A DNA stretch of 64,000 bases from Picochlorum sp. SENEW3 (lineage: Eukaryota). Shown here piece after piece: positions 1 to 64,000 of this stretch; positions within the stretch are counted from its first letter, which is position 1, and each line of letters begins with the position of its first letter. Below the pieces are notes generated by a model that saw nothing but the letters and a program-made list of their open reading frames with translations, made no database searches and had not been told where the DNA came from. Location: NCBI GenBank assembly GCA_034226945.1, contig CP120454.1:434001-498000 (forward strand), written 5' to 3'. Both the position numbers and the translations under genes were made by a program.

Positions 1-225
1 AGTGGATGCGTCCTCCCTGTTGACTGCTTCCAGCACATCTGACACAAAGTCTCCATGTGCTACATGCCTGTCCAAGTAACATATAGCATGTTTCCTGTCT
101 AGTGTACCCCCTGTAGAGCCGCTCTCTCGGCAACAAGCTTCCCAATGGTCTCTCAGAACAGAAACGCTTGCCTGGCTACATTTGTCGCCATCAACGTACG
201 CTCGATAGCGATTCTTCTGCATCAT
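1..225 (-). CDS. 5' part of an unknown protein running off the window edge
   Basis: ATG at 225 followed by 75 open codons (MMQKNRYRAY...REDAST) to position 1; divergent from SMC1. No family recognised. Confidence 0.45.
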   Translation of the reverse strand, partial: MMQKNRYRAYVDGDKCSQASVSVLRDHWEACCRESGSTGGTLDRKHAICYLDRHVAHGDFVSDVLEAVNREDAST

Positions 226-630
226 TAAATATTCAACTAAAATAATAACACGTGTTTTTCATACCAAAAGATCGAGAGAAAGTTTGTCATGACGACACCT
301 GCAATGTGGTCAACCAACTGCCAACCCACCTCGCGACTGAAGTCGTCAATGACGCGATCCACGCTTTGAGCAAGTATAGAATCCATTGTCATACAAATTA
401 TATACTATTTGGAAATGCTCGGGTCAATTGTGTACACGCGTGAGTCGACATCATCCATCGGAACTGGCCATATAACCTCTGCATCAATATCTAAATTCCG
501 TATGAGCTCATTAAAAAAATGCGCCCTTGGACTCGTTTCAAAATTGAAATTCTCTCGTCTCCATACATGGTGAATTAAACGACGGAATCGTGTGCAGAAT
601 ATATTTGTGAATAGTAATGAAAATACCAAC

Positions 631-3600
631 ATGGTAGAAGAGAACAGAGAAGATACAGTGGTGGATGCAACTGTAGACGTTGCCAACGGGCAGTCTGACT
701 CTGAGGGAAGGAAGAGCGGGAGGGTCAAGGAGTTGGTCATTCAAGACTTTAAGTCTTACAAGGGAAAAGAGGTTGTCGGCCCCTTTAAAGATTTCACGAC
801 CATCATTGGTCCGAATGGTAGTGGGAAAAGTAACTTGATGGACGCGATTTCCTTCGTTCTTGGTATTCGCACTGGTGTCTTGCGAGGAAATTCCTTGAGG
901 GAATTGATATATGTGAATACGGATTCAGATGATCGGTGCGTCGCGTGAGACTATTTGGTTTGACTGTCGTGTTTCGAGGAAGAAGAGTTGTAACGCCATA
1001 TGCGTATGGTGCAGACCTGATAGAGCGGAAGTAACTCTCGTCTTTCAAACTGATGAGGGTAAGAAGGACGTTCTTTTCAGCAGAGCTATACTTCCGGTCA
1101 ATGGGGGAGAGAGTTATGTGAGTCAGTACAGGTTGGATGGAAAACCTGTTACAGCAGAGGCATACAATGCCAAATTGGAGGGTTTTGGAATTCTTGTGAA
1201 GGCTAGAAATTTTCTTGTGTTTCAGGGAGATATTGAAAACATAGCACAGATGACCCCGAAAGACTTGGCAAATTTGTTTGAGACTATTTCTGGATCTGCA
1301 GCATACAAGAAGGAGTACCAGGAAGCTGAGGGGAAGCTCAAAGATGCCGAATCAGCAATGGCCATCGTATTTAGCAAGAGAAAGGCTATTATGGCCGAGA
1401 AAAGACAAAAGAAAGAACAGAAGACTGAGGCTGAAAAGCATATTGCTTTGATGGAACAGCTGGAGGAGATGAAAGTGAGAAAGATTCTTTGGCAGTTGTA
1501 TCATCTCAGGCAAGACGAGAAGAAAGCACAAGAAGAATTAGATAAACTTAATAAGGATTTATCTGCAGCGGAGGTGGAGGCAGCAGAGTTATCGGAGGCA
1601 GTGGATCAGAAGAAGAGAAAGCATGCTAGCGTGGCCAAAGAGGCCCTTTTGATTGACAAGAAAATTAAGAAGAAGAAGGCAGAAATGGAGAAAAAGAGCC
1701 CTGAATTAATCAAGATTAAGGAACAGATTGCCCACCTTCAACGTAGGATAAAATCTGTCTCAAAAGAGAAGGAGCTTGCCTTGTCAAAGGCCCAGGAACA
1801 GTCAGAGCGGGTGGAAAACCTGAAGAATCAGGTCGCCAAACTGCAAAATGCTCAGCAGCAAGTCGAACTTGAGATTGAAGAAAGTAAAAAGTCACAGAAA
1901 AGCTTGAGTCCTGATCTCTTGAAAGAATATAACCGTATAAAGCAAGAATATGGATCAAGGGCATCAGCATTAGAGGCTGAAATTGCATCATTGAATGCTT
2001 CTGCCCAAGCTGATGAAGAATCTCTTAGAATTTTGGAAGATTTCAATACCTCGATAGATAAACGCATCATGCAAGTAAAGGAAAATTTGGATGCGGATAA
2101 AGAGAATATGGAGCGAGCTCAATCTTCGCTGGAGAAGATTGAAACAGATAGGCGCGAAGCGCTGAAACAAGTGGATGAATTGCGAGGACAACGACGAACT
2201 TTGGAAGCCAAAAAGTCACAATTAGAACGAAAGCTCGAAGAAACGGATGGAACGCTGAAGGAGGCCAAAGCAGAGACGAAACAAAGTCAAAGGGAAGAGA
2301 CTATGCGCAAGCTGGTAAGTGAGCTGAAGAGAATCCATCCAACATCTGTGTACGGGATGGTGACAGATCTCGCAGACCCAACATCTGACAAATACAAGTT
2401 AGCCATGAGCGTAGTAATGGGGCGAGACATTGATTCAGTCATAGTGGATACACCAGAAACTGCAATGAAATGCATTCAAGTGGTGAAAGAGCGCCGCTTA
2501 CCCCCTATGACCTTCCTTCCCGCAAATACTATACGAGTCAGGGAAATCAATCCTGCTCTCCGAGCTCTTGGAGGTACCTCAAAACTTGCGATAGATTGTC
2601 TAAAATTCAAGGATGATAGAAGTGTGAGGGCTTTCAAATCAATCTGCGGAGATTCCTTGCTCTGCGACACGGTTGAAGAAGCCCGCCAGCTTGCATACGA
2701 AGGCTCCGCAAGGCACAAAGTTATCGCACTAGATGGAACAGCATTTCTGAAGAATGGTCTGATCACAGGTGGAATGACAGCCGCAATGGAAGACCGTGCA
2801 AAAAAATGGGATCAAGAGAAGGTGGGCAAGCTGAAAGAGGCAAGAGCAAATGTAGCAAAGGAATTACTGTCGCTTCCACAATTACGTGACATTACTCAGC
2901 AGCTGCAAGCGACTGAGGCTAGGTCTGTCAGGCTGGAAAATGAATATACCTATGCAATTGCTGAACTGAAGTCGCTCACCGATAAGATCAAAGAGTCAGA
3001 ATCAAATATCAGAGTGCTTTCAAAGGAGAAGGCTGCAAAAGAACCTCAGGCAAACGCCCTGAAATCTCAACTACAGCAGCATATATCAAAGATGAACGAA
3101 ATTGGAGCCAAAATGGAGATGATTGCGGATAGGTGCTTCAAGGATTTTGTGCACAAGATTGGGGTTGGCTCAATAAAGGAGTACGAGGAGAAGCATCTCA
3201 AGGAAGTAGAGAGGCTGACTGAGAGGAGGGCTGCAATCATGTCTCAATGCTCTAGAGTCCAAAATCAGTTAGAGTATGAGATGTCTATGAAAGAGAAAGA
3301 CGAGATTCAGAAGACGGAGCAAAATTTAATCATGCTGAGGACAGCTTCTAGTGAACTTGAGAAGGAGGCATCAGATTTCAACCTGTACAATACAAAGGCC
3401 AAGGAGGAACTTCTGGAAATGGGCAAGCAGTGCGATGAGCTTAAGGGGCAACTGGGCAGTATCGATGCTGACTTACAGGAGTGGAAGGAAAAGTGTCGCA
3501 AAGCTACAGATATCCTTGCTTCCAAGAAGCGATCAATTTCATCACTCGAGTCCAAAATAGAGCAGATTAAGATGTCTCTGAGTGATTCCCTCGAGGCAGC

Positions 3601-4492
3601 GGAGCTTGAGAATCTATCTCTGCCCATAAAAGAAGGAAAGAGTAACAGATCCAAAAGAAAGAGGAACGAGAAACAGGACAAGCCATCAGATGGAGCATTT
3701 TCAATCCCTCGGGCGGAGGATTTGGACTTTGGTTCCTTGACAGGAGATGATCTACTCCGAGATGCGGCTTCTAGGCGTGGCAGAGAAAGCGAAATGGCTT
3801 CAGCTATCGATGAAGTCTCTAGTCAGCTCTCTGATATGGCTCCAAACTTGAAGGCTATGGAGCAATTTGAAGAAATCAAGGCGAGAGAGAAGGAACAATT
3901 AGAAGAGGTTGAGGTCAGCAAGAAAGAGCTCAAGCGCATGGAGGATGAATACAATCGCCTCAGACAAAGGCGATTTGATCTTTTCAATGCTGCTCTTAAT
4001 CATATCAGTGGATGCATCGACTCAATCTACAAAGAATTAACCAGAAGCTCATTGCACCCATCGGGCGGACAGGCATACCTGTCGCCAGAAAATGCCGAGG
4101 AGCCTTTCAACGGAGGCATTAAATTTAGTGCAATGCCACCAACAAAGAGATTCAGAGACATGGAGCAACTCTCCGGAGGAGAGAAAACTGTGGCCGCCTT
4201 GGCCCTTCTGTTTGCAGTTCATTCGTTCCATCCCTCTCCATTTTTTGTCCTGGATGAGATTGATGCTGCCCTGGATTCCTCAAACGTCGCGCGTGTAGCG
4301 TTGTACCTGCGATCTAAGACAAGGGCTGGAAGCGAAGGAGCATTCCAAGGTATCGTCATCTCACTAAAAGACGTGTTCTATGAAAAAGCAGATGCCCTGG
4401 TAGGTGTGTGTCGAGAACCCAAGCATGGGGCATCATCTACCCTCACCTTTGATTTAGAGAAATTCGACCCACCCATCGGAGCTGCAATATAG
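631..4492 (+). CDS. SMC1: Cohesin subunit SMC1 (2 exons; intron 936-1014)
   Basis: Walker [17 protein letters not shown], long coiled coils, hinge, LSGGEKT signature and [12 protein letters not shown]alker B. A GTGCGT...TGCAG intron joins ORFs 592..948 and 929..4492 in frame. Confidence 0.95.
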
Positions 4493-4591
4493 TGTTATGC
4501 AATTATAATGATTAAACTGTGTAATCATGAGTAGAACGGAGAGAATCGTCCCTGCCTGCATCCGGACTAGATACAGACTTTTTCTTTTAGA

Positions 4592-6337
4592 ATGAATAGC
4601 CTTCGGCATACATTCCACAGTGCTTGTATTCGTTCATATGCTCGATGTGTGGCTAATTATAGCATCCATGGTGTCAGTAACACAGTTTTACCCAATGATG
4701 GGTTGGAACTGTCAGACTTTTTCAAGTCACAAGCAGGTCACGAGCGAGAACAATGTAGGCCCTCTGATGGGGATCAGACCGGTCGAAACTACTTTATAGA
4801 AACCTATGGATGTCAGATGAACGTCAATGATAGCGAGGTCGTAGGAAAACTGCTGCAAGACAAGGGGTATTCTGTAGCCCCATCTGCAGAAGAGGCTGAT
4901 GTTGTATTATTGAATACATGTGCGATACGCGAGAATGCGGAATCAAAAATTTGGCAAAGACTTGGGTATTTTAAGAACTTGAAGCTTGCTATGAAACAAA
5001 AGCGTGCTAGTCATGTAAAAAAGGATCAAATTGTAGGGGTCCTTGGATGCATGGCAGAGAGGCTGAAGCACAAGCTTCTTGAGTCAGATAAGCTCGTTGA
5101 TATGGTAGTGGGTCCAGATGCATACCGAGACCTTCCCAGATTGATTGATATTGTGTCTCCGCAGACTGAAGGATCGTATCAGAACAAAGCCATGAATGTT
5201 CAACTGAGTGCTGATGAGACCTATGCTGATGTTATTCCTGTACGGCAGGGTGGCACCAACTCTGTGTTTCTCTCTATTATGCGTGGTTGCAATAATATGT
5301 GTTCATTTTGCGTTGTTCCATTCACGAGAGGGAGAGAGCGAAGTCGACCGATGAAGAGCATCCTAGAGGAGGTCAGATATCTCTCTGACAACGGAGTGAA
5401 GGAAGTGACTCTGCTTGGTCAGAATGTAAATAGTTATGCTGATTTCAGTGAACGGGAGAAGATGATTTTCAAACCGGATCCTTTCAAAGACTATTTCGGG
5501 GAGAATTACGCCAAGGGCTTTACGACAGTGTACAAACCTCTGCGAGAAGGGGCAATAAATTTTGCGGAACTGTTGAGCGAAGTGGCTTCCGTGGATCCTG
5601 AGATGCGGATTCGATTCACCTCCCCTCATCCGAAAGATTTCTCAGATGATGTGATTAGCGCCATCAAGTCTCATGACAATATTTGCAAGCAGTTGCACAT
5701 GCCAGCACAATCAGGGTCAACAAATGTCTTGAAAAGAATGAATCGTGGATACTCTAGAGAGGCATACGATGACCTAGTAGCCCACATCCGGTCCCAAATA
5801 CCAGGGGCTGCCTTATCTACAGACATGATTGCAGGATTTTGCGGAGAAACTGAGGAGGATCACCAGGCTAGCGTGGATCTCATGCGATCAATCAAGTATG
5901 ACTTGGGCTTTCTGTTTGCATATAGCCGAAGAGGCAAGACTCACGCTGCAAAAAAGTATGTTGATGATGTCCCTGAAGACGTTAAAAAACAAAGATTACA
6001 AGAATTGATATTCGAGTACCGGCAAGGCTTGTCAGATTTGGCTGCAGATGAAGTTGGAAGGCGACATATTGTCCTTGTTGAGGGACCTGCCAGAAAATCA
6101 GAGAATCAATTGACAGGAAGAACGGACACTTTCAAACGTGTTGTTTTTAGCAACATAAAAGTTCCAAGTTCGTACTTGAATGGATCGGCTGAACCAGTAT
6201 CTCTACAGGCAGGTGACTATGTCGCAGTCCAGATTGTTGGTGGTGGCACAGGAGCAACCTTAAAAGGGACTCCTCTTGGCCGCACAACTATTCAGGAATT
6301 TACTGCTTTACATGGTACTACAGTACCACTTACCTAA
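4592..6337 (+). CDS. miaB: tRNA methylthiotransferase, MiaB/CDK5RAP1 type (radical SAM), probably organellar
   Basis: ETYGCQMN, NTCAIRE, CNNMCSFC (CxxxCxxC), RFTSPHP, C-terminal TRAM-like region and an N-terminal presequence. Confidence 0.92.
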   Translation: MNSLRHTFHSACIRSYARCVANYSIHGVSNTVLPNDGLELSDFFKSQAGHEREQCRPSDGDQTGRNYFIETYGCQMNVNDSEVVGKLLQDKGYSVAPSAEEADVVLLNTCAIRENAESKIWQRLGYFKNLKLAMKQKRASHVKKDQIVGVLGCMAERLKHKLLESDKLVDMVVGPDAYRDLPRLIDIVSPQTEGSYQNKAMNVQLSADETYADVIPVRQGGTNSVFLSIMRGCNNMCSFCVVPFTRGRERSRPMKSILEEVRYLSDNGVKEVTLLGQNVNSYADFSEREKMIFKPDPFKDYFGENYAKGFTTVYKPLREGAINFAELLSEVASVDPEMRIRFTSPHPKDFSDDVISAIKSHDNICKQLHMPAQSGSTNVLKRMNRGYSREAYDDLVAHIRSQIPGAALSTDMIAGFCGETEEDHQASVDLMRSIKYDLGFLFAYSRRGKTHAAKKYVDDVPEDVKKQRLQELIFEYRQGLSDLAADEVGRRHIVLVEGPARKSENQLTGRTDTFKRVVFSNIKVPSSYLNGSAEPVSLQAGDYVAVQIVGGGTGATLKGTPLGRTTIQEFTALHGTTVPLT

Positions 6338-6397
6338 ATGAAGTGTCATCATATAATATTCAATATAATTAGAAACTTCTCATCGATAGTATGGTTG

Positions 6398-7360
6398 TCA
6401 CACCATCTCCTTGATGGCAGCATTTGCCGCATCTATAGATTCTTTTGTTGTTGCAAATGGGTTGCTGGCATGTTCTGCTAGCTGCTGATACTCGTCATCT
6501 ATCGTCGGACCATCAATCATATCTTCCTCTTGTGCTTGTTCTTCATCACCTGGACAATGGGATTTGTGAGAATCATCATCATTACCATTGGCATGTTCTG
6601 TGGGACAGTCACCTTCAGTCTTTCTCTCCCACGCACTCTGGAAGGGAGGATCAAAGCTTGAAACTTCTTTGAACGACTCTCTCATACCGTGTGCAATAAT
6701 TATATTTGCACTCGCATCTAGCCGCGAATCGCCTTCAAACAATGCATTCTCTTTATATCCCACACTGGATGATCCATGGGCTGGTATCATATCGGGGATT
6801 TGATCATCGTTCTCCTTCCTTGAAAGCCCTCTCTTTTCACTGAAATTGACTGGAAGGGGTGACTCTGGGTCTGTAACATTGGAAAGCGACGCAATGCTCC
6901 GTCTCCAACTAGGTATTGCTTCCTCACCTTGGCTCAGCGTTGATGTCCTGGTTCTCAATAACGCTGTACTCTTATCAATAGATGCTGATAGGCATCTCAT
7001 AGACCCATTCTCTAGTGGTCCAGGAGGTCGCGGTTGTTGAGATGAAGATTCAGAATTCACACTTGATTGCTTACGCCCTCCTTCATCACTCTCCTCGTTC
7101 TCTTGCCCATGTGCAAACACTGCTGACTTAATAAGACAATCCACGTCAGGAATCTCCCCCAATGCCTTATCCTTGTACCTATTTCGATATTCCATGTCAT
7201 ATTTCCTTTGCTTACGTCGCCGTATCCACACAAAGCATTGGCTTGAGCCAAATCCAACGACAAAGCCCAGCAACAACAGGATAAAGATCGATGCTCCTAC
7301 ATTCGCACTGCCCAGGAGCGTATCAGAACCACTGCAATGGTATTGCAATAGTTTTCGCAT
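6398..7360 (-). CDS. Unknown single-pass membrane protein with a disordered acidic tail
   Basis: 320-aa ORF with one hydrophobic helix (IFILLLLGFVVGFG) followed by basic RRRKQRK. Confidence 0.6.
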   Translation of the reverse strand: MRKLLQYHCSGSDTLLGSANVGASIFILLLLGFVVGFGSSQCFVWIRRRKQRKYDMEYRNRYKDKALGEIPDVDCLIKSAVFAHGQENEESDEGGRKQSSVNSESSSQQPRPPGPLENGSMRCLSASIDKSTALLRTRTSTLSQGEEAIPSWRRSIASLSNVTDPESPLPVNFSEKRGLSRKENDDQIPDMIPAHGSSSVGYKENALFEGDSRLDASANIIIAHGMRESFKEVSSFDPPFQSAWERKTEGDCPTEHANGNDDDSHKSHCPGDEEQAQEEDMIDGPTIDDEYQQLAEHASNPFATTKESIDAANAAIKEMV

Positions 7361-7902
7361 CGTAATCTGTGATGGATACGCTGGTGTAGCTCATATCACA
7401 ACCACCAACCAACGACGTTGCTCGCCTCGAAACTGTCAGACTACCAATTCACGCTTCTCTGGTGTCTGGATCCCTTCAATATTATCTAAATTATACAAGT
7501 ATCAGAAAATAGGTAGAATCAAGTGTCTGAATGTGAGCGAACCCGCACAAAGCCTGTCCCTCTCTGAATACCTATCGCAAGCGTCCTCAGCAGCGTCGAA
7601 AAGAATAATTTCCTCAATCTTTCGAAAATTTGAATACTAATTTACATCTAGATGGATAATTCACCGTAATTTACCATGTTGAGAGAGTATCCGATTGCAG
7701 GGATTTTCCGAGTCAACCATGGTTGACCAACCTTGATGGCTGCAGGGATGACGCTGCCTCGTACCAGTGTATATTGATATTATCAGTTGACGATGGGGTC
7801 TTATCTTTCATCAGGATCATGGGGAATGTACAACAAAATAGACTTTTACCAAGTGGAACAAGAATCTCTACAAAACATTTGGCTTGTTTGTGATTGATAC
7901 AA

Positions 7903-9195
7903 ATGACTGTGGACAAGAGCTCTGTGGATCTCTTGGTCCAAAAGGTATCCAAATGCTTGAATCTACAGGAGAAGTATACACATGTGGATATATCAGTTCA
8001 AGACGCCTGTATACGGAAGGAAATCTTGGCACTCGTAGAGCAAGAATCGATTAATTGGATGACCAGTTTGGAACTTCTTGCCAAGCGAATTGATGCATTC
8101 CTGGGAGCTGTTCATGGTAAAAGGGGCAAGAAAAATAAGAGGGAAGAATTGAAAATGTCCAAGCTAGATGAATGGTATCTTGTTCAACAGCATTTGGCAA
8201 AGGAGGAGCATGAGAAGGAGAAGGAGCAAGAGAAGCAGAGGCGTCAGCACATGGTTGAATGCCAGCAGAAGAGGAAAGAGCATTTGCTGGAGGCTTCTCG
8301 CAAAAAGAAGGAGGAAAAAAGAAGGAAAAAAGAAGAATGCATTCGCCTCAAAGAAGAGGTGAGAAGGGCCAAGGAAGATGATGAGAAAGCAAAACTGCAA
8401 CAGAGGCTTCGGGCCAATCAACTGAAAAATGACAGGCAAGCTCAGATAGAATTGGAGAGAGAAAAGAAGAGCATCGCAACAACCCTGAAATCCCTTGTTG
8501 ATGAAAAGGAGAAGAAATCGATTGCAGATGCGTTGGAAAAAGAGCAACAGATGCGTCGTACTGCAAAGATGCAAGCTGTCAAAGAGTTGGAATCTGTCTA
8601 CCAGGAGAACAAACAACTGCAAAGAAAGAAGAAGGAAGAGAAAGAAGCCGAGAAAGAGGAGAGTAAACGTTGCATGGAAGAATACACGAGAATGCTCCTC
8701 AAACAAGAGGATGAGAGAAGGATGCAGTTGAAAAAGATTCAGGAAATCCAGGACAGACAGGAAATGATTTCCATGTCAAACAGCACATGCACGAAAAGAT
8801 GGATCGACGACGCCTTGGTTGAAAAACAGACAAAAGAAAACGACATGAAGTACATGGTGGAATCAAAAGCGAAAACAGAGAAAAAGGCAAGGGCCAACGA
8901 AGAATGCATTGAGATTCTCAACCGGCAGGTCCAAGAGAAGCTGGAGAGGCAGAAGGAGCAAGCACAGATGAAAGAGTCGGAGCGCCTCAGATTGGCAGGA
9001 ATGAAAAAAGAGTCAAACATTAAGCAGCATCTAGCCATCCAAAAGGCCTCGGATGCATGCATCAAGTTGAAAGAAGGCCTTGATACGCAAATCAGAGAGC
9101 AACGAAAAGCCAAAATGTCAAGGATTGGCATGAATTCAATGGAACGAAGGCTTAATGCGAAAATTTTACGAAAAGCACTTGCACAAGAGAGATGA
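7903..9195 (+). CDS. Long E/K/R/Q-rich coiled-coil protein (trichohyalin/TPH-like)
   Basis: About 430-aa charged helical ORF with a DEW motif near the N-terminus and MNSMERRLNAKIL at the end. Start uncertain. Confidence 0.65.
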   Translation: MTVDKSSVDLLVQKVSKCLNLQEKYTHVDISVQDACIRKEILALVEQESINWMTSLELLAKRIDAFLGAVHGKRGKKNKREELKMSKLDEWYLVQQHLAKEEHEKEKEQEKQRRQHMVECQQKRKEHLLEASRKKKEEKRRKKEECIRLKEEVRRAKEDDEKAKLQQRLRANQLKNDRQAQIELEREKKSIATTLKSLVDEKEKKSIADALEKEQQMRRTAKMQAVKELESVYQENKQLQRKKKEEKEAEKEESKRCMEEYTRMLLKQEDERRMQLKKIQEIQDRQEMISMSNSTCTKRWIDDALVEKQTKENDMKYMVESKAKTEKKARANEECIEILNRQVQEKLERQKEQAQMKESERLRLAGMKKESNIKQHLAIQKASDACIKLKEGLDTQIREQRKAKMSRIGMNSMERRLNAKILRKALAQER

Positions 9196-9202
9196 GAAAA
9201 TA

Positions 9203-10029
9203 TTATACAAGAATACATGCGTCCTGTTCATCCTCAGAATAGCTGACTTGGACATCGTCTGTGTCCATTGGTGTATGGCATACAACATCACTATAGGTTA
9301 TTCCCCTTATTGTGGTATTGCTCTTCTGATTTCCACTACCAACCATTGCATAGTCGTCTTCTAGGTCAGCCCACCTTCCCAACTTGAGATCAGGCAACAT
9401 GGGTGACTCTGAGCACTCTTTCCCATGTTGAGGTGACGAATGGCCCCCTCTTTCTCTCTTTGCAACCACGTGGGCACTATGGAATATCCGTGGCAGTGTT
9501 CCTTTCTTCAAGTTTTTGTCTTTTCCTTTCCCCACTGCCACTTGCTTCCCGTTTTTTGACCCATGTGAGCCAGAATCAGTTGCAACTCCAGGAGACACAT
9601 CCACGCTGGCAGACACATTTGCAGCTGACGTGTCTGGCAAATCCCAGTCATGGAGTCTCCTCCTCCATTTGCGGACCTGACCATCAAAAGCCCTTTTACT
9701 ACACTTTTGATACACATCAGGTGTTCTGGGCAGACCCTTGGATCGCTTATGTTTCGGATATTGCTCCAAATACCTCTGATACCCAATCGTGTTCTTCCCA
9801 AAGTCGATTTGACGCTGCCTTTGAGAAATACGATGAGGATCTGTCTCTCTATCCAGTTCTGTCTTTGAAGAATCTGCATAGAGTACAGTCGGTGAGAGTC
9901 AAAAATTCAAATGATGCCATTGTTAGTTCGTGAACGACCACGTCTGTGATAAAACGCACCTTCAGGCTCCTCCACCACCACGAAATCTTCACTAAAATCC
10001 TTTATATCTGATTTATCAGCACCACGCAT
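9203..10029 (-). CDS. SLBP: Histone mRNA stem-loop binding protein (2 exons; intron 9959-9874)
   Basis: Spliced product contains ETDPHRISQRQRQIDFGKNTIGYQRY...PRTPDVYQKCSKRAFDGQVRKWRRRLHDWD, the SLBP RNA-binding domain. Confidence 0.9.
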
Positions 10030-10365
10030 GATGAAATGATGTGTGTCGACGAAACAAAAGATGACAGTTCCTCAATGCCTCTAAATCTTCTAACCTGTTC
10101 TCTCTGTATCTCTCTCGGAATACTCGTAGGGCGTCAGAATTTGTTGTATAATATTATTTACAGATGAAATGGCTCCTTGCGTTCGTTCATTGATTCACCA
10201 TCGCAATGGGAGTCTGGTCGGTTTTTAAATCCTTTTTCCTGCTTTAAAAAAACCACCAGAAACCATGGCGATACAATACATGCATTCATCACGGGATCCA
10301 CACAATATCATGAGCAGTATCAGAGACTGGCCATGACACTCCTGCTACTGATGTCAATTCTGCTG

Positions 10366-11164
10366 CTATTTCTCCTTTGCTCCATCTTGCTGGCTTGCTG
10401 CAGCTCCATCTTTCTTTAATCTCCTCTGAGCCCTGAGTGCACTCAGCTCTTCCTCAGTGTATGGAACATATCCCCTCGGAGCAGTCCTTTGAGGCCTGTC
10501 TGCCACATTATACTTGTGTTGCGTGCGACTTCGCTCTGTGTATCCAGCCCATAGAGCAAAATGGTGCAGCACGATTGATGTCGCCACAGCAACATTGAGG
10601 CTTGCTGTCCCCACGCCATATTGGGGAATATACACAAATGAATCACACAGCTTCATCTGTTTTTCATTCATTCCTTGGCCTTCATTTCCCAGCATCAATG
10701 CTGTGTTACCAGAAAATGGATGAGTTTGAATGGCCTTGGCCTCATCATCTATTTCAATCCCCACAATTGTACATCCTGCATGTAGTTTGTCAAATAAGAA
10801 TACACGTTGTTATTCATTACGGCACCAATACCAGAGATGAAAGCAAGTACTTACCATGATCCTCTTTCAATGTTCTACAACACTCTTCCAGAGTCTCAAA
10901 ATGCCTCAAATGTACGTATGCATCAGATCCATGGCTACCAAATGTGTTAAAATTCCTAGAGCCCACCAAGCATACTGTCTTCACATCAAAGGCAGTAGCA
11001 CACCTACAGTAACGCTCGTCATGAATTTTCTTCCTTACTAGAAACCGTGTCCTTTGTCAAACAGAATCAACCATGCCAACCCACCTCAGAATAGTCCCAA
11101 TATTGTGTTTCTTACTGACATTGAAGAGAATGAGGTAACACTCGGGCTTTTTCTGGTTCTCCAT
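10366..11164 (-). CDS. SpoU/TrmH-family RNA methyltransferase (3 exons)
   Basis: NVSKKHNIGTILR in exon 1; LMLGNEGQG and IPQYGVGTASLNVAVA SPOUT motifs; two GT-AG introns. Confidence 0.85.
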
Positions 11165-11542
11165 ATTTTATTTATGAACAATAATGAATGCTCAACAATG
11201 CGTCCACCGTATGAGGCGATCGCTGTGTATTTTCCAGTTTTACATGTGCATGGCAAATGCCATTCGATCCGAAATCTTCTCTTTTATATGGCGCAGATAA
11301 TGTTCTGAGATGTGTCAGACAAATGTATTACTTCAAATGATAGATGCATGTTTTTACGTGCACACCATTGGCATTGTGGGTATAGAATGGATCCAGCGAC
11401 TGGCTGATCGTTGCATCTCAACATTCATGAATTCATGATGACCCTGATCAGGGTCTCGTGATTGAGAAGGGCTATGAGCAGTAGAAGTAGTACCAGCATG
11501 AATATCCTGACACATTTCTGTGATCCTTCTCATCCTTTTTCG

Positions 11543-11971
11543 TCACGAACATGTACCCACAATGCAGCCAGCTCTCCCACATGCAGGGAGTCCATTGACA
11601 TCATAGATCAAGGTGTATGTACCCTTCTTGTACAGCTCGCATGTTGCATATGTCCCAGCACTGTTACCAGACGTAACTGTTCTCCAGGCTCCACACGTGC
11701 TCTTATCTTTTAGACATGCCTTGTTGCACTCGCCATGGATTTTCTTGTGGAGTTTCCCCATGGGGTCGTACGGCAACACGACGGGCGGTTTAATTTCGTG
11801 ATTAGCGTTGTACTTGAAGTAAGGACCTTGCTTTGAATCAATAGTAGAGACATTTTTGATTCTTTTACATCTTCTCTTGGCAACCGTAACGTCTACGAGC
11901 AAGAGGCCCATGGCGAGACAGGTTCTAAGAAGCCTCGACAAGACTGAATCTTTGATATTTACACGGGTCAT
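11543..11971 (-). CDS. Small secreted cysteine-containing protein, PAN/apple-like
   Basis: Signal-like hydrophobic stretch followed by the pattern CNKAC-x6-CGAW...CELY. Confidence 0.55.
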   Translation of the reverse strand: MTRVNIKDSVLSRLLRTCLAMGLLLVDVTVAKRRCKRIKNVSTIDSKQGPYFKYNANHEIKPPVVLPYDPMGKLHKKIHGECNKACLKDKSTCGAWRTVTSGNSAGTYATCELYKKGTYTLIYDVNGLPACGRAGCIVGTCS

Positions 11972-12100
11972 AGTACGAGTTACATGCCGATGCAGTGAAA
12001 AAAGGGTCAATTGGAATGCAACAACAAAGGTGTTTGGCCACCCACGAAGCTTCATGGTAAACACCTCGACATTCATCTTAGAGCAAGATCTCGCAGAGAT

Positions 12101-12990
12101 CTACTCCACGGCATACGTCCATTTGATTGTCTTGGGGACATCCGAGTAGCTGTTTGGGCCAAAATCAGTGCTTCCCTGCACATAGATTGTCTTTTTCTTT
12201 CCGCAATACTTTCCTTCATACCGAGCAATCGCGTCGAATTGCATTCCTCTGTTATTGTCGAAGCAAAAGTCCTTGAGGGTGAGTGATACATTTTCTGGGT
12301 ACTGACACTTTGACTTCTTTTTGAATGCATTTACGGCAGTTTGCCGCATAAGTCCATCCAAATAACAGAAGTCTTTTCCACTGTCCTCGGGGAAGCGGTA
12401 GCTGTCAGAGTTGCAATCAACACATACACCATTCTTTCGAACGAGTGCCACAAAGCGAGATGTGTACCCATCTCCTGAAGCGTAGGGTTTGCCAGCAAAG
12501 CAAGATTTGCGGTTCTCGGTCTTGATTTTTTTTGTAGCCACCTTCTTAGCCTTGATAGTTTTTGTCACTTTGGCATTGCATTTTGCTACCTTTCTCGTGC
12601 ATTTCTTGTAGTTGTTCTCACACACGCCACACTTGGATCCCTTGCAAGGAAGGCACTTGCTCCTTTTACTGTTGAGTCCATATCCTGTACACAAAAGAGT
12701 ATACTTTGACATCCAACTATTTTTTTTCCTTTTTCTCGATCCAACATACCTGGTTTGCATCCAGACCCTCTGTCACCGTCACTCTTGCAAGAAGAGTAGT
12801 CATCCAAGCAGTACTGGCAGTTCTTTACGGCGCATGGCTTGCAGTCACCCGGTTCTGCTGGACCATATGGAAATATATCGGGACTACTTACGCCAGAACC
12901 GATATCGCACTTTGGTGGAGGAACCGCAGCAGCCTGCCTTCCGAATAGAAAAACACCAACAACGAGTGCGACGGTAGTAATACGCATCAT
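12101..12990 (-). CDS. Secreted cysteine-rich protein with CxxC furin/VSP-like repeats (intron 12749-12685)
   Basis: Signal peptide. A GTATGT...TACAG intron joins two ORFs to give CKPCAVKNCQYC...CKPGYGL...CLPCKGSKCGVC; Lys-rich C-terminal half. Confidence 0.75.
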
Positions 12991-13431
12991 GACAACGCTT
13001 CTCTTTGTGTACTCCGGAAATTGTACAAGAAATAATCTTTTTTCTTCTAGAGATGACCTTCAAACCGTTGCCGTAGTCGATCAGAACTGGATATAGTCAT
13101 CCGGATCCCGGATCAATCCGAACGCGCCCACCGCGCGCGGTGGGGGGGCGCCCTGCGAGCTATCCTTCGATGCAGTAGATCCGTTCAAACCTGGAACTGT
13201 ACTCCAGAGTACAGTCTCTCATACGACTAGTACTACTGCTGCTACTACAATCTGAGAGGGATCTCTCATCATATGAGTGCGCGAGATGGTCCTCCTTGAC
13301 ACCTGACTACGAAAGGTCGTGAGATGACATGTATGTACAACAATAGATGGTTCGCTCTCCCTCCACAATGAAAGAAAAGTCATTAAATATACTACTAGTA
13401 TTTAGTAATTAGTAGTCATGATAGCAATACG

Positions 13432-14226
13432 ATGGCATCTGGTCACGTGTTGAAGAAATTCCAATCGCATTATCATGCACTGGATTCACATGTCCAAGAA
13501 TGGGACACGATGCACGTAGGTATTGCAATGATTCATTTTATCAAACATTTGGTTTTTCAAATATGAGGTTTTGATGCTCGCAGGAGTCGCTCGTCAGATT
13601 AATGGGAACGTTTGCGAACATGTGTGAGAGATTTCCTGTGAGTTTTCTTCTTCTCTCTACCTGTTTGTTGCACCATCTATGCATGGGATACCTTGCCCTA
13701 TAGCATTTCAGTTCTCATGTGATGTGTTCATGATACGTAGGGTTTGACGGAGACTGTGAATTATGGTACATTGTGCCCAGAGGTTGAAGGCATTGTAGCA
13801 AAGGTTGTTGGAAGCCAGGCTGACAGGTTGGCTGGCGTGTACAAAGAGATGCAAAGGAGTGTACTCGATTTGGAAGATGTGTGTCAGCGTATGAGGGCTG
13901 TATATACGCGTGCGCTTGGTTTTGTGCGACAGGAAGCCAGGGTATTGATGGTACAGAGGAGGAACACCAAGACATCCCCAGTGCCACCTGTGCACGAGTG
14001 CCTCGATGGAATTGATAGAATTGTGACAATGTTTGAGCGTGAGACACGAGTGTGTCGGTTGTTAGTTTGGCGAATGGATGGAATGAGTGAGAATGTCGGG
14101 GGCATTCATGTGTTTCGGTCCTGGATCCAGAGCAGTCACCTCATCGATCGGGAAGAGGTGGTCAAACGAATCTATGTCATCAAAGCATCGATAGAAGATG
14201 ACACTATGAATAATAAGAGATTGTAA
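13432..14226 (+). CDS. C1orf109/CK2S-like conserved protein (introns 13516-13583 and 13638-13740)
   Basis: Two phase-0 GT-AG introns extend ORF 13744..14226 to MASGHVLKKFQ. The motifs NYGTL, PPVHECLDG and IDREEV resemble plant members of this family as I recall them. Confidence 0.55.
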
Positions 14227-14343
14227 ATTGTGTATAGATCAAAAGCGCATGGCATGCAACCATGTTCTCTTGCCATGGGAGACATCTTATGAGATACAGA
14301 GCATTCGCTGCATAGGTTTTACAAAGTATTACTGAATTGGACC

Positions 14344-16557
14344 ATGAAGAAGAGTCAAGGAAGAAGGAAAGGGCCACGACTGCCTGGAACACTGTTGAAG
14401 GAACTTGGAAGTTCGTCGGGTGGTGGGAAGGGGCCTGGTCATCGACAGGCATGGAAACGGACGAACGATGTGAAGAGACGCCATGAGGATGTCGGTAAAC
14501 CGAAGAAGAAGAGGCTGTCAGGACGTGGTTCAAAATTTGACGAGCTGGTGCCTCAGTCTGCTACGGCAATGGGTGGTCAAGAGAGGAGAAAGAAAAAGGC
14601 CAGTGTGGATACTCTTCTGAAGGATCCAGAGGAGATACTTCAGAGAAAGCTTGCAAAGAAATTGGGGTTGAAGTCTACTCGTCTGAATGATGGACAGGAT
14701 GGATTGGATGATTTGTTACAAGAGTTTGATGATGTCATGGCTGGAGAGTATTCCGACGCATCGGATTCGTTCGGCTCAGAGTCTGAGCCATCTGTGTCAG
14801 GGTCTGACCTATCTGTATCGCTCGAAGAAGAGAGCTCAGATGATATGGAGGGGGGTCATGAGAGTGTTGATGTGTCGACAAAGTATGTTCCTCCGGCTCT
14901 TCGCAAACGTACTGGTGAAGATGAGAACATATTGAATACGACGAATGAGCAAGAGATGGCTGTCCGAAAGAGAGTGAGGGGATTGATTAATAGAGTGGCT
15001 GAAGCCAACTTGGAGGGGATTGTATCGTACGTTTTTTGCATCATCATCATGATGGATTGTTACATGTGTGTAACCTCTTATGGCATTCTACCGTGTAGGG
15101 AGTTGAGTGATATGTATAAAAATGAAGGAAGGACTTATGTGAGTCAGTCTCTGTCACAGGAACTGATCACTGCTGCGACTGATGGTCCCAGAGCTTCCGA
15201 GAGATTTGCTATTGTTGCAGCAACCTGCGTTGCTAGTCTTGCTGCCAGCACGGAATCATCAGAGGTCATTGCGACATTTTTGTCACACGTAGGGATGGCA
15301 TTGGAAAAATCTTTATCATCCCAGGATTCGCTGTCATGCTCCAACCTTGTGAGGCTGCTGGGTTGTTTGTTTCTTGCCAAAGCAATCAAGCCTGACATTG
15401 TGTTTGACGTTCTAGACAGTTGGGGCGAGGCATTTAGTGATGAACACGTTGTATCAATAGCAGGACTCTTAACAGTAGCAGGATTGGCACTGAGAAAAGC
15501 GGATCCTAGCCAGATGAAGAATTTTGTTGTCAACATTCACGAGAAAGCATCAAATCGTGGTACCATCACCACAAGGGCAAGGGTTATGCTGGATCTCGTC
15601 GTTGACGTTAAGAATAATAGAATGAAGGCTAGAAAAGGAGCTTTGTCAATATCAACAAACGGCTCTGCTACGATAGCAAATGCACTGCCTCCCAATGTGT
15701 CCCATTGGTTCAAGTCACAGAATGTAGATGCTGTTGCTGTTGGAGGAATCTCGTGGAGCAAAATCATCGACCCCCACAGTAAAAAGGGATTTTGGTGGAT
15801 ACCAACCCTTCAAGATACGATTGGTAAACACCAAGAAACCAGGGATGCGGAAGTCACACAAGGCAATGATGCACGAGATGATTTGGCATCCAACAATGAT
15901 GGTGATGCCAGTCTCTTGGCCTTGGCATCAAAACTACGAATGTCTACAGACACGAGAAAGTCAATTTTCCTGGCAGTCATGGGAGGTGAAGATGCAATAG
16001 ATGCGGCAGAAAAGTTGTTGAGATTAAACTTGAAAGGGCAGCAAGAGAGAGAAATCGTGAGAGTTACTGTAGAATGCAGCCTGCACGAAAATGCATGGAA
16101 TCCATATTATGGTCTCCTCCTGTCACGTCTCTGCCAGCTTGCCAAAGGCCATCGTGTCACACTTCAATACTGTATCTGGGATCATGTCAAGGATTGTGAT
16201 AGAATGAACGCGAGGAAGATTGCAATTTTCTCAAAACTTGCTGCATTTGTGGTGACATCAAAAACTCTGCCATTGGCATCAATTGTCAAGGTGTCATCCT
16301 TGTCATCGTCAGAAATGGATGCAAAAGAGTTGCTCTTATGGAGGCTATTTTTCAAATCCACACTGGAAGGATTCACCTCTGATGACGAAATGCGAGCAGT
16401 TTTCATCAAGCTGGTAGAACAGAAAGAACAGGCTCCTGTCAAGCGGCAGGTCAGGAACTTTCTCAGAACACGCATTGGGCCCTGGCTAGCAACAAAAAAC
16501 AATGTATCCCTAGCAATCACGCGTTGCAATAAAGCAGAGCGATATCTTACAAAGTAA
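14344..16557 (+). CDS. NOM1: Nucleolar MIF4G + MA3 protein, NOM1/Sgd1-like (probable in-frame intron 15027-15098)
   Basis: KYVPPALR, RGLINRVAEANLE, RMSTDTRKSIF and EREIVRV...ENAWNPYYG motifs. Confidence 0.85.
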   Translation: MKKSQGRRKGPRLPGTLLKELGSSSGGGKGPGHRQAWKRTNDVKRRHEDVGKPKKKRLSGRGSKFDELVPQSATAMGGQERRKKKASVDTLLKDPEEILQRKLAKKLGLKSTRLNDGQDGLDDLLQEFDDVMAGEYSDASDSFGSESEPSVSGSDLSVSLEEESSDDMEGGHESVDVSTKYVPPALRKRTGEDENILNTTNEQEMAVRKRVRGLINRVAEANLEGIVSYVFCIIIMMDCYMCVTSYGILPCRELSDMYKNEGRTYVSQSLSQELITAATDGPRASERFAIVAATCVASLAASTESSEVIATFLSHVGMALEKSLSSQDSLSCSNLVRLLGCLFLAKAIKPDIVFDVLDSWGEAFSDEHVVSIAGLLTVAGLALRKADPSQMKNFVVNIHEKASNRGTITTRARVMLDLVVDVKNNRMKARKGALSISTNGSATIANALPPNVSHWFKSQNVDAVAVGGISWSKIIDPHSKKGFWWIPTLQDTIGKHQETRDAEVTQGNDARDDLASNNDGDASLLALASKLRMSTDTRKSIFLAVMGGEDAIDAAEKLLRLNLKGQQEREIVRVTVECSLHENAWNPYYGLLLSRLCQLAKGHRVTLQYCIWDHVKDCDRMNARKIAIFSKLAAFVVTSKTLPLASIVKVSSLSSSEMDAKELLLWRLFFKSTLEGFTSDDEMRAVFIKLVEQKEQAPVKRQVRNFLRTRIGPWLATKNNVSLAITRCNKAERYLTK

Positions 16558-16560
16558 TTA

Positions 16561-17370
16561 TCAGGCACAAATATCTTTTAATCCAATCTCAGCAATAGAA
16601 GAGAAAATCTCATCAGGCGCTATTTCCCCCAAGCTCTCCCGCGATAACGTCGTTGCGACAGCTAATACTCTCATATTTGCTGCACGAGCCGCCTGGACTC
16701 CTGCAATCGCATCCTCAATAACCAAACAGCTATCAGGAGTAACGCCCAGTTCCTTTGCTGCTGCCAAGAATATATCTGGGGATGGCTTCAGGTTCTCAAA
16801 TGCATCAGCAGACACGATAGCATCGAATAAAGTCAATGGAATCTCTGCTGCATTGAGGTTCGCATGCACTTTGACAAGATCCGCACTACTGGCCACGGCA
16901 GTCTTCAGCCCAGTCTCACGGCATGCCTGAACGAGTTCTCTTGCCCCTGCATATCCTATTCCAGACCCAGGCACCGCATATTTGCTCAAGTAGATCTCAA
17001 AAAACTTTTCCTTACAAATGTCTACATCAAAATCATCTACTCCATGCTTTTTTGCAACACCACCAAGAAAATTTGCTTCACCAGTACCTGTGAAGGCAAT
17101 GAACTCATCAGGTGAGACCTCAATCCCGTACAATGCCTGCATTGTCTCTGCTCCAGCTTGACGAGAAACTATTTCTGAGTTGCAGAGAACTCCATCCATA
17201 TCAAACAGCACTGCTTCGATGCCCCCTGTTGCCATCACCACTTGCCTCTTGGCCTCAAGACCCCTGCCTCTGGTCTTGCCACAAGGGCTAGCAAGGAAAT
17301 TCCTGCAACAAGGGCTAGCAAGGAAATTCCTGCCACGATGGCACAATTGATGGCCGTAGGCTATCATCAT
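16561..17370 (-). CDS. Plastid HAD-like hydrolase, stand-alone homolog of the SOQ1 HAD domain
   Basis: FDMDGVLCNSE, GTGEANFLGGVA, VASSAD, ADAFENLKPSPDIFLAAA and IEDAIAG motifs; transit-peptide-like N-terminus. Confidence 0.85.
   Translation of the reverse strand: MMIAYGHQLCHRGRNFLASPCCRNFLASPCGKTRGRGLEAKRQVVMATGGIEAVLFDMDGVLCNSEIVSRQAGAETMQALYGIEVSPDEFIAFTGTGEANFLGGVAKKHGVDDFDVDICKEKFFEIYLSKYAVPGSGIGYAGARELVQACRETGLKTAVASSADLVKVHANLNAAEIPLTLFDAIVSADAFENLKPSPDIFLAAAKELGVTPDSCLVIEDAIAGVQAARAANMRVLAVATTLSRESLGEIAPDEIFSSIAEIGLKDICA
17281..17334. repeat. 27-bp tandem duplication in the transit peptide (RNFLASPC twice)
   Basis: acaagggctagcaaggaaattcctgc[a/c] occurs twice in tandem. Confidence 0.95.
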
Positions 17371-17604
17371 ATATACTATATATCAACACTACTCACCGAT
17401 TAATGCAACAGTATTGCACTGCGCTGTGCGCATGGCGATCAAATCGTCCTAAATAAAACATTAAAACGAATCTCTGCATCTGCAGTGCCTCCACCACCAC
17501 ACATTGCATATCTTCACCACTCACCTGTCCGGTCTCGTATAATTTTCCCCATTAAATCACATTATTGTATTGAGAGCTACACATATTCACCAATTTTACA
17601 CAGT

Positions 17605-18090
17605 ATGATGATCTCACAGCAATCCTTGGGAAGGGCCTGCCATGTGCCACTCTGTATGCGTCAGTCACAAAGTGGCCTCAGAATCAGTCAGCGCCGCGCT
17701 GTCCTTGTCCGAGCAGAAAAAGATGATGATCCAAAGTTGTCATTCAAGTCCAACGACAGAGCAGGCCTTGGATTTACCGAAAGCGACTCTGCTGGACAGA
17801 CAAACATTTTTGCTGTTGAACCAAAGAGTTATGTACAAGGTTCCAGAAACGATGGAACAAGCGATGCCCAGGATAGCACGCAGGGAGGTGCTGCTATCGC
17901 CGGGACTGTAGCAGTTGGTGCTGTCGTGGCTGGTTTGATTTTGCTGAGTGGAGGGGATCCAGATGTGGTGTCTGGTCCAGAGGCTGGTTTGAAGCCATTG
18001 TCAGAGTATGCTAGTCAGTTCACCCAGGAAGTCAGTATCAGCAGCAGCAGCAGTAGTAGCCCAAGTGCTCCAGAGATTGTTGATATGTAA
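17605..18090 (+). CDS. Single-TM thylakoid protein, MPH1/Psb34-like
   Basis: Transit peptide ending ..VRA, NIFAVEPKSYV motif, one TM helix, LSEYASQF and an S/P-rich tail. Confidence 0.6.
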   Translation: MMISQQSLGRACHVPLCMRQSQSGLRISQRRAVLVRAEKDDDPKLSFKSNDRAGLGFTESDSAGQTNIFAVEPKSYVQGSRNDGTSDAQDSTQGGAAIAGTVAVGAVVAGLILLSGGDPDVVSGPEAGLKPLSEYASQFTQEVSISSSSSSSPSAPEIVDM

Positions 18091-18196
18091 ATGATATGTT
18101 TTTTTCTCCTTGGCATGTAAAAACTTGCACTGATGCACATCAACTGACCCTCGGGATACTTGTCAATCGTGCGAAATAGAAGCGCGCAGTACTAAA

Positions 18197-19715
18197 ATGA
18201 ATTTTTTTGATTTATCAGAGTTGGACAAACTCTCTGACACCAAGAAAAAGGGTGGGCAATTGAGGAGGTCCATTCCGAATGTCTTGGCTAAGGCGGTACG
18301 TGTACACGTGTTCCTGTTTGCTGCTGTGACCCATTAAATGAAGTCATGAGCATTAATGTCTGCAGAAGCCGAAGGCTGGTGGTGCTGACAAGGGTGGGGC
18401 GGTGACGAGAGAAAGGAAGGCGAATGTGCAGGAGCACGGAGTGCGGGACTCTGGGACCGCAAATGAGGAGGTGCCATCGTCGTCAGCTCGTTGTGAAGAG
18501 AAGGTTCCAATCATCCACGATAAGAAAACGAAGGAGAAGGGCGAGGTATTCATTCCGAGTCAGCATACTGAACTGCTTGAATCTTTGTCGACTCCTGGTC
18601 GTCGTTCTGGGAGAACAGATGCCGAGAAGCAAAAGAAAAAGGTAGCAAAAAGAAAAGAGGAGGCTGGTAAAGGCTTGGAAGAGCTGCATAGAGCCGCTCA
18701 TCTGTCTCACTATGAGGGGGCTGACGATATATCAAAGGTAATCAAGGCAGAGCCTTTGGAGGAGAGAAAGCAGAGGATTCTTGCGCAGAATTTGGTAAGG
18801 AAAAAGAGAGGAAGGCCGAGGAAAAGCGATGCTTCTGATAATAAGAAGAAAAGGATGACAAAAGACTCTTCTGTATCTAGTCAGCAAGACCAAGAGCTTG
18901 GGCCTGATCAGGAACTGGGGGATTCGAGAGATGGGGAGGAGGATACTCAAAAATCTATGGGACGACAAAGCAGTAGTGCTACTGTAAGAAGGAATCAAAA
19001 AGATGCATTGGTCAAAGTTGAAGATGAGGATCAAGATGATGCCACTCAAAAGAAGCAGACGCATGACACCTTAGCAGATAAAAAATTGGATGCCGAGAAT
19101 TGGTCGTTGAAAGATATTGTAAAGTGGGGAAATGCAAGGGAAAGGAGGTTGGCCAAGGAGCATGCGAAGACTAAGCCAGCACAGCCATCCCCGCCCCCAG
19201 AGCCTATCCAGGAAAAGGAGCCTCAACATTTGCATCCAAAAGTCACAGTAAAAGATGGCAAAGTTGTTGTTGATAAAGCAAGTTTGACTGTTGCAGCACA
19301 GCAGAAAGAACAATATACCAAAGTTGTGACAGAGGATACACACAGGGTCAATTCCATGTCGTATGTGAATCGACTCTCAAATGACAGATGGAGTGTCGAA
19401 GATACAGAGCTTTTCTTCAGAGTGCGTTTGAAAGTTTCTTTTTTGAATGATTTTGATGCATGGTACCAGTTTTGATTTTCCTTTCCTTCTCTTGTGCAGG
19501 CTTTAAGTCAGTTTGGCACAGATTTCACATTAATTGCGCAATTGTTCCCTGGCAGGCAACGAAAGCATTTGAAGAAGAAGTTTTGCAAAGAAGGAAAACA
19601 TAATGCTGCGCGTATTGACGAGGCGATGAAAGCGTCCGCGCATGCCACAATAAGCAGTTACAGGGATATGATTAGACTGTTGCGGGAAAGTGGGATGAAT
19701 GTTGGTAGTTCTTGA
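18197..19715 (+). CDS. BDP1: TFIIIB B'' subunit BDP1-like (introns 18296-18365 and 19422-19499)
   Basis: Spliced SANT domain RWSVEDTELFFRALSQFGTDFTLIAQLFPGRQRKHLKKKFCKE, preceded by PKVTVKDGKVVVDKASL. Confidence 0.85.
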
Positions 19716-19805
19716 GTTGGAAATAAAGAAGCAGAGCCATTCACTTTTTTGAAAAGTTTATCTGCATCATTGTTGTAACAATACATTTGACAAAATAGAT
19801 AAGCA

Positions 19806-22800
19806 TTATTGGCCAAGAAGGAGGGCATGGAATTCTCCAGTTTTCGCATAAATTTCCTTTGAGGATCCAACAGAGTCTTGAGGGAACACTGTAACACGAA
19901 TCATGATATTTCGCATTGAGGCATCTCTGTCACTTGCGTTAGCCTTCAAAAAGATTTCCTTTGATTGAGAAGGCTCTATCAATCCCCTGGCTGGCCTGAC
20001 TTCCACAACCAATGCATCCTCTGGGCGAACAGGGTGAATGGTGAAAAATATAACATTCTTGCCTTTGTTTTGAATATGAACCATTTGATCTGGCATGTGA
20101 AAAGGGTGTAATCGGAGCGTATGCGGTGCTATGCTAAATCTTGGGATACTATCACGCAGTGGTATATGCTTGGACAAGATGTCAGCAACAGTGTCTCGCT
20201 TCCTCACAGCATCTGTCTTTGTCAGTAGGACTTTGAAAGCACCATAAACTGGTTTGTGGTCGCTATCAACTACGTCCATCCAGCAGCTGTACTCTGTAGG
20301 AATAATTGAGATTTTCCTTTCCGAGTCAATCAATGAATCTGGTAGTGGGGAAGGTTTGTTGGACGTAAGCGGAACGTTTCCCCTGTACATGATTCTGTCA
20401 CACCATGCTGGTATTCTCCTCTTTTCGGAAGAATCATAAGCCAACTCCCCTGTTGCTCCCTTATCGAATTTGTACGTTGGAGGAAACGCTATTTCGGGTT
20501 CTTCGAATCCTTTGAAAACTCTACCGCTGGTGTGCTCTCTCTTTAGTTGGTCGCAAAGAAGAAGAGGGTGTAATTCTCTGGCAGCAATCAACTCACACAC
20601 TTGCTCATAATTACCATCTATGCGATAGTTAAAATCTCCCATCCATAAAACGCCGTCTACATATCGCAGAAACTCATTTTCTGAATTGTTTGGTGGACTT
20701 TGCGTGGAATCTTTTGCGCCACCAGATTGCGTCGAAAACACATCATCCTCTATAGCGGACTCCTCCTGAGACGGCAGGTTCTCATCAACATAGTCAGTCT
20801 CATCATCATCTTCTTCAAAAATACTTTGCACAGTCTTGAAATTCAGGTCCTTTAGAACGGTATAATAGTTGGCATTTCGCACGTCTACTGCATGTTGATG
20901 GGCAGCAAAGTGAGAACAGATGAATGCAAAGTGATGTCTGAAAAGGGTGAGCTGAACAGCAACAGCACCCTTATTGCCTCCAACTCCTAGAATACCACAG
21001 GCAACAGCCGAGGTATGTACGGCGCCCAGGTCCTTTGATATGTTTGTTCTTGCAAATACCATGACTATCATACCACTGAGCTGCCTCAAAGATACATTAT
21101 ACCAATGTCTCCCCAAGGATGCTGATGTAGTATTGACCCAGAACTGGGCATTCGCATTTCCCCTTTCCTGGGATTTCGCCGACAGAGTTTCCTTAGCTAC
21201 TGCAATAGCTACCGATGTTCCTCCCATTTCTACCTCTTGCAAGGAAATGACAATCAATGACTTATCGCTGGAGTTCTCACTGATCCATCGAAAGAAAGGG
21301 GATGATGGACTAGGCCTCGACTCCCCACAATTCCAAGTGACAGCTAAAACACCCAGCGATGCTCTTGAAAAGCAAGGAGCACCGAGGGCTTTAAATTCTC
21401 TCCAACAAGATTCATGTATTCTAGGCCCTTGCTCAACGCTCCACCCAGATATTGAACCATCTGCTGCTAATGTGTATGCTCTGATGCCAACTTGCGTTAT
21501 TGATTTCAGAGAACATCTATGGGCTCTAAACCTCCCTCGCACTGTCTTCTCATCGATTCCAATTCGCACAATATCTCCTAGTAAGGTACCAACCCAAATC
21601 TCCCTGCCAATACAAGCCATGCATGCTATATCAACACCCAGCATGATGGAATCTTGCAGTTTTCCTGCTGCCGAGTAAATTTCTATATTGCCCTTCAGGT
21701 ATGCCACCCATATTGTGTTATCGAAAGGAGCAATCATAGAGAAAATATCCGACCTCAGCACCTGTGCAGGAGCTGCCTCCATTGAATTCTTTTCAAGTGT
21801 ATGCTTGCTAATAGAGGATGTGCCTGAGAGTTTCCCACCCAATTTACCAAAAAGCTTTACAGCTTTACCAGCTCCATCTGTTATCCTCTCCGTCAACTCA
21901 ACAACACTGCGTTCACTTAATTGTGCCCATGATTCCTGTTGAGAATGGCAATATCCATAGTCTTCCCTCGTGGGCCTCCACAAGACTGCACCATTCAGTG
22001 GGTCAACCTCCATGCCTTTATCTTTCTCAATCACCGGTGTACCCGAGCTCTCGCTGAAGAAGTTTGCCCTTTTCAGTGGGCTAGAGCCATTCGAATGGCC
22101 AATCATTCCATAGCACATTCCGCTACCAACATCCCACAACAAAATATCTTTTGCAGTGGCGCTCCAAATAATATATCCATCAGCAGCACTATGCAAAGCA
22201 ATAATCTTTGACCCATGGGCTCTATCGAATGCACTTCGCCGCAATTCTCTTGCTTTTGTTTCGTTATCGGACGAAAATGGTTTGAACATGCTCACAATTG
22301 TTGGTGGTCCAGCTGCATGTGGCCAAACCCTCATGACTCCCCGACTACTCCCAGTCCACAAGGCACCATCTATTGCAACAGTCATAGCAGACACGTATCC
22401 AACTCTAAAAGCGCGCCATTGATGAATCAAATGCTCTCTCGCTAAAGCTTTGGCATTGATATCCTGCACAGAATACCCACTGACCCAACCTTCCCTGTCA
22501 GCCACCCACATAACACTCCGGTCATGATCCATGTAGCAGCACGAAATCTTCTTGTTTTTATATGTTATGTTCTCTATTTCCACACAGGTCGCAGCATCAC
22601 TATCTTCTCGAGGACACGCAACCGCCTGATGTGGCTTTGTTGCTGCAAATCTCAGCAGTGATTTGCTAGGTTCTTCAACTGCCTCCAACTTGGCAATCTT
22701 GCCCTCTGCTGAGCCCCATATCAACATTCCATTTCCAAATGACGGGTATGCAAACAAAAATCCATCGACACCGATCAGTGCATTCAATTTCGCCGACTCG

Positions 22801-23588
22801 TCCAACTTGAGCGGAGGATATCTCACTTCATATGCCAATGGAGGAAGGGAAGTATAACTCCCCGCAGCTTTTAGCTCCCTTCCAACCAATGGCTTCATAT
22901 TCGATGTCACATCTTCAATCCCCAAAGATGATCTCTCACCTACATCTACCTTTCTCGGACTTTGCAGTTCGGGAGCCTCCAATGGCCCCGCACCAACCTC
23001 TGCCCAAACGTCCGGATCCAATGCCGCCATCAATAGCTCCTCATTCTCCATATCATATCCCTTCTGTACAAAAGCAACTAGGCGCAAAAACAATGAAAAC
23101 TGATGGCGATTCAACCCTCTAATACCCGTCTGCTGATGAGGAGGCTTGACACTCTTCCAAATATCACTCAGCACAGATGTTGGTAATCCAGTCCTCTGAA
23201 AAAACTCCCTGGCCTTCTGACCACCGACCAACCCTTTCTCATCGCAAGATTCCCGAAAATACTCTTCTATTTGCTCGTTACTCAGCCCATCCACCGCAAC
23301 ATATCCATCATCCATCAACTTGGCCTTGGCTATCAAGTCCGCTGCAACAGCAGATATAGACTCTCGCTTTGGAGGCGGGGGTGGATCCCGTTTCGGTTGC
23401 ACATCCTACACATAGCATAAAATTAGTAACAGATGCAGCACGACTCTGAGTGCCCATACGCAGCACACACGCACCTCTGCTGCTTGACATTTTTCTTCCG
23501 GGTGGCCAATAGCAGTGCCCATACCATCGTTATCCTCGTTCTCACTAACCTCCCCCGATCCTGTTAACAAATCAATTTTAGACAGCAT
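19806..23588 (-). CDS. Type II inositol polyphosphate 5-phosphatase with N-terminal EH domain and WD40 region (short first exon plus intron near 23473-23406)
   Basis: VTWNCGE, GNKGAVA, SHFAAHQ, WMGDFNYR, PPTYKF, RIPAWCDRI and SDHKPV catalytic motifs; EH-like AREFFQRTGLPTSVLSDIW. Confidence 0.9.
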
Positions 23589-25203
23589 TGTCTCCAATGC
23601 GTGGATGGATCAATCAGTTCCAGGAGAGACAGCACAGATTCCACGCCCAGTGACTGGAGTCGTAGCTCTCATAGAACCTTGCGATTCTATCATGTATGGA
23701 AATTATTTTTTAATACGATTGTCCTCGGTTGCTTGAATGTGGATGGGAGACCCTGATAATCGATTGGGATACATGGGTTCCTTAGTAAGTTAAGTTACAT
23801 ACCCCATGCATGGGGCCACTGCCCCCACTGATCAGTCCGCTATATAGCGGATTATTCAAGAGTACATGTATTGGCCATGCATCTGATGCAACAGCACGAT
23901 GAATCTCGCTCCCAGTCATAAGACCAAGAAGCATATTGTGTGTGGATTGATCGAAAAATCGCCTGCCAGGGACATTCTAGACATGAGGTGATTTGAACCA
24001 AACTCCAGTTTCGAAATTTGGAGCCCTGGCCCTCTTAGCGGGTATCGTTTGAAAGTTCGACTTTATAAAAATAATAACAAGGGGTATATAATGATCTGGA
24101 AAGTGCTCTGAGGTGGGAACACGTCGCAGTTGAAGCAATAGTACCCAGAACGTTCTCTTGGTTGGACAGAGAGAGCAAAAAGACGTCGGCTATTCGATTC
24201 GCTGTCATGCTTTCAAGTACCTGACTTCAGGTGCTTGTAAAGGAGTAGTGTATCGGTGTTGGTACTATGTCCCATTATCTACAAATCCATTCTGGGTTGG
24301 GGGGACTGTGAGGACAGCACGGCAGTCTACCCGTTGAATTCATCATCGATTCAGTCGCTCAATTCATACAAGTTTGTTTCATGCTCAGAAAAATGGAAGA
24401 GCATAAATAAACTGGAGGAGCACAGCATATCTTAAGGTATGCTACTGTGCGAGGTCACGTTCAGGATCTGGGCAAAGTCGACCGGGTGCCTTGGCAAGGC
24501 ATCTTGCAAGGCAGACGGCTGCTAGACAATTGTCTCGAGTATACAGGTGGTTCAAACACAGCACAGTAGTGCCATGGATCTTGGGGCATGTAGCGATGAT
24601 CTAGCATCCTGAATATCATCAATATTGATAATGATGCCTATTTGAACGAATAAATGTCATTGTAGCATTGGCAATGGCACCTTGTTTGAGGTGGGAATCT
24701 CCCAGAAGGCACCGAAAAATACCAATTTCCGATGCAGAGTCAATTTCACGCTACTGCACAATTCTCTATTCTTTAAATTTCTAATATAGTGGACTGGTAC
24801 ACGCGATCTGGCTCCGCGAGGCATCCAATTAAGAAAGTCGCTGGACTCCCGTCCGCGAACGTTCCTAACATTCGGAACCCAATACATGCATGAATGACAT
24901 ACGTCTATACAGGATTACGCTACGCGCGAAGCGTAATTCCGATACTTGTGTTCTACGATGCATCTGTATATCCGGGTCGGCTGCAATGCAAAATCACACG
25001 CACATATATATGTATATATATATAAAGAAGCTTTTATCTTACGCTACGTTTTGACGAGGATAGGAGAGCTGTTTCTTACAAGAGCCGGTTCAGTTTGTTA
25101 CTTGAAGTATTTTCTCGCACTGTGTTGCTTTTCTGATCGCGCTGATCTGTACATTCAGCTTGTGCCGCATATCAAATATTAATATTCTACAACTTCTGTG
25201 TCC

Positions 25204-26058
25204 ATGAGTATCTCGACGACGCTCTTTGTGCAGGCGCTCGCCCTATTTGCTTGCTCGGGCCTCATCACTGTGGTGAAGGGCGGATACACCGCTTGGTGTA
25301 AGGTGGACGAAACCAAGAGCCCTCCAGACGACCAGTGGAGACGCCACGACACGAGAGCCACTGTTGAACCTTGGCGTCAAGCACCTCTGAGCCAAGCGCA
25401 GTTGGATGTTCTAGAGATGCAGGTGGATGATCCTGCACGGATCCTCATAGGCGGAAGAGGTCAAGGTCACATTGTCGGGATTCCTTCATCGATCGAAGGA
25501 GGGGGCTGTACAGAAAATTCTTATTGTATGTGGATGTGCCAAGCTTTATGTTGTTTGGCTAAGGACTGCAAAGTTGCGGTGCAGCAAACAAGAGAGGGCT
25601 CCTCCTGCTGTGATGGTGATCCAACATGCCTGTGCACAGTTGAGGAGAAGCATCGCTGGTGCTATCTGCATGCTACTCTTGACACACTGGTGAAATCCAA
25701 CAATGCTGCAATATGCGAGAATGATGAGAAGTATACCTGGCCAGAGATGACAGGTCAATGCGCAAAGCTGGTGCAGTCAGAACTAGGCCTGACTATAGAC
25801 CAAGCAAATTACATTGCAAGCCTGGGAGGCACGGGTCGTAAAGCCAGAGCCCTTTCTGGAAAGGACGAAAGCAAGATTATGGATGGTTGGAAACCCCCCA
25901 AACAGCTTCTTACTGCCAAAAGGGCTGCGAAACTGGAGAAGAACATGAAGAAGGTCGAAAAGAAGATGGCAGACAAAGTCCGCAAGGCCCAGAAGAAAGC
26001 TGGAGGAACTAAGAAGTGGATGGCCAATATCGCTGAAAACACGTGTCCTTCTTCCTAG
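25204..26058 (+). CDS. Secreted cysteine-rich protein (PAN-like C..C..CC...C...WCYL) with Lys-rich tail
   Basis: Signal peptide, Cys cluster and basic C-terminal helix; intronless. Confidence 0.7.
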   Translation: MSISTTLFVQALALFACSGLITVVKGGYTAWCKVDETKSPPDDQWRRHDTRATVEPWRQAPLSQAQLDVLEMQVDDPARILIGGRGQGHIVGIPSSIEGGGCTENSYCMWMCQALCCLAKDCKVAVQQTREGSSCCDGDPTCLCTVEEKHRWCYLHATLDTLVKSNNAAICENDEKYTWPEMTGQCAKLVQSELGLTIDQANYIASLGGTGRKARALSGKDESKIMDGWKPPKQLLTAKRAAKLEKNMKKVEKKMADKVRKAQKKAGGTKKWMANIAENTCPSS

Positions 26059-26422
26059 TCAGTGATGAGGATGATCATAGCGGCAACAATGGCTCGAATT
26101 CCGAGCTTGTAGGCACCTGTGTATGGTAGTGCTATTGTTTGGCATTTGTCCTGTGTGCTTCTCTCTGCCGTTTGTCTGTGTAATAATATCTTTTACTGCG
26201 GCACCCCATGAGTGCATTCCGCAGCCATGTCATGGTCTGTCCGGATGTGTGGCGCAGTTAGCCCTGGACATGTCCATGTTCATGTACATGAGGGTTGTCT
26301 TTTCCTTGGGATGCAGCAAAGTGCAGAAGCCCATGTATCAGGGCCAGTCTCATCATGGACTTCATCCGAGACAGCACTGCGAATCTTAGTAAACTAAACA
26401 ATATATTTCTATACCCAAAAAA

Positions 26423-27625
26423 ATGCGTCCTATATCAGTATTAGATTGGTCAAATGACGCAAGCACGGTCTATTTGAGTGTCGTTTCGGTGGTTCTCATT
26501 GGAATTTCAGGATTATGTGCCGGGCTCACCCTGGCCCTTTTAAGTTTGGATTTAAATGATTTAGAAATATTGAAAAGGATTCATGGGGCTGAGGGGAAGA
26601 GGCTTGCTGAGTCAGTGCAGCCTCTGTTGAAGAAACCTCACCTACTTCTGGTTACCCTTCTCCTTGTCAATTCGTTGTGCATGGAAGCGCTTCCGTTGTG
26701 TCTGGATCGGTTATTGGACCCAGTCAGTGCTATAGTAATATCTGTGACTGTTATATTGCTCTTTGGGGAAATTATACCTCAAGCTGTATGCAAAAAACAT
26801 GGGTTGAAGATTGCGTCGAGTCTTGCGTGGTTGGTCAAGTTGATGATATTCCTCACGTATCCATTGTCGTATCCAATATCAAAGGTGCTGGATGCTTTGC
26901 TTGGCGTGGAAAAGCATGCACTATTCCGTCGAAAAGAGATTGAAGCGTTGATCGATGCGCACGTATCGCGACAAGGGAGTGCTGAAGATCATCTTGGGGA
27001 GCAGCCATACATCAGTAGAGAAGAGGCACAGATTGTGCACGGGGCTCTTCAGTTATACGAGAAGAATATCTCCGACTCTATGACTTCCATCGATCGGGTG
27101 TTTCGATTAGATTGGAATGATGTGTACGATGAAGATCTTCTGCTGAATATTATAGAGAGTGGACACAGTAGAATCCCAATTTGTGTCGGAGACGTGGATG
27201 AGTACAAATGCCTTCTAGTGAAAGAACTCTTACTGCTGCCGAAAGATATTTTACAGATGAAAATGAGAATCAGAGATATAGAGGAATTATCTGGCCTACT
27301 ACGGGATATGCCAATCTTTCTGGAATCAAGCAAAAAGATTGATTGCATCAATCACATGATGAATGCCATGCGCCACATGGCTCTTGTGATGGACACCATC
27401 ACGGAGAATAACACCATAGTACAGACTGATGATGCTCCATTGCTCGTGCATGGGAAACGACGCGTGATTGGAATATTGACTTTGGAAGATTTACTAGAAG
27501 ATCTTCTTGTACATGAAATTGTCGATGAAACGGACACTTTTGAAACCAATAAGGGAGAGCAACCCTTACGAGATCGGTATAAAAAGTGGAAGATGGCTTT
27601 GATTGAGAAAAGAAGACGCGCATGA
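26423..27625 (+). CDS. CNNM/DUF21-CBS metal transport protein
   Basis: SGLCAGLTLALLSLD, LLVTLLLVN, FGEIIPQAVC, GHSRIPI and GILTLEDLLEDLLVHEIVDETD motifs. Confidence 0.92.
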   Translation: MRPISVLDWSNDASTVYLSVVSVVLIGISGLCAGLTLALLSLDLNDLEILKRIHGAEGKRLAESVQPLLKKPHLLLVTLLLVNSLCMEALPLCLDRLLDPVSAIVISVTVILLFGEIIPQAVCKKHGLKIASSLAWLVKLMIFLTYPLSYPISKVLDALLGVEKHALFRRKEIEALIDAHVSRQGSAEDHLGEQPYISREEAQIVHGALQLYEKNISDSMTSIDRVFRLDWNDVYDEDLLLNIIESGHSRIPICVGDVDEYKCLLVKELLLLPKDILQMKMRIRDIEELSGLLRDMPIFLESSKKIDCINHMMNAMRHMALVMDTITENNTIVQTDDAPLLVHGKRRVIGILTLEDLLEDLLVHEIVDETDTFETNKGEQPLRDRYKKWKMALIEKRRRA

Positions 27626-27657
27626 TGAATAAAATACATATACATTGTAAAAAAACC

Positions 27658-28167
27658 TCACATGTTTTGTTGTGCAAACTCCTCACACAGGTCCACCAGG
27701 TCTGACACACAAAAAGAAGGCATCACATCTTTCAACGCCACCGTCATCTTACCCTGACCAAGCTTGATAGGCACCTTCTTCAAAGCATCCTCAACATCCC
27801 GCCCATCACACGATCCCCGACTCATCATATCCTCCCCCAGTTTTGTTCCAAGAACTGTCGCCAGACTCGTCTGCCCTTCCACCTTGATATCTTTCAAGAA
27901 TAAATGCCATCCAGCTATATCTATGTAACAATCCTTGCCAATAGCATTAATAAGCTCCTCGTATGGCCCCTTATTCGAGGAAGATGTTGCAACAAAAGAT
28001 GCCAGATCGAACCACCCATCAATCCCTCCTCCAGCCCCGACCCGGAGGACTGGACGACCACTGTTTCTATATATAGTCATACATCTATATGTCGTGGTAT
28101 GACGTCTACTGCGAACAGCAATTGGCCTGCCGATACCTGAAATACTAGGAATTCCCTGTCGAATCAT
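27658..28167 (-). CDS. Plastid DUF3181-like protein
   Basis: IGKDCYIDIAGWHLFLKD and KVPIKLGQGKMTVALKDVMP motifs; transit peptide. Confidence 0.75.
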   Translation of the reverse strand: MIRQGIPSISGIGRPIAVRSRRHTTTYRCMTIYRNSGRPVLRVGAGGGIDGWFDLASFVATSSSNKGPYEELINAIGKDCYIDIAGWHLFLKDIKVEGQTSLATVLGTKLGEDMMSRGSCDGRDVEDALKKVPIKLGQGKMTVALKDVMPSFCVSDLVDLCEEFAQQNM

Positions 28168-28375
28168 CTTCTTCTCAATCTTTAAAGATCAATTGTTGAT
28201 TCACAATGTTATACTCGTGTAAATTACTGCTATTCAGAAAATAAATCTCAACGTTGAAAGTGTCTCGGTACCAGACAATCTAATGATTTTGAATCAAATT
28301 TAAAGTTTCTTATAAGAAATCCAAGGCTTGGATCTGTCATTTGACTCTTGCAGGCAAGAGCGAGTACCACCACTG

Positions 28376-28395
28376 TATATATATATATATATATA
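28376..28395. repeat. (TA)n microsatellite
   Basis: About 10 TA units in the intergenic region. Confidence 0.85.
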
Positions 28396-28835
28396 GCTGT
28401 CGACATTCTCTTGAGAGAATGAAGCTTCAGAGTGGCAACTAGAGAACAGCATCCCATCGAAACAATCTCAATGATCTTGAGTTAATCATCATCAGTGATG
28501 GCGCCATGGCCATGGCTGGTGATGTATCGTACATCTCTCGTCCGGATGCCTCTGTTCACGCGCGTGTCTGATTGGGGAATACTATTCCTATAGGGCATGT
28601 AGATTCTACTACTACTGGCGACTCTTATCCGATTCTGTAAGAATCGTGTATTTGTTACATCTAATTTTCAGTTATGTAATTAACGTCTAGTGTCTTGTGA
28701 AAAAGATTACATCTTGGAGTGTGTGATACGATACGTCGACACACGCCGTATCACGCTCGACGGAGAATATCATTTCAGCACGTTGTCACATAACGACGCG
28801 GTGTTGTATCGAGATTAAACATCGATACCATTAAG

Positions 28836-30284
28836 ATGAATCAGCAGGAATCAGATGGGTTTGATCCGAACAACTCTTGCCCGGGCCCTGTGCTGGGGCT
28901 GGAGCCAGGGTCAGACTGTAAAGATTTCCTGTTGAAAGACTTGGACGACATACTCTCTCCTGAGATAGAGCTTGCTCTTCTGAACGAGTTGTGCGGTCCG
29001 GATAATACGTTACTGCAGGAGGCTCATGACCAGGAATTCACACAGAGCAAAGTTTCTCAGGGCATGGGATCTGCCCCGTTTCCAGGATCTACTGATGAGA
29101 AAGCTCAGACGGATGGCAATTTGAGTAATTCAAAGGGAAAGCAGACGTCCGATGAGCAAAAGGGAACAAATCGTAACGCTTCAAGGCAGCGCCGGTACCG
29201 TCAAAGGAAGAAGGAAAAGGAGGACAAGATCAAGATGGAGATTGAGGAATTGAAGGCTGCGGTTGAATCTGTGAGGATACAGAACAAGGATTTGAGGAAT
29301 AAGCAAGATGCGATGACATCAATGCTGGGATACAACAGAGAAGCGTTGAATGTGCTGGTAGGTACACCAGAGGGTGAAGAGAATGTGGTTGTACAGCATG
29401 CTCAGGTGGTGGATGATACCACGATAACTGACATGCAGCAGTTTTTGAAAGAAAGAGATGTGAATATTGGAACTTTGTATGCGGATGTGCTGTCTTCATT
29501 TCAAGCGCAAATCACTCAGAAAGATGGAGAGATTCCTCTTGGAACGAGAATGGATATGTTCTCAAATGTCCTCAAGACACTTCCGCCTAGTTCCATGTAT
29601 CAGCTCTTCCGTAGCCAGATTGGCAGTCTTTTGAATGAGTATGACAGGTGTACACGGGACCCTGAGAGGCAGGAGGTGATGAAGAGAGAAATGAAGGCTC
29701 TCTTCAGCATGAGGACTGAAGCAATTGGTGAGATGGCTCAAAAGCATCCTAAAATTGTCTTGTCGCATCTTACTGATGGATGGGTAGGAGGAGATTTCAA
29801 CCAAGGCATCATGCCTGAGAGTCCGGATAGAATGGACCAGTCAGCTCTTTTGACACTTGTGAAGCATCTGGAACTCACAGACAGCCAAATCTCCAGTCTG
29901 TGCAAGCATTGGGAGTCTTTTATTGGAGCCTGGAACACATCAGCCGATAATCTTTACGACGTACTTCCATCTGATCCTAACTTGCAAGAGGTGGATGATG
30001 ATGAAAAGGCCATTTCTGAAGGATCAAGTGACACCATTGTTGACATCCTTGAGTCACAAGGTATGCATGGGTCAATGCGTCAGGCATTTTTGATGCATGC
30101 TGTGAGGCAGAATATCGAAGATATTTCAAAACAGCAGGTGTATGTAGTCCTGGAGCTTGCTCAAAATATTTGCACCGTCTTAACTCCGCTCCAAAAGGCG
30201 AGGCTTTGCGTGTTCCAAGAGAGTGCACCAAACTGCATTTATTTGCCCTTCATGCTCACAGATCTCCCACCCAAGGTATGTTGA
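28836..30284 (+). CDS. bZIP transcription factor with a DOG1-like helical C-terminus
   Basis: Basic region NRNASRQRRYRQRKKE followed by a heptad zipper; C-terminal VLTPLQKARL. Confidence 0.75.
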   Translation: MNQQESDGFDPNNSCPGPVLGLEPGSDCKDFLLKDLDDILSPEIELALLNELCGPDNTLLQEAHDQEFTQSKVSQGMGSAPFPGSTDEKAQTDGNLSNSKGKQTSDEQKGTNRNASRQRRYRQRKKEKEDKIKMEIEELKAAVESVRIQNKDLRNKQDAMTSMLGYNREALNVLVGTPEGEENVVVQHAQVVDDTTITDMQQFLKERDVNIGTLYADVLSSFQAQITQKDGEIPLGTRMDMFSNVLKTLPPSSMYQLFRSQIGSLLNEYDRCTRDPERQEVMKREMKALFSMRTEAIGEMAQKHPKIVLSHLTDGWVGGDFNQGIMPESPDRMDQSALLTLVKHLELTDSQISSLCKHWESFIGAWNTSADNLYDVLPSDPNLQEVDDDEKAISEGSSDTIVDILESQGMHGSMRQAFLMHAVRQNIEDISKQQVYVVLELAQNICTVLTPLQKARLCVFQESAPNCIYLPFMLTDLPPKVC

Positions 30285-30623
30285 GAAGGAAGGTCTTTGG
30301 TGGCAAGATGGAATCTTTCTCAAATACAAACGAAAACAAAATATTTCTTTTGAGGCCTGCATAAAACACGTCTTTTCATGATGATCCCTTACTTATCGGC
30401 AAGTTCTTATGTGTGGCACGCTCAGTTTGTGGATGTATGTCAATTTCGGACAAGAAAGTGCTTTCTTTGCTGGAACAGTCTAGTTTACTAGACTACTCGT
30501 ATACACTAATATCTGGCCAGGAACTCCATGGAGTACTGGACTGTCATCTTGTCTACTTTCTTCTTTCCTGCTTTCTTGATGTTGATAGAAATTTCAAGTC
30601 TTTAAAATTTAAAATCTTTGTAT

Positions 30624-33600
30624 TCATTTATTAGTTGTGCTAGCCAGGCTGTCCAAAAAGCCTGATTTTGATCTCTTCGAACTTCTTGAAATTTTATCCG
30701 ATCGTTTCAAAATTCGGGACGATTTAACTTTGCTATGGTAGACCTCTCTCGTTCGTATTGGCTCTGCTGGGAGGCCACACCACACCGATCCTTCTGCAAG
30801 CGAGTCTCCTGGGAGGACCATGGAAGCTGGCATCACTCTAGAGCCATCATTCATGACGGTGTATGGCATCACCCTCGCTCCTTCCTGGACCCAGCATCTC
30901 TCTCCCAGGCAGACGCTGTGATAGATGAACTTTTGGTATTCCATGTAATGTCCATCTAGTTTGCCACCTGATTCGATGACAGAGTCCTCGCCAATTTCAA
31001 TAAGGCCTGATTCTAATGGCTGGGGACACAGCAGTATTGCCCCTCTCCCAACAGTGAAGCCCAGAATTCTGTAAATGTAAACTGCAAATGGCGTTCCATG
31101 AAATGCGTCTATGTTAGCCTCTGCAATATTAAAATATGAGTGTATCAATAGCGAGGGAATGTCAAAAACTGATACTGAGCCGTGCTTCCAATGCTTTCTG
31201 ACTTGAGATGCTTCCAAGAGGAGTCGAAGATAGAGGACAGCCAACAAAGATCCTACACCAACCATGACTACGTAGGCGACCGGAATGAGCCACCAGTACG
31301 TCTGCTTTAACAATGAAGCAACTACTGCTAAAGGAATCCACAGGAGCACTGGGGCTATGGGGCCTATCGCCATCAATGTAATGAGGGTTGCAGGAGTGTG
31401 CCACCATGGTAGTGATAGGCTACTGTCTACGTGCGACTGAGAATGTGATATAATGTAAGGCACATCAATTCCGTTTTCCATAGCATCTTGGAGGTGTGAT
31501 CCTTCAGTAGGGCGTATAACAGTGTAGTCCAAGCTACCTTGGGCTCTTACGTTGTCTTTAAGGACTCGACCTCTACATATGGGTGTATCATTTCCCACAA
31601 CAGCCCTAGCGTGTATTTCGCATCCTGGGTATAATACAGACGCATTGCCAATGGTTGACTCTTCTTTCAACACAATTTTCTCGACAATACCATCGGCGTT
31701 GGTCGCAAATATGACACTATCAGAGCCGGAGCAAACTTTGTCACTGACCTCGAGTGCATCAAATTCAACAATACTGAGGCCCCCAATAAATACGTGCTTC
31801 CCAACAGATGCGCCTAGTGCTTTATACAACCATGCCATTAATGGCGTCCCAGTGAGCAATATTTGTAAGTCGTGCCACATGGGCGATTCTACTTGCCTGC
31901 GTAAGACGGAGTAAACAAAGAGAGAGTATGTACTCCTTGCCACATTCACTCCTGGTTTCAAGCGTCCAACGAATATCCACTTCCATGTGAGAACCATGAT
32001 CATTTGGAGGAATACTCCTAAAGCTGGGTTCAGCCATCCATAAAGTGCTGTGAATAAAGCAGAGAATTCTACAAGATTCCACGCAATCACTGAGCCACTG
32101 GGGGAAACAAGTGGGTCGCCATCCCCTATGATGGAGTATATGATGAGGAGGCACAAGGCTACAATCGGGACCTCTGAGAGAGATTCCAAGAAATGATTCG
32201 TTATTCCGCTCACAAGTGACCATAATGCACCTAATTTTTCCTCTGCGCAAAAATGGGGAAAGTCAGAGAGGGGTCCATTGACAGGCTCATCTCCAGGATG
32301 GGATCGAGATGCATGGGGCTTCAAATTATGGTTGTCAGGGATTGCAGTACCAGCAGTCACCACAGCTCGATGTCCAATGTGGCAATATTCACCTATATCT
32401 ACCTCTGAGAGGATCAAGACTGGTCGGCGTCCCAAATACCCTGCTGGAGTAACAAATGCACCAGTTAATGATGCTTCGCTGTAAATGCAACATCCCTTTC
32501 CCAAGCTGAGCAAATCAAAGTCACATATATTCACACTATCGACGAGTACACGAGTAGGAGATTGAACTTTGGCTCCCAAAGCCTTTAGAACATACGACAG
32601 GAACGGAGTTCTAAGTATTGCGGGGAAGAATGTGCTGCCTGCTGCTTCTTGGAGTGCTCTTAGGGTGACCCAGCGGGCATACATCCAACCATACAGTGGA
32701 TATACACCCGGCTTCAAATTTCCTACCAAAGCCCACTTCAATCCAATCAATAGAAGAGCATATCCAAATAAAGCCCCGACCTTCATAGACGGCCAAATCA
32801 GAACCAGCCACCACGAACTGATCACTGTTCGCAACTCAAAGACACCAACAAGCAAAGAACCCCAGATAACTGGCACCATAACCATTGTCAGAGACAACAT
32901 TATATACTGAAGAATCATGTATATCCAATAGGGAATTGCAGGCGTTGGAACGACTTCTGACGAGGCCAGGAATAATTCCTTATCAGCTTGAAGCCTGTCT
33001 GTTGGTTTTACTGCTGCATGAGTCGCAGAGGAAGCATCCTGCTGATGCTTCAAAACATCAATCGATTGAGCCATGCCTCGAATGGTTTTTCTCTGATAAA
33101 CAAGTGTAGCGGGGAGGCTTTCAATGTCAAAATGGACCCTAAGGCGGGAACTCAAAATACCTGCCTGCAGTGAGTTGCCCCCCAACTCAAAGAAGTTGGC
33201 CTCAACCGAAATATCGTCAGGATAATGCAAAATCTCTTTAAGGGTGTCCGCAACTACTTCTTCTGTACTTGTCTGGGGAGGAATGTACCAATTTTCTAAG
33301 GTTTGGGCGGCATCCTTTTCTTGTCTTGCAATCCTTTCCAACTCCAAGGCATTTATTTTTCCAGTTGGAGTCAATGGAAAGCTCTGCAGACTAATGATAC
33401 TTGAAGGAACAGCTGCAGGGATTAATTTCGAAGCACAGAAACCACGAATATCTTCCTTATTCACGTTCGCCGGGGTTACAAATGCCACAAGCTGCTTTGA
33501 CTTTGTTGAATTGACTTGGAATGCTAATGCGTGAGCCAGGTCAACCTCTGGGTGAGACTGAACGACATGCTTGACTTCAGATACCTCTATTCGTACTCCA

Positions 33601-36600
33601 TTAATTTTGATTTGCCCATCAGATCGTCCGTGGAAATATAAAACGCCATTCTCATCCCGAGACACCAAGTCACCTGTCTTGTACAGGACTCTATAAGAAT
33701 CAGAAACTGGAGAATCATCGCTGAAAAATGGATTTGGAATAAAGTGCTTTTTAGTCTGCTCTTCATTGTTAATGTATCCTAAAGCTGTCCTTGGACCACT
33801 CAGCAAGAGCTCTCCGATGGTGCCAATCGGTTTTTGCTCGTAGATATTGTCAGGACTGACAACATATGCCCTCACATTGGGATCTGGAGGGCCAAGTGGT
33901 GCATCTGGCACTCCAGGCAGCATGAGGGCTGCTGTTGCAGAAACTGTAAATTCTGCTGGCCCATACGCATTATATATCCCATCTGATAGGCCTGGAATTC
34001 TCTGAAGTTCTGCAGCCACAGAGCATGGCAAAGGCTCTCCCCCAAAAACCAAAGTCCGAAGTTTAAGGGAATTTCTCCTCTTGACTAGTTCTGGTGCATA
34101 CAGCTCAATTAAAGATGGGACCTGATCCATGAGTGTAATGCCATGTTTTTCACATATTTCTGCGACTGCTCGAGCATCAGTCTCGAGTCCTGATGGAATA
34201 ATGGAAAGACAGGCACCACAGGCTAGAGCTGCAAGAATGATGGCAATGTGAGGGTCAAAAGCTGGTGACGTGGCTAGAGCGAAGACATCTTCTCTTGATG
34301 TGTGGAACAAATCAATATAAGATCCACAAACTATATCCACCAGTCCACCATGGGTCAGCACGACCCCCTTGGGCTTCCCAGTAGATCCAGAAGTAAAGAG
34401 AATACAGGCTTGATCCTTGTGAGTCATCGCATCGGCTCTCAGGGTTGCAAAATCACTGGGTGTGTCAGCCAAGGCATCTTGATGTTCTGATATGACTGAA
34501 GGGAGCCCTTTCAAGCTATCACACGATACCACAATTGTGGATACTCCTTTTTCCTCTGCCTTTTTTCGAAGATCCTCAGAATCTTCACGAGCTGAAACGA
34601 GAATAAGATGTGATCTAGAGCTCGTTAAATACTCCGAGATTCGCCCCAGGGGAAGCCTTGGCTCAAGAGGAAGATATACCCCACCTAGGAAGAAAATGGA
34701 CAGCATGCTGATCACCAACTCCTCTGATCTTGACGCATAAACAGCAACGCACTTTCCGTGAAGCCCCTCAGGATGCTTTCTTCTCATATCCCGTATAGTA
34801 TAATAGACCATCATGAAAACTTCATGATATGTGTATCTTCTCTGATCACAAAGCAAGCAAAGTGAATGGGGATGCTGTTTCACTTGAGCATAGAATTGGT
34901 CATGCAGAAGTGGCATCTCAAAGTACTTCAGACATTCTGGGCCTCTAGAGAGCATGTCAATCTCAATTTTTGCAGATTTGGATAATATATTCATCTCCTC
35001 TAGCGGTATGTCCATGCCATGTGTGCATATCGAGTCTAACAGTGTCTTATAGCAGTCAACAAGTCGGTTTATCTTGGCAGCACTCAAAATTGATGTCGAG
35101 TATTCTACATCGAGATACGCACTGGACTTGTTATGGGCATGAACTTCAAAAGTGATATCAACTTGCGAAATTTGTGGATCAGGCAAACTGTAGGGTGATG
35201 TCATGATGTCGCTTCCAAAGTCTATTCTAGGTTCTTCTTCCTCCAAATACTGAAACAAGACCTGCGAACAAAGGGGTAAGAATGCATCCTGATTTTGTTA
35301 TCGAGCACCAAAAGACATATAATAAGCACATACCTGGAATACTGGATTGAAAGGACTTCCTGGAGGCACATTCGCAGCCGATACTATCTCAGGGAAGGAC
35401 AATTTCCCATGTTTTATACCCTTCATAATCTTCTCATGTATTCTCTGTGTAAATGTACCAAATTTCTCTTTCTTGTTGATTTCACCTCGTATAGGAAGTG
35501 GAGAGACAAAATACCCTATTAAATTCTGGATTGACGCAATGTCTCTCATTGCAGCAGGCAAACCAATCACCACATCATCACTATTTGACCATTTGGAGAG
35601 GAGGACATGAAAGGCTGCCAAAAACAGAGCGTTGAGCGAAACTCCAATCTTGCTGGCTGTCTTTGCTAAAACAACTATCTGAGATTCTGATAAAAACTCA
35701 AATCGAGAGCAGATACCCTCCAAACCACTTAGATGGGATCTGGAAAAGTCCAAGGGAAAATCAAGCCTCTCTGGGATGCCTTTGAGCTCTTGAGTCCAAA
35801 ATGCGATGTGGTCACGATTGTTCTGAGTATCCAGCCAAAGAATATAATCTGCATATTGACACCCCAAAGGATCCATCGGTGCGCTCCAATACGCGAGGCT
35901 CAACTCATCACACAGAATTCCAAGCGACCATGCATCGCTTACAGCATGATGGGTGACTATTATCAAGTATTGCTGCCCTGGGGTATGCTCGGCAGATACG
36001 AGCGTCGCTCGAAGGAGAATATCACTTTGGAAGTCAAAATAATGGTTTACTTCGCACTTCATAACCCTCTTGAGCTCCTGAGCATTCTCTACAGAAACAC
36101 GAGAAAGCCCAAAAGAACCATGTATCAGCTGGCCAGAAAGCGTCCCATCTGGCTTCACATGATATACTGTCCTTAAAATTTCATGCCTGCTGACGATAGT
36201 CTGGAAAGCATTCTCTAAAAGATTAACATTCACATTATCAGAGATTGCAAAGCATAGACTCAAATTGTATGCTCCTGCAGCCTCTTTTCCTGCAATTGAA
36301 GCGACTGTCCACATCTGCTGTTGGAATTTCCCCAGAGGCCTCTTGGAGTCATTCCATACATGGGGAGTCAATCTATTTGCAGAGTCATTGTTTTCTTCCA
36401 GAAGCGGTTCTAAAGCCTCTGCAAAATCTCGCAGTGTTCTATGTTTGTATAACAGGGCCACTGGAATAGGTTCTGATAGACCCAATGCACTCTGAATCTC
36501 TGCATTAATCTTAAAACCCTTGATGGAATTACCTCCAGCTGCAAAGAAATCGCTCGAATCCTTTATATGCGATCCAAGTGCACTTTTCCAAAATGTTTTC

Positions 36601-38315
36601 ACGATAGCTACATGTGGATTCACTTCCTCGCCTTCTTCTTCATCCAGTATTATGTTGTCCTCTGGAACAGTCAATGCATCAATGCGCACCTTTCCAGTTG
36701 AGGCTACTGGAAAAGATTCAAGCGGAACTATACAAGCAGGTATTGCAGCTTGCACCAACCTTTCCGAGCATTTCTTATAAAGCAACGAGGGGTCAATGTG
36801 CTCTGGTGTGACCCAGGCCACGAGGGCTTTCTCTCCCATGCGCGGACGCACATCAACCGCTGCTCCAGTGACTCCCTCAACTGATACAAGGAGAGATTCA
36901 ATCTCACCCAACTCTATTCGGACACCCCGTATCTTCACCTGCCTATCTATTCGTCCGTGCAGTTCCAATTCACCATTCTCCATCCAGCTCACGAGATCTC
37001 CAGTTCTGTACGATGTTGCAAAATAGGACTGCACCCAAGTCTCATCAATTTTATCCCTTATCATGTCGAATGCGGGGTTTGACACAAACTTTTCCGCAGT
37101 TTTCTTGGAATCTGATAAATACCCCAAAGCAACTCGAGGGCCGGCCACCAACAACTCACCGCGCACGCCGGCATTTGAGATGACTTTGCCTGTCTCAGGG
37201 TCCACCACACAACAGAACACATTTGGGTCTGGGGGACCAATACTGATACGTGCATCATCTGGCCTCACAAATGAATGCGTCACAGTAAATGTCTCTGTAG
37301 GTCCATATCCATTTATACATCCTCGAGGAGATAAATTTGGGAGAAGGCTATACAATGACGATGCCAAATTTGATGGAAAGTTCTCTCCCATGCACTCCCA
37401 CTCTCTGATTGTAGTTATTGCTCGAGGCATTTTCTCCATCTCACCAACGTATGCCACTGCCAGAGTCGGAAGAGTATGTACAATAGTCACAGAGTGCTTC
37501 ACAACCAAGTCCAACCAATATACCGGGTCGAGGTGACCATGAGGTTTACACATGACCAAAGCTGCACCGGATATAAGAGGCACAAATACTGGGTGCACAT
37601 GAGCATCAAACGATATCGAGTACGACAGCTCAAACACATCCCTATCAGGATCAACGTTTAATCGCTCTGCGTGATTATGCACGGCATCGATCAACCCAAT
37701 ATGAGGGTAGCACACTGGCTTTGGCTCTCCAGTGGTGCCACTGGTAAAGATGATGTACGCTGCCCCATCTTTGCTCCCTCCGTTCTCATCGACTGGCAAC
37801 ATCGCCGCATCTTCCAGACTATCATAAAATCTATCATCAACACGCACATGCTCACACGGATCAGAAGAAGCATTGCAGATATCATGTGCCTCTGATTCCA
37901 GCCCTTTATCAAAAGAAGAAAGAATCAGGGAAAAACCTGCAATTGAGGCACATTTTTTGTGCCTTTCCTTGGGGAAATCTGGATCCAGAGGAACATATAC
38001 ACATCCAGAATGGTGAACAGCCAATATTGTTGCCACAAGTACCGCAGATCTTGGCATATACACGCCAATCCTTGGGCTTGTTGCATCCGCAACTTTTCCC
38101 TTCTTCTGGGACTGCCGCTCTGTTGTCCTGCTCAGTGCCTTCTCAATCAGGCATGAAACTTCCCTTGCTTTTACAGAAATCTGACCATATGAAATCGTTG
38201 AGCCATCCCAATCAATCACACATCGAGCTTTTGGCTTTTGGGTCGCCAGTCGAGCAAACGTGACATGCAGTTGGCACTCCTTCAAACGGTCAGGGCGGAG
38301 GCACAGGCACTCCAT
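30624..38315 (-). CDS. Non-ribosomal peptide synthetase A-T-C-A-T with a Pls/PosA-type membrane terminal region, about 2539 aa (intron 35333-35262)
   Basis: Two complete A domains (FTSGTTGEPK / FTSGSTGKPK, YGPTE / YGPAE, YRTGD / YKTGD, TGK). T domains FFAAGGNS and FFELGGNS. C domain HHAVSD. The GTATGT...CGCAG intron restores PVFQ|VLFQ. Three tail repeats xTP....LG.xV, two with KW..VG.LKPG, plus TM helices and hexapeptide-like runs. Confidence 0.9.
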
Positions 38316-38546
38316 TCTTAGATATCGTATACTAACATGGATGAAGAAATCAAATCGAAGAAATGGTAGCTATGCAGGGAGCGAATCTAAACCCCTTGGG
38401 ATCCTCTTCTTGGATTGTCCCATGGCAAGGTGCGTAACGTAATAATAGCCATCTCAAGATTGGATGAAGTGATCACAACAATGGCAATTACAATCCTCAC
38501 GTGATATCTAAATGGAACAAAATGAGCAAAAAAGAGATACTTTCTA

Positions 38547-40067
38547 CTACAGGTGAATGGAATGAGACTTGAAGGGTTCAGACCCCGAATCTGTACTATT
38601 ATGAGATGCCATTTCATTGATCTGCTCTTTCAAGTTTGCCAGCTCTGCTAGCACTAATTGTTCAAAGGTAAGACCCCGTGGGCGTACAGAAGCTCTCCGA
38701 GGAACACCTCCTTCCTCGCACATCATGTCCCTTTCATGTTGCTGGACAAATCCGTCCTGAATATCGCTCGAGCCATCCACGTATCCCACCGGCGCCCCTT
38801 CATACCGCTGTTCATATATATCTTCATCATTGAGATATCGGTCCTTCTTTGACATTCCTTTACTTACCATTTTTTTCAGGGATCTATGAAGGCGGGACTT
38901 GGGTATCAAGAATGGGAACATGGTCCGGAACCACGCCTTTTCCAACAAGGATGGCTTTGCATACAGCCACAACCTGTACACAATGACGAGAAGAATCCCA
39001 AACCCAACAGCAGATCCTAAAATCACCCATAGGCCTGATACTTCATTCCACGTCACTACTGTATACTTTTCTTCTACATTATCAGTCTTGCATGATGCAA
39101 GCTGGACATCAATGTATTCTTCCTGCAGATTCTCAATCTCCCCTGCTTCAAGTAGCTGTCTCATACGAATATTAAACACATCCATGAATTCCGCATTCTG
39201 CCAGGTCGATCGAGGAAACCCTACGGTCTGATCAAAAACATCGATTTGTGAGCCCACAATCATCGTCTGACAATTATCTGCGTCCAAACTCCTCAGCGCC
39301 GAATCATCCAACACCACCGCAGACACCAATCCATTCACCAAATCCTCAGCCATCTTTCTCTCATCAGCTACATCACCCCACGGGTACGGTACTATTTGCA
39401 CCTTGTACTTGTCTCGCAAGTCCTCTTCATACCCAGACCACGATGCGACAGCCCTCCCCGGCAAATCTTTGACACTACGAATGCTATTATTCAACTGACT
39501 GACTGTCAAATTCGCCGTCAGATTTGCAGAATACAGTGCCATCAGAATGAACACAACAAACGACCACACAAGCCCGCTCTGCAGCGTGGCAACAGAAAAC
39601 CTCAACCCCTTGTCAATCCTCTCCTGCCACGGACCCATACCAGCCGGCGCAATATCACACTCCGTGGTATTCACCAACAAATTCATCATCTCATCCCACT
39701 CCAAACACCGCCACTCGATCATGTCGTACGTCCACCCCATGAGAGGCATCATTGCTTTGAACAGGTCAATCTCATACCCTGACCAATACACTGGATCAAG
39801 CCCCACACAGCGCACAGCAGGCGTCCATTCTGACGTACACACCCTCAATTTAGTATTATTAGGAAACCAGGGAATAGAACCCACTGGGGCAGGAGACACA
39901 TCTTCCTCCTCTGGAGCAGGAGCAGGAGCAGCCGCGGGGTCAGGAGCAGGAGCCTCCCCCTGACCATACACAGCATGCTGTGTACACAACAGAACCAGTA
40001 CTATGAATAGTCTATTCTTCACCATCATGGCAGCCTTAAAGAGCGAATGAGGTACTTTGTTATTCAA
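38547..40067 (-). CDS. Ionotropic glutamate receptor-like protein lacking M1 and the pore loop
   Basis: Signal peptide, S1 (GYEIDLF...ERIDKGLRFS), M3-like LYSANLTANLTV, S2 and M4 (VSGLWVILG). S1 runs straight into M3. Confidence 0.75.
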   Translation of the reverse strand: MNNKVPHSLFKAAMMVKNRLFIVLVLLCTQHAVYGQGEAPAPDPAAAPAPAPEEEDVSPAPVGSIPWFPNNTKLRVCTSEWTPAVRCVGLDPVYWSGYEIDLFKAMMPLMGWTYDMIEWRCLEWDEMMNLLVNTTECDIAPAGMGPWQERIDKGLRFSVATLQSGLVWSFVVFILMALYSANLTANLTVSQLNNSIRSVKDLPGRAVASWSGYEEDLRDKYKVQIVPYPWGDVADERKMAEDLVNGLVSAVVLDDSALRSLDADNCQTMIVGSQIDVFDQTVGFPRSTWQNAEFMDVFNIRMRQLLEAGEIENLQEEYIDVQLASCKTDNVEEKYTVVTWNEVSGLWVILGSAVGFGILLVIVYRLWLYAKPSLLEKAWFRTMFPFLIPKSRLHRSLKKMVSKGMSKKDRYLNDEDIYEQRYEGAPVGYVDGSSDIQDGFVQQHERDMMCEEGGVPRRASVRPRGLTFEQLVLAELANLKEQINEMASHNSTDSGSEPFKSHSIHL

Positions 40068-40398
40068 CCACGACCCTTGTCAAGAGTTCACACGCGCTCT
40101 CTGGGACGCCCTCTATCAACAACCATTCCTCTCGTTTGTACAATTGTAATTATCTGGATGCATATTTTTTTGGCATTGTTTCTAGGTAGCCGACGTGACA
40201 AGGGAACGAACTCATTCCCTCGGTCATGCTGATACCCGTGGTGAGAGAGATGGGCGTGTTTTTTTTTTCAAATGTTTTATTTATTTATTGGCACTCGTGC
40301 CATCCATACCGGTGCTGTCTCCCACACGAATCAATCAAGTATCAAATGAATTTGGATTGCGACTCCTTGAAACATATTGAGGAATAGTGCAGTCTGTC

Positions 40399-41166
40399 AT
40401 GATGGCGAGCACCAGAGCCCTGGGGTACCGTCGCGCATGGCAATCCTCCACAAGGAGACCCAAGAGCCACAACAATACGACTCTTGGTGGTGGCTTCAGT
40501 GGGACGACTCGAGTACAACCGAAAATTGATGGACGTTGTCACGCCCTGGATTCGTATCAGGTGGATTATGAAGCACTCTCGACAGCATCGCCAGTGACAC
40601 TGGTGTCCACACAGAACCAGGTGGTACCAACGGCCCTGTGGAGGGAGGACGAGACTTGCGTGTTTGCCTTGGGAAGGTCCATGGGATGACCTTTCTGCTG
40701 GCAATTGGCGACGCAGCTCGAGCGAGATGTCAAGCCATTGCTGGATGAACAAGGTATTGCCATGTATCTGGGGTCCATTGGTACCCCAGAGAGGGGCATG
40801 GCATTCTGTGATCAAACTGGGTTTTCGAGGGATCGATTACTTGCTGATCCGACCGGGTCTTTGTATCCTCCTTTGACTATGAAAAAGGGAGTCAAGGAGA
40901 CGTTTTTCAGCAAAGAAACGCCCATGGCGATTTGGAGGGATATGCAATCAGGTAGGATTGAAGACTTGAAGCGTGTGATGCAGCGGTGGACCAAGCAAGA
41001 GTTGTGGATTCCTCCGGAACAGGATCAGGCCTTTCAGCAGGGAGGGATGGTGATTTTCAGAGGGAAGGAGACTGTGTGGGTGCACAGAGATGCAGCCACT
41101 GGTGATCATGCGGATTTGGATGAGGTTGTTCGCATTGCCACATCCACCCTCTCGAATGCTGTGTAA
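40399..41166 (+). CDS. SelU/AhpC-TSA (PRXL2-like) redoxin with an in-frame TGA at 40687-40689 (UxxC)
   Basis: ORFs 40387..40689 and 40705..41166 share a frame. The joined protein reads GRSMG*PFCWQLA...LLADP...FQQGG...DHAD and has a transit-peptide-like N-terminus. Confidence 0.85.
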
Positions 41167-41561
41167 ACATCATGATGCAAGGAGAAGAAAAAGAAAAAGA
41201 AGATCTTCTAGATGATGATGATGGGAGTATGACGGCCTTTGCCTTGTCTTTTTTTCCTTCTCCTATTTTTTACCCCCCTTCTTCTTCTCCAGTTGCAGTT
41301 CTGTTTACGTGATTGAGAAGAAGAAAGATAAGAAGAAGGAAAAGAGGCATGGATTGAATGGACTGATAATGAGGACATGAAGATAATGAGATTTGTGTCT
41401 GCCCATCCTCACATGTAAATAATAAAACAAGTATATGTACAGCATATCTGACAAGAAGATACCAGTGTGTATGTGATTATTCTTCTGGATCATCTTGTTG
41501 TGGCATTGTCCTGCTCGTATTATTACTATATTAATTTGTATTCAAGAATAGAAAATATACA

Positions 41562-42950
41562 ATGCTGATTCATGGTCACCATCCAAGATTCACCAGTGTC
41601 GTAGCAACAGCGACAAAAGTCTCGTCCCAAGGCCAATGGAGGGACAAGGCAAAGCCCATCGAATCTGGTAGTATGTATCCAGCCAAGGAGAATTGCTCAT
41701 CCTGTGGGTTATGCGATACCTATTTTGTCAGTCATGTCAAGGAGGCTTGCGCATTCCTTGGAGATTCAAATATCATGACATTAGAAGAGCGAGTTCACGG
41801 TCGACAGAGGGATTTGGATGATCCTGATGAAGTAATATTTGGGGTTATACAGGAAACGTTTAATGCGAGGGTGGATCCACCCATCAAAGGTGCTCAGTGG
41901 ACTGGAGTGGTGACTGGCATTGCTGTTGAAATGTTGACTCAGGGCAAGGTGGATGCGGTTGTGTGTGTGCAGTCTCAAGAGGAGGATGAATTTGCTCCTC
42001 GTCCCTTTGTAGCGACATGTGTTGAGGATATTATCGCTGCCAAGGGGGTGAAGCCGTGTCTGTCACCCAATCTGAATGTTCTTGCTACTGTGGAAGCATT
42101 GGATGTGAGGCGGTTGCTTTTCATCGGTGTAGGGTGTCAGGTGGAGGCGTTGCGTGGTATTCAACCGTATTTGAATGTGGGTGATGTCTATGTTATTGGG
42201 TTGAATTGTACGGATAATGGAGAACGGGAGAGCTTGAACAAGTTTTTGAATGCAGCTTCGGAGGATCCAGATACGGTGACGAATTACGAGTTTATGCCAG
42301 ATTATCGAGTGCATTTGAAGCATCGAGATGGTCATTATGAAAAAGTACCGTACTTTTGCCTTCCTGCGCAGGAATTGAGCGATGTCATTGCGCCTTCCTG
42401 TTTGAGCTGTTTCCAGTATCCAAATGATTTGGCGGATCTCACGGTTGGGTATATGAAAACACCGTATGATTCAAAAACCCCTATGAACGAGCATTTTCAG
42501 AGTGTCCTTGTGAGGAATGAGAGGGGAAGGGAATTGATTGATGCGATTCGATCCGTGTCAAAATTAGAATCTCAACCACCATATGGTCATGAAGGTGTGC
42601 TCAAAAGACAGAGTCTTGTGGTGCAGACTGTGGCGGCGGATGATGAGGCAAAGTGTGGTGAGGGGCCAACAAAGGGAGCGCCGCGATGGTTGGGGGAGGT
42701 GCTCGCATGGGTTCTGTCTGGACTGGGTCCACGTGGGATTGACTTTGCAAAGTATTCAATAGAGTATCATTATCTGAGAAATTATATTCATGTGATGAGG
42801 CACTGGAATGGCAAAGCTGCTGAGAAGCACATTCCAGAGTATGTGTATAGAATTGTCAAGTACTATGATGAGAAGACTGGAGGTCTTATTTCGAAACGAG
42901 CATCATTACAGGCACCATTTCCTGGTGCGAAAACCAAAGTGAAAAAATAA
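41562..42950 (+). CDS. HCAR: 7-hydroxymethyl chlorophyll a reductase (FrhB-like)
   Basis: YPAKENCSSCGLCDT, GAQWTG, GVGCQV, NCTDNG, VPYFCLP and APSCLSCF motifs. Confidence 0.92.
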   Translation: MLIHGHHPRFTSVVATATKVSSQGQWRDKAKPIESGSMYPAKENCSSCGLCDTYFVSHVKEACAFLGDSNIMTLEERVHGRQRDLDDPDEVIFGVIQETFNARVDPPIKGAQWTGVVTGIAVEMLTQGKVDAVVCVQSQEEDEFAPRPFVATCVEDIIAAKGVKPCLSPNLNVLATVEALDVRRLLFIGVGCQVEALRGIQPYLNVGDVYVIGLNCTDNGERESLNKFLNAASEDPDTVTNYEFMPDYRVHLKHRDGHYEKVPYFCLPAQELSDVIAPSCLSCFQYPNDLADLTVGYMKTPYDSKTPMNEHFQSVLVRNERGRELIDAIRSVSKLESQPPYGHEGVLKRQSLVVQTVAADDEAKCGEGPTKGAPRWLGEVLAWVLSGLGPRGIDFAKYSIEYHYLRNYIHVMRHWNGKAAEKHIPEYVYRIVKYYDEKTGGLISKRASLQAPFPGAKTKVKK

Positions 42951-43859
42951 TTATTCATTTTCTGAAGATGTTGTTGCTGCCATAAGTTTTTCTAAATCTT
43001 CTTCGAATCCGGCGTCTTTGAGTTCCAGGGGACCGAGAAACATGCCAAACGGAACTCCACCATACTTGTCCGAGTGATGCATTTGATGTGCCACGACAAC
43101 CTTTCTCAGCATGGGGACCTTGGCGATGGGCCCCACTGGAAATCTTCTATGAACGAGACCATCGTGGACAAACATGTAGGAGATGCCAAAGAGCGTAATG
43201 CCGAGTCCTGTTCCAAAGAAAAGCCCTCCAATCACATCTGGTCTCATAAATCCGTACCAACAGAGTCCTATAGCTGGAGCAGCATTCATCAAGGCATAGA
43301 TATCATTCGCCTCGAATGGTCCCAGGCGTGGCTCATGATGACTTTTATGAATGGCCCATCCGAGATCATTCTCATGCCACATGTATCGATGAACCCAGCG
43401 GGCATACATTTCCATCCCAACCATACCCCCGAGACAGAGAAGAAGCGTACCACACAATTCTTCATATGGAAAATCTTCACCATGATCGAGATGCCACGAT
43501 ATTCTATAATATGTCGCACATATTGCTAGGAAAATCACCAATGTACTTGCAGCGACAGCTGCAAACTGATATGTAGCCCTTTCTCTGAGCCTCTGTTGTC
43601 GTCTCACCCGTCGCTGGTCGTCCAACTCCACTGATGTCGTCGAATTTTCTTTTCCCGTTGCAGTCATCTTCTGCTTGTTCCCGCAATGTGCAGATGTACT
43701 CTTCATCACACTAGTAGATGCCCACCGAGAGATGGATGGAGATGCCCACAAGCTCCTCCTCGGAGGAGGAGGCTGGTGCCCCAGAACCAAGAGGGGTGCA
43801 CGTGCACCTCTCCTGCATACAGGCATCGACGCCATTGCCGTCTTAGACAATGCCTCCAT
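42951..43859 (-). CDS. CHYB: Non-heme di-iron beta-carotene 3-hydroxylase
   Basis: His boxes HRYMWH, HKSHH, HDGLVHRRFP and HQMHH; GPFEAND. Confidence 0.95.
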   Translation of the reverse strand: MEALSKTAMASMPVCRRGARAPLLVLGHQPPPPRRSLWASPSISRWASTSVMKSTSAHCGNKQKMTATGKENSTTSVELDDQRRVRRQQRLRERATYQFAAVAASTLVIFLAICATYYRISWHLDHGEDFPYEELCGTLLLCLGGMVGMEMYARWVHRYMWHENDLGWAIHKSHHEPRLGPFEANDIYALMNAAPAIGLCWYGFMRPDVIGGLFFGTGLGITLFGISYMFVHDGLVHRRFPVGPIAKVPMLRKVVVAHQMHHSDKYGGVPFGMFLGPLELKDAGFEEDLEKLMAATTSSENE

Positions 43860-44083
43860 GGCGTCAATGTGTAATAAAATACAATGTATAATTAAATAAT
43901 GTAATCAGAATGCGCTGCCACAGATGAAGAAGATGAACAAAATGGGACCACATGATCTCTGCTGATGATGAGATCTAGATCTCTTCATAAAGAGATCTGT
44001 AAGTGAAGAGATCCATCGTTCATTCGTTACATAAAACGACTTCCTTCGTACGTTTTCATTCTGGATTCTATTTTTGAATTAGG

Positions 44084-45757
44084 TTGAAAGTAAATATGGC
44101 ATATCGGTTGGTAACGTATCACCAGGATATGCTCATGTCTCGAGCGGTTGTGAGACAATTATCGATTGGGTCTAAAAACAAACGGTATCACTCTGGTTCA
44201 ATACAGAGAGTGTCATGTATGACAAATGACTGGTATGGATATGCGAGGAAAATGCACCTGAATCCAAGGGTGGGGCTGTCGTATGGGTCTGGTCTGTGTA
44301 CACAAGAGGACAGGGGTTGGCCTCTGGTTGCAACACGACACGTGCCCTCACGTTGTGGTGAGAGAATGCTGAGAATGGCATCCTCCTCTATCGGTGACGA
44401 TGACGGTGGTTCTTCTTCTTCCGCTTCTTCTTCTTCTTCTTCTGGTGGTGATGTTTCTTCTTCTCCTTCTTCTCCCTCTCCTGGTGTGACAGGTGGGGGT
44501 CCAAAGTCTCCTCCAGAAGGCTTTGCAACCTTGGAACGGGTTATTCAACAAAGAATGGGTGGAGGCGAAGGCAAGCAGTGGAATGAAGTGGATGGCTGCT
44601 GGGTGCTGTACCCTCCAGAGTCGGATCAAGGCCGTGATATGAGCAAGGTGTCTTGTTTAGTGCATTTTGTGGGGGGTGCGTTTGTGGGGGCTGCTCCACA
44701 GGTGGCATATAAGAGGATTCTCGAAGGATTGGCTGCTAGAGGGGCACTGGTGGTCGCAACACCATATGCGACGGGATTTGACCATCTTCGGACAGTGGAT
44801 GAAGTTTATTTCAAATACTCTCGCTGTGTGAAATCCCTGGGTCCAGGTATCCAAATGTTGCCAACGTATGGTTTGGGACACAGTCTTGGGTCTCTCATCC
44901 AAGTATTGGTATGCTCTAGATATGTAGTGCCTCGAGCGGGCAACATTCTGATGAGCTTCAACAATAGACCTGCAACAGATTCCATTCCATTTCTGTCCCC
45001 ATTTATTGCACCATCTGCAAGAGCATTAGGCCCTATATTATCCCAATTAGCAACGTCTCCGTTACGATCAGGTGTGGAGCAGTGGATTGATATATTCAAG
45101 GGAGCTTCACCCGAGACATTCCGTCAGGTATTGCCATTATTGGAGCAGCTCACGCCAATCTACTTGGATGTTGCAAATGGGACTGAAGAATTCACCCCTC
45201 CTCCAGAGGAGACGAGAAAGATGATAAAGGATGGGTATGCTATTAATAAGAATCTGTTGTTAAAATTCTCGGACGATTCCATCGACGAGACTCCAGTTCT
45301 TGCAAGTGTCCTGCAAAGCTCGCCACTGTGGAACCAAGGTTCTTTGGAATTGATGGTGAAATCTTTACCCGGAGACCACGCAAGGCCTATGCAGCAAGAT
45401 TTGAGCGAATTTTCACCTGAATTTGCTGAATTCACCTCTCAGAGACTCTCAGAATCAGAGACATTTTGGAACTCTGTTGGCTCTCTTGCAGAACAAGCAA
45501 CAGGTCTTCCCCCCATTGCCAAGGAACAGTTGACTGGACTCGCAAAGACAGCATCCAGTATGACATCCATGTTTGGTGATGCTGTAGGGGCGTCTCCTCG
45601 TCGCTCAGGAGAGGAAAAGCAAGCACTGTCCATGGATGCCCTGGTGGATGAAATTGGGTCTTGGATGGGGCTGGCATCACAAGAACAAACAGAACCGCGA
45701 GCTTTGCCATCGCCATCTGAGAGCAGTAGCAATAATAGTCCGTTGTCCAGTCCCTAG
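44084..45757 (+). CDS. DUF1350-like alpha/beta-hydrolase-fold plastid protein (start uncertain)
   Basis: VHFVGGAFVGAAPQ, GLGHSLG, MSFNN, LLKFSDDSIDET and LPGDHARP motifs. Confidence 0.8.
   Translation: MKVNMAYRLVTYHQDMLMSRAVVRQLSIGSKNKRYHSGSIQRVSCMTNDWYGYARKMHLNPRVGLSYGSGLCTQEDRGWPLVATRHVPSRCGERMLRMASSSIGDDDGGSSSSASSSSSSGGDVSSSPSSPSPGVTGGGPKSPPEGFATLERVIQQRMGGGEGKQWNEVDGCWVLYPPESDQGRDMSKVSCLVHFVGGAFVGAAPQVAYKRILEGLAARGALVVATPYATGFDHLRTVDEVYFKYSRCVKSLGPGIQMLPTYGLGHSLGSLIQVLVCSRYVVPRAGNILMSFNNRPATDSIPFLSPFIAPSARALGPILSQLATSPLRSGVEQWIDIFKGASPETFRQVLPLLEQLTPIYLDVANGTEEFTPPPEETRKMIKDGYAINKNLLLKFSDDSIDETPVLASVLQSSPLWNQGSLELMVKSLPGDHARPMQQDLSEFSPEFAEFTSQRLSESETFWNSVGSLAEQATGLPPIAKEQLTGLAKTASSMTSMFGDAVGASPRRSGEEKQALSMDALVDEIGSWMGLASQEQTEPRALPSPSESSSNNSPLSSP
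44410..44475. repeat. (TCT)n coding microsatellite (poly-Ser)
   Basis: Interrupted TCT runs inside the DUF1350 ORF. Confidence 0.85.
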
Positions 45758-45938
45758 GATGCAATGCGGTGCACACGAAACAATATTTTCTTTTCCAACA
45801 CATCACATGATATAGCAGCTGTAACCATTAAAAATCGATCAGCAATCTCAACCACCCCTCACATTGTCTCATCACCAAATACCTACCTTGCCACAACAAT
45901 AGCTACAGCATTCTCCAATTTTGAATTTAGGATATACC

Positions 45939-47153
45939 ATGGTAGCATTTCAACGTAGAGGTATCCTCAAACCTGGTCGAGTGGGACCGACGTGGAGTAA
46001 TAACAACATTTCGACATTGGTATCCCTTTCCAAGGTCGGTGGTTGGGTTTACCCACGATATTCGAATATATATTGCTTTGGAAATAGACCAAGTGTACGT
46101 TTGGTCCCTGTCTGTCTACTTTTGTTTGGTGTTTGTACCCTACAAAATACTGACTTGGAAAGGGTCAAGTTTCATGGTGGTTGACATGTCCTGATTTCTG
46201 TTGTTCTGCAGAAGAGACGGTGTGATGGGACGCACAGAGTCTGTGCGACCTCTCGACACGGCCAGAATAATCATGATGAGAATGGGGGATTGTCATCATC
46301 CATGGTGAATGATGCCATTCCGGATGTGATGCCTGTGGTCAGTCAGCAGGAGGATTGGAGGGCATTTCGGGCAAAGCTTGTGCAGTCTTCTGTTGGTATG
46401 TTTGGGGAAAAGGAGGAGGCATCATCGGCTCACGAGTCGGAGGATACTCGTGTGTTGGAGGATGCGTGGGCACATGTTTTGGGTTTACCAGAGAGAGGAT
46501 GCTTGTTGCTTGCGAATCCTCTCATGTTTACCACGTCGCAGACGTATTTTAACAAATCTGTCATCCTTATATTTAGCCATGAAGCTGATGGGAGTGCTGG
46601 TGTGATTGTGAATAAGCCAACACAACATGTGATGGGGGAGTTAAGGGGTGCATCATCGCTGGCAGAGTCGTACGATGAATGCAGGCTGTATCTTGGAGGG
46701 GATGTGGGTCCAGAAGTTTTGAATGTATTGCATAGAGTGGATGGTATTGATGGGGCGAATGAGGTGATCCCTGGGGTGTACTTGGGTGGCATTGATGGGG
46801 TTGGGGAATCTCTTGGTGCTGAGGAGGCGGACAAGGAGAAGGATGTTCGGGTTCTGACGCGATATGCTGGATGGGGGCCTGGTCAATTGGAAGAAGAGGT
46901 GAGGCGTGGGGTGTGGATGGTTGCAGCTGCCTCCCCAGATGTCATATTTTCAGATTTTGCTGGTGACGATGCATGGCATCATGTGTTGCAGCTCATGGGA
47001 GGTGAGTTTGCCGGTCTGAGTGATGCGGCCAAGGAAGAGTACAGGGAAGATATTATGGAGGTACAGTCTGAGGGGGATTGCCATCCTGGCCAGGGGGTTG
47101 ATGTTGATGACCATGGTGAAGATGGTGGCCATACGCATGGAAGTGGTATTTAA
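45939..47153 (+). CDS. DUF179/YqgE/AlgH-family protein (intron 46095-46211)
   Basis: DWRAFRAKL, GCLLLA, YFNKSVI, GVIVNKP, LYLGGDV and YAGWGPGQLEEE motifs; phase-0 GTACGT...TGCAG intron. Confidence 0.85.
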
Positions 47154-47242
47154 TGTTTCTCGTTTTACTTCTTGTTTTCACAAATGTAATAATTATTATA
47201 ATTATGAAGAATCCAGTGTTACATAATGTTTCATACTTGGAG

Positions 47243-50200
47243 TTATTGCAATGGGTTGCACAGCAATGGTAAAATGTCAAATGTTGAGAAGAATTTGTGC
47301 ATGTCTGCTGAGAATTTCTCATACATCACGAAGGCAGACGACAAGGGAATTTGATCCTGTTTTTGAAGCAGTTTCCAATCATGCTTCAATTCAAATGCAA
47401 CCTTGAGTGATGAAAGGAATTCAATAATGTCAGCTCTGGTGGCAGGGGTTTCACCCGTCACACTACCAGATGATCGTGACATGATGAAGCGATATGCAGT
47501 TTCCAGCCTTTCACGGGGAGGAGCATCAACAAGCAACGCCAAGATGCCCATGATGGTCCCGAAATTTAAATACCCTGATCCATCTGCATCGAGCAAAGGA
47601 AGAATCCTGTTATGCAACGCTTTAAGTGCTGTTTCAACCAATTGTGGTGGGGAGCGCGGTTGGATCAATCGTTGTAAGGTGTCTAGGATCTCGGATTGAT
47701 GAATCTTTCTTGTTTGCTTTCCACTTTTCGATGGAGATCGTATTTTTGAATTGGAAACTTGGACTTCGTGCCGTAATGCGTCGAGAGTCAATGCTGTCAA
47801 GGGCTGCAGAGATTGCAAAAGAGGCACATCCAGAGTGCACAAAATCTGATCCACTGAGGATCCTGATGCCTCGATCGCACTAATAACATCGGAGGACATA
47901 TCCTGCTTTAAAATTCTGGATGGTGGCGTCCACCTGCATAAGCGATCGTATGATCTATCAGTGAGGAACATGCCTGATTGAATGGATGCCATGCTGACAG
48001 TTCTGGACATTTTCATGCTCGTCTTTCCACTCCTGCTGGTTGCAACTGACACTGTATCACTCTCATTGTGCGATATGTGCGCGTTTGGTTGAGATTCATC
48101 AGGTACATGTGCGTCATCCTTGGGGTCGGAATGTGGCACCTCCTGCGCCGGTGATGGTGGAATCTCAGGAAGGCCCTGCTGGGGGGTCCCATCAACTGCA
48201 TCCTGAATTGCACTAAGCTGATTCTCTAAATCTCTCGGCTGCCCATTTGCCCTAACAAGTTGGTAGAGTTTCTCAACCTCGATGGCAATCATATCATCCT
48301 CACTACAGAGTTCAAGGCATTTTCTGAGACATGCTGCTGCTTGCCGCCTATGACCACCATCCCCTCTGCTATCTGGCAGCATGCACAGAGCTACCGCTTT
48401 ACCGAGGAGAGATCTGGTGTGGTCAGGTTCCTGGTCAAGTACGGCGTCATAGTGCTTAATGGCTTCTTCTGGGAGGGATCTCTCCCTCAAGATGTTGGCA
48501 AGATTGAAATGTGCCTCAATGTGCCTCTCATCAGAAGCAAGCGCCATATTAAAGCACCGTGTAGCTTCCTCCTTGTTACCGGTCGTTATTCTCACACACC
48601 CGAGGTCTGCCCACGCATCAGCAAAGTCCGGGAGGATCCTGAAGAAGGCAAACACCACAAGGTTTAACAATACGTTGACAACATGGAGTGCAAGGGATTC
48701 AAAATCATCGTACTTTAACGAATGTTCCAGAGCTTCAATTGCGCCATCGAAATCTCCTAGGGCATAGCGCACAGATCCAAGGAGTTTGTGAACTCTAGGA
48801 TGCCGATCTTCTTTCCTCGCAGCCTTTGTATACTCCCTTTCTGCTGCTTCGAGATTGTCCAAACTCTCCAAAGAAATCCCCATGTTGATGTGAATCTTCA
48901 CCAACAAGGGATCAGAGTCCTCACATCTTTTATACGCCTCGAAATATGCTTTTGCTGCAGTCTCGTATTCGTTCAACGCGAAATATGTGTTTCCGAGTCT
49001 AAAGTACGCTAGTGGATCTTCTGGACATGCAAGGGTTGCATCTCGCAAAAATGGTTGTGCTTCTTTGAATCTGCATCAATAATCATGACATGTCAAGTCC
49101 AAATTCACGGTACACGCACGCAACACACAGTTCATCATTTGTCACGCACCGAGCGCACTGCATCAAGAGATCCCCTATTTCCAAGTTTGCTGTATGACAA
49201 GCCCATGCTGGAAGCAAGCTTGCAGACTTTTGCACTTCCTCCAATGAATGGGCTAGATCTTTTGGGCTTGAATGTATGATACACTCAGCTTGATCGACAA
49301 TTTGTTTAATATTTGCTTCCATGATAGCCATCATTCTAGACCTTTCGCGCTCCTCGACTTCTTCTTTGGACAAGGGAGCAGCTTGCTGCTTGGCAGGCGA
49401 GCCAGGTCGCAGGTCCTGTGGCGCAGGCTTTTGAACGTGCCTTGCCTCGTCTTGTCTATCGCCCGCTTCCCCTGCGGTGCCTTTTCTTCTACTCTTCTTC
49501 TTAGGAGACAGCGACTTGAGAAGATTTTTCCACCCGCCACTCTTTGGCTTTTTGTCTTCAACTGCAGTATCCTTGTCATCATGTGCTGCAGATGGGAATG
49601 CATGGACCGAAATGACTGTAGAAATATTTCCAGCATCCTTATCCGGAGATAATTCCGCGGATCGCGGAGCAGGGCCTTCAGCAGCGTCAATATGAACGTC
49701 ATTAAGGGCTTCAACTAGTCCAGACGATCCTGAGGTGGAAGGACTCCTCCTCTGATATCCTGCAATGAGCGAGTCTCGTGGTGGTGACATGATGCCCTCG
49801 AGCATATCATCATCTGAATCATCCAATCGAAGTGGCCCCTCATGTTCAGGAATCTTTGGGCTGGTTTTACTTCCATACAGTCTCTCCAAGAAGGGACTGT
49901 ATGGACCAGGAATCTCCTCATCCTTGGTGGAGATGTTAATCTCATCCTTTTGTGGAACTCCAAATGCATTGAGCATAGAGCATTTGTACGCAGAGCATCC
50001 ATCGGAAACAACAACAGACGCAACCTTATTCGCCACAGAGCACCACTGATGCAACTGTCGAGGTGCATCTTTATAGGAATCTACTTCCTTGACCCCATAT
50101 TCCTTGGGAATGTTGACAACCAGTGACACCGTGCTACGGCGATCATCGCTCTCATACACACGAACGCTTGATCCAGGAGGTAATAAAGGCTCTAAATCTT

Positions 50201-51326
50201 GCGCGACAACCATTCCCTGATCAAAGAGCGCTTTCCCTCCGATGCCTTTCTCTGCAAACGACAGAGTATACATGAGCTTGGAGTCTCTCCTCTCAGGATC
50301 CTGAACAGCAATCACATCCACATCACCAACTCCAGGGAAAACTATATGTGGATTATTCTTGAGAGATTTGACCAAGTCGTTGGCGATTCTCCCCCTCTCT
50401 GCAGGCACACGGCATGCAATTGTCACGTGGCGATGCTTGCCATCACCTGCTAGACAATCATCTTTCGTCACCATGGCAGCAGCCCCTCTTGGCAACACCT
50501 TCTGAAGGGACGCCATCATATCCTTTACATCCATATTGCTTTCAGGAGGCATTTGTAATGCAAAGGCAAACGTTGAACAATCTGCATAGCCCATCATGTG
50601 AGATGCCACCATGACATCTGACACGCAACTCTCGCGCTTGCCTTCACCTTCCCGCACAACAGCCTCTCTCTCGGCAAATAACACCGACACATCTTCTCCA
50701 AAATCGCTCTCAGAGAATGCCTGCTCAGGCTCCACACCCAGCACCGCCTTGAAGTACTCCATCTCATCTGCTTTCACTGCATCCTTTGCAAACACACAGG
50801 AAACGCCAAAGCACATCCCTGGATACACATTACTCTTCTCACCAACATCTACAGAGACACCATCTGGAACAGCTTTGCGCAGCGCAACCTCGAGGGCCTT
50901 TGTAACGTCACCTGAATCCCCAGTCCTCTGTGGAACAAACACAGCAAGTTCCTGAACACACATCTCCTCCTCACTCTTTCGCCCTCTATACGCCTTGATC
51001 ATCAGATCATAGTCTCGCTTCACATCAGCCACACCACTCTGATAAATCTTATTCAAATCCTCTATGCGCAACCCTCCTTCAACCCCAAACTCATTCCACA
51101 CTTGCTCAACGATCAAATCAACATGCTCCTGCTCCAAATTCGACTCTGGATTCACAACCCGAACCAATTCCACAAATTCCTTCTGCAATGTAAAATAATA
51201 ATACATGGATCATGAACATGGTAGCACATATTGCCATCTGCACCCGCAACAACCACGCACCTCACTGAGACAACCGTCTCCGTCTGTATCAGACATACAG
51301 AACATCCGTTCCACAATCTGATCCAT
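47243..51326 (-). CDS. EF-hand/TPR protein resembling Arabidopsis At1g05150 (introns 51260-51183, 49149-49071, probable 48713-48639)
   Basis: N-terminal EF hand DTDGDGCLSE-KEF..VNP, GVADVKRDY, several TPRs (HPRVHKLLGS, PDFADAWADLG) and a C-terminal EF hand DADGSGYLN. The introns join the ORFs in frame. Confidence 0.8.
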
Positions 51327-51575
51327 CCTTGAGAAAATATATGCTTTAAAAATCAATCTGTTGATGCTCAAATCTTCATCCAATCAAGAGTCTCTGGCAC
51401 TCTGAACAATTTCTGAACGACTCCTGTCCCAAGTACTACCAGTGCCTGCGGAGGCTCCTCACTCGGCCATTATTATCTCAAATGATTGATTAATTGTTTA
51501 TAACAATAAATTAGTATATATAGATGGAAATGGCAACCACGAGGCAACAGGCGTATTCTGGTCGGTTCATCCCTC

Positions 51576-52444
51576 GTGGTTGTTGGTTGGAGATTTCAGA
51601 CCAGCGCTGATGGAGCGGCGCGCTTTTTAAATATCCTAATTAAGCATTGCTACAGTGTCGAATTGTCCAATCCAATCATGCACACATCCATGCACGTCGA
51701 GGCAAACAATGATTGTCGCTGTGATTTCAATATGAATTATCAACAGAGTAATGTGGGTCAGACACTGTATCAGCTCGGAAATGCGATTGTTGTGAGCCCA
51801 AGACAAAAGGGGAATCCAGTGCTGAAATTCATTCGAAATGTTCATTGGCAATATGGAGATATACTTCCTGATTACATGCTTGGGCAGTCTATTGTTGGTC
51901 TGTTTCTGAGTCTTCGATACCACCTGTTGAAGCCAGAGTATATTCATGGGAGAATGAAGGCACTGAGGGCAAGTGGGTATCGAAATAGGGTGTTGATTGT
52001 TCAGGTGGATACGGAGGATGCGACGGTGCCGCTTGCTCAGGTGACAAAGGCTGCGATTAGTAATGAGTTTACCTTGTTCTGTGGATTCAATGCGGCTGAA
52101 TGTGCGAGGTATATAGAGACGTTGAAGAGTTATGAGAAGAAGCCTGCAGAGAGTATTCAAAAGGACTTGGGGTCTGATTATGCGAGTCGGGCGTCGTCGG
52201 TGCTGACGAGTGTGCGTGGGGTGAATAAAACGGATGCAAAGACGTTGGGGGATGAGTTTGAATCGCTTGCTGGGATATTCAGTGCATCATTGGAGGAGGT
52301 GCAGGGGTGTGCTGGAATAGGGCCCACAAAAGCACGGCGTTTGCACGAAGCGTACGGTACTCTTGTTGTTGCTTGTTGTTGTTTTATATCCATTGATTGA
52401 TATGCGATGCGTGCAGGTGTCATGCTCCGTTTTACAAATCCTGA
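51576..52444 (+). CDS. ERCC1: DNA excision repair protein ERCC1 (true ATG probably 51678 or 51732; intron 52352-52416)
   Basis: VSPRQKGNPVLKFIRNV, LFLSLRYHLLKPEYI and HhH GIGPTKARRL; spliced end HEACHAPFYKS*. Confidence 0.9.
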
Positions 52445-53316
52445 GATGTATTCTTTGCCATGATTGATAAGAATGTCTCCACAGATGATACAAGACCATG
52501 CTCTATTGGATCTGGAAGTACTTTGGACAGAAATTCAGCCTCTGAGAATTGTTTAGCTAGCCGTCGGGATTCCTCAGTCGCCGCATCGTAGCATTCCTTC
52601 CTCAGCCGAGCTTCCTCCTGTCGGATGAATGACCTGGCTCTCATGCGAAGATGGACATCGTCAATCACGCTCACATCTCCTGGGTTCTCATACAATGCAT
52701 CAATGACAGAAAATGAAATAGGAATATCACGTTCCGCACAGTACGCTTCAAACTGCGTCACCCCATTGGACTGTGCAATCTGCCGTAGATTCTGATCCCA
52801 TTCTTGTACCATGATTCGTTCTCTCAATTGTTCTACTGCCTGAAGGTATCCTTTCGTCATAACTACTGTAAATGAAGCTCTATATGTATCCCAAACTTTC
52901 TCCGCCTCTCGATGCATACGCTTGGGAGACGTCGGAACATGGTGAGGGTGCCCTGGCATGTCCAAAATATCCACATCATACTTAAACCGAACGTCTGCCT
53001 CCTTTCGATCATGCTTCTCTTGAACTTGATGTTCAATATCTTTCTGACGTATACTACATACTATGTTATCCAACGCATCCACTCGCGCCTCCAACGTCCT
53101 CATAGCATGTCCAAAATTCTCTTCCATGTGCTCAATCTGCTCTCCCACCCTTTCGATAGCACTGGGTTCATCTCGAAAACTATGACATATCAAGAGTTGA
53201 GATGTTCTTGTATTGATCGGTTCTATTTGCAAACCCAGCACGACGTGTCGTCTTTCGACGACATTGGTGTTTTTCTGAACAACATTAATGCGATTTCCGA
53301 TGGACAATGCAGCCAT
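52432..53316 (-). CDS. Unknown, probably plastid-targeted protein
   Basis: 294-aa ORF with a transit-peptide-like start and a coiled coil. No family recognised. Confidence 0.6.
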   Translation of the reverse strand: MAALSIGNRINVVQKNTNVVERRHVVLGLQIEPINTRTSQLLICHSFRDEPSAIERVGEQIEHMEENFGHAMRTLEARVDALDNIVCSIRQKDIEHQVQEKHDRKEADVRFKYDVDILDMPGHPHHVPTSPKRMHREAEKVWDTYRASFTVVMTKGYLQAVEQLRERIMVQEWDQNLRQIAQSNGVTQFEAYCAERDIPISFSVIDALYENPGDVSVIDDVHLRMRARSFIRQEEARLRKECYDAATEESRRLAKQFSEAEFLSKVLPDPIEHGLVSSVETFLSIMAKNTSQDL

Positions 53317-53751
53317 GTGTTTACGCCTTCTTATGCCACTATAGATAGAATTTCATAAAACCTCAAAGTTTCTATTGTGTGGATTTGATTGGGTCGCAGT
53401 ATCAACTATATATACCCCATGGCAATACCATTAAAAAAACCCATCTGGCACACTAGTAGTGCCACAGCAGTACTACTGCTGTGATGACAAGGATGATTTT
53501 TATTGTGTTCCTTTGTTTCATGATCACGAATCACCAACGCAAGGCTTCTGGCCTCATGAGAGTATTCATCGGCTTGTCGATGCTTGCAAGCCTGTCTCCA
53601 AACCATACCACAATGTTGTGAGCCTGTGATGGGAGTACTCCCATCGGGCGGACGGCCATTAATGGCCAATACTGGCCAATCGGATCTTGGGCATCATGAT
53701 ACTCTCTCTCTGTAACAATTATTTCCAAATAGTAACAATTGAAGTATCATC

Positions 53752-54558
53752 ATGGGTGCATCGCAGAGTAAACCAGAGGATATCGTGGCCATTGCCAAAA
53801 CTCCACTGCCAAGCTACAACCCACCACTTGGCAGCCCATCGCCATCCAATCCCCTGGTCTATTTTGATATGAAGTTGGGAAGATATGGGGAAGGAACTCC
53901 CTTGGGACGCATCGTGATGGAAATCAAGACGGATGTCACACCCAAAACAGGAGAAAACTTTGTCAGCTTGAGCCAATCTCCAGCTGGTGAGGGGTACAAA
54001 AACTCTCGTTTCCATCGAATTATTCCTTCTTTCATGTGTCAAGGAGGAGATTTTACCAACGATAACGGAACCGGTGGGCGTAGCATTTATGGAAACAGAT
54101 TCCCAGATGAAAACTTCCAGCTTGGGCATTTTGGGCCAGGGATTTTGTCCATGGCAAATGCTGGGCCGAATACGAATGGGTCGCAATTTTTCATCTGTAC
54201 GGCAGCAACACCATTTTTAGATGGAAAGCACTGCGTGTTTGGGCAGGTGGTGGAAGGGTTTTCTGTTGTCAAAGCCATGGAAGCCTGTGGTTCTAGATCC
54301 GGCGATACAGCCTTTGATGTCATGATTGCCGACTGTGGGGTGCTTGAAGGCGAGGCAGCGTCTCCATCCAAGGGATCGACAACATCGCCTCAGGCGATCG
54401 CATCATTCTCATCAACTACGAGGCCATGGGCCATGTCTCCTTGCATTCCAAGGAAACCACTTGTGAGGGTGATGAATCAGCCTCGTCCAGGACTTGGTCT
54501 TCATTCATCTACAAGACCAGTACAGATGCCATTCAAGGCAGTATCATATTTACATTAA
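53752..54558 (+). CDS. Cyclophilin peptidyl-prolyl isomerase with an N-myristoylation-like start
   Basis: [30 protein letters not shown] and LDGKHCVFG motifs; MGASQS N-terminus. Confidence 0.95.
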
Positions 54559-54593
54559 ATAATTGTATACACACATACGTCACATGAGTAGTA

Positions 54594-55223
54594 TTATCGG
54601 ATTCGAGACCTGGGTGCAGAGGGAGGAGGAAACGATCCATCAGGCATTCTCAGAAACCATTCTATCCCAGGAACTTTTATCAACACATCTTGCAGTGCAT
54701 CAAAGATGTATGCCACCTCTGGAACCCAGAAGGATTCACACACCCACGCCACAGCCTGGTCAATGTATGGATAGTACAGATGGAGAAATGGCCGAACAAA
54801 TTGTGATGTGAGCCGATAGGCACCTCCAAATCGAGGAAGCTGCAACCATAAAAGGAATGCTAGTTTGAGCGGTGAATAGTATGGCATCCATCGTACGATA
54901 CCAATCTTTGACAAGATCTTCTCAGCAACATTCCACATCCCAAAGATTGCCCAGTACATGAGCCATCGAGACGACTCATCCGTGTCCCCATGCACTCTCA
55001 TGTATTCTATAGCTTTGAAAGATGCATATGCTGGATATAGGGTTCCCACCACCGCACTACAACGACACAAGGAGCAATCTGTGAACATTCCCTCGGCCTC
55101 ACAAAAGTGGACATGTGTGTCCATGGCCAACAACCCAATACAAGTGGCAGCATCTGCCCAAGAATGGGCATATCCACGACGATGTATCAAATGCAGATGT
55201 GACACAGCAAAGCATCGTACCAT
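54594..55223 (-). CDS. TB2/DP1/HVA22 (REEP/Yop1) family protein; 5' structure uncertain
   Basis: YPAYASFKAIE, WLMYW and WMPYYSPLKLAFLLWLQLP motifs. Confidence 0.85.
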   Translation of the reverse strand: MVRCFAVSHLHLIHRRGYAHSWADAATCIGLLAMDTHVHFCEAEGMFTDCSLCRCSAVVGTLYPAYASFKAIEYMRVHGDTDESSRWLMYWAIFGMWNVAEKILSKIGIVRWMPYYSPLKLAFLLWLQLPRFGGAYRLTSQFVRPFLHLYYPYIDQAVAWVCESFWVPEVAYIFDALQDVLIKVPGIEWFLRMPDGSFPPPSAPRSRIR

Positions 55224-55492
55224 GCGACTTCTCCCAACCTGTTGGAATACGGTTGCAGAAGAATCTGCAACCCTACCTGGGTTGGTGCACTCGTTATCAT
55301 ACTCTATTCATTTACTACTATTCATTAGTATTCCAGAAGAGATGATGCTCTATTATTATGTGTATGTACTCGACAAAGGTGAAATATTTAAAAATGGCAT
55401 CTTCGGAATTAAATATCTCAACTCATCATGAGTTGAACAATATCTCATTTCCTCCATCTCTCTGTTTGATAGAAAACCTCAATGAATTCATC

Positions 55493-56062
55493 ATGATTCT
55501 AAGGAAAGGAACCATTGGTCTGAGAATACGTAGCGAACATGGTATGGTTCGGCAAAACTCTGCACTCTTGAGTAAGAAACAGTCAGTGAGGCACAATCGA
55601 CGGCATTCAGTTCGTCCCATCATCATCGCATCAGGAATGCATGTTCCTTCAGATTCTTTCAATGGATGGTCACCAGAGCGGATGGCCAGCAATTTGCTAG
55701 AGACGTTTCTTACTGTTGTAGCAGTCAAGATTGTCCTGGCTCAACTGCAAGGGTCTGGGAGAGGAGATCTGGCATCATATAATGCCCAAGGGTATCAGAA
55801 CCTCGTAGATTTTATAGAAGAAAAGCCTTTGACGAGGGATAATGCGTCAACGTGGCTGAAAGAGCTCATGGAAAGGGATTTAATGATTGCCATGAGAATT
55901 ATTGAAGTGAGATTAGCCTATGCAAAACATGATTTTGAATGGCATAATCTTCAATCGCTGTGTTTGGACACGTTAGAGAAGGAGAATGTGACTCTTTTAC
56001 GACAGCATGCCATGGATCATGTTCAATTTGATCATCCCCAGGAAGACGTTGATGGCAAATGA
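55493..56062 (+). CDS. RBCX: Rubisco assembly chaperone RbcX
   Basis: SPERMASNLLETFLTVVAVKIVLAQL, WLKELM, MRIIEVR and DFEW motifs; transit peptide. Confidence 0.9.
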   Translation: MILRKGTIGLRIRSEHGMVRQNSALLSKKQSVRHNRRHSVRPIIIASGMHVPSDSFNGWSPERMASNLLETFLTVVAVKIVLAQLQGSGRGDLASYNAQGYQNLVDFIEEKPLTRDNASTWLKELMERDLMIAMRIIEVRLAYAKHDFEWHNLQSLCLDTLEKENVTLLRQHAMDHVQFDHPQEDVDGK

Positions 56063-56839
56063 GAGTGTTTCGGAACTGCACATGTGGTAGTAGTAGTAAC
56101 CATGGCGCCCAAAACGGACAGCCAGGCAGGGATGGAAGTTAGCGACCATCGTGTGTATCCTCTGAAGGGGAGCATCAATCAATCTCGGTTGCTGTCGCGA
56201 CCGATTCGGTCCCCTCAACCCTGATCGGTCATCGAATCTGTCACAGGAGCGCTGTAAAAATTTTCTACGCTATTATTTCGATTCTATTGTAAAAATTGTA
56301 CGTGGTGTGTGCTTGTTTATGTCTAACCTGCGGTGTAAAAGCCCCAGGACGTGTCTTCCCGGTGCATGCTTTCTGCTCAAATAACAACGCCTGTGTCACC
56401 ACTGTATTTCCGATAGTCGACAGGGTTCTGCGTCTGAAATATTTTTTGTTGTTTATTGACGCGGAAAGCATGGTGTCGGGGGAGGTGTGCGGTTCTGCGG
56501 CGCACCTGCACGTGGAGGCGATGCTGATCTCAGCCAGGCATTGCCCACAGATCTCGGGGGTCGGTGCCGCTCGAGAAGGATCTTCATCTCCATTGTCCTT
56601 TCTTCTAAGGTTTTAGTAAAATGTATCGTATTTTGCGACGAACTTGCGAGGATATCGGTGGAAATGAACGCCCCACGCAAGTGTGACTGGGGGGTTTGAA
56701 CATGTGTCATCGTATCTCGCCTGCTTGCTCATGTATTGACACGTTCTGATGTGTTGTGCAGCGATTCAGTGTTCTCCATATGAGCAGAAATAGGTGAACA
56801 TATTGACTCCATCTCCAGATTTCGCATTCCAGCTTGGAC

Positions 56840-58051
56840 ATGGCTCAAGTGCACCCGTCCATGAGGTCTGATCCATCAGCATTGAGAAGAAGTGTAGATG
56901 CAAGGTTGGTAGTGACGCGTGTAGTTGATGATAGTGAATTCCCATATCACAGTGGTGAAATTAATGGGGCGAAGTGTTGCACCAAGTGTGCAGCAACAAA
57001 AACCCCACAGTGGAGAGAGGGTCCCTATGGACCAAAGACACTGTGTAATGCATGTGGTGTGAAAAGAACGAGAAAGTTGAGAGCTGAACAAGACGGTGGG
57101 AAACGCAAACGATCGAATGGAGGGCAGGGCAATGCCAAGGTGAAGGTTGTGAGGGGTACCTCGCAGGCATTGGAACAACACCCTGTTCTTCATCCAACAG
57201 AAGACTTTGTGAAAAGGCCATCTCATCAATTACAGGGTCAAAATTCAATAAATAGTGGGAAAATTGGCGCAGATGCGGTCAGGAGGCCGACACGGAAAGC
57301 TGCTGAGGAGGCAGCATTCCGAACTGCAAGATATGCCAAGACTGGAGAATGGGGAAACTTGAATTCCTCATCCCCCATGAAAAAGTCCATGTTCAAATTT
57401 GACGTTAATGGCAATCAGACGGGGTCGTCTTCCTCAGATGTGATCTCTGGTCCATTCTCGGACGTTCCTGAAGAGACTGCCTGGATGCCACATGAAAAAG
57501 TGGTTGGGGGAGGTTCATCTCCATACACCCCAGATTGCGCCGTCAGAACGTCTGACGATTGCTTTGCCGCAATCAATCTAATGACAATGTCTGCTAAAAC
57601 TTCATTGGAGGATACATTCTTCTCACAGCCACGCCATGGGACCCCTGAATCTTCGCCGTTGAAGATGTATCCATCCAATGCAGATGTAGAAGCTGCACTG
57701 AATAAAGTCGCAGATCTCTGTGGCGGAGTCTTCTCAGACAGTAATATATCGATTCTGAGCCAATCAGTTCCACCATCGAAAGTGTCAGATCTGATCAAGC
57801 TGACAGATGAATTGTCAGATATGCAACATACCGTCAGTGAAGCAGAGACTGAGGTCTCTGCCCTTGCAGCCATGTTGGCAGTGAAGCAAGCATCGTTACT
57901 CGAAAAGCAGTACCGTGCAAGTATGAGTACAGAGAAATTACGCCGCTTTGTATATGAATTGGAAACTCAATTTGGCCTGACATACAAGGTCTTGCCAAAG
58001 ATTCGAGTAGCATGCATGTCTCCCACCTTGAAGAAAACCAATTCCATATAA
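56840..58051 (+). CDS. GATA zinc-finger transcription factor
   Basis: CTKC...TPQWREGPYGPKTLCNACG (C-x2-C-x18-C-x2-C); C-terminal coiled coil. Confidence 0.9.
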   Translation: MAQVHPSMRSDPSALRRSVDARLVVTRVVDDSEFPYHSGEINGAKCCTKCAATKTPQWREGPYGPKTLCNACGVKRTRKLRAEQDGGKRKRSNGGQGNAKVKVVRGTSQALEQHPVLHPTEDFVKRPSHQLQGQNSINSGKIGADAVRRPTRKAAEEAAFRTARYAKTGEWGNLNSSSPMKKSMFKFDVNGNQTGSSSSDVISGPFSDVPEETAWMPHEKVVGGGSSPYTPDCAVRTSDDCFAAINLMTMSAKTSLEDTFFSQPRHGTPESSPLKMYPSNADVEAALNKVADLCGGVFSDSNISILSQSVPPSKVSDLIKLTDELSDMQHTVSEAETEVSALAAMLAVKQASLLEKQYRASMSTEKLRRFVYELETQFGLTYKVLPKIRVACMSPTLKKTNSI

Positions 58052-58906
58052 AGACATGCAATACTATTGAGGAGAGAGTTTTGATCATTCGTTTCACATT
58101 TCATACAATCACAGTAGGGCTTCACTGGTATTTGGTATCTCTCTGCCCAGGTGTTGTCTATGGTCAATCATGATGAAGAGACATCATGCCGTTCCCACGG
58201 CGTGGAAGCGTTTGGGTCCGTCCAATGAGAGAGAAGAGAATTGATGATGTTGGTACCGTTTCCTTGGATATTTTTCCCATACACGAGTGCATGCCCAGCC
58301 TACGTGACGCAGGACTTGAAGAACATGGACAAGTTACTGTGATGATGGGCTCGTGCGCAGTCTGCAGTCGACAACAGAAGAAGAAGACGAAGAAGAGAAC
58401 ACACACTGTACAGGTTTCACGTGTGTTCGTACTACCACTGTATTTTTTCCGCATTATTTCCATTCCATTTTTTTTATTTGTAGTATGCTCCGAAACCACT
58501 CTCCCAGTCAAACACAGTTCTTGACCGAGAGCAAATGTCAATTCTGTGGTAGAGCTGGACGAATCTTCTTCGACACAGGACCGGATAAGCCGTGGGTACC
58601 CGTCTCGTTTGCTCCCTCTTTAATTCATTATTTTGCCGCAATATCGTGCTCAAAGGTCAATTTTTGTTTCTAATTGACGAATTTGTAGTACATTATCCCT
58701 GTGTGGTGCTGAAACGGTTGTTTCCTACGAGCAAGGGCCGGAAACGTCTTCGTCGTCGAGAACAGTAGAAGACTCGAATCCACTCTTGGTTTGATTATTT
58801 ACGGATATTATTCCACGTTTTTGTACTTGCAAACGGTAGGGATTGATTGCAACGGTGAAAGGTTGTCGTAGAAGTAACGAGAAGAATCTAGACCTTGGAC
58901 GCGACA

Positions 58907-60442
58907 ATGGCAAACACAGTGACAGCTTGCGTGAATACACGCACTACAGTGACAAGAAAGAATATGGTTGTTAATAATGGAGTATTGCGGGGCCGAGTGG
59001 TGATGCCTGTGAAGGGTCTTTGCGGTCGACGCGCGGCTCTTCCCATGCGAGTGTCTGCTGCCGCCTCTGGCTGCGATTTCGAGGGTGCTCTCGGGTCCTC
59101 ATCTGGGGATTCCGCACAGAAAGAATTGCAGATTATGAATTTGTCCGTGCCAACGACCGGCATGGCCAAAGGGCTCGGTTCTTCGGGTGGTGCCACATTG
59201 CAGAGGTCCAAGCTCAGCTTGAAGCAGAGTCAGCAGCAGAGTGCCCCGAAACTGGATGACGGAATGGGAGGAGGAGGCATTGGGAAGGGAATTTTCAATG
59301 GTGGAGGAGGTGATGGTGGCGATGATGGTGACGATGATGATTACTTTGGAGAGGACGATGGTGATGGTGATGGCGATGATGATGGCTTCTTCAGAAAGGT
59401 GTTCCAGGAGCTCTATGAAGCCAAAGCTATTGCAGCGGTTCTTCAGGAGTGGTACAGGACAATGGGTGATTTGCCACTGATTATTAGGCAGGCTGCAGAG
59501 ATGGGAATGTTTTCTAGTGCTGCATTAGTGAGATTCATGTCCATGGATGTGAGGCCAAATGTGACAAGAATGGTCACTCGATCTCTTCCACCTGATGTGT
59601 CTAGAAACGTCGTTGGTCGCTTGATGGCGGATCCAGCCTTCATGCAAAAGCTTGCTTTGGAGCAGATGATTACGATTGGAGCATCTTTGGTATATGAAGC
59701 AAGGGTCAGAGGAGAGAAATTCTGGAAGGAGATTGACCTGGTTGCGGTGAACACTCTCTCGTTGGCTGCCGCCAATGCTGCTGTTGTATATCTTGTAAGC
59801 CCAACACGTGCAGCCTCAGCTCCTGCAAGGTATGAATGGCAGAACATGCTCTCCAAATTGCCAAATAATGTATTTGAAGGAACAACTCCGCTTAGATCGT
59901 ACTCCAACAATTCTAGAATTGCATCATTCTTCGTCAAGGCAGCTCAATTGAGTGGTGTGGGCCTTGTGGCGGGTGGATTACAAAGCTCATTGTCAAAGGC
60001 TGTTGTTGCTCTTCGCCAGAAATCAGACCCATCCTTTGTGCCCTCCATGAAGATTCCAGAAATTCAGCAGAGTGCCCTTGGCATGGCAGCAACATGTGGT
60101 GTATTTGCAAATGCTCGCTACCAAATCATAGCCGGATTCGATAGATATCTGTTTGAAAATGCTAATTATCTTTGGAGTTATCTGACTCTGAGCGGACTTC
60201 TCAGAGCTGCTAGCACAGCCATTGGAGATCAGACCCGCCAGTTCATGTGTGGGCTTCCAGCACCACCTTCAATGGCATCTGATGCAGAGAGAAGAATGGC
60301 ACGTGCTAGACAGCAGGCATTAGCGCAACAGAGAATGATTGAATCCTATAGAAGAACAGGTAGCACAGGAATCAAGAAGAAAAAGTCAAAGAAGACTGCT
60401 GGGTTTGAGATGGGAGTCGGTCCAACTCCTGCTGCAGCCTAG
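58907..60442 (+). CDS. RETICULATA-related (DUF3411) plastid envelope protein
   Basis: Gly/Asp-rich linker, RLMADPAF, RGEKFWKEID, LPNNVFE and FANARYQIIAG motifs. Confidence 0.88.
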   Translation: MANTVTACVNTRTTVTRKNMVVNNGVLRGRVVMPVKGLCGRRAALPMRVSAAASGCDFEGALGSSSGDSAQKELQIMNLSVPTTGMAKGLGSSGGATLQRSKLSLKQSQQQSAPKLDDGMGGGGIGKGIFNGGGGDGGDDGDDDDYFGEDDGDGDGDDDGFFRKVFQELYEAKAIAAVLQEWYRTMGDLPLIIRQAAEMGMFSSAALVRFMSMDVRPNVTRMVTRSLPPDVSRNVVGRLMADPAFMQKLALEQMITIGASLVYEARVRGEKFWKEIDLVAVNTLSLAAANAAVVYLVSPTRAASAPARYEWQNMLSKLPNNVFEGTTPLRSYSNNSRIASFFVKAAQLSGVGLVAGGLQSSLSKAVVALRQKSDPSFVPSMKIPEIQQSALGMAATCGVFANARYQIIAGFDRYLFENANYLWSYLTLSGLLRAASTAIGDQTRQFMCGLPAPPSMASDAERRMARARQQALAQQRMIESYRRTGSTGIKKKKSKKTAGFEMGVGPTPAAA

Positions 60443-60576
60443 ATTCCTGAAGAAATGTTCCGTGGACGAGAAATGATACAATGCCGCTCGAGTGGCACTT
60501 TCAATGACGACCGTCATCCGTATATACACATAAATATTTTCTTTCTTGCTGTTACAATTTCATCTGACATTGTCAT

Positions 60577-63055
60577 TCATTGATTGAACAGCCATTCTGG
60601 CTGTGTGAGACCAACAATACCAGCACAAATTGGGCATGTTGGCGGTGCAGGCACACGTTGCGAATGTTTACGATAATGGCGTGGCTGTGGAGGTATCGAG
60701 AAATTCCTATGACACGATCTGCATTCCCATCTCCCACCGTCGACGAGTCCAAAGAGAGTCATGGGACAGCGTGCAATTGTGAAGCTTTCTCTGCCTTCAA
60801 TCTTCACCACCGCTTGCAACGATTCATTCAAAGAACCCCGTCGGATTTCTGCGTTGAGATTAGGAAGGGTAATAGAAAGAGGGCGCTTTGGAGCATCATC
60901 GACCACCACATCCTCCCCAAGCATTGAGTACATGCCTTGAGCTTCCTGCACAGTGGCATCTGACAAGCACGGGCTGTCTCTGTGAGTGACGACAAAGTCA
61001 AGCGCTAGTAATGCCGACAGTTTTTCCTCAGCAGTATTGTGTTGTTCCAGCAAATTCGTATGGATGTGATGCTTCATTGCAAGGAGCTCTATGTTGGAAA
61101 TCTGCTCGATTCCGGACTCTGGCTCTGTTTGCAATGCCATCAAGATACGAACCATTGCAGCAATACGCCTGCTCTGTTCAAAATAATCTATATCTTCGTG
61201 TCCATCAGTGGTTACAGTACTGCAGAAATCTTGTGCATCCCCAAGCATTTGTAGCAGAGACTCCTTGTCCATACAGTGCTCAGCAAGTTCAATCAATCTC
61301 TCCACATCCCACAGGACGTCGGTTGATGTTTCGCTCTGAGTCGACCAAGTATGTATACATCTTTCTAATGCGCTTCCTAGGCTGGAAAGGTTTTCCTTGG
61401 GGTCTACAAGTGATTGAATATGCACAAATCCCTGAGTGACTTTTTGATGGATTTGTAATTGCCTACAATGCATGTGTATCATTATATTTACGTCTTAATG
61501 TAAGCGTGAACAAAAGTCTAACGTACTTTTTATACTCTATATCGGGTTGTAAAGCTTGCCGCACAACAGCAATGAAGTGCCCTCCAGGGGAAGCAGCAAC
61601 TCCAAAGCAGCCATATCCTTTGTATGCCAGAGGACCATCAAACCCATGGACAGGGTTTGGGATCAAAGAAACATCAGGCTTCCATTCTCGTGGAATTTTA
61701 AAGCTAACCATATTTCCTAATCTGGAAGTGGCTACTACGATTTCTCCTTGGCAGTGAAAGGAGGTGCCTGAAATGGAGTGGGAATCCATCTTGTGAGGTA
61801 CATGAATTCCATGTCCATCCACCATGGCTTCTTCCACGCTGTGACTCGCTGAAATGTTGTGGCTCGCATACATCTGTATGTTGCCACATGCTTTACCCAC
61901 ACAGATAAGAAGCTGAAGGGACTGTTCTATGTATCGGAGGCAGCATGACAGACTAGACACAATCAGAGAATCTCTGGGCAGAATCAATACTGGCTTACGA
62001 CCGTCCAAATCGGTCATATCTACACGTTCATTCCATGAACAAGGATCAAATCTACCAAGAGTTGAAGCTTGTATCCCCCATGCGGCCACCGAACCTGATC
62101 CGCCGCCGAACACAGCAACCAACTCTGCCTCTCTGTCTCCCTCACCTGGCACACATGCCCATGTCATTGCTTGAACACTTTCCCCAGCAATGTGTAAGTG
62201 CCCGATATACGACACTCGGTCCTCAAAATGAGTTCCTGATTGTATATCCTCATCCATCCTTAAAGTCTGAAGATGCTGCATCCTCCATAGATGCATCCCT
62301 CCATCTTCAGAGGCTATAGAAATGATTGAAAAGCAAAACCCTGTTTGATCATCATATAATGCATCCGACCAAGAGATATTCGTGAATCGAGAATCAGAAA
62401 AGCTATCGTCAGTCAAGGTATCCGCTAATGGCGAGAGATTAACAAGCGGTATCCACATGGGAGTAAGGCCATCTGATGCAGCAAACACCATGGCACTTGC
62501 ATCATCAAAAACTACTCCCAACACACTTCTCCCTGTATCACTACACATACTTGGCGACCAAGAAATACTAACTACTTTTGGCAACTCAGAATTCCAGTAT
62601 GCATCATCAAATAACTGAGATGCACCCAAAGATGCCTCGATTCCTTGCCCCAAGCCCTTCATCTTTTTTGTCATGTCCAGCAGTCTGACAAGATTATTCA
62701 AGCTTCCTCCCCTATTTACATCTTCAGACTTCTTGGAAGTCGATGCTTTCTTTTTCTCACCTTCTGTACTATGTCTCGTTTCCCTTTCTCTCAACAGCCT
62801 TGCTCTATATTCTTCAAATTCCTCAGCAGGACTATCCAATCTAGGCACCATTTGTCTCCATGCTGCAAGCCCCACCGTCCCATCCATTCGAGACGGGTGA
62901 AACACCGTCACGACTGTAGATGCTGCAACGGCAATCAGTCCATCCTCATGGTTCCATACCACACTATTCCCACTCGTTGGCAGAAACTCGAGGGGCTTGG
63001 TCTCTCGAGGAGTCGTCTCAAACGGCTGCACCCCGTTCTCCGCTGCACTCTCCAT
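60577..63055 (-). CDS. TFIIIC 90-kDa-like subunit (WD40 plus C-terminal Zn finger; intron 61526-61463)
   Basis: WD40-like repeats (ISWSP, FGVAASPGG) and C-terminal RCPMT...WECRSCHR...CPICA. The intron joins two ORFs in frame. Confidence 0.6.
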
Positions 63056-63492
63056 GCTCAAAATGAAAACAAATTATGTGATTATAATGACTATCAAAGC
63101 CAGATCATGCCGTGTCTATTGTGTATCGCCTTGCAAGGCAACCTGCTCTTTACGATTTCAAAAAATTAACCGACACGACCGTTTCCTTCAGCCCTTCACC
63201 GGCCAATAGGATTGCCTAACTTTGCATGATTTAATTTAATGCGTCATATCTGGGTATACTCTCACGTGATCTCCGGGATCGTGAGTTACAAAATCAATTT
63301 TGACCCGTCCCATGAACGACCTCGATGGATGGGAGAGCAAATGTGTCGGACTTTTGGGACATGAGGGGAGAATCTGTTCCAATCCTCTGCCACTTCTGTG
63401 GCACATTTCTGGGATATACGGCCTAAACCCAAAGTAAATTGTCCCTATTTCTTGATTTAATACCACCATTGCCTTTTTCACCTCACAATAAA

Positions 63493-64000
63493 ATGCTATC
63501 TACCGTTCCGTCGGCGACGCCGACCAGAGCAGCGTTGGTATCAGGTCTGAGTAGAGGTGACCACGGTGTTTTGTCGAGTTTGAGAACTCACATTGTGAAA
63601 ACAAAAGATGATGAAGGGGTCTGTAGGCCAGTACAGCGTGTCAGTCAAGTTTCTGTCCGTTCACCCTATATGACTGCGCGTGCTGTCCGGGCAGACGAGC
63701 AGGGATCCTCCGTGGAGGATGCGAAGACGGTGCAAATCATATCAAATGTGATGAATGCTGTGGAATTGGAGTGGCAGACGATTGCAGATGAGATGGGAGT
63801 GCGGATTGCAGCAGCTGGAGAAGATGTCAGTGAGGGTGAGCAGGAGCTCAGACACCACGTGATCAAGTCGATTGAGATGCTGCAAGCAGGTTTGCTGGAA
63901 CGAGATATGGAAGTTCGTTTGATGCTGTTGGCGGCATTATGTGGAGAGCATTTGCTCTTGTTGGGGCCACCTGGCACTGCCAAGTCCGAGTTGAGCAGAA
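63493..64000 (+). CDS. RavA-type MoxR AAA+ ATPase, 5' part (runs off the window)
   Basis: Open frame from ATG 63493 to the edge, ending GLLERDMEVRLMLLAALCGEHLLLLGPPGTAKSELSR; organellar-presequence-like N-terminus. Confidence 0.85.
   Translation, partial: MLSTVPSATPTRAALVSGLSRGDHGVLSSLRTHIVKTKDDEGVCRPVQRVSQVSVRSPYMTARAVRADEQGSSVEDAKTVQIISNVMNAVELEWQTIADEMGVRIAAAGEDVSEGEQELRHHVIKSIEMLQAGLLERDMEVRLMLLAALCGEHLLLLGPPGTAKSELSR

Follow-up and report, generated by a model that had tools for sequence, protein, structure and literature searches.

To our knowledge, Pls-type enzymes are known solely as single-module makers of cationic homopolymers, products that serve as food preservatives and are under study as antimicrobials. 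In the Pls of Streptomyces albulus and in Streptomyces members of the Pls/PosA family, one adenylation-carrier (A-T) pair feeds a C-terminal domain of roughly 700-765 aa with six transmembrane (TM) helices, arranged pairwise, and three beta-helix segments. Pls is a bacterial enzyme and its single module lacks a condensation (C) domain. PosA, the delta-poly-L-ornithine synthetase of Acinetobacter baumannii, likewise has one module; it is specific for ornithine and produces a homopolymer. In the sections of PMC10522769 that treat these enzymes, the C-terminal domain of Pls is described as required for polymer formation and catalysis, and PosA is modelled with six bent helices and three packed left-handed beta-helices in approximate three-fold symmetry. 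All characterised relatives covered by these sections are polymerases, and the eukaryotes named in them are Metazoa, Alveolata, Amoebozoa and fungi, with green algae not among them. The sequence network of that study, as these sections describe it, was limited to proteins of 1100-1800 aa, and two-module forms thus fell outside its scope. Among eukaryotes, the fungus Epichloe festucae has a nuclear gene of Pls type, for an epsilon-PL synthetase that apparently makes a lysine homopolymer (PMC7179176).

In green algae, the relevant portions of two antiSMASH surveys flag a NAPAA-type cluster in Trebouxia (PMC11523091) and, for Trebouxiophyceae, count nonribosomal peptide synthetase (NRPS) clusters (PMC12366059). 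Genes of this sort thus have some precedent in chlorophytes, where the original prediction knew of no description of the proposed product class. In our literature search, neither the Picochlorum gene nor any Pls-type tail placed after a condensation-containing module was found described.

The window analysed is a 64,000-nt stretch of Picochlorum sp. SENEW3 DNA (contig CP120454.1, positions 434,001 to 498,000). Two minus-strand ORFs in it (35298..38315 and 30624..35258) make up a single gene running from 38315 to 30624, with 994 codons in exon 1 and 1545 in exon 2. The spliced product matches the GenBank protein WPT13320.1 of the same organism with 0 mismatches in 2539 residues. Its name there, "Tyrocidine synthase 3", is a misnaming; elsewhere the gene is called "hypothetical protein", and in P. 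renovo it is cut into two models, so that the present analysis corrects the public annotation. The domains follow the order A1-T1-C-A2-T2 and end in a 765-aa tail:

30624..38315, minus strand: whole gene; start codon 38315-38313, stop codon 30626-30624; 2539 aa after splicing; identical to WPT13320.1; spanned by a 7641-nt spliced contig
36690..38093, minus strand: adenylation domain A1, protein residues 75-542; specificity code DAHHEMGTVK; Pfam and motifs
36411..36602, minus strand: carrier domain T1, residues 572-635; GGNS with Ser597; Pfam and motif
34944..36341, minus strand: condensation domain C, residues about 659-1100, intron inside; HHAVSD at 789-794; Pfam and motif
35262..35333, minus strand: spliceosomal intron within the condensation domain, 72 nt, phase 0, GTATGT...GCAG; GT at 35333-35332, AG at 35263-35262
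33357..34892, minus strand: adenylation domain A2, residues 1118-1629; specificity code DPADVGAVSK; Pfam and motifs
33066..33257, minus strand: carrier domain T2, residues 1663-1726; GGNS with Ser1691; Pfam and motif
32247..32921, minus strand: tail repeat 1, tail residues 1-225; TM1, TM2, LKWALVGNLKPG, helices, beta-helix 1
31422..32246, minus strand: tail repeat 2, tail residues 226-500; TM3, TM4, WKWIFVGRLKPG, helices, beta-helix 2
30627..31421, minus strand: tail repeat 3, tail residues 501-765; TM5, TM6, helices, beta-helix 3; family-wide R618, E637 and H658

The locus is a single nuclear gene of Picochlorum that is expressed and spliced and evolves under strong purifying selection. A single 7641-nt contig from run X3 (depth 36) covers positions 30618-38329, and with them the whole coding sequence, minus exactly the 72 nt of the intron; X3 was taken as RNA by guess, from this exact GT..AG removal and from its gene-sized contigs of very different depth. 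The contigs of runs X1 and X2, which are probably DNA, read through every intron boundary. The metatranscriptome run X7 yielded pieces 90-99% alike with no spliced joint among them, and one contig that diverges at the intron. At the protein level, the junction (NPVFQ/VLFQY) aligns without a gap to intronless relatives, and the BPE23 protein is colinear with the spliced product, again with no gap at this point. The flanking genes in the window are eukaryotic and of green-lineage type. Measured against a 92% relative (dS 0.57), dN/dS was 0.073 in the tail (764 codons) and 0.10 in 333 codons ahead of it, and within the tail the beta-helix parts are strongly constrained, besides the TM parts.

Prokaryote-style gene callers and the P. 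renovo models do divide the gene in two, but an artefact, whether a pair of distinct genes, contaminating bacterial DNA or a pseudogene in decay, is exceedingly unlikely. That reading is refuted by the single spliced contig, the identical GenBank model, the gap-free junction inside the C domain, the eukaryotic neighbours, the dN/dS of 0.07-0.10 and the intactness of all motifs. The original prediction of two ORFs joined by one 72-nt spliceosomal intron thus holds to the exact coordinate, as does its view that the gene is integrated in the nuclear genome. It had also named transcripts ending before 35262 as a sign of two genes; the RNA-like X3 contig spans the whole coding sequence.

The modules read earlier from the sequence, with carrier serines (GGNS), HHxxxD and A-domain core motifs intact, were all recovered. 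A Pfam search returned AMP-binding twice (1e-55, 2e-60), PP-binding twice (1e-7, 5e-10) and Condensation (3e-57 for the exon 1 part), in colinear order. Both A domains carry motifs A3, A7, A8 and A10, GGNS lies at 594 and 1688, and HHAVSD at 789. The reported lack of a thioesterase or reductase was confirmed as well: Pfam and NCBIfam gave no match in the product to a thioesterase, reductase or terminal condensation domain for release. An A-T-C-A-T core with intact motifs is common to this protein and to ordinary two-module NRPSs such as the aureusimine synthetase AusA (partial matches to NCBIfam NF047350). However, AusA-type enzymes are soluble and end in a reductase or thioesterase, and the Picochlorum protein scores far under their model cut-offs (332 vs 2500 bits). 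Among the neighbouring genes we found no biosynthetic partner and no acceptor-making or lipid gene.

Both A1 and A2 contain Asp235 and Lys517, the residues expected for an alpha-amino acid substrate. Neither carries the diamino-acid code (Asp235 with an acidic residue at 239, D-x-E...): A1 reads DAHHEMGTVK and A2 reads DPADVGAVSK, without Glu239. In contrast, the sampled Streptomyces Pls/PosA-family A domains have the code DAESIGTVVK with Glu239, and classical Pls/PosA codes are DAESIGTVVK, DLEDIGTVVK and DMEHNGTVTK. Code extraction was checked with a Rhizobium protein whose code is given in PMC10522769. Position 278 of the A2 code is acidic (D/E) throughout the algal subclade, which would weakly fit a basic side chain.

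The tail is homologous to the terminal domain of Pls and PosA, as a distant relative, and falls outside the curated TIGR02353 family. TIGR02353 is the NCBIfam equivalog domain of Pls/PosA-family NRPSs, with a membership cut-off of 423.1 bits. The tail alone matched it in three stretches at 186.5 bits (E 7.6e-55) and exon 2, also in three stretches, at 181.4 bits (E 2.6e-53), both under the cut-off; function is therefore not transferable by family membership. In controls, classical-clade tails scored 493-790 bits (7/7), and clade-C (4/4) and intermediate tails (3/3) scored 131-246 bits. The prediction of a TIGR02353-type tail is thus borne out as to homology and has to be withdrawn as to membership (186.5 vs 423.1 bits), the tail belonging instead to a separate clade. 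Its description of three repeats of TM helices and hexapeptide-like runs proved sound across the 765 aa. Hydropathy gives six hydrophobic segments in three pairs, the three repeats align mutually, and the TM pairs separate hexapeptide/beta-helix segments of about 180 aa, with a Hexapep Pfam match.

An AF2 model of the tail (pLDDT 85.7, pTM 0.88) has three repeats, each with a TM pair, helices and a left-handed beta-helix (LbH), and its architecture is matched by the modelled tail of PosA. The best Foldseek match was the LpxD-ACP complex 4ihg. Beta-helix 3 (tail 562-728) resembled LbH acetyl- and N-acyltransferases at Z 11-13.7 (VIA Z 13.7 for 3ect, 13.5 for 3srt and 12.8 for QdtC), and beta-helix 2 (tail 307-471) resembled GlmU, SAT, LpxA and LpxD at Z 8-10.7. 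A sequence search of the PDB found no solved Pls-type tail and returned LbH proteins only, with 3ixc at E 8.3e-5. The left-handed beta-helix is therefore a fold common to the tail and the trimeric LbH acyltransferases (LpxD 4ihg; QdtC, WlbB, AntD, VioB), of which LpxD pairs a thioester donor on a carrier protein with an amine acceptor. While these acyltransferases are soluble homotrimers of separate chains, the Picochlorum tail has three unlike beta-helices in one chain, a TM hairpin before each, and a conserved His in repeat 3 only.

In a tree of tails, the Picochlorum sequence lies in a separate, well-supported clade found behind condensation-containing modules. This clade C has 19 rows, a support of 100 and a stem of 0.9, and takes in 10 of the 12 rows that contain a C domain; a quick IQ-TREE run with 48 rows gave both clade C and the classical clade an SH-aLRT of 100. 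A phmmer test found a C domain in 0/90 classical rows of the tree; Pfam shows a sub-threshold C remnant in one of these rows, P0231. The single A-T module without a condensation domain that defines Pls and PosA is thus not the arrangement of the Picochlorum enzyme, with its A1-T1-C-A2-T2 and HHAVSD.

A C-A-T module directly precedes the clade-C tail, as in Picochlorum, in P0005-P0007 (2515-2521 aa), P0283 (2710 aa), P0132 (5192 aa), P0011, P0013 and P0146, all of them metagenome or unnamed records. P0005-P0007 and P0283 have the domain order A-T-C-A-T-tail of the Picochlorum enzyme, and P0132 has four C-A-T modules before its tail. P0005-P0007 differ from Picochlorum in having no intron at the site, and their tail identity is 66-68%. 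Against P0005, the tail is the best conserved part of the protein (67.5% identity, compared with 54 for A1, 42 for C and 54.5 for A2). A search for fused forms of 2705-5000 aa brought up none that scored; P0132 lies above that range. Other non-classical tails are fused to PKS, carboxylesterase, acyltransferase or reductase domains, and more distant ones occur in named protists, one as a PKS fusion. In metagenome contigs the one locus found was that of a 92% relative (L001), and none belonged to the 29-68% relatives. Clade C may be absent from bacteria, on weak evidence: pattern scans of prokaryote species genomes with the algal-clade tail alignment and with P0014, using narrow patterns, confirmed no relative. 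In the ESM Atlas the nearest clusters were mostly eukaryotic, diatoms being commonest; we note this as a lead only.

An alignment of about 147 tails in three groups locates a conserved core. H658 is present in 17/17, 39/40 and 89/90 tails of these groups, E637 in 17/17, 38/40 and 88/90, and R618 in 17/17, 38/40 and 83/90. Together with K62, W63, R83 and D136, which are also near-invariant across all three groups, these residues are found both in the Pls/PosA family and in the Picochlorum tail, and neither has a thioesterase or reductase domain. H658 is the single near-invariant His of beta-helix 3 and the candidate catalytic His, and it would lie at the interface of the three packed beta-helices. 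In the full protein R618, E637 and H658 are R2392, E2411 and H2432, the His codon being 30950-30948.

Other positions separate the groups. Overall identity between Pls-type tails and the Picochlorum tail is low (22-25%). Pls-type tails carry E378, D400, E591 and D662; in the classical clade (n=90) position 378 is E in 76 and Q in 14, and D400 (86/90), E591 (87/90), D662 (87/90), Q656 (89/90) and K704 (75/90) are nearly invariant. Clade C has mostly F, S/G, L or varied residues, F/Y, D and P at 378, 400, 591, 662, 656 and 704, respectively, and the Picochlorum tail has F, S, L and Y at the four acidic positions. Three of the changed positions flank H658, which argues that the acceptor site differs from that of known polymerases, and sequence position suggests that the changed residues sit in a pocket.

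These features suggest the following mechanism. By standard NRPS logic, A1 and A2 would each load an alpha-amino acid onto T1 and T2, and the C domain (HHAVSD) would join the two to give aa1-aa2-S-T2. Judging from the fold and the conserved residues, the three beta-helices may pack together as in a trimeric LbH acyltransferase and would face the cytosol, given the even number of TM helices ahead of each repeat. H2432, with Glu2411 and Arg2392 of repeat 3, could then act as general base for attack of an amine on the T2 thioester, so that the dipeptidyl unit would leave by amide-bond formation and not by hydrolysis. Off-loading of the dipeptidyl thioester onto an amine is most likely the role of the tail. 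For the explanation as a whole, a two-module NRPS whose membrane tail releases a dipeptidyl unit through an amide bond, our confidence somewhat outweighs our doubt.

The identity of the acceptor amine divides the remaining readings. It could be an earlier product, in which case repeated transfer would string dipeptidyl units into an oligo- or poly-dipeptide, either a chain of alternating residues, (aa1-aa2)n, or an isopeptide polymer of comb-like shape, exported or membrane-held. We put this forward tentatively. It is favored by the characterised relatives, which are polymerases in the sections of PMC10522769 cited above, by the retention of the family-wide His, Glu and Arg, and by the tail being the most constrained part of the protein. 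The acidic residue at A2 position 278 could leave a side-chain amine available, and a product that keeps an acceptor-type amine can chemically re-enter the reaction. A natural poly(arginyl-histidine) is also reported to exist in a fungus. However, the tail has lost the acidic residues typically found at four positions in poly-cation synthetases, residues beside the catalytic His are changed, A2 is without Glu239, and the tail scores under the curated family cut-off. Moreover, clade C includes a four-module enzyme, and the PKS fusion in the wider non-classical half would make a product with no amine to polymerise. It is doubtful, though conceivable, that this enzyme and the rest of clade C are polymerases for sequence-defined hetero-poly(amino acid)s.

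The acceptor may instead be a different amine at the membrane, such as a lipid head group, polyamine, amino sugar or free amino acid, to which the tail, as a membrane N-acyltransferase, would hand the dipeptide once to give a dipeptide conjugate. This is a possibility that we hold with similar reserve. The LbH fold is common to N-acyltransferases, including the acyl-carrier-dependent LpxD, the acceptor-side residues are unlike those of polymerases, and the fusions of non-classical tails to PKS, carboxylesterase, acyltransferase and reductase domains point the same way; but no acceptor-making or lipid gene adjoins, and a simple transfer would not need such high conservation across a 765-aa tail. 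That the final bond is not made by the tail, which would serve mainly as anchor or exporter, the dipeptide being released by hydrolysis or cyclisation, is improbable. Some release route is needed without a thioesterase or reductase domain, and six TM helices could be a conduit, yet the His/Glu/Arg core is conserved in about 147 tails, the constraint extends beyond the TM parts to the beta-helices, and Pls needs its domain for catalysis, as stated in the same sections of PMC10522769.

Release of the dipeptidyl unit onto an amine by the tail would mean that a membrane domain of the Pls kind provides the way out of an ordinary assembly line of several modules, in a fast-growing alga. The clade to which the Picochlorum domain belongs is unstudied throughout and includes two-module and four-module relatives. 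If the tail transfers once, it would represent a new membrane-bound release mechanism for NRPSs. If it polymerises, it would offer a natural route to sequence-defined poly(dipeptide)s; the enzyme would be the first such synthetase known, and photosynthetic eukaryotes would gain their first NAPAA-type polymer. The enzyme could then serve as a template for finding the makers of dipeptide-repeat polymers, for example of poly(arginyl-histidine), for which we know of no synthetase.

Two long minus-strand ORFs occupy window positions 30624-38315, exactly where the original prediction had placed them, with an intron between them:

35333..35262, minus strand, intron of 72 nt, GTATGT at its start and GCAG at its end

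Excision of this intron joins 994 and 1545 codons in phase 0. The spliced 2539-aa product shows 0 mismatches to GenBank WPT13320.1 from Picochlorum sp. SENEW3, labeled "Tyrocidine synthase 3", and a 2539-aa "hypothetical protein" of Picochlorum sp. BPE23 is colinear with it, gap-free at the junction, at 96% and 98% identity. This means that the gene model is in the public record already, though under the wrong name. In the P. renovo models the gene is broken into 1059 and 1265 aa, and prokaryote-style gene callers cut it at the intron (1005 and 1544 aa).

Splicing was assessed in public sequencing runs. One 7641-nt contig of run X3 (depth 36) spans 30618-35259 and 35332-38329 and omits exactly 72 nt, the gap ends being CT..AC on the plus strand and thus GT..AG on the gene strand. 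Exact intron removal argues for X3 being cDNA, as does a neighboring gene assembled as its own contig at a very different depth; the RNA label itself is a guess. With 174 differences from the window in about 7640 positions, X3 derives from a related strain. Contigs from runs X1 (35289-35736) and X2 (34873-35302) read through their respective intron boundaries, and these runs are probably DNA. The junction, NPVFQ-VLFQY, falls within the condensation domain and aligns without gaps to relatives that are intronless at that site. The spliced X3 contig and this gap-free junction therefore indicate one spliced transcript rather than transcripts ending before 35262. In addition, an aquatic metatranscriptome (run X7) holds 27 pieces along the gene (window 30400-38600) that are 90-99% alike, so a related alga with the gene was present in that sample. 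One of these pieces departs exactly at the intron, with a loose end at 35263.

The window is nuclear and belongs to a compact green alga, in line with the original proposal. Surrounding ORFs are of eukaryotic, green-lineage type (SMC, MIF4G/MA3, ERCC1, TFIIIC, GATA, RETICULATA-related, DUF1350 and an FrhB-type reductase), and G+C is 43-48% across the whole window. Gene spacing is very tight throughout. Neighboring features are:

38547-40067, minus strand, adjacent upstream gene on the same strand, ionotropic-glutamate-receptor-like (Lig_chan E 2.3e-10, plus SBP_bac_3)
41562-42950, plus strand, plastid-related nuclear gene, FrhB-type reductase
58895-60442, plus strand, plastid-related nuclear gene, RETICULATA-related
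44084-45757, plus strand, plastid-related nuclear gene, DUF1350

By adjacency alone, a gene of the amino-acid-gated channel type adjoins one for an amino-acid-condensing enzyme. The FrhB-type reductase is of the type found in 7-hydroxymethyl chlorophyll a reductase.

The predicted order of adenylation (A), carrier (T) and condensation (C) domains, A1-T1-C-A2-T2 with intact core motifs, was borne out. Pfam detects AMP-binding, AMP-binding_C, PP-binding and Condensation in exon 1, and AMP-binding, AMP-binding_C, PP-binding and Hexapep in exon 2; the same search of both exons found no thioesterase or reductase domain in the product. The A3 (TSGTTGEPK and TSGSTGKPK) and A7 (YRTGD and YKTGD) motifs, the A8 motif and the A10 lysine are present, as are the carrier GGNS at 594 and 1688 and the condensation HHAVSD at 789.

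Over its final 765 aa, the protein matches the Pls/PosA terminal domain (NCBIfam TIGR02353) in three stretches, with E 7.6e-55. Hydropathy gives six hydrophobic segments as three pairs, and the three parts of the tail can be aligned to each other and share KW..VG.LKPG and (G/R)TP....LGA.VG motifs, in agreement with the three membrane repeats originally described. Modeling with AlphaFold2 from an input of 47 sequences (mean pLDDT 85.7, pTM 0.88) places a TM hairpin, helices and a beta-helix in that order three times. The beta-helix of repeat 3 resembles LbH acyltransferases at Z 11-13.7 (maltose O-acetyltransferase, QdtC, WlbB, AntD, VioB) and that of repeat 2 at Z 8-10.7 (GlmU, SAT, LpxA, LpxD), and the first Foldseek match is an LpxD-acyl carrier protein complex. 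No solved Pls-type tail structure was found in the PDB copy searched, and the predicted fold matches what the available text of PMC10522769 says of a PosA tail model.

The tail is also the most conserved part of the protein when compared with P0005, a 2521-aa relative (tail 67.5%, A1 54%, C 42%, A2 54.5%, T1 37%, T2 49% identity). Against L001, a 92% identical metagenome relative, dN/dS is 0.073 over 764 tail codons and 0.10 over 333 pre-tail codons, with dS 0.57.

Among 1.84 billion cluster representatives, 1490 tail relatives were found at E ≤ 1e-3 and just 32 at E ≤ 1e-30. The nearest are Picochlorum-like sequences (92-99%), followed by three relatives of 2515-2521 aa (66-68%) that are also A-T-C-A-T-tail, in a single ORF, and by C-A-T-tail proteins at about 50%. 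At 28-31% lie P0283 (2710 aa, A-T-C-A-T-tail), P0146 (C-A-T-tail) and P0132 (5192 aa, four C-A-T modules and the tail). In a FastTree phylogeny of 149 tails, the window tail groups with its close and 28-31% relatives in a clade of 19 rows, clade C (support 100, stem 0.9), which includes 10 of the 12 rows with a detected condensation domain; its remaining rows comprise 8 fragments truncated at the N terminus and an A-T-tail ORF that takes up the whole of its short contig. The same detection test found a condensation domain in 0 rows of the 90-row "classical" clade that contains the named bacterial Pls/PosA, one member of which carries a sub-threshold Pfam condensation remnant. A quick IQ-TREE run of 48 rows likewise set clade C and the classical clade each apart by a branch with SH-aLRT 100.

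The curated family boundary follows this split. Against a curated TIGR02353 cut-off of 423.1 bits, all 7 classical tails scored 493-790 bits, 4 of 4 clade-C tails 131-187 and 3 of 3 intermediate tails 204-246. The tail is therefore a relative of Pls/PosA, as predicted, but lies outside the curated family to which it had been assigned.

Intermediate and outlying branches include named eukaryotes, such as Diplonema ambulator (C-A-T-tail) and Stygiella incarcerata (PKS-tail fusion). A language-model search, taken as a lead only, returned mostly eukaryotic, diatom-rich nearest clusters, and 185,579 prokaryote species genomes, scanned with narrow patterns, gave no confirmed close relative. Within the group at 49-50%, P0134, P0137 and P0292 are ORFs of just 486-612 aa lying on long contigs of 10-67 kb; a prokaryotic gene caller gives intron-split eukaryotic genes this look, which hints that these relatives are also eukaryotic. 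P0011 (2369 aa) has two consecutive condensation-like domains before A-T-tail. The first may be an epimerization domain, and the relatives at about 50% may therefore use a D-residue; the Picochlorum protein has no such extra domain. Fusion partners of Pls-like tails in P0258, P0154, P0160, P0174, P0251, P0208 and P0233 are of several types: a full PKS in the jakobid S. incarcerata (4380 aa), C-A-T in D. ambulator, carboxylesterase, phosphopantetheinyl transferase, FMN dehydrogenase, reductase and DUF418. The tail thus looks like a portable exit module.

Residues were compared across 17 distinct clade C, 40 intermediate and 90 classical rows. Seven tail positions are near-invariant in all three groups and present in the window tail: K62, W63, R83, D136, R618, E637 and H658, the last kept in 17/17, 39/40 and 89/90 rows, respectively. 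Because repeat 3 alone carries this histidine, the sequence suggests a pseudo-trimer with a single catalytic center. Other residues near-invariant in the classical group are replaced in clade C, three of them adjoining the conserved histidine.

Tail positions that differ between the classical group (90 rows) and clade C (17 rows)
378: classical E 76 and Q 14 of 90; clade C F 15/17
400: classical D 86/90; clade C S/G
591: classical E 87/90; clade C varied, mostly L
662: classical D 87/90; clade C F/Y
656: classical Q 89/90; clade C D
704: classical K 75/90; clade C P 17/17

The A-domain specificity codes point the same way; their extraction was checked by comparing the result for a Rhizobium protein with the code given in PMC10522769. 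Classical codes are DAESIGTVVK, DLEDIGTVVK or DMEHNGTVTK, all with Glu239; the window codes are DAHHEMGTVK (A1) and DPADVGAVSK (A2), and relatives have DPADLGTVVK and DVHHCMGVVK. Position 278 of A2 is acidic throughout the algal subclade, though not in P0132, P0283 or P0146, a faint hint that a basic side chain might be recognized. A domains 1 and 4 of P0132 share an identical code, DPMNIMAVMK.

By standard NRPS logic, A1 and A2 would load two alpha-amino acids onto T1 and T2, and the C domain would yield aa1-aa2-S-T2. The tail would then act as the catalyst on the cytosolic side of a membrane, where an amine attacks the T2 thioester. We lean towards this general mechanism given the LbH acyltransferase fold, the conserved His, Glu and Arg, and the requirement of the Pls C-terminal domain for bond formation (PMC10522769).

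What the attacking amine belongs to is a more tentative matter. Repeated transfer, as originally proposed, would give a poly- or oligo-dipeptide; every characterized relative polymerizes, and a product that retains an acceptor-type amine can re-enter the reaction. However, the acceptor-side tail residues are changed and Glu239 is missing, and the donors of relatives, a four-module peptide and a polyketide, are unlikely monomers. A single transfer of the dipeptidyl unit to another amine is about equally likely, and we hold either outcome as doubtful on its own.

Pls-type enzymes have been described as single A-T modules (PMC10522769; PMC13291983). The available text of the PosA survey indicates that it took only 1100-1800-aa proteins and that the eukaryotes it names include fungi, Metazoa, Alveolata and Amoebozoa (PMC10522769). 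In antiSMASH surveys, Trebouxia is reported to have a NAPAA-type cluster (PMC11523091), and NRPS clusters are tallied over the Trebouxiophyceae, Picochlorum included (PMC12366059; PMC10794256), this architecture being undescribed in the portions available. Full-text literature searches turned up no description of a condensation-containing module followed by a Pls-type tail, though the surveys' supplementary tables may list the gene. The observation behind the original prediction was confirmed and its interpretation held in part. The gene encodes a two-module NRPS of an uncharacterized clade, and a divergent, Pls-like acyltransferase domain in the membrane probably serves as its release step.

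Follow-up and report, generated by a model that had tools for sequence, protein, structure and literature searches.

A gene on the plus strand of the window (the whole 64-kb stretch of DNA analyzed here) is very probably a genuine selenoprotein gene, judging from conservation of the codon and its frame, with the UGA at codon 97 read as selenocysteine (Sec). The encoded protein is a SELENOU/PRXL2 (AhpC-TSA_2) thioredoxin-fold oxidoreductase by its family match, its redox motif, and its fold. Translation of frame 1 across the coding sequence (+) meets one internal stop only, the TGA at 40687–40689, which lies in the context ...CVFALGRSMG-TGA-PFCWQLATQLERD... and translates as ...FALGRSMG*PFCWQLATQ... 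(Table 1). In the list of open reading frames (ORFs), the gene appears as two halves in the same frame, at 40387–40689 and 40705–41166. An earlier reading made from the DNA letters (the sequence-only reading) had described two same-frame ORFs parted only by this TGA, in GRSMG-TGA-PFC, and that description was exact. The hidden recoded gene of ~255 aa that it proposed is also borne out, with a single frame passing through the TGA to give 255 residues with Sec at position 97, and with the codon conserved as TGA or TGC.

The protein begins with an extension that is disordered, basic, and hydroxyl-rich (residues 1–51). On the strength of the structural model and its composition, this N-terminus may be a candidate organellar transit peptide, possibly for the plastid. 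Extensions of similar composition, not conserved in sequence, are also present in Cys-form homologs.

Table 1. Coordinates of the putative selenoprotein gene, its protein features, and elements of its 3'UTR within the window
Feature	Position	Strand	Description
Sec-form SELENOU CDS (predicted)	40399-41166	+	256 codons including stop; 255 residues, Sec at 97; TAA 41164-41166
In-frame TGA, predicted Sec codon U97	40687-40689	+	Conserved in relatives; unchanged in runs X5, X13, and X14
Redox motif U-P-F-C, U97 to C100	40687-40698	+	Aligned to GCPFC (Cys homologs) and GCVVC (human PGFS); start of helix 98-117
N-terminal extension, residues 1-51, Ser/Thr/Arg-rich	40399-40551	+	AlphaFold2 pLDDT <50
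AhpC-TSA_2 (PF13911) domain, residues 107-232	40717-41094	+	Pfam search of the recoded protein
Candidate SECIS	41229-41366	+	AUGA-C 5' base and U-GA (41364-41366) 3' base; long imperfect hairpin; apical CUU-repeat/GAA-repeat stem
17-nt block ATGATGGGAGTATGACG, holding the candidate 5' core AUGA (41229-41232)	41218-41234	+	Identical in the L001 3'UTR
ATGGACTGAT, 3' strand of the basal helix (GGAC) and UGAU core	41358-41367	+	Identical in L001; collinear with the 17-mer in both
Diverged second copy ATGGATTGAA of ATGGACTGAT	41349-41358
Possible polyadenylation signal TGTAA	41414-41418	+	RNA contig ends at 41419

The in-frame TGA occupies a catalytic Cys position and is conserved in relatives

We searched 5.8 billion proteins and recovered 23 homologs. 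The eight closest (53–93% identity, 145–155 aa) all start a short way past the TGA site; they are truncated gene calls that lack the active site, as had been anticipated in the claim that standard annotation would truncate this gene. The redox-motif region is missing from the gene calls of 12 of the 23 homologs, and the other 11 carry RSxGCPFC. Alignment with these GCPFC homologs, and with the GCVVC of human PRXL2B, places the TGA at the first Cys of CxxC, where the sequence-only reading had put it. One of the truncated calls, P0003 (65% identical), starts with M-F-S-W-N where the window has P-F-C-W-Q, so the relative from which it derives may carry U-x-x-S in place of U-x-x-C.

A scan of metagenome contigs yielded 30 related loci (32–80% identity), many of which are near-duplicates, leaving about nine or ten distinct sequences. 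The codon aligned to the TGA of the window is TGA in 25 of the 30 loci and TGC in five, and neither TAA, TAG, nor any other codon was found at this position in the 30 metagenomic loci. Conservation of the TGA in relatives had been named in advance as a check on the recoded gene, and these counts agree with it. Sec-type sequences fall into three motif groups, namely RSMG-U-PFCW (the window, L001, and L002), RSLG-U-PLCQ (L003 and L010–L013), and RSFG-U-FFCW (L008, L009, L014, and L016–L030), and the Cys codon is found in a single group (L004–L007 and L015). Within the last Sec-type group, the frame of L016–L026 breaks at ...PKPEQG and is followed by GT-like sequence, a pattern that suggests an intron at this point.

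We compared rates of substitution on the two sides of the codon using L001, the closest relative (80% identical). Upstream of the TGA (50 codons), the dN/dS ratio was 0.245, and downstream of it (148 codons) the ratio was 0.081. Low values on either side imply that both parts are kept as protein in this frame, and decay downstream of the TGA, looked for by this comparison with L001, was not found.

The TGA recurs across sequencing runs and in an unspliced RNA contig

Contigs from four public runs were placed on 40200–41600; as assemblies and not raw reads, they inform on presence, not on expression level. Three runs from three studies bridge the codon, with X5 record 12 covering 40411–41150, X13 record 1 covering 40434–40759, and X14 record 7 covering 40603–41166. 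The listed differences from the window explain all of those reported for these contigs (5/5, 6/6, and 10/10, respectively). None of the X5, X13, and X14 contigs differs from the window at 40687–40689, and none has TGC or TGT there. Third codon positions account for 17 of the 23 differences listed in the CDS, and 16 of the 23 are synonymous. The X14 run is an oligo-dT metatranscriptome, and its record 7, an RNA contig, is unspliced and colinear with the DNA across the TGA, which implies that there is no splicing around codon 97. A further contig from the same run (record 8, 41137–41419) represents the 3'UTR up to 41419. The outcomes that had been named beforehand as speaking against a recoded gene were absent: there was no TGC or TGT, no splice around the TGA (X14), and no decay downstream.

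We give almost no credence to explanations of the TGA as an error of assembly, as a recent nonsense mutation in a pseudogene, or as part of an intron. Annotation pipelines adopt such a reading by default, and the entries nearest to this protein in the database are truncated calls, but the TGA is present in three runs of three studies, including the colinear RNA contig. A pseudogene is further opposed by retention of the TGA in relatives down to 32% identity and by the downstream dN/dS of 0.081. Genome-wide reassignment of TGA was also considered and ruled out, as eight of the 25 ORFs of at least 250 aa in the window end in TGA (the others in TAA, n = 11, or TAG, n = 6). The L001 ortholog likewise uses TGA as its own stop. 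TGA is therefore an ordinary stop codon here, and only codon 97 is special.

Family assignment and predicted fold

The recoded protein matches Pfam family AhpC-TSA_2 (PF13911) with an E value of 6.5e-18 and a score of 65.6 bits, where the cut-off is 27, covering profile positions 2–113 of 114, and no other credible Pfam family was found in it. PF00578, which represents typical peroxiredoxins (AhpC-TSA), is absent from its Pfam matches at E up to 1; a precomputed PF00578 match is present on a few Cys homologs. In a sequence search of the PDB, human prostamide/PGF synthase (PGFS) was the sole convincing match (E 0.0016 with the single sequence). A profile of 24 family members matched the same human protein at E 8.6e-7, with G-[U]-PFC aligned over G-C-VVC. 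This protein, PRXL2B, is SELENOU3, one of three human SELENOU paralogs according to a published account (PMC13134290).

The AlphaFold2 model, which was built on the family alignment (mean pLDDT 82, with at least 90 for 161 of the 255 residues; pTM 0.77), has a thioredoxin-type fold beyond residue 51, and U97 sits immediately before helix 98–117. Foldseek ranked human PGFS first to third (E 1.8e-7 to 5e-6), followed by PrxQ/BCP and other thioredoxin-fold oxidoreductases. The assignment to the SelU/AhpC-TSA redoxins made in the sequence-only reading holds, given the PF13911 match and the recognition of PRXL2B by both profile and fold.

Human PRXL2B (PDB 9us9/9usa) is the best match by profile (E 8.6e-7) and by Foldseek (E 1.8e-7, target-normalized TM 0.77–0.85), and its CxxC aligns with the U-P-F-C of the window protein. 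However, the two proteins are 17–20% identical, and PRXL2B is a cytosolic Cys form without an N-terminal extension, and an alga is not expected to contain its prostaglandin substrates. Cys-form AhpC-TSA_2 proteins from Chlamydomonas sp. UWO 241 and Pavlovales sp. CCMP2436 belong to the same family and length class as the window protein and are 35–50% identical to it. Full-length Cys forms have RSxGCPFC where the window has RSMG-U-PFC, and both have N-terminal extensions. Several Cys-form proteins also have long acidic insertions near the C-terminus, whereas the window protein does not.

SECIS elements of relatives and the case for selenium

Eukaryotic SECIS elements have a kink-turn core of AUGA and GA at the base of helix II, and an unpaired AA ~10–13 nt above it. 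We found canonical SECIS elements 60–130 nt past the stop codon in L003, L008–L014, and L027–L030. Those of L008/L009, L014, and L027–L030 take the form AUGA-C-(GC)n-UU-AAA...U-GA, ~110–130 nt after the stop, and those of L003 and L010–L013 comprise a helix I (AGCAAU/AUUGCU), AUGA-C-ACCAG...CUGGU-U-GA, an unpaired (C)AA, and a long mini-stem. When the scan was run without requiring C and U at the core, the best candidates of L001, L003, L008, L010, L011, and L014 had a C after AUGA facing a U before GA, and in L013 a candidate of the AUGA-C...U-GA type ranked second. Across these relatives, the SECIS spans 46–72 nt. The scans gave no convincing SECIS for L002 (65% identical), in which the conserved AUGA-C closes a 6-bp hairpin only, and the AUGA-C...U-GA scan of L016–L026 found no SECIS within ~1.8 kb after the TGA.

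The presence of these elements in relatives bears on whether selenium is involved at all. UGA 97 could be read through independently of a SECIS, or translation could stop there and resume from an internal start downstream, and in either case no selenium would be required; we judge this very unlikely. UGA followed by C is a leaky stop context, and a C does follow UGA 97. Moreover, the 3'UTR of the window has no canonical SECIS by Rfam or by scans, and there is no tRNA gene in the 64-kb window. Against this, relatives that share the TGA have canonical SECIS elements, the codon falls exactly on the catalytic Cys of homologs with TGA or TGC only in the 30 loci, and purifying selection acts in this frame on the 50 codons upstream. 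A product made from an internal start would, according to the model, also lack beta-strands 66–92 and the redox center.

A long 3'UTR hairpin is the leading SECIS candidate

The two halves of the candidate core at 41229–41366 lie in blocks shared with L001 (Table 1). The block ATGATGGGAGTATGACG is the longest 3'UTR block common to the window and L001, and 0 of 200 shuffles reached 17 nt (maximum 12). Among the differences listed, no strain difference falls inside it. In L001, this block and ATGGACTGAT close a 46-nt hairpin (GUCC/GGAC, UGUAU/AUACA, UCUCU/AGAGA). In the window, the core halves are separated by 132 nt, with the CUU-repeat/GAA-repeat stem on top, and there is no AA dinucleotide on the 5' arm of the hairpin. 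The basal helix of the window strain contains a G-A mismatch, and a T at 41235 in other strains restores GUCC/GGAC pairing as in L001. Folding stability does not exceed that of shuffled sequence, either for the window hairpin (z -1.77; 11 of 200 shuffles fold as well) or for its L001 counterpart (z +0.65). Those strain differences listed within the hairpin are all on the 5' arm, and no compensating change on the 3' arm is among them.

Purine-rich (GAA/AAG) and pyrimidine-rich (CTT) tracts extend over 41175–41357 and make several alternative pairings possible. Small strain insertions occur in these tracts (+TTT after 41257; +TT or +CTT after 41277), and the 3'UTR of the L001 ortholog has a short CU/GA version of them only. 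UGUAA is the green-algal poly(A) signal, and a possible copy is located at the end of the 3'UTR (Table 1).

General SECIS searches of the window were negative. Rfam gave no SECIS in 39500–42500 (E up to 10), in the whole window (gathering scores), or in 41160–41440, and on the repeat hairpin it returned sub-threshold miRNA-like matches only. However, Rfam also returned nothing for relatives with textbook SECIS elements (13 loci searched at E up to 1 and four at E up to 10). Its negative result for the window is therefore uninformative and weighs little. Under default filters, a covariance model (R1) derived from five group-B SECIS elements matched none of 12 sources. Once the filters were removed, its alignments were nonsense both in the window, where the best E was 0.52, and in the positive control L008 (E 5.9), and L001 gave a weak match (E 0.12); the model was dropped as too sequence-specific, having missed positive controls. 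SECIS groups B and C did not align in MAFFT, leaving no joint model. A strict SECIS pattern scan of the 3'UTR proposed a candidate at 41172–41218, which was rejected as poor (inner energy -4.1 kcal/mol). The strict scan of the whole window on both strands gave 14 matches, none adjoining the gene and none SECIS-like behind a TGA-interrupted ORF.

A true selenoprotein gene could instead have its SECIS in another 3'UTR structure, for example one formed by AUGA 41369–41372 and the ACATGAAGAT block, or a larger fold including both structures. We consider this possible, if on the unlikely side. The hairpin at 41229–41366 is without the AA motif and far longer than the elements of relatives; L001 has a second candidate (1266–1326) comprising AUGA-N10-AAGA and a mini-stem, which gave the best, though weak, match to R1; and ACATGAAGAT is common to the window and L001. 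Yet the window counterpart of that second candidate has 5 base pairs only and no GA after its 3' strand, and strains differ within it at 41375 and 41385. AUGA 41229 lies in the sole long block of the 3'UTR that is conserved, and the AUGA-C...U-GA core of 41229–41366 agrees with the SECIS elements of relatives. Provided that the gene is a selenoprotein gene, we therefore favor the hairpin at 41229–41366 as its SECIS with moderate confidence, on the basis of this core and its conservation.

Genomic neighborhood

Long uninterrupted ORFs are tightly packed in the window, which has a G+C content of 45.8%. The downstream neighbor of the selenoprotein gene (41562–42950, +) encodes 7-hydroxymethyl chlorophyll a reductase, whose best matches from named species are in Chlorella vulgaris (62% identity) and Micractinium conductrix (64%), with up to 90% in other matches. 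In L001 and L002, too, the putative selenoprotein gene and the reductase gene are syntenic. Convergent with the reductase gene is an FA_hydroxylase-family gene (42951–43859, -), for which a carotene-hydroxylase-like reading is suggested; the stop codons of the two genes abut with no base between them, so their 3'UTRs must overlap on opposite strands. Directly upstream of the selenoprotein gene, a 493-aa ORF (38547–40028, -) matches the PF00060 ligand-gated ion channel family (E 2.3e-10) and resembles a glutamate-receptor-like channel. Beyond it lies a 1005-aa ORF (35298–38315, -) with AMP-binding (E 1e-55), PP-binding (E 1.5e-7), and Condensation (E 7e-58) domains, which resembles a single-module NRPS-like enzyme.

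Relation to known algal selenoproteins and proposed mechanism

SelU was reportedly first described by Castellano et al. in 2004. Sec-containing SelU has been reported in Ostreococcus tauri, O. lucimarinus, and Thalassiosira pseudonana (PMC2375036). Another account places Sec forms of SELENOU in over half of 36 algal genomes and counts the family among the four most widespread algal selenoproteins (PMC7539508). Algal SELENOU resembles the window protein in that Sec comes first in the redox motif, in its thioredoxin fold, and in having Cys forms in other lineages. The link between algal SelU and the window protein runs through PF13911 and human PRXL2B rather than through direct alignment with published sequences. 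The gene adds one more SELENOU of the Sec form, from a green-lineage alga that has seen little sampling, and it is expected and ordinary for an alga because Sec-containing SELENOU is widespread in algae.

Another algal selenoprotein with an AhpC/TSA-type domain and UxxC, AhpC_b of Thalassiosira oceanica, is described as having prokaryotic Cys homologs only (PMC7539508). The window protein differs in having many eukaryotic homologs and in matching PF13911 and not PF00578.

The 3'UTR hairpin also differs from published elements. Long apical mini-stems occur in green-algal SECIS elements from Ostreococcus and Chlamydomonas, and most Ostreococcus elements have a G preceding the UGA core (PMC2375036). 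In contrast to the Ostreococcus elements so described, the window candidate has an A at this position, is far longer, and has no AA motif.

Taken together, we propose that a single nuclear gene in a compact, intron-poor green-lineage algal genome encodes a 255-residue SELENOU/PRXL2 oxidoreductase, in which UGA codon 97 would be read as Sec and form a U-P-F-C redox center at the start of helix alpha-1. Recoding would be driven by a SECIS in the ~260-nt 3'UTR, for which the hairpin at 41229–41366 is the best candidate. By analogy with established eukaryotic Sec decoding, this SECIS would recruit SBP2 and eEFSec carrying Sec-tRNA to UGA 97. The U-x-x-C motif suggests that the enzyme could reduce peroxides or disulfides through a U97–C100 selenenylsulfide cycle, and its Ser/Thr/Arg-rich disordered N-terminus may direct it to an organelle, possibly the plastid.

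The putative selenoprotein gene points to use of Sec by the host alga, and its recognition corrects an annotation trap, in which the eight closest database proteins are without the active site. The wider interest lies in whether an unusually long 3'UTR hairpin that lacks the AA motif works as a SECIS. A specific proposal, which we consider unlikely, is that Sec is inserted via a non-canonical SECIS combining the kink-turn core AUGA-C/U-GA with a 132-nt, strain-variable CUU/GAA-repeat hairpin and no AAR motif at the usual distance. If true, this would mean that a SECIS can stay functional even when microsatellite-like repeats have enlarged its apical part and the AA motif is lost.
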